Shown here: one piece after another, positions 1 to 64,000 of the stretch
Numbering within the stretch: the first letter of the stretch is position 1
How the letters are laid out: every line of letters starts with the position of its first letter
Assembly: GCF_021246445.1 (NCBI RefSeq)
Contig: NZ_JAJQXW010000001.1
Location: 1,382,168-1,446,167, forward strand
Source of the DNA: Rhabdothermincola salaria
GTDB taxonomy: Bacteria; Actinomycetota; Acidimicrobiia; Acidimicrobiales; Acidimicrobilacustridaceae
Direction of reading: 5' to 3'
Length of the DNA: 64,000 nt
Notes under the pieces: generated by a model
What the model was told of the DNA's origin: nothing
Database searches by the model: none
What the model saw: only the letters and a program-made list of their open reading frames with translations
Translations under genes and position numbers: made by a program

Positions 1-266
1 TGTAGGACGTCGCGCCGCACCGGGTCGCGCTGCATGTCCTTGACCAGGGTGAGCTCGGTCTCGCCGTCGATCTCGAGGTCGATGAGGGCGTTGAGGCCGG
101 CATCGGTGGTGAGCACCCGGCGCAGCTCGGTCCACTCCACGGCGACGGCGACGGCGTCACGCCCCAGCCCGTAGACGACGCCGGGGACCTTGCCCTCGTT
201 GCGGAGACGGCCGGACGTGCGCGAGCCGAGCTCGCGACCGGTGGTGGCGGTGAGGGTGAGTTCCAT
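1..266 (-). CDS. rplY: 50S ribosomal protein L25/Ctc (runs off the window edge)
   Basis: Manual translation MELTLTATTGRELGSRTSGRLRNEGKVPGVVYGLG...LVKDMQRDPVRRDVL matches the bL25 N-terminus; lies downstream of prs; not in the ORF track. Confidence 0.93.
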   Translation of the reverse strand, partial: MELTLTATTGRELGSRTSGRLRNEGKVPGVVYGLGRDAVAVAVEWTELRRVLTTDAGLNALIDLEIDGETELTLVKDMQRDPVRRDVL

Positions 267-412
267 GGTCTGTCAGGTGCTCCTGGGGCGGCGGCCGGTG
301 CGCGCGCCGGCGGGTGGCGGAAGAACGGCAGGCAATCCTACCGGGGGCCGGCCGAACCCGGGAAATCCTCCGGCGACCGTGCCCGCGGGCCGAGGGCGTG
401 CCGCCCCCGAGG

Positions 413-1393
413 TCAGGACTGGTTGGCTCCCCCGAAGATCTCCGAGACGGAGGTGTCCTCGAAGACGGCGTCGATCGCGTCGGCAATCACGCTGGCCACG
501 GACAGCACCTCGATCTTGTCGAGCTGCTTCTCCGACGGCAGGGGCAGGGTGTTGGTGACGATGACGCGGGTGATCACCGAGTTCTTGAGCCGGTCGATGG
601 CCGGGCCCGAGAGCACCCCGTGGGTGCAGGCGGCGTGGACCTCGGCGGCACCGTGCTCCATGAGCTGCTCGGCGGCGGCGACGATGGTGCCGCCGGTGTC
701 GATCATGTCGTCGATGAGCACGCACGTGCGCCCCTGCACCTCGCCCACGACGTCGCGGGCCTCGACCGCGTTCTTCTGTCCCTTCACCCGGCGCTTGTGC
801 ACGATGGCGAGGTCGGCGTGCAAGGAGTTGGCGTAGCGCTCGGCCACCTTCACCCGGCCGGCGTCCGGCGACACCACCACCAGGTCGTCGCCCAGGCTGC
901 GCATGTGCTCGACGAGCACGGGCATGGCGGTGAGGTGGTCGACGGGGCCGTCGAAGAAGCCCTGGATCTGCCCCGAGTGCAGGTCGACGCTGATGAGGCG
1001 CTTGGCGCCGGCCGACTTGAACATGTTGGCGACGAGCTTGGCGGTGATCGGCTCTCGTCCCTCGGACTTGCGGTCCTGGCGGCCGTATCCGTAGAAGGGC
1101 GCGACTGCAGTGATCCGCTTGGCCGAGGCCCGCTGGGCGGCATCGACCATGATCAGCTGCTCCATGAGGGCGTCGTTCACCGACATGGTGTCGGTGCCGA
1201 CGTGGCTCTGGATGATGAACACGTCGGTGCCCCGCACGGACTCACCGAAGCGGCAGTGCAGCTCGCCGTTGGCGAAGCGACCCAGGTTGGCGTCACCGAG
1301 CTCCACCCCCAGCTGCTCGGCGATCTCGGTCGCCAGAGGGAGATTCGCCCGCCCCGACACGAGGTGCAGGCGCTTCTTGGTGACCAACTCCAT
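413..1393 (-). CDS. prs: Ribose-phosphate pyrophosphokinase
   Basis: FANGE, YGYGRQDRK, VDLHSGQIQGFF, VVSPDAG, LIDDMIDTGGT motifs. Confidence 0.98.
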   Translation of the reverse strand: MELVTKKRLHLVSGRANLPLATEIAEQLGVELGDANLGRFANGELHCRFGESVRGTDVFIIQSHVGTDTMSVNDALMEQLIMVDAAQRASAKRITAVAPFYGYGRQDRKSEGREPITAKLVANMFKSAGAKRLISVDLHSGQIQGFFDGPVDHLTAMPVLVEHMRSLGDDLVVVSPDAGRVKVAERYANSLHADLAIVHKRRVKGQKNAVEARDVVGEVQGRTCVLIDDMIDTGGTIVAAAEQLMEHGAAEVHAACTHGVLSGPAIDRLKNSVITRVIVTNTLPLPSEKQLDKIEVLSVASVIADAIDAVFEDTSVSEIFGGANQS

Positions 1394-1429
1394 GTGCTTC
1401 CCCTGGGGTGGGTGGCGGATGCCCCGGCG

Positions 1430-2536
1430 CTACTGGGCCGGGTCGGCGAGAGTCGCAGTGTAGAACGGCCCCGTGCGCACGCCGTCGGGCACCCGGCTGC
1501 CCGCATCCAGGGCGGCGAAGGGACCGACCACGGTGCCCTCACCGATCTCGGCGTCTCGCCCGACGGTGTGCTCGACCACCGAGGCGGCGCCCACGACGCA
1601 GTCGACGAGGCGGGTGTCGGGGCCGATCTCGGCCCCCGAGCCGATGACGCACCGTCCTTGCAGCATGGTGCCGGGGAACAAGGTGACGTCGGTGGCCAGC
1701 TCGACGGTGGCGTCGACGTAGGTGCGCTCGGGATCGAGCATGGTGACCCCCTTGCGCAGCCAGGCCTCGTTGGTGCGCCGGCGCAGCTCGGCCTCGGCCG
1801 TCGAGAGCTGGACGCGGTCGTTCACCCCCTGGGTGTCGGCTGCGTCGTCGGCCGCGACGGCGGCGACCTGGTAGCCGGCGGCGGCGAGGACCCCGACCAC
1901 GTCGGTGAGGTAGTACTCGCCCTGGACGTTCTCGGGGCTGAGCCGGCGCAGGGCCGGGGCCAACAGGCTGGCCCGGAAGCAATAGATCGAGGTGTTGACC
2001 TCGTCGATGGCCAGCTCTTCGTCGGTGGCGTCGGCCTGCTCGACGACGCGCTCGACGCGATCGTCGCGACCTCGCACCACCCGGCCGTACCCGGTGGGGT
2101 CGGCCATGTGGGCCGTGAGCATGGTGCAGGCGGCGTCGCTGGCCCGGTGGGCCTCGACGAGGGCGGTGATGGTGGAGGCCCGCAGCAGCGGGGTGTCGCC
2201 GGGGAGGACCAGCAGGTCGGCGTCGCTCTCGTCGAGGTCCTCGGCCGGGAAGGCGGTGAGGGCGACGCTCACCGCGTCGCCGGTGCCGCGCTGCACGTGC
2301 TGCTCCACGAACTCCAACGGGACGTGGGGGGCGGCGTCGACGAGCTTCTTGGTGACCCGCTCGGCACCGTGGCCCACCACCACCACCGCCCGGCGCACGT
2401 CGCAGTCGACCAGCGAATCGAGGACGTAGAGCACCATGGCCCGCCCGCACAGCAGGTGCAGGGGCTTGGGGCGGCTCGACCGCATGCGGGTGCCTTCGCC
2501 GGCGGCGAGCACGATGGCTGACAAGGGGCGGTCCAT
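1430..2536 (-). CDS. glmU: GlmU-like UDP-GlcNAc pyrophosphorylase with short C-terminus (368 aa)
   Basis: LAAGEGTRMRS..PKPLH, GTGDAV, GYGRVVR, EYYLTD, GVNDR; only a few hexapeptide coils; sits before prs. Confidence 0.9.
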   Translation of the reverse strand: MDRPLSAIVLAAGEGTRMRSSRPKPLHLLCGRAMVLYVLDSLVDCDVRRAVVVVGHGAERVTKKLVDAAPHVPLEFVEQHVQRGTGDAVSVALTAFPAEDLDESDADLLVLPGDTPLLRASTITALVEAHRASDAACTMLTAHMADPTGYGRVVRGRDDRVERVVEQADATDEELAIDEVNTSIYCFRASLLAPALRRLSPENVQGEYYLTDVVGVLAAAGYQVAAVAADDAADTQGVNDRVQLSTAEAELRRRTNEAWLRKGVTMLDPERTYVDATVELATDVTLFPGTMLQGRCVIGSGAEIGPDTRLVDCVVGAASVVEHTVGRDAEIGEGTVVGPFAALDAGSRVPDGVRTGPFYTATLADPAQ

Positions 2537-2602
2537 GGCCCCTTTCTATCGCCACCCCCCGTCGGGTGACAGCAGGGCCGGTGGTACCGTCGGGGGCACC
2601 TT

Positions 2603-2674
2603 TCGGGGGTGGTGTAATAGGTAACACGCCAGGTTTTGGTCCTGGTCTTCGGGGTTCGAGTCCCTGCCCCCGAG
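2603..2674 (+). tRNA. tRNA-Gln (anticodon TTG), CCA not encoded
   Basis: Cloverleaf: D-arm GTGTAATAGGTAACAC, anticodon arm CCAGG-TTTTGGT-CCTGG, T-loop GGTTCGAGTCC. Confidence 0.96.
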
Positions 2675-2726
2675 CTGGTCGCTCGTTTCGCAACCTCGTC
2701 ACGGTCCCGGTAGAGTCCTCGCCGCC

Positions 2727-2828
2727 ATGGGTTCTCTGATCAAGAAGCGTCGCAAGCGAATGCGCAAGAAGAAGCACAAGAAGATGCTGAAGCGCACTCG
2801 TTTCCAACGCCGAGCAGCCGGCAAGTAG
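2727..2828 (+). CDS. 30S ribosomal protein bS22 (AURKAIP1/COX24 domain), 33 aa
   Basis: MGSLIKKRRKRMRKKKHKKMLKRTRFQRRAAGK; TAGAGT -10 box upstream; below the ORF-track cutoff. Confidence 0.95.
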   Translation: MGSLIKKRRKRMRKKKHKKMLKRTRFQRRAAGK

Positions 2829-2845
2829 CCCCCGTTCGCGGGGGC
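2828..2845 (+). terminator. GC hairpin with TTCG loop after bS22
   Basis: GCCCCCG-TTCG-CGGGGGC, no U-tract; lies between convergent genes. Confidence 0.5.
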
Positions 2846-2972
2846 CGGACCGGCCCACCGTCACGTCCATCTCTCACCCACCCGGCCCTTTCGGCGCCGG
2901 GTGGGTCCGCGTCCGGGACCCCTTCCCCGCACCCGCCGCCGGCCCTCGGTGGCCGGAGTGATGCCGCAGGGC

Positions 2973-3704
2973 TCAGACGGTGTGGACCACCACGCGACCG
3001 TCGCCGGGGTGGTCCCCGTCGACGAACCAGGTCGAGCCCGACCCGGCCAAACGGGGCCGCTGCCCGGTGACCTCGGCCAAGCGTTCACGCCACGCCGCGA
3101 GACGGGGCTCGACGACGAGGGCGGCGGGCTCGAGGTCGTTGCCGTGCTCGCCCCGGGGACCACCGAGGTCGTCCCAGGCCCGGTAGACCGCCGGGGTGGA
3201 GCAGCCGAACGGCGGGGTCCACAAGGTGAGGGTGCGGACCTCGACCGGGAGCGGTTCGACGACTTCGCCGATGCCGCGGACCCGTGCCCGTCCGCCCACC
3301 AGGCAGAACGGCACGTCGGCACCGAGATCGGCCGCGGCCTCGAGGTCGTCGAAGCGGGCCCAGCGCAGCACGGCCGCGGCGTCGGCCGACCCCCCACCCA
3401 GCCCGGCGCCGGCAGGGATGCGCTTGTGCAGCCGCACGTGGGCCCGACGTCCGACCAGCGCCAGCGCCCGGCGCACCAGGTTGTCGTCGTCCGCCTCCAC
3501 CTCGTGGGCAGCGCCGGACGATCCGTCGACGATGTCCAGGCCGTCGCCCTCGGCCACCTCGAGCGTGTCGCACAGGTCGAGGGTGACCATCTCGGCGTCG
3601 AGGAGGTGGAACCCGTCGTCACGCCGGCCCGTGACCCGCAGGGACAACGTGAGCTTGGCCGGGGCGGTCAGCGTGACGGGCAGGGTCGGGGCGTGCTCGG
3701 ACAT
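2973..3704 (-). CDS. ispE: 4-diphosphocytidyl-2-C-methyl-D-erythritol kinase
   Basis: APAKLTLSL, KRIPAGAGLGGGSADAAA, LGADVPFC, GSGS motifs; follows rsmA. Confidence 0.95.
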   Translation of the reverse strand: MSEHAPTLPVTLTAPAKLTLSLRVTGRRDDGFHLLDAEMVTLDLCDTLEVAEGDGLDIVDGSSGAAHEVEADDDNLVRRALALVGRRAHVRLHKRIPAGAGLGGGSADAAAVLRWARFDDLEAAADLGADVPFCLVGGRARVRGIGEVVEPLPVEVRTLTLWTPPFGCSTPAVYRAWDDLGGPRGEHGNDLEPAALVVEPRLAAWRERLAEVTGQRPRLAGSGSTWFVDGDHPGDGRVVVHTV

Positions 3705-3709
3705 CTCGG

Positions 3710-4540
3710 TCAGCCTGGCACGGGCGCCGGTCCCACCACGTCGGCCAGCGCGCCCCACTGCTCGATGCCGAGCTGCTCGGGCCGCTCGTCGGGGGCCACG
3801 CCCGCGGCGGCGAACATCTCGGATGTCACCCATCCCGACAGCGACCGGCGCAGCATCTTGCGTCGCTGCCCGAAGGCCTTTCGCACGAGCGCGAAGAGCA
3901 CGTCGCGATCGGCGTCCACCGCCGGGCGGGGACGACGGCGGATGCGCACGAGCACGGACTCGACCTTGGGCTGGGGCACGAAGACCGTGGGCGGCACCCG
4001 TCCGACGACCTCAGCGGTGGCCCACAGGGCCACCTTCACCGACGGGATGCCGTAGGCGCCGCCACCGGGACCGGCGGCCAGGCGCTCCCCCACCTCCCGC
4101 TGGACCATCACCAACATCGTCTCGATGGCGGGGACGTCGTCGAGCAGCTGCAGCACGATCGTGGTGCCCACGTTGTAAGGGAGGTTGGCCACGAGGGTCC
4201 ACGCCGGAGCCGACGCCAGCAGCTCGGACCAGTCGACGGCGAGCGCGTCGCCCTGGACCACCCGCACCCCGAGGGGCACGACGACCTCCTCGAGCACCGG
4301 GAGGAGGTGCCGGTCGAGCTCGACCGCGGTCACCGTGGCCCCGGTCTCGGCCAGAGCCGTGGTGAGCGACCCCACGCCGGGACCCACCTCCACCACCGAG
4401 TCGCCGGGACCGACCTCGGCCAGCCGGGCGATGCGCCGCACGGTGTTGGGATCGACCACGAAGTTCTGGCCGAGCGCCCGGCTCGGGGCCAGGCCGTGGC
4501 GCTCCAAGAGCTCGACCACCTGCGTGCGGGTGAGGGTCAC
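3710..4540 (-). CDS. rsmA: 16S rRNA adenine dimethyltransferase KsgA
   Basis: LGQNF, EVGPGVGSLT, ANLPYN, PQPKVES, FGQRRKML; alternative start at 4558. Confidence 0.97.
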   Translation of the reverse strand: MTLTRTQVVELLERHGLAPSRALGQNFVVDPNTVRRIARLAEVGPGDSVVEVGPGVGSLTTALAETGATVTAVELDRHLLPVLEEVVVPLGVRVVQGDALAVDWSELLASAPAWTLVANLPYNVGTTIVLQLLDDVPAIETMLVMVQREVGERLAAGPGGGAYGIPSVKVALWATAEVVGRVPPTVFVPQPKVESVLVRIRRRPRPAVDADRDVLFALVRKAFGQRRKMLRRSLSGWVTSEMFAAAGVAPDERPEQLGIEQWGALADVVGPAPVPG

Positions 4541-4663
4541 CGTGTCAGCCTCGCCCATCGCCGGTCACCGGGCGAGTCGAGGTCCCGACCGCCGCCGCCA
4601 CTGGCGAACCCGGCCGGCGGAACACCAGTTGGCAGCCCGGCCGGGCCGGGCTGTCGGCGAGGG

Positions 4664-5281
4664 CTACAGCAGGCCGAGGAGGCGAGCGCAGCCCGGCCAG
4701 GCACCCCAGCCCTGCTGGGCACGGAGGCGTTCGGCCGCGGCGATCTGCTCGGCTCGGCTGGCCTGGTGGGGCATGGCGGCGAAGTCCGTGCCCCCCACGT
4801 AGCGCCAGCTCTGCATCGTGAACTGCAGGCCGCCGTAGAAGCCGTTGCCCGAGTTCATCGACCAGTTGCCCGAACTCTCGCACTGGGCCAGCTGGTCCCA
4901 GATGGCGCCGTTGGACACCGGGGGCGCCGGTGCCGCCGTGGTGGGCGGAGGAGGCGGGGCGGTCGTGGGGGGCGGAGGAGGCGGGGGCGGGGGCGGAGGA
5001 GGAGGCGCCGTGGTGGTGGTCGTGGTCTGCGGGGCCGCGGTGGTGGAGGGCGCCGCCGTGGTCGTTGTCTCGATCGTCTCGACCGGGGCCGGCTCGGCCG
5101 TCGTGGGCACTGTCGTGTCCGGCGCAGCGGTGGTGGAGGGCGCCTCGGCCACCACCAGGCTGGGCTGGGGGGCGTCGGTGGTGACCACCGCGACCTCCGA
5201 GTCGGCCGAGGCCACCCCACCGATGATCTCGAGCGCCAGGATCGGAAGGCAGACCAGCGTCACCACCAATGCGAGGACCAT
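4664..5281 (-). CDS. Resuscitation-promoting factor (Rpf) family lytic transglycosylase
   Basis: N-terminal hydrophobic segment, Thr/Pro linker, C-terminal WDQLAQCESSGNW..NSGNGFYGGLQF..QGWGAWPGC; occupies the rpfB position between tatD and rsmA. Confidence 0.93.
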   Translation of the reverse strand: MVLALVVTLVCLPILALEIIGGVASADSEVAVVTTDAPQPSLVVAEAPSTTAAPDTTVPTTAEPAPVETIETTTTAAPSTTAAPQTTTTTTAPPPPPPPPPPPPPTTAPPPPPTTAAPAPPVSNGAIWDQLAQCESSGNWSMNSGNGFYGGLQFTMQSWRYVGGTDFAAMPHQASRAEQIAAAERLRAQQGWGAWPGCARLLGLL

Positions 5282-5411
5282 TCGACGCTGCGGGGGGCTC
5301 GACGTGGTGGACAGCGTGCTCTTCTCTCACTGGGCGACAGGCCGGCTGCGCACAGCGGGGCCACGCCGAGCGCATCAACGCTCACCGTCACTCCGCCCGG
5401 AGCCGTCTCCG

Positions 5412-5461
5412 ACCCTAGGCAGCCTGCAACGCGATCGCAACTTCTGTCACCTGGCTGTCAG
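5412..5461 (-). promoter_or_regulatory. Housekeeping-type promoter of rpf (TTGCGA-N17-TAGGGT) with an 11-bp-period direct repeat abutting -35
   Basis: -10 at 5412-5417, -35 at 5435-5440, CTGTCAC-CTGG-CTGTCAG at 5444-5461. Confidence 0.55.
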
Positions 5462-5545
5462 ACACGACACGGGGCCGACATCGACGTCGCCCCTCACGGC
5501 CCGTGGGGCCGGGAAGCGGGGCGCGCCGGGCGGCCCCCGCCGGCG

Positions 5546-6352
5546 TCAGGAGCCGTCGGCGCCGAGGTGGTAGACCCGCTCGGCGTTGGCCCACGTGGCC
5601 TCGGCCACGGCCGCAGTCGCGACGCCGCGGGCCGCGGCCACGGCCTCTCCGACGAGGGGCACCAGCGCCGGCCGGTTGGGACGGCCCCGGTGGGGCACCG
5701 GGGCCAGGTAGGGCGAGTCGGTCTCGACGAGGAGGCGGTCGAGCGGGCACAGCACCGCCGCCTCGCGCACCTCGGGCGCACCTTTGAAGGTGACGATGCC
5801 GCTGAACGACAGGTGGGCGCCGAGGTCGAGGCAGCGCCGGGCCTCGTCGGGGCCTCCGGTGAAGCAGTGGATGACCGTCCGTTCGGGCAGGCCCTCGGCC
5901 TCGAGGACGGCGAACGTGTCGGCCCATGCCTCACGGGTGTGCACGACGAGGGCCAGGTCGTGGGCGTGAGCCAACGCGACCTGGGCGGCGAAGACCGCCC
6001 GCTGGGTGTCCCGGGGTGAGTGGTCGTAGTGGTAGTCGAGCCCGCACTCCCCCACGGCCACCACCTCCGGCTCGGCCAGGAGGGCTTCGATGCCGTCGAG
6101 CCCCTGCGAGGCGTCGTGGGGGTGCACACCGGCGGTGGCCCACACCCCGTCGTGGGCCCGGGCCGACGCGATGGCGCCACGGGAGCCGTCCAGGTCGGTG
6201 CCCACGGTGATCAACCGCTCGACGCCCGCGGCTCGGGCCTCGCCGACCTGCTCGGCCGCGCCGGCACCCCCGTCGGCGCCGAGGGCCAGGTGGCAGTGGT
6301 CGTCGGTCCAGCGCAGCCCGCCGGTGGCGAGCGTCGGGTCGTCGCCGGGCAC
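5546..6352 (-). CDS. tatD: TatD family DNase
   Basis: DDHCHL, GVHPH, GECGLDY, HTR, HCF, ETDSP motifs. Confidence 0.95.
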   Translation of the reverse strand: MPGDDPTLATGGLRWTDDHCHLALGADGGAGAAEQVGEARAAGVERLITVGTDLDGSRGAIASARAHDGVWATAGVHPHDASQGLDGIEALLAEPEVVAVGECGLDYHYDHSPRDTQRAVFAAQVALAHAHDLALVVHTREAWADTFAVLEAEGLPERTVIHCFTGGPDEARRCLDLGAHLSFSGIVTFKGAPEVREAAVLCPLDRLLVETDSPYLAPVPHRGRPNRPALVPLVGEAVAAARGVATAAVAEATWANAERVYHLGADGS

Positions 6353-6357
6353 GCCGT

Positions 6358-7878
6358 TCAACCCGCGGCCGGGGCCTGGATGCGCGGGAACAGCCCGGCG
6401 CCCTTCTCGACGGCCAGGCCCCCCGGGTAGGCACCCCACGCCGCGGCCTCGGGGAGGCGCTGGTCGCAGGGTGTGCCCTCGAGCCCGATGCGCTGCCACA
6501 CCTGCTCGCAGGCGCGGGGGACGGCAGGCGAGGCCAGCACGGCCACGATGCGCAGCACCTCGAGGGCGTCGCCCATGACGGCGTCGACCTGCGGGCCGGG
6601 CTCCATCTTCCAGGGCTCGTTGGCCTCGAGGTGGGCGTTGGCGGCGCCGATGAGGCGCCAGGTGGCCTCGAGCGCCACGCTCGGAGCGATGGCCTGCCAA
6701 CCGGCGGCCGTGGCCTCGTAGGCCTCGGCCACCACGTCGGCGAGCGGCGAGGTGGGCGAGGGAGCCGGACCGATCCCACCGCACTTCTTGGTGACCACCG
6801 TGGCCACCCGGGCCAGCAGGTTGCCGAGGTTGTTGGCCAGATCGGTGTTGTACCGGGTGACCATCTGCTCGTAGGAGAAGTCGCCGTCGGGGCCGAACGG
6901 GGTGTCGCGCAGGAAGTGGTACCGGAATCCGTCGACGCCGAAGTCGGCCACCAGGTCGGCCGGGAAGATCTGGTTGAGTCGCGTCTTCGACATCTTCTCG
7001 CCGCCGACGAGCAGGAAGCCGTGCACGGCCAGCTTCTTGGGCGGTTCGATGCCGGCGGCCAGGCACATCGCCGGCCAGTACACGCAGTGGAAGCGCAGGA
7101 TGTCCTTGCCGAGGAGGTGGTGCACCTCGGGCCACCACTGGGCGAAGCGCTCGCTGTCCGAGCCGTAGCCCACGGCCGTGGCGTAGTTGATGAGGGCGTC
7201 GTACCAGACGTAGAAGACGTGGCCCTCGTCCCAGGGCACGGGCACGCCCCAGTCGATCGAGGTCCGCGACACCGAGACGTCCTCGAGTCCTTGGCGGATG
7301 AGGCCCAGGGCCTCGTTGCGCTTGCCCTCGGGCTGCACGGCGTCGGGGTTGGCCTCGTACCAGTCGAGCAGGGGCTGGGTGAACTTCGACAGCTCGAAGA
7401 ACCAGTTGTCCTCCTCGAGCCACTCGACCGGACGGCCGTGGATGGGGCAGTTGCCGTCGACCAGGTCGGCTTCGGTGTAATAGGCCTCGCAGGCCACGCA
7501 GTACAGCCCGGCGTAGGTGCCCTTGCGGATCCAGCCGTTGTCGAAGATGGCCTGCATGAACGCCTGCACCGACACCGTGTGACGGTCCTCGGTGGTGCGG
7601 ATGAAGTCGTCGTTGGTGATGTCGAGAAGCTCCCAGACCTCGCGGAAGCGGGCGCTGGTGCGGTCGGCCTGCTCCTGGGGGGTGATCCCGTTGGCCTCGG
7701 CCGAGCGGGCCACCTTGAGCCCGTGCTCGTCGGTGCCGGTGAGGAACGTCACCTCCTCGCCCAGCAGGCGGTGCCAGCGGGCGAGGGCGTCGGCCGTGAC
7801 CGTGGTGTAGGCGTGGCCGATGTGGGGGACGTCGTTGACGTAATAGATCGGCGTGGTCACGTAGAAGCGTTCAGGCAC
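6358..7878 (-). CDS. metG: Methionine--tRNA ligase
   Basis: YVTTPIYYVN..HIGH, GTDEHG, YVWYDAL, KMSK motifs; GTG start 7 nt after TAGCCT. Confidence 0.97.
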   Translation of the reverse strand: MPERFYVTTPIYYVNDVPHIGHAYTTVTADALARWHRLLGEEVTFLTGTDEHGLKVARSAEANGITPQEQADRTSARFREVWELLDITNDDFIRTTEDRHTVSVQAFMQAIFDNGWIRKGTYAGLYCVACEAYYTEADLVDGNCPIHGRPVEWLEEDNWFFELSKFTQPLLDWYEANPDAVQPEGKRNEALGLIRQGLEDVSVSRTSIDWGVPVPWDEGHVFYVWYDALINYATAVGYGSDSERFAQWWPEVHHLLGKDILRFHCVYWPAMCLAAGIEPPKKLAVHGFLLVGGEKMSKTRLNQIFPADLVADFGVDGFRYHFLRDTPFGPDGDFSYEQMVTRYNTDLANNLGNLLARVATVVTKKCGGIGPAPSPTSPLADVVAEAYEATAAGWQAIAPSVALEATWRLIGAANAHLEANEPWKMEPGPQVDAVMGDALEVLRIVAVLASPAVPRACEQVWQRIGLEGTPCDQRLPEAAAWGAYPGGLAVEKGAGLFPRIQAPAAG

Positions 7879-8058
7879 GCCTGCCAGGCTACGAGGCGCC
7901 GGCAACACCGACGAAACGGTTCGGTGAGCGACGTCTCCGGGCGAAGGGGCCGGGACGCGCGTCGCGGATCGTGCTCTCCGGCCCCGCCGAGTGTGACGCG
8001 TGGCCCTTGTCACAGGACGCCCCGACCCGGACAGTGAGGGCACGGCGAGGAGGTCGTG

Positions 8059-9102
8059 ATGCGTGCGCTGCAGATCCAGTCCTGGCAGTCGGACCCGGTG
8101 CTGACCGAGGTCCCTGAGCCCGATCCCGGTCCGGGGGAGGTGGTGGTGCGCATCGGTGGCTCCGGCGCCTGCCACTCCGACCTGCACCTCCTGCACGACT
8201 TCACCGAGGGCATGGTGCCGTGGGACCCGCCCTTCACCCTCGGTCACGAGAACGCCGGCTGGGTCCACGCCCTGGGCCGGGGCGTGTCCGACCTCGAGGT
8301 CGGAGAGCCGGTCGCGGTGTACGGGCCATGGGGTTGCGGACGCTGCCCACGCTGCCGGGTCGGGATGGAGAACTACTGCGAGCGGGCGGCCGAGATCGGC
8401 GTGGCGGGTGGCGGGCTCGGGCGAGACGGGGGGATGGCCCCACTGATGCTGGTCCCCTCGTCGCGCCTCCTCGTTCCCCTCGGCGACCTCGACCCGGTGG
8501 AGGCCGCTCCCCTCACCGACGCCGCCCTGACGCCGTATCACGCCATCAAGCGGTCGGCGGCGCTGCTCGGACCGGGCAGCACGACCGTGGTGATCGGCAT
8601 CGGCGGGCTCGGCCACATGGGGGTCCAGCTCCTCGCCGCGACGACGCCCACCAGGATCATCGCCGTCGACACGCGTGACGACGCGCTCGCCCTGGCCCGC
8701 CGGGCCGGGGCGGAGACCGCGGTGGCGGCCGGCGACGACGCCCCGGCGGCGATCCTCGACGCCACCGCCGGACTCGGCGCCGACGTGGTCATCGACATGG
8801 TGGGCAGCGACGAGAGCCTGGCGCTGGCCACCACGGTGGCCCGCTCCTACTCCCACATCACGGTCGTCGGCATCGGCGGCGGGAACTTCTCGTTCGGGTT
8901 CTTCTCGGTGCCCTACGAGTGCTCGGTGGCGACCACGTACTGGGGCTCGCTCCCCGAGCTACTGGAGGTCGTCGAGCTGGCCCGCCGGGGATCGATCCGC
9001 GCCGAGGTGACCCGGGTCGACCTGGAGGGCGCCGCGGGCGCCTACGAGGACCTCGCGCACGGTCGCGTGGCCGGCCGCCTCGTGGTCGTGCCCGGCAGCT
9101 GA
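8059..9102 (+). CDS. Zn-dependent NAD(P) alcohol dehydrogenase
   Basis: GACHSD, GHE, CGRCPRC..NYC structural Zn site, GIGGLG Rossmann motif. Confidence 0.93.
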   Translation: MRALQIQSWQSDPVLTEVPEPDPGPGEVVVRIGGSGACHSDLHLLHDFTEGMVPWDPPFTLGHENAGWVHALGRGVSDLEVGEPVAVYGPWGCGRCPRCRVGMENYCERAAEIGVAGGGLGRDGGMAPLMLVPSSRLLVPLGDLDPVEAAPLTDAALTPYHAIKRSAALLGPGSTTVVIGIGGLGHMGVQLLAATTPTRIIAVDTRDDALALARRAGAETAVAAGDDAPAAILDATAGLGADVVIDMVGSDESLALATTVARSYSHITVVGIGGGNFSFGFFSVPYECSVATTYWGSLPELLEVVELARRGSIRAEVTRVDLEGAAGAYEDLAHGRVAGRLVVVPGS

Positions 9103-9204
9103 GCGCGGCGCGACCCCCGGGGCCGTCAGGCCGGCGCGACCGGCTCGGACGCACGGATGCCCAGTCCACGACGCACGGGCCCGGTGCCGTCGGCCCGAAC
9201 CGGG

Positions 9205-9756
9205 TCAGGTCCGGGTGACGTCGGCCGATCGCTCGAGGGCCGGCAGCACGGCGGCCAGCGCATCGGTGAGCCCGGCGCGCGCGTCGGTGGTGCTGGCCCC
9301 CAGCACCTCGTCGAGGCCGACGGCCAGCTCGTCCAGCAGCTGCGCCGCCGTGGTCCGACCCTGCGTGGTGAGGGTGACCACCACTCCCCGGGCATCGCTG
9401 GTGTCCTCCGCTCGACGCACGAGCTCGCGAGCCACCAGGCGGTTGACGGTCTTGGTCATGCCGCTGGTGGTCTGCACCACGGTGCGGGCCAGCTCGGTGG
9501 GCGACTGGCCGCGCTCGGGCGGCGCCAAGAGCAGCGCCGTGAGCACCGAGAACTCGGAGCGTTCGAGCCCGGTGGGACGCAGGAGCACCTGGAGGTGGCG
9601 CTCGACCAGGCGTCCGAAGCGCATGGCCCGCAAGGCGAGCACGACACGGTCGAGGTCGTCGGGAGCGACGAGGTCGCGCAGCGCCCGCACCAGTCCGGGC
9701 TGGTCGGGGCCATCGGCGGCGGTCATCCCGCCGGTGTGCTCGTCGTCGGCTGCCAC
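9205..9756 (-). CDS. MarR family transcriptional regulator
   Basis: GLERSEFSVL..SPTELA..SGMTKTVNRL..VRRAEDTSDARGVVVTLT winged HTH; start may be 9726. Confidence 0.88.
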   Translation of the reverse strand: MAADDEHTGGMTAADGPDQPGLVRALRDLVAPDDLDRVVLALRAMRFGRLVERHLQVLLRPTGLERSEFSVLTALLLAPPERGQSPTELARTVVQTTSGMTKTVNRLVARELVRRAEDTSDARGVVVTLTTQGRTTAAQLLDELAVGLDEVLGASTTDARAGLTDALAAVLPALERSADVTRT

Positions 9757-9952
9757 CCCGTCATGATCACACGGCCCGCGTGGTGGATCGCCCGACGAGG
9801 GGCCCGACCCCCGATGGGAGCGAGCCGACGTCGAGCAGTCGAGGCCGCATCCCGAGGCGAACCCTTCGTCGACGCCTCGTCCGTCGACGCCCCGACCCGG
9901 GACGACGGCCGATCCGGGACGACGGGTGACCCGGAGGCCGGGCGACCCTCGA

Positions 9953-11299
9953 CTACTTGAGGCGCAACGACGCCGGGCGGGTCGGGGCCCGACGGTCGTC
10001 GTCGCCGACCGCCCGGTCGAGCGTCGGCGCCTCGAGGTACCGCGTATCGATCGAGGTCGGCGCCTCATCGGCGCCCTCGGCACGAGACGGGGTGAGGCCG
10101 TCGGTGGCCGGCGCCACCGACAGAGGCGTGACCGCCTCGAGACCCCGTTCGGTGCGAAGGCGCTCGATGTGGGCCAGGGTCCGCTCGAGCTGGTTGGTGC
10201 GGGTGCCGGCCAGGGCGTCGTAGGTCTTGGCCGCAGTGGCCATCTGGCTGCCCAGCTTGGCGAAGCTCTCGGAGTACTTGGTCCACTCCTTCTCGAACGA
10301 GGCGAGGCAGGCCAGGATCTCGTCGCTGGTGCGCTCGAGGCGGAACTGCTCGACGGCCTGGCGCACCACGGCCAGCACCGCGAACAGGGTCGACGGGGAG
10401 CAGATGACCACCTTCTGGCCGATGGCGTGGTCGACCAGCCCCGGATCGCGCTCGTGGACGAAGGCGAAGATGGCCTCGTTGGGGATGAACAGCACCACGT
10501 GGTCGACGGTGGTCTCGGCGTCGATGTAGGAGCGGGTGGTGATCTCGCGGATGCGGGCCTTGACGTCGGACAGGAACTTGGCCTCGTAGGACTCGCGCTC
10601 GGTGTCGGAGTCGGCTTCGAGGGCCCGCAGGTAGTTGTCGAACGGGAACTTGACGTCCATGTGCAGCTCACGACCACCGGGCAGGGGGAAGGTGAGGTCG
10701 GGGATGGTGCCCCCGGCGATGGCCGTCTGCTTTCGGTAGTTGATGCCCTCGACGAACCCGGCGACGCGCAGCACGTCCTCGGCCATGCGCTCGCCCCACT
10801 GGCCGCGGGCCTTGGTGCTGGCCAGGGCCTGGCGGAGGGCGTCGGTGGTGCCGGTGAGAGCGGTGGTGGACCGCACCGCCTCCGCCAGCCCCTGCTCGAG
10901 GCGACCCTGCTGCTCGGCCCGCTCGCGCCGCAGGTCGCCGACCAGCTCGGCCATCTGGGTGAGCTGGCGGCGGGCCTCGGCGAGCTCGCGCCCGACGACG
11001 TTGCGGTCCTCCTCGAGGGCGGTGGAGATGGCGGCCTGGCGCTGGGCGAGGGCGCGGTCGGCCACCTCGACCCGGCTGCCGAGCTGCTCGCCGGCGACGC
11101 TCACGACCGACTCCACCGCCGCCTGCACGGTGGCCACCTGCTCGGCGCGCAGCGCGGCCACGGTGGCCGCCACCAGCTCCTCGGTGACGGGCTGCTCCGG
11201 CACGGCCGGGGCGGGCGGCGACCGGCGTGCGAGCACGACCACGAGCGCCACGGCGCAACCGACGGCGACCACGAGTGAGGCAACGGCGAGCAAGACCAT
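9953..11299 (-). CDS. rmuC: DNA recombination protein RmuC
   Basis: N-terminal TM and coiled coil, RGQWGE, PD..LP, DVKFP, LFIPNE, SPSTL motifs. Confidence 0.92.
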   Translation of the reverse strand: MVLLAVASLVVAVGCAVALVVVLARRSPPAPAVPEQPVTEELVAATVAALRAEQVATVQAAVESVVSVAGEQLGSRVEVADRALAQRQAAISTALEEDRNVVGRELAEARRQLTQMAELVGDLRRERAEQQGRLEQGLAEAVRSTTALTGTTDALRQALASTKARGQWGERMAEDVLRVAGFVEGINYRKQTAIAGGTIPDLTFPLPGGRELHMDVKFPFDNYLRALEADSDTERESYEAKFLSDVKARIREITTRSYIDAETTVDHVVLFIPNEAIFAFVHERDPGLVDHAIGQKVVICSPSTLFAVLAVVRQAVEQFRLERTSDEILACLASFEKEWTKYSESFAKLGSQMATAAKTYDALAGTRTNQLERTLAHIERLRTERGLEAVTPLSVAPATDGLTPSRAEGADEAPTSIDTRYLEAPTLDRAVGDDDRRAPTRPASLRLK

Positions 11300-11328
11300 G
11301 TGTTCGATTGTGCGCAGGGGGTGTGACA
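11300..11328 (-). promoter_or_regulatory. Candidate DNA-damage promoter (PafBC/RecA-NDp-like plus LexA half-site), leaderless
   Basis: Minus strand reads TGTCAC-N10-CACAAT-CGAACAC-ATG. Confidence 0.45.
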
Positions 11329-11390
11329 GTGGTCGCGGACCCTCGGCGCCGATCGGGACCGACCGGGTCGTCGGCCCACCGGTGGGTGGC

Positions 11391-12218
11391 TCAGGCCTCG
11401 AGCGCCAGCGCGTAGACGTGGCGCTTGGACAGCCCCAAGGTGCCGGCCACCTCCGCGGCCGCGTCGCGGGTGGACAGGCCCCGCTGGCGGGCGTGGGCCA
11501 CCGCCTCACGGACCTGGTCGTCGGACGGGGGCCCCGGGTCCGGCGCACCGTCGAGCACGACCACGTACTCTCCGCGAGGCTCGGTGTCGGTGCAGTGCTC
11601 GACCGCGGCGGCGAGGGGCCCCCGCCACACCTCCTCGTGGAGCTTGGTGAGTTCGCGGGCCAGCACCACCCGACGGGTGGGCCCACAGACCTCCACCAGG
11701 TCGACGAGCGTGCGCGAGAGGCGGTGCGGAGCTTCGTAGAGCACCACCGTGCGGGGCTCCGCAGCCACGGCCGCCAGGCGTTCCCGGCGCCCCGAGCCCT
11801 TGCGGGGCAGGAAGCCCTCGAACACGAACCGGCCGGCGGGCAGCCCGCTGGCGACCAGGCCGGCGATGGCCGCCGACGGTCCGGGCACCACCTCGACGCG
11901 GTGCCCGGCGGCCGAGGCGGCGGCGACCAGCCGTTCGCCCGGGTCGGAGATGCCGGGCATCCCGGCGTCGCTCACCAGCGCCACCCGCTGGCCCCGGTCC
12001 AGCCGGCTCAGGACCTCGCCCACGGCCCGAGGCTCGGTGTGGTCGTTGACCACGAGCAACGACGGGGCCCGGACACCGACGTGGGCCAGCAGGCGCCCCG
12101 TGCGACGGGTGTCCTCACAGGCCACCACGTCGGCCCGGCCCAGCTCCTCGATGGCCCGGGGGGTGAGGTCCCCGAGGTTGCCGATGGGCGTGCCGACGAG
12201 CACGAGGGCGCCGGTCAT
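11391..12218 (-). CDS. rsmI: 16S rRNA C1402 2'-O-methyltransferase
   Basis: LVGTPIGNLGD, CEDTR, SDAGMPGISDPG, YEAPHR, RELTKLHEE. Confidence 0.96.
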   Translation of the reverse strand: MTGALVLVGTPIGNLGDLTPRAIEELGRADVVACEDTRRTGRLLAHVGVRAPSLLVVNDHTEPRAVGEVLSRLDRGQRVALVSDAGMPGISDPGERLVAAASAAGHRVEVVPGPSAAIAGLVASGLPAGRFVFEGFLPRKGSGRRERLAAVAAEPRTVVLYEAPHRLSRTLVDLVEVCGPTRRVVLARELTKLHEEVWRGPLAAAVEHCTDTEPRGEYVVVLDGAPDPGPPSDDQVREAVAHARQRGLSTRDAAAEVAGTLGLSKRHVYALALEA

Positions 12219-12568
12219 CGGATCTCGAAGCGGTCGCCCACCTCGATGCCCCACGAGGCCAGGCAGCCGGCTTCGCACTCGAGGATGCTGCGAGCCTTCC
12301 AGACCACGCGGCCCAGGCGGTTCGGGACCATGGTCGTGATGCGCAGGACGGTGAGGTCGGCGTCGAGGTGGGCCACGTCGATCGGGAAGCGCATCCGGAA
12401 GGTGTGCACCGATCGGGCCGGGCGCAACAGCAGGGCTCCCTCGATGCCGTCGCGCCCGAGCAGGCCCTGGCTGCGGTCCCGCCACGACTCGGCGATCTCG
12501 AGGCTGGCCAGCACGCGGTCGCCCGACACGAGCCAGCCACCATCGGTCGCCGCAGGCGAGTCGGTCAT
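12215..12568 (-). CDS. DUF192 domain protein
   Basis: R.QGLLGR, SVHTFRMRFPIDV, ILECEAG; overlaps rsmI start (ATGA). Confidence 0.88.
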   Translation of the reverse strand: MTDSPAATDGGWLVSGDRVLASLEIAESWRDRSQGLLGRDGIEGALLLRPARSVHTFRMRFPIDVAHLDADLTVLRITTMVPNRLGRVVWKARSILECEAGCLASWGIEVGDRFEIR

Positions 12569-12584
12569 GACCAGAGCGTACGGG

Positions 12585-13661
12585 TCAGACGTTGAACCTG
12601 ATCTCCATCACGTCGCCGTCGGCGACCACGTAGTCCTTGCCCTCCACCCGGAGCTTGCCCACGTCTCGGGCCTTGGACCACGAACCCACCTCCAGCAGCT
12701 CGTCCCAGTGGATGACCTCGGCCCGGATGAAGCCCCGCTCGAAGTCGGTGTGGATGACCCCCGCGCACTGCGGCGCCTTGTACCCGGCCCGGAAGGTCCA
12801 GGCCCGGCTCTCCTTCTCGCCCGTGGTGAAGAAGGTGCGCAGTCCCAGCATCTGGTAGGCGGTGTGCAGGAAGCGTGGCAGCGCCCCCTCGCCCAGGCCG
12901 AGGCCCTCGAGCATCTCGGCCCGTTCGGCGACGTCGAGCTGGGCCGCCTCGGCCTCGAGCTGCACGCACATGCCGATGACCTCGCCGTGGCCGCCGAACT
13001 CGGCCAGCACCGGCGCCACCTTGTCGTCGACCCGTTCCAGGTCGTCCTCCCCGACGTTGACGATGGCCAGCACCGGCTTGTTGGTGAGCAGGAAGTAGTT
13101 GCGCAGCAGCTGACGGGACTCGTCGCCGAGCTCGCTGCGGTAGATGGGCGTGCCCTCCGACAGCACCGTCAGGGCTTCACCCAGGGCCGCCACCTCGTCG
13201 GCGACGGCCCGGTCCTGCTTGGCCGCCTTGCGGCGCTTGTCGATCTGGGTCTCCACCGTCTCGAGGTCGGCGAGAGCGATCTCGGTCTCCACGATGCGCA
13301 GGTGCTCGAGCGGATCGGAGGGGCCGGGCACGTCGTCGTCCTCGAACCCCCGCAGCACGAACACGATGGCGTCGGCCTCGCGGATGTTGGCGAGGAACTT
13401 GTTGCCGAGCCCCTCGCCGGCGCTGGCCCCCTCGACCAGTCCGCCGATGTCGACGAACTGCACGCTGGCGGGCACCACGTTCTTGGACTTGCTCATGGCC
13501 GCCAGCTCGTCGAGCCGCGTGTCGGGCACCTTGGCCACCCCCACGTTGGGGTCCTTGGTGGCGAAGGCGTACGGCGCCGCCAGGGCGCTGCCCCCGGAGA
13601 GGGCGTTGTACAGCGATGACTTGCCGGCGTTGGGGAGTCCGACGAACCCGAAGCGTTCCAC
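12585..13661 (-). CDS. ychF: Redox-regulated ATPase YchF
   Basis: GLPNAGKS, DIGGLVEGAS.GEGLGNKFL, HTDFERGFIRAE, EGKDYVVADGD. Confidence 0.97.
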   Translation of the reverse strand: MERFGFVGLPNAGKSSLYNALSGGSALAAPYAFATKDPNVGVAKVPDTRLDELAAMSKSKNVVPASVQFVDIGGLVEGASAGEGLGNKFLANIREADAIVFVLRGFEDDDVPGPSDPLEHLRIVETEIALADLETVETQIDKRRKAAKQDRAVADEVAALGEALTVLSEGTPIYRSELGDESRQLLRNYFLLTNKPVLAIVNVGEDDLERVDDKVAPVLAEFGGHGEVIGMCVQLEAEAAQLDVAERAEMLEGLGLGEGALPRFLHTAYQMLGLRTFFTTGEKESRAWTFRAGYKAPQCAGVIHTDFERGFIRAEVIHWDELLEVGSWSKARDVGKLRVEGKDYVVADGDVMEIRFNV

Positions 13662-13786
13662 GACGGCGCAGGCTACCGGTGGTCCCCACCCCCTCCGGCC
13701 GCTCCGTCGAGCCGTGACGCGGCCGACCCGGGTACACAGGAGGGGTGGATCCTGCGCTTCTCGGCATCGCTCCCTTGACCGCCCCC

Positions 13787-14836
13787 ATGGCCCCGGCGGA
13801 CGCCCTGGCCCGCATCGGCCACCTCCTCGACCGGCAGCTGGCCCCGTCGAGCAAGGTGCGGGCCTACCGCCGGGCGGCCGAGATCGTGCTCGACCTCGGC
13901 GACGACGAGATCGCGGATCGGGCCCGCCGAGGCACGCTCCAGGAGCTCTCGGGCATCGGGCCGTCGACCGCCTCCGTCATCGCCGCCACGGTGGCGGGTG
14001 AGGTGCCGGCCCGCCTCGCCGAGCTGGAGACGGGCCCCGGGGTCGAGACCACCGAGGCCGGGGCGGCGTACCGCCGGGCCCTGCGCGGCGACTGCCACAG
14101 CCACTCGACGTGGAGCGACGGCGGTGCCTCGATCGAGGCCATGGCCCGCGCCGCTGCGGCCCAGGGCCACGAGTACCTCGTCGTGACCGACCACTCCCCC
14201 CGCCTCACCGTGGCCCACGGCCTCGATCGCCAGCGCCTCCTCGCCCAGATCGACGAGATCGAGGTGCTCAACGCCGAGCTGGCCCCGTTCCGGATCCTCA
14301 CCGGCATCGAGGTCGACATCCTCGAGGACGGCGCGCTCGACCAGGACGACGACCTCCTCGCTCGCCTCGACCTGGTGGTGGCCAGCGTGCACTCCAAGCT
14401 GAGGATGGACCGCGAGGCCATGACCCGTCGCATGGTGCTGGCCGTGGCCAGCCCCCACGTGGACGTGCTCGGCCACTGCACGGGCCGCATGGTGCGATCG
14501 CGTACGGGGGCCGCCGGCCTGGAGGTGGCCGACAAGCGACCTCCGTCGGTGTTCGACGCCGACATGGTGTTCGCCGCCTGCGCCCGCTTCGACACCGCCG
14601 TCGAGATCAACTGCCGACCCGAGCGCCAGGACCCGCCCGACGAGTTGCTGGAGCTGGCCCTCGGGTGGGGCTGCAAGATCGCCATCGACACCGACGCCCA
14701 CGCCACCGGCCAGCTCGAGTGGCAGGGCTACGGGTGCGACAAGGCGGCCCGCCACCGGGTCGGCCTCGACGACATCGTGAACACCTGGAGCGCCGACGAC
14801 CTCGTCGAATGGGCCGCGAGCCACCCGGACCAGTAG
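13787..14836 (+). CDS. PHP domain protein with PolX-like N-terminal HhH region (no polymerase core)
   Basis: AYRRAA..LSGIGPST, DCHSHSTWSDG, TDHS, GIEVDIL, DTDAH. Confidence 0.88.
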   Translation: MAPADALARIGHLLDRQLAPSSKVRAYRRAAEIVLDLGDDEIADRARRGTLQELSGIGPSTASVIAATVAGEVPARLAELETGPGVETTEAGAAYRRALRGDCHSHSTWSDGGASIEAMARAAAAQGHEYLVVTDHSPRLTVAHGLDRQRLLAQIDEIEVLNAELAPFRILTGIEVDILEDGALDQDDDLLARLDLVVASVHSKLRMDREAMTRRMVLAVASPHVDVLGHCTGRMVRSRTGAAGLEVADKRPPSVFDADMVFAACARFDTAVEINCRPERQDPPDELLELALGWGCKIAIDTDAHATGQLEWQGYGCDKAARHRVGLDDIVNTWSADDLVEWAASHPDQ

Positions 14837-14848
14837 CCTCGCACCCCT

Positions 14849-14932
14849 ATGTCGAAGAAGACCGATAAGCGCAAGAACAACGCCCGCAAGAAGCCCGCCA
14901 ACCACGGCACCAAGCCCAACGCCGGGCGCTGA
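14849..14932 (+). CDS. 50S ribosomal protein bL37, 27 aa
   Basis: [27 protein letters not shown] carries the ANHG.KPNA signature; TAGCCT -10 box 9 nt upstream; missed by ORF track. Confidence 0.85.
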
Positions 14933-14946
14933 ACGCGCGCCGGTCC

Positions 14947-15300
14947 GTGCCCAGCCAGCCGTCCAAGGAGCTCGTCACCGTCCCGAACCCGGAGACGGGA
15001 CGGGACTACGAGATCGTCTGCGAGACCGACGAGCTCACCTGCCTGTGCCCGGTCACCGGCCAGCCCGACTTCGCCACGGTGCGCATCACCTACGTGCCCG
15101 ATGAGCTCCTGGTCGAGCTGAAGAGCCTGAAGATGTACCTGTGGAGCTACCGCGACGAGGGCGCGTTCCACGAAGCGGTGACCAACCGCATCCTCGACGA
15201 CCTGGTGCGAGCAACCCTCCCCCGTCGGATGACGGTCGAGACCATCTGGAAGGTCCGTGGGGGCATCGCCACCACGGTCACCGCCTCGCACCCGAGCTGA
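14947..15300 (+). CDS. queF: preQ1 synthase (7-cyano-7-deazaguanine reductase), unimodular
   Basis: [36 protein letters not shown]. Confidence 0.96.
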
Positions 15301-15359
15301 CGCCACCGCGGTCCGGGCTCGCCCTGCCGGGGCTGCTCGTCGGGGGTGCTCGGGCCCCG

Positions 15360-16595
15360 CTACGCCGGAGCCGGAGGCGGGAGCTCGTCGCGGGGGCTGA
15401 CCTCGGGGGGAGCGGCCTCCGACGGCGGAGGCTCCACGTTGCCGGCCGAGAGGTCCACCGTCTCGGTGATGAGGTCGATGACCCCCCACGCCAGGCGGCT
15501 GCCGCCGGCGGCGGAGAGGTGGACCTTGTCGCTCTGGCGCAGCTCGCGGGACTGCCCGTCGGCGTAGATCGCGGTGTCGACGTAGGCCATGTTGGCGTCG
15601 GCGAGGAAGGGATAGGTGTCGAAGTAGGACACCCACGGTCGGCTCTGCGACTCCTCCCAGTAGATCTGGTTGAGGAGGTCCATCCCCTTGACGCCGGAGC
15701 CCGGGCCCATGATCGGGGCGCCCACCCACACCACCAGGCGCTGGTTGTCGGGTGACTGGAGCAGGTCCATGGTGGCGGCGACACGACGTCGGTACTCGGT
15801 GAGCCACTCCTCGGAGAGGCGCTCCACCGGGCGCCCGTCGATCGTGAAGTTCTGGCTGTCGTTGGCCCCGAACTGCAACACGACCAGCTGCGGGTTGGTC
15901 GGCACCACGTCGCGCACCAGGTGCTCGGGCCAGTTGAAGAAGTCCGGACGGGACAGCCCGGTGGCGGCCCGGTAGTCGAGCGTGGGGGCGATGACACCGG
16001 TGGCGGTGGCGACGCGCTGCATGGCCTGGCCGAAGTCGCGGGCGATGGAGTCGCCCCCGATGTACATGCTGAGCGGCGCCGCCGGCGTGGCCGCAGGCAG
16101 GTCGGGTTCGAGCGCGGCGAGACGGTCGGCCTCGGCCTGGGCCGCGGCGGCCTCGGCCTCGGCCGCCTCCGCAGCGGCCTCGGCCTCGGGATCGGCGGCC
16201 TCGGGGTCGGCCGCCTGCTCGGCTTGCTGTTCGGCCAACAGGTCGGCGACGTCGATGTCGGTCGTGGTGTTCTTGCCCAGTGCCTCGTCGGCGCGGTTGC
16301 GCAGCGAGGTGAGGCGGAGGGTGCCGCTCACGTCGGCGACGACCTGGGCGACCTCGTTGCGCCAGCCCTCACCCGCGGCGTTGCTCTTTCGCAAGGTGGC
16401 GTCGGCGTTCAGCACCGCGGCCACGAGGAGGGCGACGAGCACCACCACCAACACGATCCCGGCCGGAGCGGTGCCCTCCTCCTGGGACCGCAACGGGTGC
16501 AGGAGCATGCGCCAGCTGAAGCGAGGACCGCGGGCGTGGCGGCCGCGGCCCCCGGTGCCCACCGGGCGGTCGTCTCGAGGGGGCTGGCGGGACAT
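15360..16595 (-). CDS. Membrane-anchored SGNH hydrolase/O-acetyltransferase (DUF459-like)
   Basis: TM helix; GDS, TGLSRPDFFNW, GAND, DKVH blocks. Confidence 0.85.
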   Translation of the reverse strand: MSRQPPRDDRPVGTGGRGRHARGPRFSWRMLLHPLRSQEEGTAPAGIVLVVVLVALLVAAVLNADATLRKSNAAGEGWRNEVAQVVADVSGTLRLTSLRNRADEALGKNTTTDIDVADLLAEQQAEQAADPEAADPEAEAAAEAAEAEAAAAQAEADRLAALEPDLPAATPAAPLSMYIGGDSIARDFGQAMQRVATATGVIAPTLDYRAATGLSRPDFFNWPEHLVRDVVPTNPQLVVLQFGANDSQNFTIDGRPVERLSEEWLTEYRRRVAATMDLLQSPDNQRLVVWVGAPIMGPGSGVKGMDLLNQIYWEESQSRPWVSYFDTYPFLADANMAYVDTAIYADGQSRELRQSDKVHLSAAGGSRLAWGVIDLITETVDLSAGNVEPPPSEAAPPEVSPRDELPPPAPA

Positions 16596-16668
16596 CGGCC
16601 CGAGGGTACCGCCGCCCCCACCCGTTCCCGGGACACCCCCGAGGTCGTCGCGGGGTAGGAGCGAACCC

Positions 16669-16884
16669 ATGGCCAACAACAACACCTACAAGATGTCCAA
16701 GCTCGTCGGGGAGTCCCCCGACTCCATCGAGGAGGCCGTGCGCACGGCGCTCGCCACCTCGGGCGAGAAGGTCCACGGTCAGAGCTGGGCCCAGATCAGC
16801 GAGCTCCGGGCCTCCCTCGGCCCGGACTCGACGGTCGAGGCGTGGCAGGTCGTGGTCGAGGTCGCCTTCAAGGTCGACAGCTGA
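16669..16884 (+). CDS. Dodecin (flavin-binding)
   Basis: TYKMSKLVGESPDSIEEAV..W..WQVVVEVAFKV; AGGAG RBS. Confidence 0.9.
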   Translation: MANNNTYKMSKLVGESPDSIEEAVRTALATSGEKVHGQSWAQISELRASLGPDSTVEAWQVVVEVAFKVDS

Positions 16885-16995
16885 CCCGACGCCGCCGGTC
16901 GGCGGCCCGGAGCGACACGGTGGCCCGGCTCTCGGCCGGGTCACCGTCGCGTCCCGACGTCGAAGCCGCCGACCACCCGGTGGCGGTGGCCTCGC

Positions 16996-18435
16996 TCAGA
17001 ACTGGAAGTAGATGAACGGGGCCACGCCCTCGGGGCCGAGGGCGTCGATGACCACCAGGCCCACGGCCAGGATGGCCGCCTGAGCCAGGGGCGCCAGCTT
17101 CGAGAAGACCTGCTCGCCCCGTTCGGCCACCCGGGGTGGCACGAACTGCGAGGCCAACGACAAGACCACGGTCACCAGCACGAGGGTGGACACGACCGAC
17201 GGCGCCCCGCCCCCGGCGAAGAGCCGGCCGAGCATGGTCCAGGCGTCACCCACCGACGGGGCCCGGAAGAAGACCCAGGCCAGGCACACCACGTTGAAGG
17301 TCAGGAACCACTGCAGGCCCTTCACCAGCGGCGCCGGCAGACCCAGCGACCCTCGGGCCGCCCAGCGCGTCTTCACGACCCGCTCGGCCACCAGGTAGCC
17401 ACCGTGGATGGCGCCCCACACGACGAAGGTCCAGTTGGCCCCGTGCCACAGGCCACCGATGAGCATGACCAGGAACAGGTTTCGATACGTGAAGAGCGTG
17501 GTGCCCCGGTTCCCACCGAGGGGGATGTAGAGGTAGTCGCGCAACCAGCGCGACAGCGTCATGTGCCAGCGACGCCAGAAGTCCTGCAGCGACGTGGCGA
17601 TGTACGGGGCGTTGAAGTTCTGGGGGAACCGGAAGCCCAGCAGCAGGGCCACGCCGATGGCGATGTCGGTGTAGCCGGAGAAGTCGGCGTAGATCTGGAT
17701 GGCGTAGGCGTAGATCGCCCACAGCACCTCCCACCGCCCGTAGGCCTCCGGCACGGCGAACACCGGATCCACGATCTGGGCGGCGAGGAAGCTCGAGATC
17801 ACGACCTTCTTGAACAGGCCGCGGAAGATGAGCATGAACGCCTCGGAGTAGCGCACGAAGCGCGGGTCGGCGGGGCGTTCGAGCTGCGGTGCGAACTCGC
17901 TCGCCCGCACGATGGGGCCAGCGACCACCTGGGGGAAGAAGCTCAGGAAGACGGCGAAGTCGAGCAGCGTCATCGGTCGCCGCCACTCCCCCCGGCCGAT
18001 GTCGAGCACGTAGCTCATGGCTTGGAAGGTGAAGAAGGAGATGCCGACCGGCAAGAGGATCTCGAGCACGGGCGGGTCAACATCGAGACCGAGCGACTCG
18101 AGGCGGTCCGACACCGAGGAGACGAAGAAGTCGAGGTACTTGTAGTAGCCGAGCGCCGCCAGGTTGACCACGACCGAGGCGCGCACCAGCCACTTGCTCG
18201 CCGTCGTGCGCTGCCCGTCCGGTCCGAGCGCTCGGTACACCGCCTCGCCGAACAGCCAGTTGACCCCGATGCTGCCGAGCAGCAAGAAGAGGTAGCCGAA
18301 CTCCCAGTAGGCGTAGAAGTAGCAGCTGGCCGCCAACATGAACCAACGCCAGACCGTGTGCCGAGGCCGCAGCAGCCAGCTGGCCGTGAACACCACCACG
18401 AAGAACACGGCGAAGTCGATGGTGGGGAACAGCAT
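16996..18435 (-). CDS. MBOAT family O-acyltransferase (AlgI/PatA/DltB-like)
   Basis: LPVGISFFTFQ, AGPIVR, DFSGYTD, FWRRWHMTLS, GLWHGA, terminal FIYFQF. Confidence 0.95.
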   Translation of the reverse strand: MLFPTIDFAVFFVVVFTASWLLRPRHTVWRWFMLAASCYFYAYWEFGYLFLLLGSIGVNWLFGEAVYRALGPDGQRTTASKWLVRASVVVNLAALGYYKYLDFFVSSVSDRLESLGLDVDPPVLEILLPVGISFFTFQAMSYVLDIGRGEWRRPMTLLDFAVFLSFFPQVVAGPIVRASEFAPQLERPADPRFVRYSEAFMLIFRGLFKKVVISSFLAAQIVDPVFAVPEAYGRWEVLWAIYAYAIQIYADFSGYTDIAIGVALLLGFRFPQNFNAPYIATSLQDFWRRWHMTLSRWLRDYLYIPLGGNRGTTLFTYRNLFLVMLIGGLWHGANWTFVVWGAIHGGYLVAERVVKTRWAARGSLGLPAPLVKGLQWFLTFNVVCLAWVFFRAPSVGDAWTMLGRLFAGGGAPSVVSTLVLVTVVLSLASQFVPPRVAERGEQVFSKLAPLAQAAILAVGLVVIDALGPEGVAPFIYFQF

Positions 18436-18589
18436 GCGTGGCGGGCTCTCGCAGTGACGACTGGCCGTCCCACCTCGGGCCGGCGGCGGGGGCGACGCTA
18501 CCGCAGCACTTTTCCTCCCCCGGGGACCCGGACGGGGCCGGCCGGTGATCGCCCGAAGAGCTCCCCGGCGGCTCGCTAGGGTCGCCGCC

Positions 18590-19603
18590 GTGACCCCCGA
18601 CGCCGACGCCGACGACCGTGACGGCGGTCGCCGTGGCGACGTCCTCGACCGGGTCCGACTACGGGCCGAGCAGGTCGCCGCACGCGCCTCCCATGTCCGG
18701 CTGGCGCCTGAGCGCCTCGATGCGTACGCCACCGAGCTCGTCGCTTCGGGCGCGCTGCGCCCGGCCGACCCCGGCTCGGGCCCCTGGGCCGTGGAGCATC
18801 CGCAACCGGAGGCGGCGACCGCGATGGTGCTGGCGCTCGACACCATCAACTTCGGTTCGGGATGGCACCCGGTCGTCCGCAAGCGACCGGGATGCTCTGG
18901 TGCGGTCACCATGGCCACCAACCTGCGCGAGCACGTGGCCCGCCACGGCGACGTGACCGCGGCGTGGCTCGCCGCGCTCGAGCCGGCCGATGCCCACCGG
19001 ATCTTCGATCAACCCCACGACGACGGCCCGGTCCACCAGCTGATGGTCCACTTCGCCACCGCCCTGGCCGAGCTGGGAGTGCTGGTCGAGACCGACTTCG
19101 ACGGATCCTTCGTCGCCCTCGTCGAGTCCGCCGACGGTGCCGCCGCCGGGCTCGTGGATGTGCTGGCCTCGTTGCCCGGCTTCGCCGACGTGTGGACCCA
19201 CGACGGACTCGAGGTGCCGATCCTCAAGCGGGCGCAGCTGGCCGTCGCCGACCTCCACCGCACCTTCGGCGGGGACGGGCCCGGCCGGTTCCACGACGTC
19301 GACCGCCTCACCGCCTTCGCCGACAACCTGGTGCCCCACGTCCTGCGCCTCGACGGGGTCCTGGAGCTCGACGGCGCCCTGGTGGCCCGCATCGAGGCCG
19401 AGGAGCTGCTGGAACCGGGGTCCCGTGAGGAGGTCGAGATCCGCGCCGTGGGCCTCCACGCGGTCGAGGAGCTGCGGCGGGCCCTCGCCGCCCAGGGCCA
19501 CGACGTGGCCAGCTGGCACCTCGACCAGGTGCTGTGGTCACGCGGTGGGGCGCCCCGGTACAAGGCCCACCCGCGCCACCGAGCCCGGAGCACCGCGTAC
19601 TGA
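18590..19603 (+). CDS. Queuosine salvage protein (DUF2419 / QNG1-like Q-nucleotide N-glycosylase)
   Basis: LDTINFGSG, LKRAQL, LTAFADNLVPHVL, EVEIRA, LDQVLW, C-terminal HRARSTAY. Confidence 0.88.
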   Translation: MTPDADADDRDGGRRGDVLDRVRLRAEQVAARASHVRLAPERLDAYATELVASGALRPADPGSGPWAVEHPQPEAATAMVLALDTINFGSGWHPVVRKRPGCSGAVTMATNLREHVARHGDVTAAWLAALEPADAHRIFDQPHDDGPVHQLMVHFATALAELGVLVETDFDGSFVALVESADGAAAGLVDVLASLPGFADVWTHDGLEVPILKRAQLAVADLHRTFGGDGPGRFHDVDRLTAFADNLVPHVLRLDGVLELDGALVARIEAEELLEPGSREEVEIRAVGLHAVEELRRALAAQGHDVASWHLDQVLWSRGGAPRYKAHPRHRARSTAY

Positions 19604-19606
19604 CCC

Positions 19607-19634
19607 CGGTCCGGCACCCCTCGGTGCCGGGCCG
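19607..19634 (+). terminator. Hairpin after the DUF2419 gene
   Basis: CGGTCCGGCACC-CCTC-GGTGCCGGGCCG. Confidence 0.5.
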
Positions 19635-19689
19635 TCGGGACAGAGACCCGTCAGGGTGCGCGGCGCCAGGCCGGTAGGGTCCTGCGCCG

Positions 19690-20298
19690 ATGCTCGATCA
19701 TGTCTTCACCGATGCCATCGGCGCCCTGCGCGACGCTTTCGAGGGGGCACTGCTCGAGCGCCAGGCCTTCGAGGAGCGCTTCCACGTCGACGTGCTCCTC
19801 GGTGACATGACGTGGGAGACCTCGTACGGGCTGCCCGGCGAGGGGCTCCCCCCGCGTGTCCAGGCCGACATCACCCTCGACTGGCCGACGTGGGCCCAGA
19901 CCGCGTACCGGTCGTGGTACATCGGCGAGCCCCTCGACGAGCCCCCGCGCATCGACATCGAGATCGTGCTGCGGGTGCAACGGCTGGCGTCGAGCCCCGA
20001 CCCCAAGGCCCTGCTCGACGTCCTGCCCGAGATGAGCCCCGTCATCGGCCACGACCGCCTCGAGCGCAGCGGGCCCACCATCGAGACGGTGTACCCCGGC
20101 GACCTCGGCGACCCGGAGTTCGCCATCGAGGTGTCCTACGAGGGCACCTACGAGGTCGACGAGGACACCCTCGCCGACGGCGCCCAGCTCGACACCCACC
20201 TGTCCTCGATGGGCGGGTGGATCTCGTCGATCCTGGTCAAGGTGGGCGACATCAAGTGGGACCACCTCCCCCCGCTCGACGACCTCCACGACACCTGA
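19690..20298 (+). CDS. Hypothetical acidic protein, 202 aa
   Basis: Clean high-GC3 codon usage, TAGGGT -10 box just upstream; no family recognised. Confidence 0.8.
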   Translation: MLDHVFTDAIGALRDAFEGALLERQAFEERFHVDVLLGDMTWETSYGLPGEGLPPRVQADITLDWPTWAQTAYRSWYIGEPLDEPPRIDIEIVLRVQRLASSPDPKALLDVLPEMSPVIGHDRLERSGPTIETVYPGDLGDPEFAIEVSYEGTYEVDEDTLADGAQLDTHLSSMGGWISSILVKVGDIKWDHLPPLDDLHDT

Positions 20299-20373
20299 CC
20301 CGCCCGCGGACCTGTCGGGAAACGGCGCCACCCCCCAGCGCCCTTCACCGACAGCTACGCGACTGGGGGGTGA

Positions 20374-21213
20374 TCAGAAGTCGTCGGGGCTCGGGAGCAG
20401 GTCCGGGAACTCGGGGTCGCGGCCCTCGGCCTTGGCGGCGAAGGCCTCCATCATGTCGCCCGGCTGGAACATGCCGGTCTGCCAGGTGGCGATGTACTCG
20501 AGCCCGTCGGCGATGGTGTGGTCCCGCGAGAAGTTCATCGTCTGCTTGGTGCCCCAGATCGCCAGCGGGCTCTTGGCCGCGATCTCCGCGGCGATGTCCA
20601 ACACCCCTGCCACCAACGTCTCGTGGTCGGCGAAGACCTCGTTGACCAGACCGACCTCGGCCGCACGACGGGCCGGCATGCGCCGACCGGTGTAGGCCAG
20701 CTCCCGGGCGATGCCCTCGGGGACCAGCCGGGGCAGCCGCTGGAGGGTACCGACGTCAGCGGTCATCCCGATGTTGATCTCCTGCACGACGAAGAACGCG
20801 TCATCGGTGGCGTAGCGCATGTCGGCCGCGCAGACGAGATCGACACCTCCGCCGATGCACCCGCCCTGCACGGCCACCAGCACCGGGAAGCGGGCCTTCT
20901 CGAACGCCGTGAAGCTGTCCTGCAGCATCAGCGCCGTCTGACGGAGGCGGGCCCGCACCCGCCCGACCTCGCCGCCGTCACCTCCGAGCGCATCACCGGC
21001 GGTGAACACCGAGAGGTCCATGCCGGCGGTGAAGTGCCTCCCGGTGGAGGACAGCACCATGGCCCGCACGTCGCCTCGACCGTCGAGCTCGGCGACGACG
21101 GCCGGGAGCTCCACCCAGAAGGCCCGGTTCATGGTGTTCAGCTCATCCGGCCGGGACAGGCGGACGTGGGCCACCTTGTCAGCGACCTCGACCTCGAAGC
21201 AGGAGTACCCCAT
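20374..21213 (-). CDS. Enoyl-CoA hydratase/isomerase family protein
   Basis: HFTAGMDL, GGCIGGG, ADVGTLQRL. Confidence 0.93.
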   Translation of the reverse strand: MGYSCFEVEVADKVAHVRLSRPDELNTMNRAFWVELPAVVAELDGRGDVRAMVLSSTGRHFTAGMDLSVFTAGDALGGDGGEVGRVRARLRQTALMLQDSFTAFEKARFPVLVAVQGGCIGGGVDLVCAADMRYATDDAFFVVQEINIGMTADVGTLQRLPRLVPEGIARELAYTGRRMPARRAAEVGLVNEVFADHETLVAGVLDIAAEIAAKSPLAIWGTKQTMNFSRDHTIADGLEYIATWQTGMFQPGDMMEAFAAKAEGRDPEFPDLLPSPDDF

Positions 21214-21313
21214 CGCCGAAGGCTACGCCCACGGTCCCCGCCCGGGTCGGCGCTCCGACGCGGCCGGCCGCCGTCGCGGCCGCCCCCACCGACCGCCCGA
21301 CCTCGAGATGCGG

Positions 21314-21889
21314 CTACGGCCCCTCGACCCGAGGGACCGAGGCGACGAGGTTCAGCCCCAGCGCATCGGAGAGGTACTCGGTGAGCAGCTGCCCCCGGAC
21401 GCTGTTGCCGGCTGCGTCCAGCGGCGGCGAGAAGGTGGCCAGACCCCCCCCCTTGCCCGGGGCGACGGTCACGATGCCGCCGCTGACCCCGCTCTTGCCG
21501 GGCAGACCCACGTCGGAGAGCCACTCACCGGACTGCTCGTACAGGCCGGCAGTGGCGAGGACGGCGAGCACCCGCTTGCTGGTGCTCGCCTCGACGACCC
21601 GCTCACCCGACCGGGGGTTGACACCCCCGTTGGCCAACGTCGCCGCCATGGCGGCCAGGTCCTCGGTGGTCACCAGCACCGAGCACTGCCGGGTGTAGGT
21701 GTCCATCGCCTCGTCGGGGTCGGCGTAGAGCCGCCCGTAGCTGTCCATGAGGTGGGCGATGCCCTGGTTGCGCAGGTTGTGGCGGCTCTCGGACTCGTAG
21801 ACCTCCTCGTCGAGGACCAGCGCCCGGCCGGCGAACCGGGACGACCCGTCGAGGACGAACCCCCAACGCTCCTCGGCCGTGGACCCGGG
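21314..21889 (-). pseudogene. glsA: 5'-truncated glutaminase A fragment
   Basis: PGSTAEERW..FAGRALVLDEEVYESE..RNQGIA..YTRQCS..GLPGKSGVSGG..SPPLDAAGNSVRG; N-terminal part with catalytic SxxK absent; no in-frame start at the 5' end. Confidence 0.8.
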
Positions 21890-21904
21890 CCGGAGCCCAT
21901 GGTG

Positions 21905-22921
21905 CTACTCGGAGCCGGCGCGGAGCGAGCGCAGGTCGGCCTCGGGCCGGGCGCCGAGGTGTGAGATGGCCTCGGCCGCGGCGAGAGAGGCCACCCGGCC
22001 GCACTCGGCGAGGTCGGCACCGGCGGCCCACCGAGCCAGGAACCCGGCGGCGTAGAGATCGCCGGCACCGGTGGTGTCGACCACCTCGGCCGGCGCCGCC
22101 GGGATCTCGACGCGGTCGCCGTCGGCGGTGAGGATCACCGAGCCCCGCTCGGAGCGGGTGACGCAGGCGATGGCCACGTGGCCCGCCACCATGGCGGCAG
22201 CCTGCTCGACGTCGTCGACCTCGTACAGCGAGCAGATCTCGGCCTCGTTGGCGAACACGATGTCGACCCGGCCGGCCAGCAGCTCGAGGAACTCGGTGCG
22301 GTGGCGATCGACGCAGAACGCGTCGGACAGGGTGAACGCCACCGGGGTGCCGGCGGCACGCGCCTCGTCCATGGCCAGCCGGATGGCTTCCTTGGCCGAC
22401 GGCTCGTCCCACAGGTAGCCCTCGCAGTACAGGGCCCGGGCCGCATCGAGGCCGAGGCCGGCGACGTCGTGGGGGGTGAGCTGGGCCGACACGCCGAGGT
22501 AGGTGTTCAGCGTGCGCTGGGCATCGGGGGTCACCAGCACCAGGCAGCGGGCCGTGCCCGGCGCCGCCGCGGCACCGGTCACCGGCGCCACGTCGAACGC
22601 CACGCCGGCGGCGCGGATGTCGTGGGCGAAGACCTCGCCGAGCTGGTCGTCGGCGATGCGGCCGACGAAGCGGACCGACCCGCCCAGGGCGGCGATGCCG
22701 GCCGCGGTGTTGGCGGCCGAGCCGCCCGAGATCTCGATGCTCGGGGGCATGTCGGCGTACACGCGATGGGCGACCTCGGTGTCGATGAGCTGCATCGAGC
22801 CCTTGGCCATGGCATGGCGGTCCAGGAACGCATCGTCGGTGTGGGCGAGGACGTCCACGATGGCGTTGCCGATGCACACGACGTCGAGGGCACGGCCGGC
22901 GGGGGGCTGGAGCACGGTCAC
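21905..22921 (-). CDS. PfkB family kinase (adenosine kinase-like)
   Basis: IGNAIVD, GGSAANT, FANEAE, DTTGAGDLYAAGF. Confidence 0.92.
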   Translation of the reverse strand: MTVLQPPAGRALDVVCIGNAIVDVLAHTDDAFLDRHAMAKGSMQLIDTEVAHRVYADMPPSIEISGGSAANTAAGIAALGGSVRFVGRIADDQLGEVFAHDIRAAGVAFDVAPVTGAAAAPGTARCLVLVTPDAQRTLNTYLGVSAQLTPHDVAGLGLDAARALYCEGYLWDEPSAKEAIRLAMDEARAAGTPVAFTLSDAFCVDRHRTEFLELLAGRVDIVFANEAEICSLYEVDDVEQAAAMVAGHVAIACVTRSERGSVILTADGDRVEIPAAPAEVVDTTGAGDLYAAGFLARWAAGADLAECGRVASLAAAEAISHLGARPEADLRSLRAGSE

Positions 22922-22945
22922 GGCGAGCGACCCTACGCTGACGGG
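22922..22945. promoter_or_regulatory. Bidirectional overlapping -10 elements between the kinase and pepN
   Basis: ACCCTA (TAGGGT on -) at 22930-22935 overlaps TACGCT at 22934-22939. Confidence 0.55.
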
Positions 22946-25591
22946 GTGACCGAACGCGAACCCGTCGAGACCCCGTTCCCCGAGCCCGTCTTCGACGACC
23001 CGCCCGTCGTCGACCCCTACCGACTCCCCGAGGGCGTCCGGCCGGTGCGCTACGACCTGCACCTCGAGCCCGACCTGGCGGAGGCCACCTTCACCGGCTC
23101 GTGCGCCACCTCGCTGGTGCTCGACGACGACGCCGCCACCATCACCTGCAACGCGCTCGAGCTGGTGATCGACGAGGCCTGGGTGGAGACCTCCGACGGC
23201 ACGCGGCTCGCGCCCACGGCCGTCACCATGGACGTCGACACCGAACGGGTGAGCTTCGGCTTCGACGAGCCCGTCCCCGCCGGCGACGTCACGTTCCACA
23301 CCCGCTTCCGGGGTCAGCTCAACGACAAGCTCCGTGGCTTCTACCGCTCCACCTTCACCGACGCCGACGGGGCGGAGCAGACGATCGCCACCACCCAGTT
23401 CGAGGCCACCGACGCCCGCCGGGCGTTCCCCTGCTGGGACGAGCCCGCCCACAAGGCCGTCTTCTCCATCACCCTGGTCGTCGACGCCGACCTCTTCGCC
23501 GTCTCGAACGCCGCCCAGGTGTCGCGCACGCCAGTCGAGGGCGACCAGGGCCGCCACGAGGTCCGCTTCGCCGACACGATGGTCATGTCCACCTACCTGG
23601 TGGCCTTCGTCGTGGGGCCCCTCGAGGCCACCGACCCCGTCGACGTCGACGGCACGCCCCTCCGGATCGTGTACCCGAGAGGCAAGGGCCACCTCACCTC
23701 CTACGCCCTGGAGGTGGGGGCGTTCTGCCTGCGCCACTTCACCGACTACTACGGCATCGCCTACCCGGGCGACAAGCTCGACCTCGTCGCCGTGCCCGAC
23801 TTCGCGTTCGGGGCCATGGAGAACCTGGGGTGCGTGACCTTCCGTGAGGTGCTGTTGCTGGTCGATCCCGGCGAGGTGACGCAGGCCGAGCTGTTGAACG
23901 TCACCGACGTCATCAACCACGAGCTGGCCCACATGTGGTTCGGCGACCTCGTCACCATGAAGTGGTGGAACGGCATCTGGCTGAACGAAGCCTTCGCCAC
24001 CTTCATGGAGATGCACGCCACCGACGCCTTCCGCCCCGAGTGGGAGCGCTGGGTGACGTTCGGTCTGGCCCGCTCGGCCGCGTTCGACACCGACTCGCTG
24101 TCGAGCACCCGCCCCATCGAGTATCCGGTGGTGTCACCGGCCGACGCCGAGGGCATGTTCGACATCTTGACCTACGAGAAGGGCGCCGCCGTGGTGCGGA
24201 TGCTCGAGCAGTACCTGGGCGCCGACGCCTTCCGCTCGGGCATCCGCCTCTACCTCCAGCAGCACTCTTACGCCACCACCGAGACCACCGACCTCTGGGA
24301 CGCGCTGGAGGAGGCCACCGGTGAGCCGGTGCGGCGCATCATGGACTCCTGGATCTTCCAGGGCGGCTACCCCCTCATCACCGTCGACCTCCTCGACGAC
24401 GGCGGCACGCTGCGGTTGTCCCAGCACCGCTTCGGCTACGCCGGGGACCTCGGGGAGGGCGACCCCCAGCCCCTGCCCGCCGACGACGACGCCACCCGCT
24501 GGTCGGTGCCGCTGATCTTCACCCAGAAGTCCACCCAGGACGGCGTGGTCACCTTCGAGAAGGTGCTGCTCGAGGGCGACAGCATCGACATCGAGCTGGT
24601 CGAGCCGGTCGAGTGGATCCTGGTCAACACCGAGGGCACCGGCTTCTACCGCGTGCGCTACGCCCCCGACCTGCTCGGCGCCCTCGTCGCCCACGCCCCC
24701 ACCGACCTCTCCCCCATCGAGCGCTACGGCCTGGTCGACGACGCGTGGGCCAGCGTGCTGGCGGCGGAGACCACCGCGGCCGACTTCCTCCACCTCGCCG
24801 AGTCGTTCGCCACCGAGACCGACCTCTCCGTGTGGCAGCGCCTGGTGGGGTGCCTGCACGCCCTCGACCGGCTGGTCGACGAGCCCGAGGACCGCCTGGC
24901 CTTCCAGGAACGGGTCCGCGCCCTCGTCGGTCCCGCGCTCGAACGCCTCGGACCCGAGCCCGGCCAGGACGAACCCGACCGCACCCGTGCCCTGCGCGGC
25001 GTGCTGTTCGAGGCGATGGGCACCATCGGGGCCCACGACCAGACGGTGCTCGACGCGCGGGTCCTCGTCGCGCACCCCGACACCGCCGATCCGGCCATGG
25101 CCGCGGCCGCGGTCAACGTCGTGGCCGCCCACGGCGACGACGCCGACTTCGAGCTGTTCCTCGAGCGCTTCCGAGGCGCCTCCTCTCCCCAGGAGGAGTT
25201 GCGCTACCTCTACGCCCTGGCCGACTTCGACGACCCCGACGTCGTGCGCCGCCTGCTGGCCATGACCCTCGACGAGGTGCGCACCCAGAACGCGCCGCTG
25301 CTCCTGCGTCGGGCCCTCACCAACCGGCACCACGGAGCCCTCGCCTGGTTCTTCGTGGCCGAGGAGTGGACCACCATCAACGACCGCTTGCCGTCCAACT
25401 CGATCGCACGGATGCTCGAGGGCATCCGGTCGCTCTCCGGGCCCGAGATGGCCCCGGCGGTGTTCGCCTTCTTCGAGGACCACACCGTGCCCCAGGGCGA
25501 CAAGATCCTCGCCCAGCACCTCGAGCGGCTCGAGGTCAACGTGGCCCTGCGCGACCGCGAGGCGGCCGCCTTCGCCGGCTCCCTCCGTTGA
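22946..25591 (+). CDS. pepN: M1 family aminopeptidase with ERAP1-like C-terminal domain
   Basis: TQFEATDARRAFPCWDEP, GAMEN, HELAH..WLNE, YEKG. Confidence 0.95.
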   Translation: MTEREPVETPFPEPVFDDPPVVDPYRLPEGVRPVRYDLHLEPDLAEATFTGSCATSLVLDDDAATITCNALELVIDEAWVETSDGTRLAPTAVTMDVDTERVSFGFDEPVPAGDVTFHTRFRGQLNDKLRGFYRSTFTDADGAEQTIATTQFEATDARRAFPCWDEPAHKAVFSITLVVDADLFAVSNAAQVSRTPVEGDQGRHEVRFADTMVMSTYLVAFVVGPLEATDPVDVDGTPLRIVYPRGKGHLTSYALEVGAFCLRHFTDYYGIAYPGDKLDLVAVPDFAFGAMENLGCVTFREVLLLVDPGEVTQAELLNVTDVINHELAHMWFGDLVTMKWWNGIWLNEAFATFMEMHATDAFRPEWERWVTFGLARSAAFDTDSLSSTRPIEYPVVSPADAEGMFDILTYEKGAAVVRMLEQYLGADAFRSGIRLYLQQHSYATTETTDLWDALEEATGEPVRRIMDSWIFQGGYPLITVDLLDDGGTLRLSQHRFGYAGDLGEGDPQPLPADDDATRWSVPLIFTQKSTQDGVVTFEKVLLEGDSIDIELVEPVEWILVNTEGTGFYRVRYAPDLLGALVAHAPTDLSPIERYGLVDDAWASVLAAETTAADFLHLAESFATETDLSVWQRLVGCLHALDRLVDEPEDRLAFQERVRALVGPALERLGPEPGQDEPDRTRALRGVLFEAMGTIGAHDQTVLDARVLVAHPDTADPAMAAAAVNVVAAHGDDADFELFLERFRGASSPQEELRYLYALADFDDPDVVRRLLAMTLDEVRTQNAPLLLRRALTNRHHGALAWFFVAEEWTTINDRLPSNSIARMLEGIRSLSGPEMAPAVFAFFEDHTVPQGDKILAQHLERLEVNVALRDREAAAFAGSLR

Positions 25592-27735
25592 GCGGCCCGG
25601 AGATCTGGCCCGGGGAGGCCTTCCCGCTGGGCGCCACCTTCGACGGCGCCGGCGCCAACTTCTCGCTGTTCTCCGAGGTCGCCGAGCGGGTGTGGTTGTG
25701 CCTCTTCGACGACGACGGGGCCGAGACGTGCCTCGAGCTGCCGGAGATCACCGCGTTCGTGCACCACGGCTACGTGCCCGGCATCCAGCCCGGTCAGCGC
25801 TACGGGTTCCGAGTCGACGCACCGTGGGCGCCCGAGCAGGGCACCCGCGGCAACGTCGACAAGCTGCTCATCGATCCCTACGCCAAGGCCGTCGAGGGCG
25901 GGGTGCGCTGGGCCGAGGCGGTGTTCCCCTACGCCTTCGCCGACGGTCCGGACGGCCCGCCCACGACCTCGGACTCGGGACCGTTCGTGCCCAAGTCGAT
26001 CGTGATCAGCCCCTACTTCGACTGGGCCGACGACCGCCACCCCCGCACGCCGTGGCACGAGACGGTCGTGTACGAGACCCACGTCAAGGGCCTCACCATG
26101 AACCACCCGGACGTGCCCGAGGACCAGCGGGGCACCTACCTCGGGCTGTGCAGCCAGCCCGTGATCGAGCACCTCCGCCACCTCGGGGTCACCGCCGTCG
26201 AGCTCCTGCCGGTCCACCAGTTCGTCCACGACTACCGCCTCGACCAGCTGGGCCTGCGCAACTACTGGGGCTACAACTCCATCGCCTTCCTGGCCCCCCA
26301 CAACGAGTACGCGGTGTACGGCCAGCGGGGCCAACAGGTGCAGGAGTTCAAGCAGATGGTGAAGACCCTGCACCGCGCCGGCATCGAGGTCATCCTCGAC
26401 GTCGTCTACAACCACACCGCCGAGGGCAACGACGGCGGGCCCATGCTGTCGCTGAAGGGCGCCGACAACGCCGCCTACTACCGGCTCGACCCCAACGACC
26501 AACGCCGCTACGTCGACTACACGGGCACCGGGAACAGCATGAACATGCGTCACCCGCACGTGCTGCAGCTCATCATGGACAGCCTGCGCTACTGGGTGAC
26601 GGAGATGCGCGTCGACGGCTTCCGCTTCGACCTGGCCGCCACCCTCGCCCGTGAGCTGCACGACGTCGACAAGCTGTCGGCCTTCTTCGACCTCATCCAG
26701 CAGGATCCCGTCGTCAGCCAGGTGAAGCTGATCGCCGAACCGTGGGACGTCGGTGAGGGCGGCTACCAGGTGGGCAACTTCCCGCCCCTCTGGTCGGAGT
26801 GGAACGGCAAGTACCGCGACGAGATCCGCGACTTCTGGCGAGGGGCGGACCACACCGTCGCCGAGCTGGGCTACCGCCTGACCGGCTCGAGCGACCTCTA
26901 CCAGGACAACGGCCGCACCCCGTCGGCGTCGATCAACTTCGTCACCGCCCACGACGGCTTCACCCTCACCGACCTGGTCTCCTACGAGTGCAAGCACAAC
27001 GACGCCAACGGCGAGGCCAACCGCGACGGCACCGACGACAACCGGTCGTGGAACGGAGGCGTCGAGGGCCCCACCGACGACGAGGCCGTCAACGCCGTGC
27101 GTCGCCGCCAACGGCGCAACATGCTCACCACCCTCCTGCTCTCGCAGGGGGTGCCGATGCTCCTCGGCGGCGACGAGATCGGCCGCACCCAGCACGGCAA
27201 CAACAACGCCTACTGCCAGGACGACGAGCTGTCCTGGTACGACTGGAGCGCCGTCGACGAGGACCTGCTCGAGTTCACCTCCCGACTGATCAACCTCCGC
27301 CACACCCACCGGGTCTTCCGGCGCCGCAAGTTCTTCCAGGGTCAACCGATCATGGACGAGCACATCGACGACATCGGATGGTTCACCCCGGCGGGCACGC
27401 CCATGAGCACGTCGGACTGGCAGACCGGGACCAACCTGTGCGTCGGCGTCTTCCTGAACGGCGAGGCCCTGCCCGGGCGCGGCCCCCGAGGCGAACGCCT
27501 CACCGACGCCAGCTTCTTCGCGGTGTTCAACGCCTGGGACGACACCGTCGAGTTCCGGTTGCCCGACGAGACCTACGGCCCGGTGTGGACGACGGTCCTC
27601 GACACCGCGCACGACGACCCCAACCTGGCGTTCCCGCGCAAAGGCGAGCACCGCTTCATCGCCAGAGCTCCCGTGTCGGTCATCGCCCGGTCGGTCGTGC
27701 TCCTGCGCCGCCTCTCCGACCGGCCGCGGGGGTAG
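25588..27735 (+). CDS. glgX: Glycogen debranching enzyme (isoamylase-type GH13)
   Basis: NYWGY, DVVYNH, DGFRFDLA, AEPWD, FVTAHDGF; TTG start overlapping the pepN stop. Confidence 0.97.
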   Translation: MSGPEIWPGEAFPLGATFDGAGANFSLFSEVAERVWLCLFDDDGAETCLELPEITAFVHHGYVPGIQPGQRYGFRVDAPWAPEQGTRGNVDKLLIDPYAKAVEGGVRWAEAVFPYAFADGPDGPPTTSDSGPFVPKSIVISPYFDWADDRHPRTPWHETVVYETHVKGLTMNHPDVPEDQRGTYLGLCSQPVIEHLRHLGVTAVELLPVHQFVHDYRLDQLGLRNYWGYNSIAFLAPHNEYAVYGQRGQQVQEFKQMVKTLHRAGIEVILDVVYNHTAEGNDGGPMLSLKGADNAAYYRLDPNDQRRYVDYTGTGNSMNMRHPHVLQLIMDSLRYWVTEMRVDGFRFDLAATLARELHDVDKLSAFFDLIQQDPVVSQVKLIAEPWDVGEGGYQVGNFPPLWSEWNGKYRDEIRDFWRGADHTVAELGYRLTGSSDLYQDNGRTPSASINFVTAHDGFTLTDLVSYECKHNDANGEANRDGTDDNRSWNGGVEGPTDDEAVNAVRRRQRRNMLTTLLLSQGVPMLLGGDEIGRTQHGNNNAYCQDDELSWYDWSAVDEDLLEFTSRLINLRHTHRVFRRRKFFQGQPIMDEHIDDIGWFTPAGTPMSTSDWQTGTNLCVGVFLNGEALPGRGPRGERLTDASFFAVFNAWDDTVEFRLPDETYGPVWTTVLDTAHDDPNLAFPRKGEHRFIARAPVSVIARSVVLLRRLSDRPRG

Positions 27736-27745
27736 GAGCGCCTCC

Positions 27746-30268
27746 ATGGCTCCCCTCGTCCGCGCCACCTACCGGATCCAGCTCACCCCCAGCTTCGGCT
27801 TCGACGCCACCGCCGCGCTGGTGCCCTACCTTGCTCGCCTCGGGATCAGCCACCTCTACACCTCACCCCTCGCCGAGGCCACCCCGGGCAGCACTCACGG
27901 CTACGACGTCACCGACCACCAACTGGTGCGCGAGGAGCTCGGGGGATCCGACGGGCTGCGGCGCCTGTGGCAGACCCTGGCCGACCACGACATGGGCCAG
28001 GTGCTCGACCTGGTGCCCAACCACATGGGCATCCGCTCGCCCTCCAACCGGTGGTGGCAGTCGGTGCTGGCCCGAGGGCGGGACAGCGTCTACGCCCACC
28101 ACTTCGACATCGACTGGCAGACGGGCGGCGAGCTGCACGGCAAGGTGGCGCTGCCCTTCCTCGATCGCCCGCTGGAGCGAGCCATCGCCGACGGAGCCAT
28201 CACCGTCGAAGCCCGCCCGGGCACGGTGGAGCTCGAGGTCCGCCACCACGGCGATCGGTGGTCCGCCTCGGAGGCATCGCTCGAGGTCGTGGGGCTCGGG
28301 GCGGGCGACTGCACCGAGCGGATCCAGGAGGCGCTCGACGCCCTGCACCGAGACCCGTCCCTCCTGGCCGACTTCATCGACGCCCAGCACTGGCGTCCCG
28401 TGCACTGGACGCGCACGGCCGACACGCTCAACTGGCGGCGTTTCTTCGACGTCACCGACCTCGCCGGTGTGCGCATCGAACGGGCCGACGTGTTCGACGA
28501 CGTCCACGACCTGCTCCGGCGGTGGTTGGCCGACGACGACCTGGGCGCCCAGGTGATCCAGGGGGTTCGCATCGATCACGTCGACGGCCTCGTCGATCCC
28601 GAGGGCTACCTCGAACGCCTCCGGGCGCTGGTGGGGCCGGATCGTCTCATCGTGGTCGAGAAGATCCTCGCCGCCGACGAGGTCCTTCCCCCGCACTGGC
28701 CGGTCGACGGCACCACCGGCTACGAGCTCACCGCCCGCATCAGCGAGGTCCTGACCCTCGGTCAGGGCGCCACCGCCCTCACCGAAGCATGGGGCGATCG
28801 CACGGGGACGACCACCTCCTGGCACGACGTCGAGACCGAGAGCCGCGTCGTCGTGCTCGACAACCTGCTCGTCCCCGAGACCCGACGCGCCGCCAAGGCG
28901 CTCGTCGACGCCGTCGATGCCGTCGATCCTCCCCACCACCTCGACCTCGACGAGGCCACCGCCCTGGTCCGCGAGCTGGCCATCGGCTTCGACGTCTACC
29001 GCACCTACCCCGTGCCCGGCACGGACGGGTTGGCCGACACCGACCGCGCCCGGGTCGATGCCGCCGCCGAGCGCCTCCGGCGCCGTCGTCCGGAGCTCGC
29101 CGGGGCGACCTGCGACCTGGTGGTCGACCTCCTGGCCCGGCGTGAGGGCACCGGGGCCGCCGTCGACCGCTTCGTCGTGCGGTTCAACCAGCTCACCGCT
29201 CCGCTCGCGGCCAAGGCGGTGGAGGACACCGGTTTCTACCGCTTCACCCCCCTGCTGTGGATGAACGAGGTCGGCGGCGACCCGACACGGAGCGGGCGTC
29301 ACACCGACGAGCTGCACGCCGCGCTGGCCACGACCGTCGAACGGTGGCCCGGCACCTTCGTGCCCCTCACGACCCACGACACCAAGCGCGGCGCCGATGT
29401 CCGTGCCCGCCTCGGACGGCTGGCCGAGGACCCCGGAGCCTTCACCGAGGCCGTCGGGCGGGCCCGAGCCGGCGTGGCCGAGGCGGCTCCCGACCCGGCG
29501 TTCGAGTGGCTGCTCTGGCAGACGCTCATCGGGGCGTGGCCCATCGACCCCGACCGCAGCCACACCTTCGCCACCAAGGCGATGCGCGAGGCCAAGGCCC
29601 ACACCTCGTGGGTGGCCAACGACGAGGCCTACGAGGAGAGGGTCCACGCCTTCCTCGACCAGGTCCACCGCGACCCCGCGGCCACCGGTGCCATCGGCGC
29701 GCTGGTCGGGCAGCTCCTGGCGGCCGGGCGGGCGGCCTCGCTCGCCCAGGTGGCGCTCGCCGCCACCGCCGCCGGCACCCCCGACATCTACCAGGGCGAC
29801 GAGCTCTGGAACCTGGTGCTGGTGGACCCCGACAACCGGCGACCCGTCGACGCCGACCGCCGGCGCGCCGTGCTGGCCGAGGTCGAGGGCCTCGATGGCG
29901 CCACGCTGGTCGAACGGTGGCAGCGCACCGCCGGCGATCCCACCGACGACGGCGCCGTCAAGGCAGCCGTGCTGCACCGGCTCCTCGGCCTGCGCGCCGG
30001 GCCCTCCCCGATCCTCGACCCCACCAGCTCGTATCGCGCTCTGGCCACCTCGGGCCCCGAAGCCGACGCGGTGCTGGCCTACGGACGCGGCGAACGCCTC
30101 GTCGCCGTGGTGCCTCGACGCTTCGCCACGCCCGTCGATGCCGTGGTCGAAGTGCCGTCCGGCCGCTGGGTCGACCTGCTCACCGGTGACCCCGTCGCCG
30201 CCGGTCCCGTGCCGTGCGCCACCCTCACCGCCCACCTCCCTGTCGCGGTTCTCGTCGCCGCGGCCTGA
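27746..30268 (+). CDS. treY: Malto-oligosyltrehalose synthase
   Basis: ATYRIQL, GSTHGYDV, DLVPNHM, RIDHVDGL, TTHDTKR, LVDPDNRRPVD. Confidence 0.96.
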   Translation: MAPLVRATYRIQLTPSFGFDATAALVPYLARLGISHLYTSPLAEATPGSTHGYDVTDHQLVREELGGSDGLRRLWQTLADHDMGQVLDLVPNHMGIRSPSNRWWQSVLARGRDSVYAHHFDIDWQTGGELHGKVALPFLDRPLERAIADGAITVEARPGTVELEVRHHGDRWSASEASLEVVGLGAGDCTERIQEALDALHRDPSLLADFIDAQHWRPVHWTRTADTLNWRRFFDVTDLAGVRIERADVFDDVHDLLRRWLADDDLGAQVIQGVRIDHVDGLVDPEGYLERLRALVGPDRLIVVEKILAADEVLPPHWPVDGTTGYELTARISEVLTLGQGATALTEAWGDRTGTTTSWHDVETESRVVVLDNLLVPETRRAAKALVDAVDAVDPPHHLDLDEATALVRELAIGFDVYRTYPVPGTDGLADTDRARVDAAAERLRRRRPELAGATCDLVVDLLARREGTGAAVDRFVVRFNQLTAPLAAKAVEDTGFYRFTPLLWMNEVGGDPTRSGRHTDELHAALATTVERWPGTFVPLTTHDTKRGADVRARLGRLAEDPGAFTEAVGRARAGVAEAAPDPAFEWLLWQTLIGAWPIDPDRSHTFATKAMREAKAHTSWVANDEAYEERVHAFLDQVHRDPAATGAIGALVGQLLAAGRAASLAQVALAATAAGTPDIYQGDELWNLVLVDPDNRRPVDADRRRAVLAEVEGLDGATLVERWQRTAGDPTDDGAVKAAVLHRLLGLRAGPSPILDPTSSYRALATSGPEADAVLAYGRGERLVAVVPRRFATPVDAVVEVPSGRWVDLLTGDPVAAGPVPCATLTAHLPVAVLVAAA

Positions 30269-30274
30269 ACGGGC

Positions 30275-30949
30275 TCAGGTCGGCGTCGCGGTCCGCTCGG
30301 GATCGAGGACCTTGTCGAGCGCGAGCTCGACCGGGATGATGAGCAGCCAGGTCCACATGGCCAGGGTTCCGCTCACGAAGGCCACCGGTATCGACGCCAG
30401 GAACACCGCCGTCGGTACCAACCCGGCCACGACCAGCCGACGGCGCTGGGCCCGGTTCCGTTCGATCCGAAGGCAGTCGTTGGCGTCGGCGACCACGTCG
30501 ACCACGACCTCCATCGTGCTCACCACCGCGAGCGCGACCGCCTGGAGGACCACAGCCGCTGTCTGGCCGTCGTAGCGACCCAGCACGGCCATGGGGAAGG
30601 GCAGGAAGGCCACCGAGCCGAGGTAGACCACGTTGGCGAACATCACCGGCGGCACGATCGAGCCGTAGGTCGACCACTGCGAATGGTGGGCCATCCAGAA
30701 GCGGCCGATCAGCACCACGGTGATGGTGAAGGCGATGATGGCCGGCACCTGGTCGCCCAGGCCGTCGCTGAGGCTCTGGCCGGAGGCCAGCGTCGGCACC
30801 GTGATGCCGGTGACGAGCAGCGTGAGGGCGAAGCCGAAGACGCCGTCGCTCAGGTTCAACAGGCGGGCGAACTCGAGCGAATCACGCGTCCAGCGGCCCT
30901 GGCGCAGGCCGGCCTGGAGCTCGGCCCCGGTCTCGCGCTCGTCCCCCAT
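30275..30949 (-). CDS. TMEM175 family (DUF1211) membrane protein, possible K+ channel
   Basis: RLLNLSDGVFGFALTLL, FWMAHH, about 6 TM segments. Confidence 0.88.
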   Translation of the reverse strand: MGDERETGAELQAGLRQGRWTRDSLEFARLLNLSDGVFGFALTLLVTGITVPTLASGQSLSDGLGDQVPAIIAFTITVVLIGRFWMAHHSQWSTYGSIVPPVMFANVVYLGSVAFLPFPMAVLGRYDGQTAAVVLQAVALAVVSTMEVVVDVVADANDCLRIERNRAQRRRLVVAGLVPTAVFLASIPVAFVSGTLAMWTWLLIIPVELALDKVLDPERTATPT

Positions 30950-31038
30950 GAGGCGGACGCTAACGCCTCACACCCGTCCGATCGGCCACACCGACACGTG
31001 CGCTCCTCACCCCCGCACCGTGACGGGCGTCGACGAGG

Positions 31039-31872
31039 TCAGCTCCGCCGGCGGGAGCCCAGCTGGTCCGGGGTGGGCGGTGGCGCGTCGAGCACGGCCG
31101 CCCAGTCGACGGTCGCCTCCCCCGCCGATCGGCCCCCTCGGAGCCCGAAGAGCCGTTTCGCCCAGATGAGGTAGGCCAGCACCAGGAGGTTGACGGTCAG
31201 CGTGGCGACCTTGACCGCGCTCACGCCCTCCACCAGCTCTCGCACCTCGAGGGGCAGGAAGATCGCGGTGGCCACGACCGTGAGGTACTCGGCCCAGCGC
31301 TTCTCGAGCCAGAGGCCGATGGCCTCGGTGCCCTCCATCACGGCGAACAGCGCCGACGCCACGAGCAGCACCCGCACCGTGTCGCCCTGCAGGCTGGCCA
31401 GCTCCTCCAGGCGCTCGGCCGCCCAGGAGTGGGCGCCGCCCCGACTGGATCCCGCCACGGCGTCGGTGAGCCCGTCGGCCATGGAGCGGGCGTCGGCCCG
31501 CAGACCGCCGAGGTCGGTGTCGACCAGGGCGAGCGCGACGGCCAACAGGGTGAACACCACGAAGTGGCCGAAGCGCTCGATGGCGATGAAGCGGGTGATG
31601 ATGGCGTCGTCGAGCGCCTTCCCGCGGCGGGGCCGGGGCAGGGCGTCGAGCGGGGGGAGCCGATCCCAGGTGGCGGAAGCCGACGTGGGGGGCTCGCTGC
31701 GCAACCAGTTGTCGCAGCGCAGGCAGCGGCTGAGCCGGGCGCCGTCCGGGGCGTCGACGGCGAGGTCGTGGTCGTCGTCGGTGACGATCCGCGCTCGGGC
31801 ACCGGGGGCGACGTGGCCCCGTATCGCGCAGGTGAGCGCTTCGGCGTCCCAACGCCGAGGCAGGGGTCGCAC
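31039..31872 (-). CDS. DUF2127 family membrane protein
   Basis: N-terminal C..GH/CLRC, EAIGLWLEKRWAEYLTVVATAIFLPLEVREL. Confidence 0.85.
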   Translation of the reverse strand: MRPLPRRWDAEALTCAIRGHVAPGARARIVTDDDHDLAVDAPDGARLSRCLRCDNWLRSEPPTSASATWDRLPPLDALPRPRRGKALDDAIITRFIAIERFGHFVVFTLLAVALALVDTDLGGLRADARSMADGLTDAVAGSSRGGAHSWAAERLEELASLQGDTVRVLLVASALFAVMEGTEAIGLWLEKRWAEYLTVVATAIFLPLEVRELVEGVSAVKVATLTVNLLVLAYLIWAKRLFGLRGGRSAGEATVDWAAVLDAPPPTPDQLGSRRRS

Positions 31873-31904
31873 GGTTCAGCCGCCCGCCGGGCCGGGCCGC
31901 TGGC

Positions 31905-33557
31905 TCAACCCACGGCGGCCGGTGAGGGAGCCTCGTCCTCGACCGGTTCGTCGATCCGTTCTCGACCCAGGCGCCGCTCGAAGCGGGACGCGAAGCGCTG
32001 GGCCCCGAAGGCCATGCCGGTCACGAGGACGACGACCCCGAGGCCGAGCAGGTGCTGGTACTCGGTGAGGTAGTCGACCGGGATGACCGAGGTCGGCCAC
32101 ACGAACCAGCTGATGGCGAGGCACACCATGAGGTACGAGGGGCGGTAGCGGCCCAGTCCGACCGCGGCGAGCAGGGCGAAGCCCGCCGGCAGGTACCACG
32201 GCCACAGCACGGGGCCGAGGAGCACGTAGGCGACCAGGATGACCCCGGTGGCCTTGACGATGCCGATGCGGGGGCTGCGCAGCATCATGACCAACCCGAG
32301 GGCCGCAGTGCCGAGGAGGCCCAGGATGCGCCACCCGGCGCCCACGGCGTCGGGGCTCACGGGGAGCCCGACCCAGGTCATGACCTCACCGAGGCTGAAG
32401 CCGATCTTGGTGGTGGGTGAGAAGGTGGTGGTGACCTTGCCGGTGGACTCGAGGGCGGTGATCCACCCGATGCCGACCCCGGTGGCCAGGCAGGCGACGG
32501 CGATGAGCCCGGCGGCGGCCGCCACGACGGTTGCGGTGGTGGCGATGCGCTGGCGGAACGTGGCCACCAGGCCGGGCCAGGTCCAACCGAGGTAGACGAG
32601 GCCCACCGCGGCGGGGAGCTTGATGGCGGTGGCCGCGGTCATCAGGACCAGGGCCAGCACCCGTTTGTCGCGTTGGGCGGCGGCCAGGCCGAGAGCCAGG
32701 AACCCGAACATGAGGGCGTCGTTGTGGATGCCGCCGATGAGGTAGAGCGTCACGAGCGGGTTGCCGATGCCGATGGCGACGGCCACAACCGGGTCGATCC
32801 CCGATCGGGCGGCGATGAGGGCCACACCGACGGCACCCATGATCACGCCGATGACCATGACCCCCCGGAACAGCCACACGGAACTGGCGGGGTCGTGACC
32901 GGAGGCCTCGACGACGGCCTCGCCCACGCCGATGGCCACCGGGCCGTAGGGGGCGGGGGCAGCCCGCCAGACCGGGTCGACCTGGCGCAGCCAGTCGCCG
33001 CGCCCGAGGGCGATGGGGCCGGTGGAGGTGGGGTCGATGCCCTGGCTGGCCATCTCGCCCTGGGCGGCGTAGCTGTAGACGTCGTTGGACAGCAGCGGCG
33101 GTCCCACGAGGAAGGGCAGGCACCACAGCGCCATGACGGCCGCGATCGTGGCCATGCGGCGACGACGATCGCCGGGTCGTCCGGCCCGGGCGATGAGGCC
33201 CAGCCATCCGAGGCCCAGCAGGACGAGACCACCGACGAAGAGGGCGGCGGACTGCATGGTGGTGCCGGGGTGGGGGATGAACGGGAGGGTGAAGCGCCAG
33301 GAGGGCACCGCCAGACGCCACACCGGGGCCGAGGTGGAGATGAGCACGGCGCCGAGGAAACCGGCCAGCGCCACCAGCACGGTGAGCCACGGGCGTCGGG
33401 CCTCGGTGCGAGCGGGCCGCCACGGCGAGATCTCCGAGTGGGCCAACGGCGCATCGGGGTGCCGTCCGTAGAGCAGGTCGCGACCCCGGTCGACGAGATG
33501 TCGGAGTTCTGCAGATCCGGCCACGGCGGCGCGGGCGCGTTCGATCGTCGTGGCCAC
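31905..33557 (-). CDS. mptB: Polyprenol-phosphomannose-dependent alpha-1,6-mannosyltransferase (GT-C)
   Basis: PPLLSNDVYSY, APYGP, NPLV..HNDALM, WPWY; many TM helices. Confidence 0.85.
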   Translation of the reverse strand: MATTIERARAAVAGSAELRHLVDRGRDLLYGRHPDAPLAHSEISPWRPARTEARRPWLTVLVALAGFLGAVLISTSAPVWRLAVPSWRFTLPFIPHPGTTMQSAALFVGGLVLLGLGWLGLIARAGRPGDRRRRMATIAAVMALWCLPFLVGPPLLSNDVYSYAAQGEMASQGIDPTSTGPIALGRGDWLRQVDPVWRAAPAPYGPVAIGVGEAVVEASGHDPASSVWLFRGVMVIGVIMGAVGVALIAARSGIDPVVAVAIGIGNPLVTLYLIGGIHNDALMFGFLALGLAAAQRDKRVLALVLMTAATAIKLPAAVGLVYLGWTWPGLVATFRQRIATTATVVAAAAGLIAVACLATGVGIGWITALESTGKVTTTFSPTTKIGFSLGEVMTWVGLPVSPDAVGAGWRILGLLGTAALGLVMMLRSPRIGIVKATGVILVAYVLLGPVLWPWYLPAGFALLAAVGLGRYRPSYLMVCLAISWFVWPTSVIPVDYLTEYQHLLGLGVVVLVTGMAFGAQRFASRFERRLGRERIDEPVEDEAPSPAAVG

Positions 33558-33640
33558 GGATCGAGGGTAGCCCGGTGGCGTGGTCGCCGCGCGGCAGATG
33601 AAAACCCGAACCCCCTGGTCAGAGGCTTGTGTGCCCTCCG

Positions 33641-35562
<1,922 letters not shown>

Positions 35563-35566
<4 letters not shown>

Positions 35567-37701
35567 CGGGATTCCTCCTGGGCCCGGGAGTGGGCCGCCA
35601 GTCGGGCGGACTGCAACGCCTCGAGCGCAGCCCGGATGTCCGGGTCGGCGTCGAGGTCGCGGATCGGTCGGGGGAGCTTGCGCACCCAGTTCGGGCGGTC
35701 GAGGCCCGTGCCGGGCACGTTCTGGGGCTCGGTCTCGCCGAGCAGGTCGTCGACGCCGACGAGCACGGTCGCGGCCGGGCTGGCGCCCAGCTGGGCGACC
35801 AGCGCCACCAGCGTGTCGTGGGTGTCGGCGGGTTCACCGAGGAGACCGGCACGCTGCAGCGCGGCCATGAGCCGGTCCACGTCGCGCTGACGCTCCCCGT
35901 AGGCTCGGCCCGCCGATCGCTCGTCGAGCAGCCCCATCTGCTTGCGGATCTCGATGTCGAGCCCGCTCATCCAACCGGCGAAGGTCGGCGTGTCGTGGGT
36001 GTCGATGCTGGCGACCTGGCGGTCGGTGGGAGCGGGGACGGGCCCTCCGTCGTTGGGCAGCTGGAACTGGCTGACGTACATGCCGAGCAACCCGTGGTGG
36101 CCCATGGCCTCACGCACCTCGTCGGGGACGGTGCCCAGGTCTTCGCCGATCACCCGGCAGTCGTGGCGCGCCGACTCCACCGACAGCACGGCGAAGAGCT
36201 CCTCGCGCGGGTAGCGCACGTAGACGCCGTCGCGAGCGTCGGCCCCGTCGGGCACCCAGAAGAGGCGGTGCAGCCCCATCACGTGGTCGAGTCGCAACAC
36301 CCCGGCGGCGCGCATGTGGTGGCGCAGGCAGGCGGCCAAGTGACGGTGGCCCTGCTCCCTCGACGCCATCGGCGAGACGGGCGGGAAGCCCCAGTTCTGC
36401 CCTTCGCTGAAGAAGTCGTCGGGCGGGGCCCCCACCCCGCACCCCCAGCCGTACAGGTCGGGATGGGACCAGGTGTCGAACCCGTCGCCGTGGGTGCCCA
36501 CGGGCAGGTCGAGGTAGAGGCGCTGTCCGTTGTCGCCGAGCTGGGCGGCCACGTCGGCCATCTGGCGCTGCATGGTCCACTGCACGTACTGGTGGAACCG
36601 GGCCTCGGGGCCGTCCACGTCGGTGCCGTCGGGGAGGCGTCCCGGCCCGGTGCCCCAGGCGTGCCAGCCCGTGCCGGTTCGGTCGGTCGCCGCCCGGAAG
36701 GCGGCGTAGCCCCGGACAGTCGGGCGGGCGGACATCCATCGGTCGAAGCCGGCGCGGCCGGACTCCGGCCCGGAGAAGAACGTGGCGGCCAGCTCCTCGA
36801 GCACGGGACGCAGGATGCGGTACTGCGCCCGGTGGTCGAAGCGGTCGGCCTCGGCCCGCTCGGCGATGGCGCGTTGGACGGCCGGCTCGGCCAGCAAGGC
36901 CCGCGCCGCGGGGCTGGCCGCCAGCTCGGGCGCGGCGTGCAGGTCGAGGTAGAGCTCGTTCCAGAAGCGTTGGCTCACCGGCGTGTAGGGGCTCGGATCG
37001 AAGGGGGCGTCGAGGTAGGTGGCGAGCATCGGCAGGGTGCCGACCACCTTGCCGCCCTGGTGGCCGATCCAACGGCCGAGCTCGACCAGCTCGCCCACGT
37101 GGGGACCCACGGCCATGGTGGGGCGCAGGGCGTAGAGGGGGGCGATGACCCCCCAGGTGCGCTCGTCCCAGGCCGGCTGGGCAACCCGGCGAGGTGCGAC
37201 GACGAGGGTCGCCTGGTGGCGCTGCGCCCCCCACTCGACCGTCAGGCGGTGGTAGCCGACGGGCAGCGCGTCGGGGATGTCGAGCGTGACGCGGCGCACC
37301 GAGTGGGTCACTCCCCCGCCGTGGCGGTGGCCGACCTCGATGGACTCGGCCAGATCGGCCCGACCCTCGACGTCGCCCCCGCCGTGCTCCAGCGCGACGT
37401 GGAAGGCCAAGGTGTCGTCGACGCCGGCCAAGGGGACGCAGACCTCGATCTCGAGGTGGGCGTCCTCGGCCCACCACACGACCACCGGAGCGATCAGTCG
37501 GACCCCGTTGGCCTCGACGTGGCGACGCAGCTCCATCAGGTCGGCCGACTCGTCCACGGGCGCGCCCATGGCCGACAGGACGGCCCGGAGGGCATCGGGC
37601 GTGGCCTCGTGGCGGTTGCCCGCCGTGTCCCAGTAGGAACCCTCGACGCCGAGGGCCCCGGCCAGCGAGCTCAGGTCGCCCGGGTCGACGGCCGTGCTCA
37701 C
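35563..37701 (-). CDS. malQ: 4-alpha-glucanotransferase (GH77)
   Basis: [40 protein letters not shown]. Confidence 0.94.
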
Positions 37702-40700
37702 GCGGGGGCCTCGTCCTCGGCGGCGATCAGTTGCAGGACACCCCTGAGGGGGATGGCTGCCCAATCGGGCCGGTTGTTGAGCTCGTAGCGCACCTCGTAG
37801 AGCGCTTTGTCGAGGGTGTAGGCGGTGAGCAGCGAGGCCACGTCGCCCTGGTCGGCGGGCACGAACGGGGACTCGCCGGCGGCGTCGAGGTACCCGGCGA
37901 GGAAGCGCACGGTCACCCAGTGCTGCCACACCCGTCCGCGACGGGTCATGGCGTCTCGCTGCTCGAGCGGGAGCAGGCCGCGTTCCTCGAGCGCCCGCAG
38001 GGCGGCGACGCGGGCGTACTGGAACGAGCGCATCATCCCGGCGACGTCGGTGAGCGCCCCCCGCTTGATGCGGCGCTCCGTGGGCGAGCGCGACGGCTCC
38101 CCCTCGAAGTCGATGATCACGAACTCCCGTCCGGCGTGCAGGACCTGGCCGAGGTGGTAGTCGCCGTGGACGCGGATGCGATGGGTGTCGATGCGGTGAT
38201 CGCGCAGGGCGTCGAAGCGCTCGAGGATGGACCCCTCGCTCTCGAGCGCCAGCTCGGCGAGCGGACGGGTGCGGTCGTCGAGGTGGGCCAGGCTGCGGCG
38301 CACCATCGACAGCGTGGGGCGCACCTGCGAACGCATCGACTGGTAGAGGGAGCGCTGATAGAGGGTGGTGAAGGGCTCGGGGGCGAACGCCTCGTCGAGA
38401 CCGCTGGCCAGCGAGTGGTGCAACTCGGCGGTGCGCCGGCCGAGCAGCTCGGCGGAGTCGAGGAAGGGGCCGATGGCGTCGGCGGCCACCTGTGGCACCT
38501 CGCCTCCGACCGAGTCGAGGATGGTGGACCACGCCGGCACCGCCAACTCGTCGTCGGGGATGGTCTGCAGCGCCGACTCGTAGAAGAGGCTGAGCTGGTC
38601 GAGGCTGTAGTGCCAGGCGTCGCCCTCGTTGGCCACGTAGGCCGAGAGCAGGGCGATGGTGCGCGGCTCGCTGCGCGCCCCCTTCTGGTACTCCAGGGCG
38701 CCGAGCAGCGGCGCGGTGTGCTCGAAGCCGGCCTGCTCGGTGAGGAAGCGCCCGATCTCGAGGTCCGGGTTGACGCCCTCCTGGGCCCGCCGGAAGAGCT
38801 TCATGACGACCCGGTGCCCGAACATCGCCGAGGTGTTGCTCTGCTCGGCTCCGGAAGGTTGCACGGCGAGGTCCTCGTGGGTGGCCCCGCTCACGGCCCG
38901 GCGGAAGCGCGGGTTCACGCTGGCCCGGAGCTCGGCGCCACCGAACGACGTGAAGCTGCGCCGCTTGGCGAAGCCGTCGAGGGTGGCCTCGAGGAACCCG
39001 GTGTCGACCAGTGCGTCGTGGAGGAAGACCCGCTCCCCCGTGGCCCGGTTGTCGATCCAGGCCACCCCGCAGTTGGGGTGATCGGCCAACAGCTGGTCGG
39101 CCCGCCCCGTGGAGGCGACGGTGAGGGGCAGGACGTAGGTCTCGGACTCGCCCTGGGTGTAGTCGAGGTGGGCGAGCACCATGAAGGCCTCAGCCCGGTT
39201 CTTGCGGGTGCGGGGTGCGGACAGCGGCACCACGTCGAGGATGTCGACGGCGCGGATCTTGCGGGCCTTGCCTGCGTACCAGCGGTTGTGGGCGAGGAAC
39301 TGCGGCAACGCCTTCTCGAGCCCGGCCCGGCCGCGCCCCCGGAACACCGAGCGCCAGTCGTTGGCGACCGTGAGGGTGGCCAGGTCGCGCCCGTCGTGGA
39401 ACTCGGGGCCGCCGCCGTCGCTGCGCTGGCTCTCCAGCGAGAACCAGTAGAAGCCGTAGGGGCCGAGGGTCAGCTGGTACGGGCCCTCCTGGATCGGTGC
39501 GAACTCCGTGTGGCCGAAGAGCTCGACGGGTACGGCGCCGCGGAACTCGTGGAGGTCGAGGGTCACCGCGGTGGCGAAGCGGGAGAGGTTGGCGACCACC
39601 ATCACCGTCTCGTTCTCGTCGCGCCGCAAGAAGGCCAGGACCTTGCCGTTCTCGGGCAGGAGGAACTCGATCTCACCACGCCCGAAGACGCGGTGCTGGC
39701 TGCGCAGGGCGATGAGACGACGCATCCACCACAACAGCGAGCTGGGGTTGCTGGCCTGGGCTTCGACGTTGACCGTCTCGTAGTGGTACTCGGGGTCGAT
39801 GATGACCGGGAGGAAGAGCTTCTGGGGGTTGGCCTGCGAGAAGCCGGCGTTGCGGTCCGGGCTCCACTGCATCGGCGTGCGCACCGCGTCACGGTCCCCG
39901 AGATAGACGTTGTCGCCCATCCCCAGCTCGTCGCCGTAGTAGATGACAGGCGTGCCCGGCAGCGCGAACAGCAGCCCGTTCATGAGCTCGATCTTGCGCC
40001 GGTCGTTCTGCATCAGCGGCGCCAGCCGGCGCCGGATGCCCACGTTCACGCGCATCTGCGGTTCGGCGGCGTAGGCGCGGTACATGTAATCGCGCTCTTC
40101 GTCGGTGACCATCTCGAGGGTGAGCTCGTCGTGGTTGCGCAGGAAGATGGCCCACTGGGACGTCTCGGGGATGTCGGGCGTCTGCTGGAGGATGTCGATG
40201 ACCGGGTAGCGGTCCTCCATGCGCAACGCCATGAAGAGCCGGGGCATCAAGGGGAAGTGGAAGGCCGTGTGGCACTCGTCGCCTTCGCCCTCGCCGAAGT
40301 AGGCGACGGCGTCCTCGGGCCACTGGTTGGCCTCGCCCAGCAGCATGCGGTTGGGGAACGCCTCGTCGACGTGGGCGCGCAGGTCCTTCAGGAACTGGTG
40401 GGTCTCGGGGAGGTTCTCGCAGTTCGTGCCCTCCCGCTCGAACAGGTAGGGCACGGCGTCGAGCCGCACACCGTCGACGCCCATCTCCAACCATTTGTCG
40501 ACGACGCGCAACATCGTGTCGCGCACCTCGGGGTTGTCGTAGTTGAGGTCGGGCTGATGGGAGAAGAAGCGGTGCCAGTAGTACGACTGGGCGACCGGGT
40601 CCCACGTCCAGTTCGAGGTCTCGTAGTCCTCGAAGATGATGCGCACCCCCGGGTAGCGGTCGGGGGTGTCGTTCCACACGTAGAAGTCGCGCCAGCGGCT

Positions 40701-41078
40701 GCCCGGCTTGGCCCTTCTCGCCCGCTGGAACCACGGGTGCTGATCGGACGTGTGGTTGAGCACCAGCTCGGTGATGACCCGCAGCCCACGCCGATGGGCC
40801 TCCTTCAAGAACCGCTTGAAGGAGCGCAGGTCGCCGTAGCTGGGGTTGATGTCGGCGTAGTCGGCGATGTCGTAGCCGTCGTCGCGCAACGGCGACGGGT
40901 AGAAGGGCAGCAACCACAGCGCGGTGACGCCGAGCTGTTGGAGGTAGTCGAGCTTGGCCGTCAGACCGTCGAAGTCGCCGATGCCGTCGCCGTCGGAGTC
41001 GCCGAACGCTCGGACGTGCAACTCGTAGATGACGGCATCCTTGTACCAGTCCTTCTGGTCGGCGGACTCTTCGATCAT
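37698..41078 (-). CDS. treS: Trehalose synthase fused to maltokinase (TreS-Pep2/Mak)
   Basis: GH13 region ([29 protein letters not shown]) plus kinase region ([23 protein letters not shown]). Confidence 0.96.
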
Positions 41079-41127
41079 GGGCGCGTATCCCCGTGCGTGT
41101 CTGGAGGGCGGATGGAGCAGATGTCGA

Positions 41128-43221
<2,094 letters not shown>

Positions 43222-43309
43222 GGTCTCCTACCCAGGGGCTGGCATGGTCGTGCACCGACCTTGGCCGGTGATCGTGGACGGCGGGCGTCGGGAGCGTGAA
43301 CGTCGTGGG

Positions 43310-44869
43310 TCACGCGGACGCCGAGTCGGCGACGGGCCCACCGGGCGCATGCATGATGCGGACGATGTCGGCCTGGTCGGCCGGGCTCGGGAGGCCCCAG
43401 CCGACCGGGTAGCCCACCACCTCACGCAGCGAGACGGCCCGCCACCGGTCCTCGAGCAGCTCGAGCTGGTCGGCGGTGACCAGGCCCGGGTGGGCCACAC
43501 CGCAGGCCCGGGCGAGACGCACCAGCTCGAAGCGCAACGAAGCCAGGTACAGCGCGCTGCGCACCGACTTGAGCTCGGGGTCGAGCCCTCGCTGCAACCA
43601 GCGCGACTGGGTGGCCACGCCGGTCGGGCAGCGGTCGGTGTGGCAGCGCTGGGCCTGGATGCAGCCGACCGAGAACATGGCGGTGCGCCCGACGTTGACC
43701 ATGTCGCATCCGAGGGCCATCGCTGCCAGGGCGTTCTCGGGCAGACCGAGCTTCCCCGAACCGACGAAGACGATGTCGTCGGCGAGGCCCCGCTCGGCGA
43801 AGGTCCGGTAGACCCGGGCGAAGGCCCAGCGGAACGGCAACGAGACGTGGTCGCTGAAGGTCAGCGGCGCCGCGCCGGTGCCGCCTTCGCCGCCGTCGAC
43901 GACGACGAAGTCGGGGCCGGTACCGGTGCGATCCATGCGCAGGGCCAGGTCCTCCCAGAAGCCGCGTTCGCCCACCGCCGACTTGATGCCCACCGGCAGT
44001 CCCGTCGCCTCGGCGATGCGTTCCACGAACTCGAGCAGGCCGTCGACGTCGGCGAACGCACTGTGCCCGGCCGGGCTCTTGCAGTCGACCCCGACCGGGA
44101 TGCCACGGATCTCGGCGATCTCCGGGGTGACCTTCGCCCCCGGCAGCATGCCGCCGAGGCCGGGCTTGGCGCCCTGGCTCAACTTGATCTCGATGGCCCG
44201 CACGGGGGCGGCGGCGGTGCGCTCGACGAGTCGTTCCAGGCTGAACGCCCCCTCCGGGTCACGACACCCGAAGTAGCCGGTGCCGACCTGCCAGACCAGG
44301 TCGCCGCCGTTGAGGTGGTACGGCGAGATGCCACCCTCTCCCGTCGTGTGCAGCGCGTGCGCCATCGCCGCGCCCCGGTTGAGCGCCTCGATCGCCCGAG
44401 CGCTGAGCGAACCGAAGCTCATCGCCGAGATGTTGGCCACCGACGACGGACGGAAGGCCTGACGCCGCCCGTGGGAGGCCCCGAGGACCTTGGCGCACGG
44501 CAACAGCCGATCGGGGCTCGGATGGGTGGGTTCGTCGGGTGGACCCGCCACGGGGAAGGCGACGTGCTTCACCACCAGGTAGTTGTGAGCCCGATCGAGG
44601 TCGTTGTCGGTCCCGAAGCCGAAGTAGGCGTTCTCGCCCTTCGCCGACGTGTAGACCCAGCGTCGCTGATCTCGGCTGAACGGCCGCTCCTGGTCGTTGT
44701 CGGTGACGATGTACTGGCGGACCTCCGGACCGATCCCCTCGAGGATGAAGCGGAGGTGACCGATGACGGGGAAGTTGCGCAGGATGGCGTGGCGCCGCTG
44801 GATGAGGTCGTGGAGGGCCACCACGGCGAGGAGCCCCACCACCACCCCGACCGCCACGAGCCATCCCAT
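43310..44869 (-). CDS. FMN-binding glutamate synthase family protein
   Basis: SAMSFG, TGEGG, EIKLSQGAKPG, DGGEGGTGAAP, CIQAQRCHTDRCPTG. Confidence 0.93.
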   Translation of the reverse strand: MGWLVAVGVVVGLLAVVALHDLIQRRHAILRNFPVIGHLRFILEGIGPEVRQYIVTDNDQERPFSRDQRRWVYTSAKGENAYFGFGTDNDLDRAHNYLVVKHVAFPVAGPPDEPTHPSPDRLLPCAKVLGASHGRRQAFRPSSVANISAMSFGSLSARAIEALNRGAAMAHALHTTGEGGISPYHLNGGDLVWQVGTGYFGCRDPEGAFSLERLVERTAAAPVRAIEIKLSQGAKPGLGGMLPGAKVTPEIAEIRGIPVGVDCKSPAGHSAFADVDGLLEFVERIAEATGLPVGIKSAVGERGFWEDLALRMDRTGTGPDFVVVDGGEGGTGAAPLTFSDHVSLPFRWAFARVYRTFAERGLADDIVFVGSGKLGLPENALAAMALGCDMVNVGRTAMFSVGCIQAQRCHTDRCPTGVATQSRWLQRGLDPELKSVRSALYLASLRFELVRLARACGVAHPGLVTADQLELLEDRWRAVSLREVVGYPVGWGLPSPADQADIVRIMHAPGGPVADSASA

Positions 44870-44951
44870 GGGGCTGAGCCTACGGAACCGGGCCGGCCCC
44901 GGAACCGGCCGTCGGACCCGAGCCCACCCGCCGAGGGGCCCTGAAGTCGGG

Positions 44952-45584
44952 CTACATCAGCCCGACGACGAGCAGGGCCTGGCCGAGGTGGTAGGTGACC
45001 ATCACCACCACCCGGCTGTGGCGGAACGACGACACGAAGCGGGTCCAGCCCAGGACCGCGTCGCTGACGTAGAACGAGACGGCACCGAGGACCACCAGCC
45101 AGAGGCCGGTGCCGGCGGCGGTGGCCACCATGATCGAGATCACCGCCAGGTAGAGGGCGACGGGCCCCACCAGGGCAGGGTCGGCGGCCTTGGCCCCACG
45201 CAGGACGCGCCCACCCACCACCGCGACGGCCAGTCCGACGGCGACGAGGCCGAACGGGAGGCCGGCGCCCGAGGCCCCCAGGAGCACCATGGCCACGATG
45301 TAGGCGACGTGCGCGGCGAGGAAGGACGCCAGCCCGGGCACGAAGAGGTCCCGGGGCAGCATCAAGAACACGTCGCCGGCGAGGGAGAGCACCAGGGCGA
45401 CGACGACGGCCACCCGCACCGCGTCGTCCGAGGCGTCGAGGGTGAGCGCCGTCACCACGAGGCCCACCATGACCAAGGGCTTGAGGGCGTACTCGGCCGC
45501 ACGGCGCCCCGTGCCGACCGCCAACCAATCGAGGACGGCCACGACCGCGGTCAACGACAGCACGACGACCGCAGGCGCGTTCAC
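44952..45584 (-). CDS. YhhN/TMEM86 lysoplasmalogenase family membrane protein
   Basis: LKP, SLAGDVFLM, GLASFLAAHVAY, FYVSD, TYHLGQ. Confidence 0.9.
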   Translation of the reverse strand: MNAPAVVVLSLTAVVAVLDWLAVGTGRRAAEYALKPLVMVGLVVTALTLDASDDAVRVAVVVALVLSLAGDVFLMLPRDLFVPGLASFLAAHVAYIVAMVLLGASGAGLPFGLVAVGLAVAVVGGRVLRGAKAADPALVGPVALYLAVISIMVATAAGTGLWLVVLGAVSFYVSDAVLGWTRFVSSFRHSRVVVMVTYHLGQALLVVGLM

Positions 45585-45590
45585 GGGGAC

Positions 45591-46091
45591 CTAGGGGGAG
45601 TCGAGGCGGGGCAGGACGAGGGCGAGGCTGTCCGGGCAGGCCGGCTTGTCGGCCAGCCAGTCGCGCAGCTGGGTGATGGGCACCCAGACGGCGTCGACGA
45701 TCTCGCCGTCGTCGAAGCTGAAGGGCCCGGGGGTGCGGGCGTGGTAGATGCGCGCCAGCACGCGGACCTCGTCGTCGTCGTAGCGGTCCTCGCCCAGGTA
45801 GCCGAGCTCGGCGACCGCGCCGGTCTCCTCGACCATCTCGCGCGCCGCGGCCGCCTCCCACGCCTCGCCCGGGTCCACGACGCCACCGACGGCGACGTCC
45901 CAGCGGTCGGGCCACACGTCCTTCCACGACGCCCGCTTGTGCACGAGGATCTCGTCGGCGTCGTTGACCACCGCCACGAGGACGCTGCGGTGGCGCAGGT
46001 TGCGCTCGCGCATCTCCCGGCGCGAGACGGTGTCGATGACGGCACCGTCGTCGTCGAGGACCTCGACCATCTCCTCGTCGGCGCTGTCCAT
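45591..46091 (-). CDS. NUDIX hydrolase (Idi/YfcD-like)
   Basis: GGVVDPGEAWEAAAAREMVEETG Nudix box. Confidence 0.92.
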   Translation of the reverse strand: MDSADEEMVEVLDDDGAVIDTVSRREMRERNLRHRSVLVAVVNDADEILVHKRASWKDVWPDRWDVAVGGVVDPGEAWEAAAAREMVEETGAVAELGYLGEDRYDDDEVRVLARIYHARTPGPFSFDDGEIVDAVWVPITQLRDWLADKPACPDSLALVLPRLDSP

Positions 46092-47323
46092 CAGAGCTCG
46101 GCCGCTCGGGCCAGGGCGGCATCCCAACCGGCGTCGTCCTCGAGCAACGCCCGCAGCTGGATGACGTGGCGGGGTCGGTTCATGCCGAGGACCCCGACCA
46201 GGCGGTCGTCGCGGCGGTAGAGGGCCACGAAGCGGAACTCCTCGGTGGACCCGTGCACGACGACGACCTCGTCGTCGGGTCCGGGCCGTCCCGCCAGCTG
46301 GATCTTGCGGTCGTACTGATCGCTCCAGAACCACGGCACCGGGTCGAAGACGGCAGCTGGGTCGCCCCGCTGCTCGGCGAGGAGGCGTTCGGCGGCCGCT
46401 TCGCCACCGCGCACGGCGTGCTCCCAGTGCTCGACGCGCAGCATCTGACCGAAGCGACGGCTCGGGTAGCGGGCCAGGTCGCCGGCGGCCACGATGCCCG
46501 GGGCGGCCAGCAACGTCTCGTCGCACACCACCCCGTCGTCGAGGTCGAGACCCGACCCCTCCAGCCAGGCGGTGTTGACGCCGACCCCGATGCCGACCAC
46601 CACGACATCGGCCTCGACAGAGGTGCCGTCGGCGAGCACGACCGCGCCGACCTGCGGACCGTCCGGGCCGTCGGTGGTCTCGAGGTGGTCGACGCCGACG
46701 CCCAGACGCACGTCGACGTCGTGCTCGCGGTGCAGCTGGGCGCAGACCTCGCCCATCTGACGGCCGAGGGCTCGCTCGAGCGGGACGGGGAGGGCTTCGA
46801 GGATGGTCACGTCGAGGCCGCGGCCCCGACAGGTGGCCGCCACCTCGGCACCGATGAAGCCGGCGCCCACGACGACGACCCGACGGGCGCCGGCGTCGAG
46901 CGCGGCTCGGACGGCCACGGCGTCGTCCCAGGTGCGCAGCACGTGCACCCCACCGATGCCCTCCGTGCCGGGCAGGCGACGGGCCTCGGCCCCGGTGGCC
47001 AGCACCAACTGGTCGTAGGCGACGACGGCCGCCTCGCCCCCGGGGCGCTCGACGTGGACCACGCCGGCGTCGCGGTCGAGACGCGTGGCCCGCGTCCCCA
47101 TGTGCCAGTCGAGGTCGAGGTCCTCGGTGGCGGCGGGCAGCACGATGCGATCGAAGTCCCACTCGCCGGCCAGCACCTGCTTGGACAGCGGTGGCCGGTC
47201 GTACGGCGTGTGGTCGTGCGCGTCGATCACCGAGAGGCGACCGGTGAAACCCTGGTGGCGCAACGTGCGGGCCGCGTGCAGCCCGGCGAGCGATGCGCCG
47301 ATGACGGCGATGGAGTCTGTCAT
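46091..47323 (-). CDS. NAD(P)/FAD-dependent ferredoxin reductase
   Basis: GASLAG, YDRPPLSK, GAGFIGAE, RVEHW, PWFWSDQY. Confidence 0.93.
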   Translation of the reverse strand: MTDSIAVIGASLAGLHAARTLRHQGFTGRLSVIDAHDHTPYDRPPLSKQVLAGEWDFDRIVLPAATEDLDLDWHMGTRATRLDRDAGVVHVERPGGEAAVVAYDQLVLATGAEARRLPGTEGIGGVHVLRTWDDAVAVRAALDAGARRVVVVGAGFIGAEVAATCRGRGLDVTILEALPVPLERALGRQMGEVCAQLHREHDVDVRLGVGVDHLETTDGPDGPQVGAVVLADGTSVEADVVVVGIGVGVNTAWLEGSGLDLDDGVVCDETLLAAPGIVAAGDLARYPSRRFGQMLRVEHWEHAVRGGEAAAERLLAEQRGDPAAVFDPVPWFWSDQYDRKIQLAGRPGPDDEVVVVHGSTEEFRFVALYRRDDRLVGVLGMNRPRHVIQLRALLEDDAGWDAALARAAEL

Positions 47324-47366
47324 GGCAGCGAACACCGGCCCGCCGCCGGTGGAGAGGTCGGGAGGC

Positions 47367-47561
47367 TCAGTCCTCGGCGATGGAGATGGCCTGCTTCGGG
47401 CAGCGCTGGACGGCCTCTTCGATCTTGGGTCGCATCGACTCCGGCGGGGTCTCGTCGAGGACGTAGAGGAAGTCGTCGTCGCGCACCTCGAACACCTCGG
47501 GCGCGATGCCCATGCAGATCGCGTTGCTCTCGCACAGGTCGAAATCGACAACCACTCGCAT
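47367..47561 (-). CDS. [3Fe-4S]-type ferredoxin
   Basis: MRVVVDFDLCESNAICMGIAPEVF...CPKQAI. Confidence 0.93.
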   Translation of the reverse strand: MRVVVDFDLCESNAICMGIAPEVFEVRDDDFLYVLDETPPESMRPKIEEAVQRCPKQAISIAED

Positions 47562-47691
47562 GATGCATCCCCTCACGTTCAGACCGTTCGGCCCATCCGG
47601 CACGAGGTCCCATCATGCACCATGAGAGGCCGCCTCGTGTCCCGGTCCGGCACTCGACCCCCCGCGGATCCGCCACGGGGCTACCCCGACC

Positions 47692-47710
47692 ATCTGAGGC
47701 TGTGTCAGAT
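47692..47710. promoter_or_regulatory. Candidate operator ATCTGA-N7-TCAGAT between divergent ferredoxin and CoA-transferase genes
   Basis: Inverted repeat immediately upstream of the CoA-transferase start. Confidence 0.4.
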
Positions 47711-47718
47711 TGATGGAC

Positions 47719-48948
47719 ATGACCACCGTCGCTCCCCTCGCCGGCGTCCGCATCATCGAGGCCTCGATGCTCGGTCCCGCCGCCATCACCCAGAACCTCA
47801 CCGACCTCGGCGCCGAGGTCATCAAGGTGGAGCCGCCCAACGGCGACTACGGCCGGGAGATGACCTGGCCGATCGTGGACGGCACCTCGTTGTTGTTCCT
47901 GCACGCCAACCGGGGCAAGAAGAGCATCGTGTTGGACCTGCGCACCGACGAGGGCATCGAGGTCTTCAAGGAGCTGGCCAAGGGCGCCGACGCCGTCGTC
48001 GAGGCCATGCGTCCCGGGGCGCTGGCCCGCCGAGGCCTCGGCTACGAGGACCTCAAGGCCATCAACCCCGAGATCGTCTTCATGACCATCTCCGGCTACG
48101 GGATGACCGGTCCCTACAAGGACCTGCCCAGCCACGGCATCGCCTACGACACCTGGGCCGGCATCGTGCCGCCCGCTTACGACGAAGAGGGGTTCTGCTA
48201 CATCCCCGAGCACGTCTCGATCGGCATCAACGCCGCCCCGGTCATGGGGGCGATGGGCATCCTGGCGGGCATCATCAAGGCCCGGGCCACCGGTGAGGGC
48301 TGCCAGATGGAGATCGCCCAGGCCGACGCCGCCGCGGCCACCGATTGGCTGCGCAGCGAGACCTGGAAGGCCTACGAGCGACCCGAGGACGAGGTCACCG
48401 GCAACAAGGCCGACGACTACGAACGCCGTGCCCCCGGCACCGGAGGCATGAAGGAGGGCGTCCGCTACCAGATGTACGACACCTCCGACGGGCACATCTT
48501 GTTCATGTCGTCCGAGCAGTCCTTCTGGAAGAGCTTCTGCGAGAACGTCGGGCGCCCGGACCTGTTCGAGAAGTGGCCGGGCTCGAAGTTCGCCGACCAC
48601 GCACGCGGCAACCGCGAGCTCCAGCGCGAGCTGCGCGACATCTTCCTCACGAAGACCTCGGCGGAGTGGATGGCCTGGGCCGCCGACAACGATGCCCTCC
48701 TGGCCCCGGTCAACACCCCCCAGACCCTCGCCGACGACCCCCACTTCAAGGACCGCCTGCCGTGGCTCCCGAAGGAGACGCACGGGGCCGACATGTTGCC
48801 GAGCCCGGTCAAGGTGGTCGGAGGAGAGCTGTCCGACCCGGGCATGGCCCCCACCCTGGGCCAGCACACCGACGAGGTCCTGCGCGACGTGCTGGGCCTC
48901 GACGAGGCCCGCATCGCCTCCCTGCGCGAAGCCGGCGCCGTCCGCTGA
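47719..48948 (+). CDS. CaiB/BaiF family CoA transferase
   Basis: DLGAEVIKVEPP.GD, NRGKKSI.LDL, ISGYGMTGP, APTLGQHTDEVL. Confidence 0.93.
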   Translation: MTTVAPLAGVRIIEASMLGPAAITQNLTDLGAEVIKVEPPNGDYGREMTWPIVDGTSLLFLHANRGKKSIVLDLRTDEGIEVFKELAKGADAVVEAMRPGALARRGLGYEDLKAINPEIVFMTISGYGMTGPYKDLPSHGIAYDTWAGIVPPAYDEEGFCYIPEHVSIGINAAPVMGAMGILAGIIKARATGEGCQMEIAQADAAAATDWLRSETWKAYERPEDEVTGNKADDYERRAPGTGGMKEGVRYQMYDTSDGHILFMSSEQSFWKSFCENVGRPDLFEKWPGSKFADHARGNRELQRELRDIFLTKTSAEWMAWAADNDALLAPVNTPQTLADDPHFKDRLPWLPKETHGADMLPSPVKVVGGELSDPGMAPTLGQHTDEVLRDVLGLDEARIASLREAGAVR

Positions 48949-48960
48949 GACCCTCGCCGC

Positions 48961-48989
48961 CTGCAGACCGACCATCCGTCGGTCTACAG
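48961..48989. other. Inverted repeat (terminator or TetR-like operator)
   Basis: CTGCAGACCGAC-CATCC-GTCGGTCTACAG, one mismatch. Confidence 0.45.
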
Positions 48990-49021
48990 AGCGGACCAGG
49001 GGCGCCGCTAACGTCGAACGG

Positions 49022-50149
49022 GTGACGGCGCCTGACTCGACGAGCGAGACGACGGGCGCGGTCTCTCGCGCGCCGCTCGGCGAGCCCGGTCACGTCCCGG
49101 CGGGCGTCGGGGGCGACGACGTCTCTGCCCCGGCGGCGCGGCCGTCGGTGCTGCGCATCATCGGCCGGCTGCTCATGCTGGCCATCGCCGCCGTGGCCCT
49201 CTACGGCCTGGCCCCGCAGCTGGTCGACATGTGGGACTCCGTCCCTCGCCTCAGCCGCATCGCCCCTCTGTGGTTCGCGGTCATGTTGCTCTTGATGGCC
49301 GGGAGCTACGCATCGGTGTGGTGGCTCACCAGGGTTGCGCTCCCCCAGGTCTCGTGGTTCGTGGCCGGCACCTCTCAGCTGGTCTCCAACGCGGTGGCCA
49401 AGGCCGTGCCCGGCGGGGCGGCCATGGGGGCCGCCGCCGGCTATCGGATGCTGGCCGTGTCCGGCGTGAACAAGGGCACCGCCGGGGCGGCCCTGACCGC
49501 CACGAGCATCATCTCCAACGGTGTGCTGTTGATGCTCCCGCTGGCCGCACTGCTCATCTCGGTGATCGGTGCCCCGGTGCCGCGTGGGCTCGACCTGGTG
49601 GCCTATGGCGGCGCCGCCCTGTTCATCATGTTGTTGGTCTTCGGCTTCTTGTTGGTCAAGTACGACCGGCCGCTGCTGCTCTTCGGGCGGTCCATCGAGC
49701 GCGTCGCCGGCTTCGTGCTGCGCCGCCTCCACCGCACCGGGGGGCCCACCGCCGAGGGGTTCGTGCAACAGCGCGACCTGATGGTCGCCGGCCTGGGCGC
49801 CCGCTGGAAGAAGGCCCTGCTCGCCGCCGTCGGCAACTGGTTGCTCGACTACTTCGCTCTGGTGGCCGCCCTCATGGCGGTGGGGGTGAGCCCCCGCTTC
49901 AGCGTGGTGCTGTTGGCCTTCGGCGCCGCCGCCGTGCTCGGGATGATCCCCATCACCCCCGGCGGGCTGGGCTTCGTGGAAGCCGGCCTCACCGCCATGT
50001 TGGTCGTGGCCGGGGTGCCGTCGGACCAGGCCCTGCTCGCCACCCTGGCCTACCGCATCGTGTCGTACTGGCTGCCCCTGCCGGCCGGGCTGGTCGCCCA
50101 CCTGCTGTTCCGCCACCGCTACGGGCGCACGGAGCTCGCCCCCGCCTGA
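49022..50149 (+). CDS. Lysylphosphatidylglycerol-synthase TM domain / YbhN family flippase-like protein
   Basis: IPITPGGLGFVEAGL, ATLAYRIVSYWLP; about 8 TM segments. Confidence 0.88.
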   Translation: MTAPDSTSETTGAVSRAPLGEPGHVPAGVGGDDVSAPAARPSVLRIIGRLLMLAIAAVALYGLAPQLVDMWDSVPRLSRIAPLWFAVMLLLMAGSYASVWWLTRVALPQVSWFVAGTSQLVSNAVAKAVPGGAAMGAAAGYRMLAVSGVNKGTAGAALTATSIISNGVLLMLPLAALLISVIGAPVPRGLDLVAYGGAALFIMLLVFGFLLVKYDRPLLLFGRSIERVAGFVLRRLHRTGGPTAEGFVQQRDLMVAGLGARWKKALLAAVGNWLLDYFALVAALMAVGVSPRFSVVLLAFGAAAVLGMIPITPGGLGFVEAGLTAMLVVAGVPSDQALLATLAYRIVSYWLPLPAGLVAHLLFRHRYGRTELAPA

Positions 50150-50194
50150 CCGCAGGCACGGTCCGTCGGACCCACGCGCCCCTCGTCGAGCTCA

Positions 50195-50346
50195 CCCTCC
50201 ATCTGCCCGGCCCCGCCCGCATCGCGTCGGGCTCTCGGTGACGCGGCTCGACGACCGCCAGCCATTCGAGGCGACGGCTCGACGGCACGACGCGCGGACA
50301 ACGACCGTCCATGCATGGGATCACCTCCGTCTGGGCAGATGGAGGG
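50195..50346. repeat. 152-bp non-coding segment bounded by 14-bp perfect inverted repeats
   Basis: CCCTCCATCTGCCC at 50195-50208 and GGGCAGATGGAGGG at 50333-50346. Confidence 0.55.
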
Positions 50347-50389
50347 CACCACCCCGAACCGGGTTGCGGCGCACGCTGCACCACCGGTG

Positions 50390-50416
50390 GGAATGACGCC
50401 GGGGCCCTGGTGGTTG
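50390..50416 (+). promoter_or_regulatory. SigH/SigR-type ECF promoter GGAAT-N18-GTTG
   Basis: GGAAT at 50390-50394, GTTG at 50413-50416, exact 18-nt spacer. Confidence 0.65.
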
Positions 50417-50452
50417 TAAGGGTCACGAACCAAGGGGAGGAAAAGAGTCCCG

Positions 50453-50680
50453 ATGGACACCGCTCGACACACCACTCAAGACGCGACCGAGGCCGCCGCG
50501 AGCCGCGAGGTCGCCGGCCTGCGCAGCCGAGCCACGAGCCTGCGCCACCAGGCCGACGCACTCGACGACGTCCTGGCGGTGACCTACCGCCGGCGAGCCA
50601 GCGAGCTCGAGATGGAGGCGTGGATCCTCGAGGTCCAGTTCGGTCTCACCGTCACCGAGGCGCACCCCAGCGCCGCCTGA
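50453..50680 (+). CDS. Small hypothetical helical protein, 75 aa
   Basis: Strong RBS AAGGGGAGG, high-GC3 codons, upstream promoter; no family recognised. Confidence 0.78.
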   Translation: MDTARHTTQDATEAAASREVAGLRSRATSLRHQADALDDVLAVTYRRRASELEMEAWILEVQFGLTVTEAHPSAA

Positions 50681-50687
50681 CCCCCCA

Positions 50688-50797
50688 CCGGAGCGGATGG
50701 GCCCCACCCCCCACCGACATCTGCTCCGGGTCTGCGCCGTGGCTCCCCCTCCACGAGCGCTTGCGATGCCCGCCCCTCCCCCCGGGGCGGGCATCGT
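50688..50797 (+). ncRNA. 6C-like RNA with three C-rich-loop hairpins
   Basis: Stems 50688-50699/50718-50729 (loop contains CCCCACCCCCC), 50734-50742/50751-50760 (loop CTCCCCCT), 50763-50776/50784-50797 (loop TCCCCCC). Confidence 0.7.
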
Positions 50798-50811
50798 CGC
50801 GTCTGGCCAGC

Positions 50812-50835
50812 CGGCACGGCACGGCACGGCACGGC
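50812..50835. repeat. (CGGCA)n pentanucleotide tandem repeat, about 4.8 copies
   Basis: CGGCACGGCACGGCACGGCACGGC. Confidence 0.85.
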
Positions 50836-50927
50836 GGCTACGAGCGTGCCCACGGCCCGAGCGAGTCACCTACGATCGCTCGGGCGCGCCGACGGCCGGC
50901 GCCGCCGACCTCAGCCAGGAGCGCACC

Positions 50928-51797
50928 GTGGCATACCCCAAGGACATCCCCATCGTCGAGACCTTCGTGGGCATGCCCAGCCGGAACCGCAAGGAGGTCT
51001 ACAAGTTCCTGGCACCACACCTGCGCGACGAGGGCTCCAAGGAGATGCGGTTCCCGGCCCAGTACATGTTCAAGGACGTGCCCGGCGACCTCGACGAGAG
51101 CGTCGACCCGGTGGCCCTGCTCATCGACAACCTCGATCGCTACAACATCGAGGTGGCCATGCTCGGCCTGGGCCTCAACGACATCAACCCGGATTCGGCC
51201 CGGGCCATCGAAGAGCACCCGGACCGGTTCGTCACCTGCGTCGAGTTCGACCCCAACGACACCATGGCTGCCATCCGCAAGATCCGCGACATGGTGGAGC
51301 GCTTCCCGGTGCGAGGAGTGAGCACTTTCCCGGCCGGCTACCGGGTGCCGCTGAACGACAAGAAGATGTACCCGCTCTACGCCCTGTGCGTGGAGCTCGA
51401 CCTGCCCATCTTCGTGTGCGTCGGCATCCCGGGCCCCCGTGTGCCCTTCGCCCCCCAGCACGTCGAGCTCATCGACGAGGTCATGTACGACTTCCCTGAG
51501 CTCACCTTCGTCATGCGCCACGGAGCCCAGCCGTGGACCGAGCTGGCCATGAAGCTCATGCTCAAGTGGCCGAACCTCTACTACTCCACCTCGGCCTTCG
51601 CCCCGAAGCACTACGACAAGGTGATCATCGACTACGCCAACACCCGCGGCGCCGACAAGATCATCTACGCCGGCTACTTCCCCGCCGGGCTGTCCTACGA
51701 GCGGATCTTCAACGACATGGAGAACGTGCCCTTCAAGGACCACGTGTGGCCCAAGTTCCTCCGCGAGAACGCCCTGAAGGTCCTCAAGCTCGGTTGA
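50928..51797 (+). CDS. Amidohydrolase family protein (Amidohydro_2)
   Basis: YPLYALCVELDLPI, FPELTFVMRHG, WPNLYYSTSA; AGGAG RBS before GTG. Confidence 0.9.
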   Translation: MAYPKDIPIVETFVGMPSRNRKEVYKFLAPHLRDEGSKEMRFPAQYMFKDVPGDLDESVDPVALLIDNLDRYNIEVAMLGLGLNDINPDSARAIEEHPDRFVTCVEFDPNDTMAAIRKIRDMVERFPVRGVSTFPAGYRVPLNDKKMYPLYALCVELDLPIFVCVGIPGPRVPFAPQHVELIDEVMYDFPELTFVMRHGAQPWTELAMKLMLKWPNLYYSTSAFAPKHYDKVIIDYANTRGADKIIYAGYFPAGLSYERIFNDMENVPFKDHVWPKFLRENALKVLKLG

Positions 51798-51814
51798 GCC
51801 GGGGGCTCGGCAGC

Positions 51815-52918
51815 CTACTTGGCCAGCTTGATGGCATAGACCCCGCCCACACCGACCGGCCCCCCACCGGTGATGCCTCCCTCGACCTGCCCACCGACGA
51901 GGTAGCCGCAGAACTTGGGGTTGGGGGTACCGAGGTCCTCGCACGGGCCCTTGTCCGCACCGTTTCCGAGTGAGTAGACCTCGAACACCGAGAACCCCAC
52001 GATGTAGACCTCGGCGTTGCTGCCGGTGCCTCGGGCGTTGCTGGCCAGCGGCACCACCATGAGGCACCCGTCGAATGTCAGGGTGTTGGCCGGGCAGGCA
52101 TCGGAGCCCAGGACGGGCGTGAAGTCGCCACTGAGCGGGTCGGGATCGTCGTTGCCGGTGTCGGTGCCGGTCCACTCACCCACGATCGCGGGATCGCCGT
52201 CGCCCTTGCCCTTGAACGTGTTCGAACCACCGTCGCAGCGCTTGAAGGTCTCCGTGTTGCCCCCGCCCGGGTCCTGCAGCGGGTACAGGATGGACCCGAT
52301 GACCTCGGGCCGAACCTGGAGGTTCTGGTCGAGGATGTCGAAACCCCCCGAGTCGGCGACTCCGCACATGATGAAGGGGAACGTCGCCCCGGTGCCGACC
52401 AGGGGTTGGAGCGTGGCCGCCGCCTCGGTGCGGGCCGAGACGGTCTCGATGCCACCCACCTGGGCGAAGAACGTCTCCTTGTCCGCGCTCGTCTCCACCT
52501 CGACACCCGACGCTGACCCAGCGTTCGCCGATGCCCAGGTCGCCCCGGATCCGCAGATGTCGACCGGCGACCCGATCGGCAGCCGGCGCACCTGGTCGTC
52601 GACGAACCAGCACTTGAGCCGATCACCCGTCACGTCGGCACCATTGGCCTCGGCGACGGTGCGGACCTGGTCGGTCACGCTGCTCAGCCCGGGTGCGGGC
52701 TGGGAACGCTGGGTGGCGAACGCCGCAGCTCCGGCCATGGCCGCCGCGTCCGAGGCGTTCTGCATCTGGCGACGGTTGGCGTAGGCCTGCCCCCCGTCGA
52801 TCGCCAGCGCAGCAACCAGGACCAGCGCCAGGGCGAAGCCAGCCACGAGTACCGCCGCGACACCTCGATCGTCCCGGTGGGTCCGGTTGGGGGTTCGTGG
52901 ACCAGGATTTGGCATCAT
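51815..52918 (-). CDS. TadG-like pilin-related protein (Tad N-terminus, Cys-rich C-terminal domain)
   Basis: DDRG|VAAVLV TM, AIDGG, RRQMQNASDAAAMAGA. Confidence 0.85.
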   Translation of the reverse strand: MMPNPGPRTPNRTHRDDRGVAAVLVAGFALALVLVAALAIDGGQAYANRRQMQNASDAAAMAGAAAFATQRSQPAPGLSSVTDQVRTVAEANGADVTGDRLKCWFVDDQVRRLPIGSPVDICGSGATWASANAGSASGVEVETSADKETFFAQVGGIETVSARTEAAATLQPLVGTGATFPFIMCGVADSGGFDILDQNLQVRPEVIGSILYPLQDPGGGNTETFKRCDGGSNTFKGKGDGDPAIVGEWTGTDTGNDDPDPLSGDFTPVLGSDACPANTLTFDGCLMVVPLASNARGTGSNAEVYIVGFSVFEVYSLGNGADKGPCEDLGTPNPKFCGYLVGGQVEGGITGGGPVGVGGVYAIKLAK

Positions 52919-52928
52919 CTGTCCGATC

Positions 52929-53828
52929 TCAGTTCGAGCCCATCGTGAACTGGTACTGGCCGATCACCACGTCGGTGCCGGTGAGGACCTGGAACTGGAC
53001 GACACCAGGGGTCCAGCCAGGGGCATTGCCCTGGGAGGGCTTGTGGTTCGCCGACCAGGTGTAGGCGTAGGTGTTCGGCGTGCTCTGCGGGTTCAGCTGT
53101 TGTGTCAGCGACGGTGGGTTCGTCCCGTCGGCGGTGTAGAAGATGCGGATCTTCGGGATGCCACACGACCCGTCGCCGTTGGTGACGATGTCGGCGATCG
53201 TCATCGCGCTGCGCAGCTGGCCGTTCGACTTGGCCGCGGCACCGGTGATGGTGGGGACGAGGTTCGTGCTCAGCTGACAGCCCGTCGACGGTGGTGCGGT
53301 GCTGGTCGTCGTCGAGGCCGGCGTGGTGGTGGACGTCGAGGCCGTGGTGGAGGTGGTGGGGGTGACCGTCACGGGCCCACCCACCAGCGTCATGGTGGAG
53401 GTGCTCTCGATGGTGGAGGGGACCAGAGGACCGAAGAAGGTGAGATCGGTGTGGGGCCACGAGACGGCGACCTCGATCGATCCGGTGATGGGGACGGTCG
53501 AGCACGCGGCGGCGGCTCCCGCCGTGGTGAGGCAGCGGACGTCGACCGACACGTTGTCCTGGCCGGCGAGGCGGGCATTGACCGCCGCCACGATCGCGTC
53601 GTTGTCGGCGCTGCCCACGATGTCTGCCTCGCGGTAGCCGAGGATGCCGACGCGGGCGCCATCGCGGGCCGCTGAGCTGGCCTGACCCTGCTGGAACTCC
53701 ACCAGGGAGAACTCGACGAAGCCGAGCAGCAGCGCGAGCAACAACGGGAGCACGAGCGCCGCCTCGACGATCACGGCCCCCTGCTCACCGACCGAGCGGC
53801 GCGACGACGTCGGGGCCCCGGCCGTCAC
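52929..53828 (-). CDS. TadE-like minor pilin with Thr-rich linker and extra C-terminal domain
   Basis: EQG|AVIVEAALVLP, AARDGAR, TTSTTASTSTTT linker. Confidence 0.85.
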   Translation of the reverse strand: MTAGAPTSSRRSVGEQGAVIVEAALVLPLLLALLLGFVEFSLVEFQQGQASSAARDGARVGILGYREADIVGSADNDAIVAAVNARLAGQDNVSVDVRCLTTAGAAAACSTVPITGSIEVAVSWPHTDLTFFGPLVPSTIESTSTMTLVGGPVTVTPTTSTTASTSTTTPASTTTSTAPPSTGCQLSTNLVPTITGAAAKSNGQLRSAMTIADIVTNGDGSCGIPKIRIFYTADGTNPPSLTQQLNPQSTPNTYAYTWSANHKPSQGNAPGWTPGVVQFQVLTGTDVVIGQYQFTMGSN

Positions 53829-54289
53829 CCCTGCACCGCCACTTCGGCCGAACCGTCGATCCCGAGCACCGAGCCGGTGAGGGCTCCGACCAGGGGGGTG
53901 ACGATCGGCATCTCGGTGGTGACCACGACCTCGAGGAGATCGCCCGACAGGGCGCTGCCGGAGCAGCCCGTCAGCTCGGTGATCACTCCCCCACGGTCTC
54001 GGAACACCTGGACCTCGACGTCGGCGCCGGGGCTCTCGGCCTGCACCTCGCCGACGATGTCGTCGCCCGACGAACACTCGACCCGGCCGGGGTGGAACTG
54101 GCCGTAGAAGGCACCCTCACGGGCCATGTTCGTGACCTGGTTCTGTAGTTGGTAGGCGCGGCCGAGGTCGATCGTGCCGAAGACCAACACGGCGAGGAAG
54201 GGCAGGAGCAGGGCGAACTCCACGAGCACGGCACCCGCGTCGTCACGAAGGCGTCGGCCCCCACGAGAGTCCTGGGACGGCTGCCCCAT
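53825..54289 (-). CDS. TadE family minor pilin
   Basis: DAG|AVLVEFALLLP, DLGR, AREGA; GGAAGGAAG RBS. Confidence 0.9.
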   Translation of the reverse strand: MGQPSQDSRGGRRLRDDAGAVLVEFALLLPFLAVLVFGTIDLGRAYQLQNQVTNMAREGAFYGQFHPGRVECSSGDDIVGEVQAESPGADVEVQVFRDRGGVITELTGCSGSALSGDLLEVVVTTEMPIVTPLVGALTGSVLGIDGSAEVAVQG

Positions 54290-54347
54290 GGATCACCACT
54301 TCCTTCCCGTCCAGCACGGCGAGGACCGTCCAGGCACCTCGGGAGGG

Positions 54348-54392
54348 AGTGTACACAACCTCAAGAAGCTCGACCACCCTCTGTGGTCGAGC
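54348..54392 (-). promoter_or_regulatory. Candidate promoter (-10 TACACT) with inverted repeat over the -35 region
   Basis: AGTGTA at 54348-54353; GCTCGACCAC-CCTCT-GTGGTCGAGC at 54368-54392. Confidence 0.45.
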
Positions 54393-54539
54393 AGAACTCA
54401 GCACTTGTCACGTGCGATCAGGTTGTCCAGGTGATGCGAGCCGATGGCTCACAGAGACCCTACCCGTTGGCGGCCCTCACCGGCGAGGCAACCGGGCGCG
54501 CCTCGAGCATGGTCCGGCCAGCGATCCTCGGCGCGCGGG

Positions 54540-56159
54540 TCAGCGCACCAGCGTCACGAACCGGTTCACGCCGATCTCGGACGGGGCCTCGGGGCCACCG
54601 AGGCCGCCGGGCAGCATGGTCTCGGGGAAGAAGAAGGCCTCGACCGACGTCTGGGGGGTGTTGGGGACATCGGGGTCGGTGGGGGAGAACCCGGCGTCCC
54701 ACACCGACCGGGCGTTGCCCAGGTTGAGGCGGTTGATGTAGATGGCCCTGAACTCGATGAAGCGGATCTGACCTGAACCGCCCGACGGGATCACGTCGGT
54801 CACCGGGGAGTACCCGAAACGAGGCGAGTACTGGATGTCGTAGAGGTCCGGTTCGTCGCCGCTGCTGTTGCGTGCGAAGACGGGAGCGGTGCACCCGCTG
54901 GCGCACTCGGGCGGCACGGGATCCTCCTCTTCCAGTTCACCGGGGAAGCCGTCCCAGGTACGACCCGAGTAGTGGTCGAAGCACCGCACGAGGAGGCCGA
55001 GGTACTTGTCCGACTGCTCGTCGAAGCCCTCAAGATGGGCCGCGACACCCGGATCGAGGTCGCCGTTGTCGGTCAGGTCGGTGTAGCGATTGCCCGAGTC
55101 ATCGAGGAACTGATCGCGTTTGCAGCTCGGAGGGATGTCGGCGAGCTGCGCCTCACCCGGCCCGTAGTTCTCGGGGATGAACCACCACAGCGGGGTGTTG
55201 TCGAGGTCGCGACCGTCGTAGGTGGTGATGCGGGGCGGGAGCACCGACCCCACACCGGCGTCGCGCTGCAACCGGGGCCCGTCGCCGTCGCGAAACTGCG
55301 CCGAGGACCCGGTCAGGAGGCCGTCGCGGACCTCGCTCGGCTGGTTGCCGGTGAAGTTCTCGGTGGCGTTGGGCGCCAGCGGACAGCCAGGGGAGATGTC
55401 GACCACGACGTTGGAGCCGTGGGGGTCACCGTTGTAGAGGCTGAGGTCGTGGTCGACGCCCGCCCCGGCGTTGTCGACGAGCATCGACTTCGCCTCGTTG
55501 ATGTTCCCGCCGACCTCGCAGGTCGGGGTGTGGTAGCTGAAGCGCAACGGAAAGAAGCTGCCAGTGGCGGGATCGCAGTCGGAGGGGCCGTCGGCCAGGA
55601 GGCAGTCGTAGCCGTTGGCCGCAACTCCCGTGGTGGTGAAGAAGGGCAGCACCCCGCCGAAGCCGGCCCCTTCGAGACCAGCGATGGCGAACGCCGAGTG
55701 ACGGTAGTCGCCGAGACCGACCACCCCGCCGAACGCCGTGGGATAGAAGCGGTCCGGGAGGCGGACGCGCACCTCTGAGCCCTCGTAGGAGATGCAACTG
55801 GCGCTCGCCGTCTGGCTCGCCAGCGCCGCGGGATCGGGGCGAGGGCAGCTGTTCCAGCCATCCGCACCATCGGGGATGGTCGTTCCGAGCGTGTCGTGGG
55901 CGTAGGTCTTGGCCGTGGCCACCATGGCGGCTTCGCCGTTGCGCAGGTCCTGCGCGGCGGCAAGGGCCGACACGTCGGCTGCCGTCTGGTCCTGGCGACG
56001 AGCGGCGTACACGCCACCCATGTCGACGGCGAACGCGGCGAAGATGATCAGCACGACGAGCATGAGGGCGACCAGGATCAGGGTGATGCCGGCGTCGTCT
56101 CGCAACCGGCGAGCGACGCCGTGGCGCGCCCCCCGAGCGGGTGTCGACCTGCGCCGCAT
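54540..56159 (-). CDS. Large TadG-like pilin-related protein (539 aa)
   Basis: DAG|ITLILVAL TM, AVDMG, RRQDQTAADVSALAAA; Cys/Asp-rich C-terminus ending VTLVR. Confidence 0.85.
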   Translation of the reverse strand: MRRRSTPARGARHGVARRLRDDAGITLILVALMLVVLIIFAAFAVDMGGVYAARRQDQTAADVSALAAAQDLRNGEAAMVATAKTYAHDTLGTTIPDGADGWNSCPRPDPAALASQTASASCISYEGSEVRVRLPDRFYPTAFGGVVGLGDYRHSAFAIAGLEGAGFGGVLPFFTTTGVAANGYDCLLADGPSDCDPATGSFFPLRFSYHTPTCEVGGNINEAKSMLVDNAGAGVDHDLSLYNGDPHGSNVVVDISPGCPLAPNATENFTGNQPSEVRDGLLTGSSAQFRDGDGPRLQRDAGVGSVLPPRITTYDGRDLDNTPLWWFIPENYGPGEAQLADIPPSCKRDQFLDDSGNRYTDLTDNGDLDPGVAAHLEGFDEQSDKYLGLLVRCFDHYSGRTWDGFPGELEEEDPVPPECASGCTAPVFARNSSGDEPDLYDIQYSPRFGYSPVTDVIPSGGSGQIRFIEFRAIYINRLNLGNARSVWDAGFSPTDPDVPNTPQTSVEAFFFPETMLPGGLGGPEAPSEIGVNRFVTLVR

Positions 56160-56617
56160 CACGGACACGCCTGAGATGCGACGGCCACGAACGTGGCGGG
56201 ACGTTCGAGGCGGCTCGTGGCCTCGCTCGTGAGGCTGGTGGGCAGGAACGGGTCGAGGAAGCCGGTGAGGCTGTCGACGCCCTGGGTCACCTCGACGGTC
56301 ACCGGGTCGCCTGTGGCGCTGCCGGCGCCGTCGAATCGGATCTCCACGGTGGACTCGTCGGGATTGGTGAGCCGATCGCAGGTCTCGGCCACGATCTCCG
56401 CGCTCTGCGCGCCGCCGGTGGCCCCGGCAGTGGACCGGTAGTTCACCGCCGTGAGCCGTGCCGACTCGCGGGCTCCGTGCCGCACGTCGAGGTACTGGCC
56501 GAAGGTCCACCCGAACTCGATGATGCCGAACAGGAGCAGGGCGAGGAACGGCAGGACGAGGGCGAACTCCACGAGGGCAGCGCCCTCGTCGTTGCGGGCT
56601 CGGGCTCGGCTCAACAT
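56159..56617 (-). CDS. TadE family minor pilin
   Basis: DEG|AALVEFALVLP, GIIEFG, GARESAR. Confidence 0.9.
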   Translation of the reverse strand: MLSRARARNDEGAALVEFALVLPFLALLLFGIIEFGWTFGQYLDVRHGARESARLTAVNYRSTAGATGGAQSAEIVAETCDRLTNPDESTVEIRFDGAGSATGDPVTVEVTQGVDSLTGFLDPFLPTSLTSEATSRLERPATFVAVASQACP

Positions 56618-57276
56618 GCCGATGCTCCGTCAGCCTTGTCCACCGAGTAGGTCACGGGGGCCTCGCCGTAGGTCACGTCGTCGCCGACGACATCGGTGAT
56701 CACCAGCTCCACGCGGCTGTCGTCCTTGGCCGGATCGCTGTTGCCGAAGGTGAGCTTCTGGCGGGAGATGACCACTTCGCCGCCCAGGTTGGAGGTGACC
56801 TCGACGTCGTCGGTGCCGGTCAACCCGCTCTGGCGGAACGTTCGCAACTCACCCAGCACCGTGACCCCCACGACCGGATCACCGGTGTTCTGGTCCACGA
56901 GGTCGAAGGTGAAGCGGGCCAGCCACTTCTTCGCACCGTTGTCGTCGTCCCAGCACGCCTGCACGTTCTGGATGGTGGCGATCGCCGTCCCGGGAAGGAC
57001 CGTCGTCACGCTGGAGGGAGGCGGTGGCGTGGAGGTGCCGGGAGAGAGACCAGCGTCGTCGACGTCGGGAGCCCCGACGCGGTTCGCCCGATCACTCAGC
57101 TCCGAGGAGCCCTCGTCGGTCACGTACTGGACCGCCCCGATGATCGCCACGACGACGACACCGACGATGAGGGCGTACTCGACGAGGCTGGCACCCCGGT
57201 CCCGCTCGGCGGTGCGCGAGGCGTCATCCCGGTGCCGCTTCGGGCCTCGAGGGGAGTTGGTCCAGGGGGTCCTCAC
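56611..57276 (-). CDS. Flp-type pilin N-terminus fused to a long C-terminal domain
   Basis: DRG|ASLVEYALIVGVVVVAIIGAV Flp motif, then Pro/Thr linker and beta-rich domain; start uncertain (57276 or 57297). Confidence 0.8.
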   Translation of the reverse strand: MRTPWTNSPRGPKRHRDDASRTAERDRGASLVEYALIVGVVVVAIIGAVQYVTDEGSSELSDRANRVGAPDVDDAGLSPGTSTPPPPSSVTTVLPGTAIATIQNVQACWDDDNGAKKWLARFTFDLVDQNTGDPVVGVTVLGELRTFRQSGLTGTDDVEVTSNLGGEVVISRQKLTFGNSDPAKDDSRVELVITDVVGDDVTYGEAPVTYSVDKADGASAC

Positions 57277-57317
57277 ATGACGAACATCGCCTGACACTGC
57301 CCGCGCGATACGGGCGG

Positions 57318-57346
57318 CACCGATCTCACTCTGAGTGAGATCGGTG
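57318..57346. promoter_or_regulatory. Perfect 29-bp palindrome with a BldD-box-like core
   Basis: CACCGATCTCACTC-T-GAGTGAGATCGGTG; core CTCACTCTGAGTGAG at 57325-57339. Confidence 0.55.
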
Positions 57347-57360
57347 GCCGGGACCCGGAC

Positions 57361-58191
57361 TCAGTCGGAAACGCCCTGGCCGCGACCCGGATCGGTGTCC
57401 GACGGGTTCCCACCACCCTGACCCGGAGCCGTCCCCGACGGATTCCCACCACCCTGACCAGGTGCGGTGCCCGACGGGTTCTCCCCGCCCTGACCCGGCG
57501 CCGTCACCGACGGGTTCTCCCCGCCCTGACCCGGCGCCGTCACCGACGGGTTCTCGCCACCCTGACCCGGCGCCGTCACCGACGGGTTCTCGCCACCCTG
57601 ACCCGGCGCCGTCACCGACGGGTTCTCGCCACCCTGGCCGGGCGCGGTCACCGACGGGTTCTCGCCACCCTGGCCGGGAGCCTCGCCGGTCAGGCCCGGA
57701 GCGTTCTCGGAGTTGCCCGGCCCACCACCCTCTTGCCCGGGTGCGTTCTCGGAGTTGCCCGGGGCGTCGCCGCCACGACCGGGGGCATCGTCGGACTGGC
57801 CACGAGGGATGTCGATGCCGAGCGGCTCGACGGCGTCGGAGACGAAGTCCTGGATGGGGGCCGGCAGCGAACCGGAGGCGGCGGCCACTCCCCCGCCGCC
57901 GAACACCAGCACCGCCGACGCGGCCACACCAGCCAACACGGCAGTGCGCTTGCGAGAACGGCGGGTGGCCAGCTCGTCGGGGCGGGCGGCGGCGATGAGG
58001 TCCCGCTCGGGGGCCTCGTGGCGCAGGATGCGACCGTCGGGGCCGGTGATCCGGGCCAGGTGGGCCCGCACGACGTCATCGGCTGGCGGCTGCGCGAAGG
58101 CCTCACGGACCGCGTCCGAGACACCACGCATGGTCGTCTCGTCGAGTCCCGAGTCGCCCTCGTCGCGCCGCCGTGGCGTCTCTTCGGCCAT
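57361..58191 (-). CDS. Putative anti-sigma factor: single TM with repetitive extracytoplasmic tail
   Basis: Directly downstream of the ECF sigma; RRSRKR then TM helix, then Gly/Pro/Asn repeats. Confidence 0.72.
   Translation of the reverse strand: MAEETPRRRDEGDSGLDETTMRGVSDAVREAFAQPPADDVVRAHLARITGPDGRILRHEAPERDLIAAARPDELATRRSRKRTAVLAGVAASAVLVFGGGGVAAASGSLPAPIQDFVSDAVEPLGIDIPRGQSDDAPGRGGDAPGNSENAPGQEGGGPGNSENAPGLTGEAPGQGGENPSVTAPGQGGENPSVTAPGQGGENPSVTAPGQGGENPSVTAPGQGGENPSVTAPGQGGENPSGTAPGQGGGNPSGTAPGQGGGNPSDTDPGRGQGVSD
57394..57681 (-). repeat. Eight in-frame 36-bp tandem repeats (APGQGGENPSVT and variants)
   Basis: 5x APGQGGENPSVT, then APGQGGENPSGT, APGQGGGNPSGT, APGQGGGNPSDT. Confidence 0.95.
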
Positions 58192-58267
58192 CACGCCACC
58201 ACCATCGTCGTCAGCAACACTTTCGATACGGCCACGGGACGCGTTCGGCGACGAAGGGCCATCCGGC

Positions 58268-58828
58268 TCATGTCTCGTCCCCCAGGCTGTCGGCCATCTG
58301 GCGTCCCATGGTGGCGACGGCGCGGCGCAGCAGCGCCTTCACCGCCGGCTCGCCCTTGCCCACGATGTCGGCGATGTCGGCGATGGGCAGGTCGGCCAGG
58401 ACCCGGAGCAGCAGGACGGACCGCTGATCGGGGGTGAGGCGGTCGACCGCGGCGATCACGTTCTGCACCCGAAGCCGTGACATGGCATCGGCCTCACCGT
58501 CGCCGCCGGCGCCCAAGGCGCCCTCCATCACCTCGGCGTCCATCGGCGCCTCCGGGCGCCGCCCCCGTCGGCGCCGCTCGTCGACCACCCGGCGGTGGGC
58601 GATCGTGAACAACCACCCTCGGAAGGCGTCCTCGTCGCCCTCGAAGTGCGCCAGGTTGCGCACCATCGACACGAACACCTCCGAGACCACGTCCTCGGGG
58701 TCGGAGATGCCCTGCGCCCGCACGTAGCCCAGCACCCGCGGCACGGAGTCGACGTACAGACGGGTGACGGCGTCGTCGCTGCCGGACTTGGCGGCCGCCA
58801 GAACCGACTCGAAGTCGTCGCCGATCAC
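58268..58828 (-). CDS. ECF RNA polymerase sigma factor
   Basis: Region 2 EDVVSEVF..FRGWLFTIAHRR; region 4 LTPDQRSVLLLR..IADIVGK..AVKALLRRA. Confidence 0.93.
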   Translation of the reverse strand: MIGDDFESVLAAAKSGSDDAVTRLYVDSVPRVLGYVRAQGISDPEDVVSEVFVSMVRNLAHFEGDEDAFRGWLFTIAHRRVVDERRRRGRRPEAPMDAEVMEGALGAGGDGEADAMSRLRVQNVIAAVDRLTPDQRSVLLLRVLADLPIADIADIVGKGEPAVKALLRRAVATMGRQMADSLGDET

Positions 58829-58933
58829 GTTCCGACGCTACCGGGCGCCACAGGACGCAGCCGACGGGCCACCACGGGCGCGATCGGTTGGACGGTCGGA
58901 GGACGAGGAGTGCACGGTGATGGACCGGTGGGC

Positions 58934-59347
58934 TCAGGCGTCGAGCGCCTGGCGATGGTGCTCCATCAGCCGGTACAACCGATCGAGCTCGACGACCGGT
59001 GGGAGGGCCAGACGATCGCCGGAGTTGAGCTCGACCTCCAGGTGCCAGAACCCGGGGATGACGTCGATGGCCAGGATGCGGTACCAGGGGTAGGTCCGGC
59101 GCAGCGGCCAGTTCTTCTGCACCCGGAGGCCATCGTCACGCACCACCACGACGGGGCCCCAGAGGGTGCGCAGCCCCGCCAGCGAGGCCAGGGCCACGAG
59201 TGCGCTGGCCACCCGGAACCACAGGGCGGAGTCCCCCGCGACGGCCCACGACGCGGCCAGCACGGCGCACAGCACCAGCACCAGGGTGCGCAGCACCCGC
59301 GGCACCGGGCGCATGTGGAGACGGAACCCGATGGCGTTCACGTGCAC
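58934..59347 (-). CDS. Membrane protein with bacterial PH-like domain
   Basis: Two TM helices, then PVVVVRDDGLRV..RTYPW.RI; start uncertain. Confidence 0.7.
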   Translation of the reverse strand: MHVNAIGFRLHMRPVPRVLRTLVLVLCAVLAASWAVAGDSALWFRVASALVALASLAGLRTLWGPVVVVRDDGLRVQKNWPLRRTYPWYRILAIDVIPGFWHLEVELNSGDRLALPPVVELDRLYRLMEHHRQALDA

Positions 59348-59396
59348 AGTGTGGCGCCAACGGCGGCCCGACGCCCACGCGGCCCCCCGATGCCGG

Positions 59397-60914
59397 TCAC
59401 GACGACTCGATGAACTCGCGCGCCCGCTCGGCCTGGTGCTCCTGGGAACGTCGACGGCCGGGCAAGAACAGGGCGGCGACGATCGTGGCCACCACCAGCC
59501 AGAACACGACGAGGAACACCCCGTTGTAGGCGGCCTGGGCCTCCTCGAGCGGCGGGTCCACCGGAGCCACCGCCCCCATGTCGGCCACCAGCAGGGTAGC
59601 CAGCACCGCCACCCCGAGGGCGCCCGCCATCTGGCGGATGAGCTGGCTGATGGCCGTGCTCTGCGAGACGAAGCGGCTGGGCAGGCTGTTCATGGCCGCC
59701 ACCGAGCTGGGGATCTGGCACAGGCCGGCGCCGGCGCCCTGAATGATCAACACGATGGTCACCCACCGGTCGGATCCGTCCACGGTGAGGTGGGCCAGCT
59801 GCCACATCGAGAAGGCCATGATGACCAGCCCCACGACGGTGGGCGGGCGGGCCCCCACCCGGTCCGAGACCCAGCCCGAGATGGGCATCATCACGGCCGC
59901 ACCGAGCGCGGCCGGAGCGAGGAGCAGGCCCACCTCCTGGGCGTCGAGGCCGCGGACGACCTGCAACTCGATGGGGATGTAGTTGAGACGGGAGAACTGC
60001 GCCATCGTCACCAGTGCGATCACGCCCATGCCCACCGCGAAGGTCGGATAGGCGAACATCCGGAACTCGATGATCGGATGGTCCCGGCGCAGCGCCCAGC
60101 GCACCAGCACGACCAGCACCGCCAGACCGGCCCCCACCACCGCGATGGTGAGGGCCGAGGTCGGCCCCCACGACGTGGCCTGACGGGCTCCGATCACCAC
60201 CATGGCGATGCCCACCACGGCGAGCACCCAACCGGTGAGGTCGAGGGGGCGGTGCTCCCGGGCCCCGTTGTCACGCAGGACGCCGTAGGCCAGGGCGGCG
60301 GCACCCAGCCCGACGCCCACGAACACCACGAACAGCACGCGCCAGCTCGCCGCGGTGACGATCCACCCGCCGAGAGGCGGACCCACCGCCGGGGCGGCCA
60401 TGACCGCGATGCCCCAGATGCCGAGAGCGCTCCCGCGCCGGTCGGCCGGGAAGAGCTCGTAGATGGTGGCCATGCCCACCGGCATGACCGCACCCGCTCC
60501 GAGGCCCTGCACGAAACGGGCCCCGACCAGCACCTCCATCGTCGGTGCCAGCGCCGACACGGCCGCACCGGCCACGAAGCACAGCAGCGCCCCGACGTAG
60601 ACGTGCTTGCGCCCGAACCGGTCGCTCAACCAGCCGATGCCGGGCTGGATCATGACGATCCCGAGGAGGAAGGCGGTGATGACCCAGTCGACGTCGACCC
60701 CGAGCGGCGAGGGGGTGAGGTCCCGCGCCACCTCGGGCAGCGCCACCCCCATCGTCGTGGAGTTCAAGACGGCGCCGTAGGTGCCGACCAGGATCACGCC
60801 CATGGCCACCCACGGCGACTGGCGCGGGCGCGAGGGCCCGTCGTCGACGAGCGCGGACGGGTCGGCGGTGACGTCGACCTCCGCTGAGGTGTCCCCCCGC
60901 CCGGGACCGCTCAC
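59397..60914 (-). CDS. DHA2 family MFS efflux transporter (EmrB/QacA-like)
   Basis: GWLSDRFGRK motif A, RFVQGLGAG, GPPLGG, about 14 TM; GTGA overlap with upstream gene. Confidence 0.92.
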   Translation of the reverse strand: MSGPGRGDTSAEVDVTADPSALVDDGPSRPRQSPWVAMGVILVGTYGAVLNSTTMGVALPEVARDLTPSPLGVDVDWVITAFLLGIVMIQPGIGWLSDRFGRKHVYVGALLCFVAGAAVSALAPTMEVLVGARFVQGLGAGAVMPVGMATIYELFPADRRGSALGIWGIAVMAAPAVGPPLGGWIVTAASWRVLFVVFVGVGLGAAALAYGVLRDNGAREHRPLDLTGWVLAVVGIAMVVIGARQATSWGPTSALTIAVVGAGLAVLVVLVRWALRRDHPIIEFRMFAYPTFAVGMGVIALVTMAQFSRLNYIPIELQVVRGLDAQEVGLLLAPAALGAAVMMPISGWVSDRVGARPPTVVGLVIMAFSMWQLAHLTVDGSDRWVTIVLIIQGAGAGLCQIPSSVAAMNSLPSRFVSQSTAISQLIRQMAGALGVAVLATLLVADMGAVAPVDPPLEEAQAAYNGVFLVVFWLVVATIVAALFLPGRRRSQEHQAERAREFIESS

Positions 60915-62143
60915 GCCTTGAGGATCTCCCGCCAGGGCAGGTCCTTGTCGGGCTGGATGTCGCGGGGGAGCCCCAGGGCCCGCTCGGCGATCATGTTGCG
61001 GTGCACCTCGTTGGTGCCACCGCCGATGCGGGACGAGAACTGCGAGAGCACCAGGTTCTGCCAGAAGCCCGCCTCGGGAGCGTCGGCCCGGTCGAGCATG
61101 CCGCCGGGGCCCTCGACGGCCACCCCGAGGTTCACCTTGATCTCGGTCGACTGCGTCGAGAAGTTCTTCATGACCGACGGATCGGGCGGGGTGCCACGGC
61201 GGTGCATGACGAAGGTCTGCATGCGCAGGCCCATCCACGACAGCATCTTCTCGCGGGAGTACACCTCGGCCAGACCCTGGCGGACAACCGGGTCGTCGGC
61301 GCGCCCGAAGGCCCTGGCGGTGGCCAACAGCGAGTCGAAGCTCGAGGCTCCCCCGCCGCCCGAGCCGATCATGCCGGCCTCGCTGGTGAGCACGGTGCGG
61401 GTGACGGGCCAACCACCGTCGACCTCGCCGACCACGTTCTCGGCCGGGATGCGCACGTCGTTGAAGAACACCTCGTTGAAGTGCGACTGCCCGGTCGCCT
61501 GGCGCAACGGCACCACCTCGATGCCCGGGGTCCTCATGTCGACCAGGAAGAAGGTGATGCCCTTGTGCTTGGGGGCTTCGGGGTCGGTGCGGGTGATGAG
61601 GATGCCGTAGTCGGCGTGCTGGGCCTCGGAGTTCCAGACCTTCTGGCCGTTGACCACGAACTCGTCGCCGTCGCGCACGGCCCGGGTGGAGAGGGCGGCG
61701 AGGTCGGAGCCGGCGCCCGGCTCGCTGAAGAGCTGGCACCAGGACTCCTCCCCGCTCATGAGCTTGGGCAGGTAGCGCTCCTGTTGGGCCTGGTCGCCGT
61801 GGCGCATGATCGGGGGACCGACCAGGGACTGGGCGGCCCCGAAGAACCCGGCGGACACGTCGAACTTGGCCGCTTCCTGACCGAAGATGATCGCCTCGGC
61901 GGGTGTACCCCCCCGGCCACCGAACTCCTTGGGCCAGGTGATCCCGGCCCAGCCGTTGTCGTAGAGCGTGCGCTGCCAGGCCCGGGTCTTCTCGAAGTAG
62001 GCGTGGGCGGCATCCTCGCTGTCATCCACCGGCCCGCGCGACCAATCGGCCTCGGTACCGGTCTTGCGCGTGGCGTTGGCTTCCAGGAAGGCGCGGATCT
62101 CGGCCCGCAGGGCGGCTTCCTCGGGGGATTCGTCGAAGTTCAC
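60911..62143 (-). CDS. Acyl-CoA dehydrogenase family protein
   Basis: WPKEFGGRG, CQLFSEPGAGSDL, NGQKVW, FNEVFF, GGTNEVHRNMIAER. Confidence 0.95.
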   Translation of the reverse strand: MNFDESPEEAALRAEIRAFLEANATRKTGTEADWSRGPVDDSEDAAHAYFEKTRAWQRTLYDNGWAGITWPKEFGGRGGTPAEAIIFGQEAAKFDVSAGFFGAAQSLVGPPIMRHGDQAQQERYLPKLMSGEESWCQLFSEPGAGSDLAALSTRAVRDGDEFVVNGQKVWNSEAQHADYGILITRTDPEAPKHKGITFFLVDMRTPGIEVVPLRQATGQSHFNEVFFNDVRIPAENVVGEVDGGWPVTRTVLTSEAGMIGSGGGGASSFDSLLATARAFGRADDPVVRQGLAEVYSREKMLSWMGLRMQTFVMHRRGTPPDPSVMKNFSTQSTEIKVNLGVAVEGPGGMLDRADAPEAGFWQNLVLSQFSSRIGGGTNEVHRNMIAERALGLPRDIQPDKDLPWREILKA

Positions 62144-62227
62144 GCCTCGACTCTAGAACGGGGTTCCTGTTCGGTTCGAAACGGCCGGGGGGACCACGAG
62201 GCGTCGGGCTCGTAGGGTGAGCGCACG

Positions 62228-62956
62228 ATGTCGCGTCCCTGCCCCGCCCCTTCCCGACACCGCCGATCACCCTGGCCGACGGCGGTCGTCCTGGCCGCCA
62301 CGCTGGCCCTCGGGGCTGGTGCCTGCACCCACGAGGACGCCTCCGGGCCACCCACCACGAACGCCGACGAGGTGGCCACGGCCGTCGACGACCCGCTCGG
62401 CTACGCCGCCTACGCGGACCCGGCCGCGCCCGTCGAGGCGCAGATCGGGGAACGCTTCGCCCTGATCCTCGACGCCGAACCCACCGAGGGCTACCGGTGG
62501 GAGGTGGTGAGCGAGGTCGACCGGGCAGTCGTGCTGCCCCTGGGCTCGCAGTTCGTGCTGCGCGACACGGTGACGAACCTGCCCACCACCACCGTGGCGC
62601 CACCTGCGCCCCCGCCTCCCCCGCCGGAGGAGGGCACCACGGACCCCGCCGAGCAGGAGGCCGACGGGGCCCCCGAGGGCGTCGTCCCCGAGGACCCCGA
62701 GACGACGGCGCCGCCCACCACCGAGGCGGCACCGACGACGACCACCGTGCCCACCCGGTCGCTCCAGGTGCTCTCCTACGTCGCCCGGGCACCAGGGACC
62801 ACGACCGTCGAGCTGCGCTACGTGCGGGTCGGCCAGCCCGACGCCGAGGCCCCCACCGTCGTGTTCACCATCCAGGTGCCCGTGCCTCCGCCGCTCTTCC
62901 CGGTTCCGGACGCCGAGGCAGGCGAGGAGGAGGAGCAGCCCGTCGAGGCCGGCTGA
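62228..62956 (+). CDS. Lipoprotein with split chagasin/I42 protease-inhibitor-like domain
   Basis: Signal peptide with AGAC lipobox; GERFALILDAEPTEGYRW...YVARAPGTTTVELRY. Confidence 0.72.
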   Translation: MSRPCPAPSRHRRSPWPTAVVLAATLALGAGACTHEDASGPPTTNADEVATAVDDPLGYAAYADPAAPVEAQIGERFALILDAEPTEGYRWEVVSEVDRAVVLPLGSQFVLRDTVTNLPTTTVAPPAPPPPPPEEGTTDPAEQEADGAPEGVVPEDPETTAPPTTEAAPTTTTVPTRSLQVLSYVARAPGTTTVELRYVRVGQPDAEAPTVVFTIQVPVPPPLFPVPDAEAGEEEEQPVEAG

Positions 62957-62972
62957 CCACGCCGTGCACCTG

Positions 62973-63407
62973 TCAGGCGGCGTCCCGCTCGTCTCGGAGC
63001 CGGGCGATGTCCTCCTCGAGGAGGTAGCCCGGGGCCACGTCGTCGTAGAAGTCGGCCGGTCGCATCACCAGGTCGATCGCCGTCCAGATGGTGCGGGAGA
63101 ACGGGAAGAACGCCAACGGAACCACCACTGCGGCCGAGGCGTCGATCACCCCCAGCACGAGCATGGGCGGGTCCGGATAGGTGATGGCCACCCCGATGAT
63201 GAGGATGCCCAGCACGACCACCTGGGCCAGGCACACGTTGAGGAACCACGAACCCAACCAGTGGCCGGGGATGCGGGCGAAGCGCAGACCGCACTGAGGG
63301 CACGTCGGGGCCATCCGGACCCAGTGGCGGAAGAGGTGGCCCTGGCCGCACACCGCACACCGACGCGTGAACCCCCGCCGCAGCACGGTGGACGGCGGGG
63401 TGGCCAT
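62973..63407 (-). CDS. DUF983 domain protein
   Basis: RCAVCGQGHLF..CPQCG zinc ribbon plus two TM helices, WTAID. Confidence 0.88.
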   Translation of the reverse strand: MATPPSTVLRRGFTRRCAVCGQGHLFRHWVRMAPTCPQCGLRFARIPGHWLGSWFLNVCLAQVVVLGILIIGVAITYPDPPMLVLGVIDASAAVVVPLAFFPFSRTIWTAIDLVMRPADFYDDVAPGYLLEEDIARLRDERDAA

Positions 63408-63566
63408 GAACCCATTGTGCCCCCGTGGGTGCCTCGCGCGGCGGGCCGGGAGCCGAGCATCTCGGGCGGTCCCCGGGGCGGTCCCCGAAAAGGCCCCACG
63501 GCGGCGGCTCATCGACCGGTGCGGCACCCCGGACGATCCCGCCGTGCACCGCTAGCCTCGCCGCCG

Positions 63567-64000
63567 ATGGCCTCGAGCGCGCACGCCCCGACCACCACCC
63601 CCGGGCCGGCCGACGGCCCCGTCGGCGACGTCGACGCCCTGGCCGGCCGCTTCCGCCTGCTCGCCGACCAGGACTTCACCGGCTACTGCCCCGTCTACGA
63701 CCGCGTCGCCCGGGCGATCGCCGACGACCCGGCCTCGCTGCGACGGTTGCTCGGACCGGCCCCCGTGAACCGCACCCCCGTCCTCGCGCTGGCGGCCATC
63801 CACCACCTGGTCCTCGCCGAACCCATGTCGCCCCTCGCCGCCATCTACCGGGGCGCCGACGACGCCGACCCCTGGCCGCTCGTGCGGGACCTGCTGCACG
63901 AGCGGTCCGACGAGGTCCGCCACCTCATGGCCACCCGTTCGATCCAGACCAACGAGGTCGGTCGGTCGGCGGCGCTCGTGCCGGCCCTGGGCGAGGTCGT
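63567..64000 (+). CDS. DUF2332 family protein (runs off the window edge)
   Basis: Manual translation ...CPVYDRVARAIADD...LALAAIHHLVL...IQTNEVGRSAAL; TAGCCT -10 box upstream. Confidence 0.85.
   Translation, partial: MASSAHAPTTTPGPADGPVGDVDALAGRFRLLADQDFTGYCPVYDRVARAIADDPASLRRLLGPAPVNRTPVLALAAIHHLVLAEPMSPLAAIYRGADDADPWPLVRDLLHERSDEVRHLMATRSIQTNEVGRSAALVPALGEV

Follow-up and report, generated by a model that had tools for sequence, protein, structure and literature searches.

A 75-codon open reading frame (ORF) in the genome of Rhabdothermincola salaria lies behind elements of a stress-type promoter and is followed, directly after its stop codon, by three hairpins with C-rich loops. Does this locus encode a small protein whose mRNA carries a regulatory RNA in its 3′ untranslated region (UTR), and how does that RNA relate to the 6C RNAs (Rfam RF01066)? 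No small RNAs of Actinobacteria are better conserved than those of the 6C type, which to our knowledge have been described only as stand-alone genes behind housekeeping promoters. The layout of a protein gene plus a C-loop RNA has been described so far in alphaproteobacteria. Here we describe a 6C-like RNA that is predicted to form part of the 3′ UTR of a conserved small-protein gene, behind an ECF promoter of the thiol-stress type. We analyzed the whole stretch of DNA that surrounds the locus (64,000 nucleotides, hereafter the window) together with the corresponding loci of other genomes; after removal of duplicates there were 47 distinct ORF loci, the window's own included.

Read from the sequence on the + strand of the window, the locus runs from the promoter through a Shine-Dalgarno sequence, the 75-aa ORF and a C-run to the three hairpins. 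Its features and its neighbours are as follows.

50389..50416, + strand: ECF-type promoter of a SigH/SigR-like class, with GGGAAT (−35) at 50389-50394, 17 nt, and GGTTG (−10) at 50412-50416; from the sequence and the conserved motif
near 50422-50424, + strand: putative transcription start
50432..50440, + strand: Shine-Dalgarno sequence AAGGGGAGG, 12 nt 5′ of the start codon
50453..50680, + strand: 75-aa ORF, with ATG at 50453 and TGA at 50678-50680; from family conservation
50681..50689, + strand: unpaired C-run CCCCCCACC directly 3′ of the stop codon; from sequence and fold, and also in close relatives
50690..50727, + strand: hairpin H1, with the 18-nt loop GGCCCCACCCCCCACCGA at 50700-50717; from fold and compensatory changes
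50734..50760, + strand: hairpin H2, with the loop CUCCCCCU at 50743-50750; corresponds to the first hairpin of the Rfam 6C model
50763..50805, + strand: hairpin H3 (50763-50797, loop UCCCCCC at 50777-50783) and its tail GUCGCGU; corresponds to the second hairpin of the 6C model
upstream of the ORF, same (+) strand: CoA-transferase and LPG_synthase_TM genes
downstream of the ORF: Amidohydro_2 gene, starting at GTG 50928 by comparison with relatives (the longest frame would start at ATG 50697)
beyond the Amidohydro_2 gene, − strand: TadE/TadG/Flp cluster and an ECF sigma gene

The promoter, ribosome-binding site, ORF and three hairpins that a preliminary description of this DNA had named were all found at their coordinates when the sequence was re-read. 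The 133 nt from the stop codon fold on the + strand at −71.4 kcal/mol (z = −4.61), a value that none of 200 shuffles equalled, and the − strand of the 3′ region gives z = −2.18 (4/200 shuffles as good). The positions of the features, together with these fold statistics, confirm the layout as it was first observed. Two of its details have changed. The promoter, given as GGAAT-N18-GTTG at 50390-50416, is better spelled GGGAAT-N17-GGTTG, and of the three C-rich loops, all of which are present, that of H2 holds five Cs and not six. The gap between the stop codon and the first hairpin is 7–9 nt.

The ORF is a real small-protein gene, as had been supposed, and the evidence lies in its invariant residues, its codon-position pattern and a family of 240 clusters. 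The G+C content of the ORF by codon position is 0.74/0.54/0.88, with the neighbouring genes alike, and pairwise codon differences among orthologues amount to 0.34/0.28/0.45 at the three positions. Fourteen aligned orthologues have 15 invariant residues in common, with the core LRxRAxSLRxQA...YRRRA(S/A)ELExEA. A DNA search recovered matches to the ORF in 21/41 related genomes, including 16/24 of the same family, and tblastn placed the protein in 14 further loci, each with a GGAGG-type site 5′ of the assigned start. The description of the protein as an orphan did not survive a family profile search against 1.84 billion representatives, which returned 240 proteins, each representing a cluster, at E ≤ 1e-3 and 68 at E ≤ 1e-10; the best 150 of the 240 family members are 38–164 aa long. 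Scanning the GTDB species genomes yielded 43 loci, all but one in Acidimicrobiales, Acidimicrobiia, Actinomycetes or Actinomycetota (e.g. in Iamiaceae, Microthrixaceae and Rhabdothermincola). On a 401-genome sample of the phylum, strong matches to the ORF profile occurred only in one family (f1, 3 genomes), and four further matches were marginal and lay inside long frames. In this material the small-protein family is confined to Acidimicrobiales-type genomes.

The only public name that we met for the family is "hypothetical protein," and neither Pfam nor NCBIfam has a family for the 75-aa protein or its relatives. The window protein and nine relatives gave no Pfam match at E ≤ 1, and DUF1127 is thus absent from them. 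AlphaFold2 (81 sequences; pLDDT 88.2) predicts a two-helix hairpin with helices at residues 3–35 and 39–63 and a disordered tail. For this predicted fold, Foldseek returned nothing from the PDB at E ≤ 1e-3, a wide VIA-align search returned generic helical hairpins alone (Z ≤ 8.6), and the ESM Atlas had no match to the protein at 0.9 or above. A homodimer prediction gave no answer (score 0.00), which speaks neither for nor against a dimer. The protein ends in Ala-Ala in 105 of the best 150 listed family members and in 38/47 loci, compared with 3.6% predicted from composition. Read by the ClpXP-type rule for C-terminal degrons, the conserved Ala-Ala suggests a signal for fast proteolysis.

We then considered the promoter. 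GGAAT-N18-GTT is the SigR/SigH consensus, and elements resembling it lie at the right distance from the ORF. The pattern alone occurs once in the 64-kb window, compared with 0.33 matches expected, and at least one match arose in 31/100 shuffles. Since this is not beyond chance, the weight of the promoter comes from its conservation. A strict motif (GGGA[AC]N-N17-[CG]GTT[GC]) and a looser form were scored in the 46 loci whose sequence reaches far enough 5′ of the ORF (L014 was left out), with expectations taken from shuffles. The strict motif was present in 17/46 loci, where 0.10 were expected, and the loose motif in 31/46, where 1.96 were expected. The end of the motif lies 30–43 nt 5′ of the assigned start in 9/14 loci.

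Genome-wide, the strict motif has 20 matches, and a hand estimate from base composition predicts about 26. As the count is not above composition, only the placement of the matches before redox genes is telling. In the R. salaria genome the motif precedes an ECF sigma gene (Sigma70_r2/r4) whose stop codon overlaps the start of a zf-HC2 (HxxxCxxC) anti-sigma gene, and it also precedes genes for TrxB-like Pyr_redox_2, glutaredoxin, thioredoxin-like AhpC-TSA, DUF427 and PNPOx proteins. The genome further encodes a SigH orthologue near the family cut-off (TIGR02947, 246.6 bits vs. 251.55), with an RsrA-type anti-sigma factor encoded next after it (72.9 bits vs. a cut-off of 62.5); the 500 nt upstream of this best SigH orthologue contain no such motif. 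There are two ZAS-controlled ECF sigma factors in the genome, encoded at 688941–689495 and 236823–237365 of contig C2, either of which is a candidate reader of the ORF promoter. The assignment of the promoter to a stress-ECF class, which the preliminary description had made from the consensus, is upheld by the conservation of the motif and by its presence before the sigma/anti-sigma operon and the redox genes.

These characteristics are shared with the SigR/SigH regulons of Streptomyces, Mycobacterium and Corynebacterium, which have promoters of the GGAAT-N18-GTT form, the motif before the sigma/anti-sigma operon and thioredoxin-system genes, and an anti-sigma factor of the RsrA type. We know of no member of this small-protein family, and of no C-loop RNA in a 3′ UTR, that has been described in those regulons. 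A literature search on SigH- or SigR-dependent and UTR-derived small RNA gave nothing actinobacterial among the matches listed (the best 12 of 416). Between 50150 and 50950 we found no sigma-70-like promoter and no U-tailed terminator, and the expectation that the RNA has no independent promoter held for that interval.

Behind the ORF, the genus and several neighbouring genera show the same succession of stop codon, C-run and three hairpins. Among these relatives the stems are completely different, and the loops remain UYCCCCCU or UCCCCCC; the stem of H2 is wholly different among L001, L005, L007, L011 and L040, all of which keep the loop UYCCCCCU. The loops of H1 and H3 each have six consecutive Cs and that of H2 has five, within a range of four to seven in relatives. 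We built a covariance model (R1) from six of these 3′ RNAs, and it matched behind the ORF, on the ORF strand, in 15/47 loci at E ≤ 0.01, the six training sequences among them. In the alignment of these 15 sequences, which was fitted to the R1 model and in which one hairpin is dropped in 8/15 rows, 91.2% of cells are paired, compared with 37.9–45.7% when the partners were slid. Compensatory changes occur in 20/30 pairs, compared with 8.0 ± 1.7 in shuffles, and 0/500 shuffles reached the observed values. All eight pairs of the H1 helix show compensatory changes (78.8% of cells paired), as do 8/13 pairs of H3 (98.4% of cells paired), and the G-U pairs in the alignment favour the ORF strand. C-loop and G-loop hairpin counts were also compared and proved uninformative as a test because the two strands mirror each other. 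The preliminary description depended on C-loop hairpins that lie immediately behind the stop codon on the ORF strand, and their conservation and covariation were borne out. Stem covariation and strand polarity are directly supported, as are the sequence features, the conservation of promoter, ORF and hairpins, and the regulon context of the motif.

The linkage between ORF and RNA that had been proposed is found in one part of the family and is missing from another. An independent count of local folds placed one or more C-run-loop hairpins in the 220 nt behind the stop codon of 22/47 loci, with 0.74 such hairpins per 220 nt after the stop compared with 0.053 elsewhere in the same loci (about 14-fold); a second count came out much alike. 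The other 25/47 ORF loci have no C-loop hairpin, including low-G+C relatives in which the amidohydrolase gene stands directly behind the ORF. Promoter and hairpins occur together in 15 loci, the promoter alone in 16, hairpins alone in 6 and neither in 9. Since hairpins are present in only 22/47 loci and do not track with the promoter, the ORF appears to work without the RNA in many relatives and, judged from this distribution, the RNA is an accessory of the ORF's 3′ UTR and not an obligate part of it. R1 finds a single strong copy in the R. salaria genome and in each of 5/5 relatives searched, and in every case this copy lies behind the ORF.

The relation of this RNA to 6C was addressed with the Rfam model. 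There was no match at the locus in Rfam gathering mode. The full 6C model (positions 1–75) aligns at 50733–50802, which covers H2 and H3, with 29.4 bits vs. a cut-off of 47 (E = 0.087 for the region and 0.11 for the genome). The "6C-like" label given in the preliminary description is apt to the extent that this is the top match of the whole 3.9-Mb genome, whereas membership of the 6C family is not supported by the score. Among 151 genomes of the class none reached the 6C cut-off (best 43.1 bits), and in a sample of the phylum 6/151 genomes did, some at merely 47–48 bits. Our R1 model finds the Rfam 6C site in 6/7 canonical 6C loci, with E values from 7e-4 to 0.08. Upstream of 13 6C or near-6C loci, no ORF of this small-protein family was found. 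The canonical loci have TATAGT-like boxes upstream, in agreement with the Corynebacterium glutamicum 6C promoter, which depends on SigA/SigB and produced no signal with SigH or SigE (PMC5014011).

The 6C motif has been described as a pair of hairpins whose loops each carry a run of six or more Cs and whose stems covary, and as usually lying 200–300 nt from partitioning or pilus genes (Weinberg 2007, PMC1950547). In mycobacteria the C-rich loops of 6C pair with G-rich ribosome-binding sites of mRNAs, and the published drawing of the M. tuberculosis RNA has three loops, with conservation of L2 and L3 (PMC6486639). The RNA described here resembles 6C (B11 in mycobacteria, cgb_03605 in C. glutamicum) in its occurrence in Actinomycetota, its G+C-rich hairpins with C-run loops and its covarying stems, and its three hairpins recall the three-looped form drawn for M. 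tuberculosis. It differs in being placed 3′ of a protein gene under an ECF-type promoter, whereas canonical 6C genes stand alone and have housekeeping (SigA/SigB) promoters (PMC5014011). The neighbourhood is different as well. A TadG-like gene is found about 1 kb from the hairpin RNA in the window, and pilus/Tad genes occur near the ORF in only 2–3/47 loci, a count limited by the 1.5-kb flanks of L002–L015; for this reason we rejected pilus synteny as an argument for 6C orthology. Because the score is below the cut-off, H3 has the stem and tail of a generic terminator type, and promoter and neighbourhood differ, we refer to the RNA as 6C-like without assigning it to the 6C family. Part of the 6C-like score may itself stem from generic G+C-rich terminators, as the stem and tail of H3 are common in the genome. 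A full-text literature search found nothing that joins Acidimicrobi- with 6C RNA.

H3 is likely the intrinsic terminator of the ORF transcript, since its stem and tail (UCGYCGCGU) are of a generic terminator type with 27 strong instances in the genome, compared with one for a control motif. This raises the possibility that the three hairpins serve merely as terminator and 3′-end protection of the small-protein mRNA, and that the C loops reflect composition or terminator efficiency and have no role in trans. The 25 ORF loci without C-loop hairpins and the lack of a match at the Rfam cut-off would be consistent with such a minimal role. We nevertheless consider it unlikely. Only one of the 27 terminators has a C-run loop, and that one is H3; the loops stay C-rich though the stems change completely; three hairpins exceed the needs of termination; and C-loop hairpins are enriched about 14-fold after the stop codon. 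The whole genome, moreover, has four clusters of at least two C5-loop hairpins, and the two strong ones are the ORF locus and a stand-alone small-RNA gene.

The preliminary description had likened the locus to the CcsR RNAs of Rhodobacter. In that system, CcaF1 is a 71-aa DUF1127 protein whose gene has an RpoHI/HII promoter and 3′-UTR hairpin RNAs with anti-Shine-Dalgarno loops. RNase E releases these CcsR RNAs, which function in oxidative stress and to which CcaF1 binds (PMC8034643). CcaF1-CcsR1-4 (the R. sphaeroides "cuckoo" RNAs, ar14/CcsR1) and the present locus have in common a gene of about 70 aa, a stress-sigma promoter, and 3′-UTR hairpins with anti-Shine-Dalgarno loops and a terminator; the association of ORF and RNA across relatives is also patchy in both. 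They differ in phylum, in their loops (C-runs here, CCUCCUCCC there), in the protein, which here is not DUF1127 by the Pfam search of the window protein and nine relatives at E ≤ 1, and in the sigma factor (predicted to be of ECF type here, RpoHI/HII there). All three hairpins align to the alphaproteobacterial ar14 model, but weakly, with 19.5 bits vs. a cut-off of 58.8 (E = 0.26). Cleavage by RNase E and binding of the RNA to the protein have been shown in Rhodobacter and are hypothetical here. The analogy stands as one of architecture (the 3′ UTR of a small-protein gene behind a stress-sigma-type promoter), and it does not extend to DUF1127, to CCUCCUCCC loops or to a score above the ar14 cut-off.

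We consider it moderately probable that the locus is one transcription unit that yields, under stress, an mRNA with a 3′ UTR serving as an anti-Shine-Dalgarno RNA of 6C-like type, in analogy to CcaF1-CcsR. Sigma dependence, co-transcription, processing, action in trans on targets and any role of the protein are parts of this proposal. Thiol-oxidative stress would free a SigH/SigR-type ECF sigma factor from its zinc anti-sigma factor, and this sigma factor would start transcription about 30 nt 5′ of the ORF. The resulting mRNA would encode the helical-hairpin protein of about 70 aa and would end in the three-hairpin 3′ UTR, with the last hairpin as terminator. Each hairpin, like the short spacer after the stop codon, would present a C-run that resembles an anti-Shine-Dalgarno sequence. 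The 3′ UTR may act while attached to the mRNA or after release as a stable RNA of about 110 nt, and its loops could base-pair with other mRNAs at G-rich ribosome-binding sites and so reduce translation of those mRNAs, as 6C does in mycobacteria. In this way the 3′-UTR RNA could potentially add a post-transcriptional arm to the thiol-stress regulon.

The loops could also act in cis, either on the ORF's own ribosome-binding site, which the preliminary description had raised as a means of feedback, or on the start region of the amidohydrolase gene, which is found behind the ORF in 29/47 loci. Both CCUCCCC in H3 and CUCCCC in H2 are complementary to GGGGAGG (50434–50440), and the duplexes predicted with this site have −12.6 kcal/mol (H2) and −11.5 kcal/mol (H3). 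Autoregulation by 3′UTR-derived small RNAs has been reported from enterobacteria (PMC7398697). However, equal or better pairing is predicted at 12.6% (H2) and 13.8% (H3) of 2298 putative starts. About 13% of starts pair as well, so the ORF's own ribosome-binding site is not singled out, and the suggested feedback, at the 13th percentile, is possible but unspecific. When the whole predicted transcript is folded, the structure of lowest energy retains all three hairpins and leaves the ribosome-binding site unpaired with them, and relatives have ordinary GGAGG-type sites. Action in cis is, in our view, very unlikely. The idea that the RNA is an independent small-RNA gene, transcribed from a promoter within the 3′ end of the ORF and linked to the ORF by position alone, has parallels in the canonical 6C genes (stand-alone with housekeeping promoters, PMC5014011, and with TATAGT-like boxes upstream) and in a second, stand-alone C-loop RNA beside a LysR gene in the same genome, but it is more improbable still, given the gap of only 7–9 nt between stop codon and H1, the lack of a sigma-70-like promoter within 50150–50950 and the strong R1 copy directly behind the ORF in the R. 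salaria genome and in all five relatives searched genome-wide.

The preferred reading, that of a stress-induced mRNA with an anti-Shine-Dalgarno RNA in its 3′ UTR, can be extended to the protein. The helical, arginine-rich (YRRRA) protein might be a dedicated partner that binds or matures its own 3′-UTR RNA or the complexes of loops and targets, and that is rapidly removed via its Ala-Ala end. The locus would then produce a self-limiting thiol-stress pulse of protein plus small RNA that damps mRNAs with G-rich ribosome-binding sites, and it would be a convergent counterpart of CcaF1-CcsR made of unrelated parts. We put this extension forward as a speculative and rather doubtful one.

If the preferred reading is true, a SigH/SigR-type regulon would gain a post-transcriptional arm, and the alphaproteobacterial design that joins a small protein to an anti-SD RNA would have a first case in this phylum. 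The locus would also define an unnamed small-protein family, with at least 240 sequence clusters, that is open to tests of RNA binding and of regulated proteolysis.

Public sequencing data touch the locus in part. A search of sequencing runs returned no run with half of the locus words. Metatranscriptome contigs of relatives, from two studies, cover 50442–50608 and 50525–50705, and as contigs they cannot show a transcript, its ends or co-transcription. Contigs from two RNA and two DNA runs cover 50352–50705 only, and the uncovered part says nothing.

Outside the window, the genome has a second C-loop RNA, which is stand-alone and lies beside a LysR gene. Should the preferred reading of the ORF locus be true, a single genome would contain two differently wired C-loop RNAs, one of them stand-alone and paired with LysR, the other driven by a sigma factor and linked to the ORF.

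Strong clusters of C-loop hairpins occur at only two places in the R. salaria genome (G000): the studied locus, where three hairpins (H1-H3) follow the stop codon of the 75-aa small-protein ORF, and a second C-loop RNA outside the window:

G000:C1:~122960-123085 (= L098:~1465-1590, the extracted locus), + strand, second C-loop RNA

This second RNA consists of three hairpins, each with the loop UCCCCCCU, followed by a U-tailed terminator, and it is preceded by a TTGGAC-N17-TCACAAT box. No ORF accompanies the RNA at this locus, and a LysR gene (HTH_1 and LysR_substrate domains) lies divergent to it. The RNA is kept in 8 of 26 relatives, a count that includes G000 itself and all four other genomes of the genus.

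The likely terminator of the studied locus is of a type that recurs across the genome, in which the 3′ arm of a G+C-rich hairpin runs into UCG(U/C)CGCGU with no U-tract. Genome-wide, 27 strong instances of this type were found, whereas a composition-matched control motif gave one. The window instance and the features that follow it are:

50763-50805, + strand, H3 with its tail, of the UCG(U/C)CGCGU terminator type
50815-50834, four tandem copies of CACGG, between terminator H3 and the amidohydrolase gene
51815-58828, − strand, a cluster of genes resembling TadG, TadE and Flp pilin, with a 277-aa ORF and an ECF sigma gene beyond them

Read as its longest frame (50697-51797), the Amidohydro_2 gene would begin at ATG 50697 and overlap all three hairpins; comparison with relatives, together with an AGGAG site, points to GTG 50928 as its real start. 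Beyond the pilus genes, the 277-aa ORF had no family match, and the nearest family to the ECF sigma gene was BldN (102 bits, under the cut-off).

In 17 of the 47 ORF loci, the stretch separating the ORF/RNA from the following gene contains a palindrome (TAGAAC-N2-GTTCTA), versus eight occurrences in the other 267 kb. The palindrome lies 94-470 nt 3′ of the ORF stop (for example in the relatives' loci L008, L015, L023, L029 and L046) and was not found in the window. It appears to resemble the KstR-type TetR operator. One ORF locus, L055, comes from an 8.5-kb contig of a MAG titled Gammaproteobacteria. Since all of the remaining ORF loci are actinobacterial by title, this assignment is likely to reflect mis-binning.

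Also outside the window, five sites matching the strict promoter motif (GGGA[AC]N-N17-[CG]GTT[GC]) are gathered within 9 kb (G000:C2:236300-245400), where they surround a second operon encoding an ECF sigma factor and a zf-HC2 anti-sigma factor. The arrangement suggests a local regulon island that includes a thioredoxin-like gene, and two of the five sites form a back-to-back pair, at 236764 (−) and 236773 (+).
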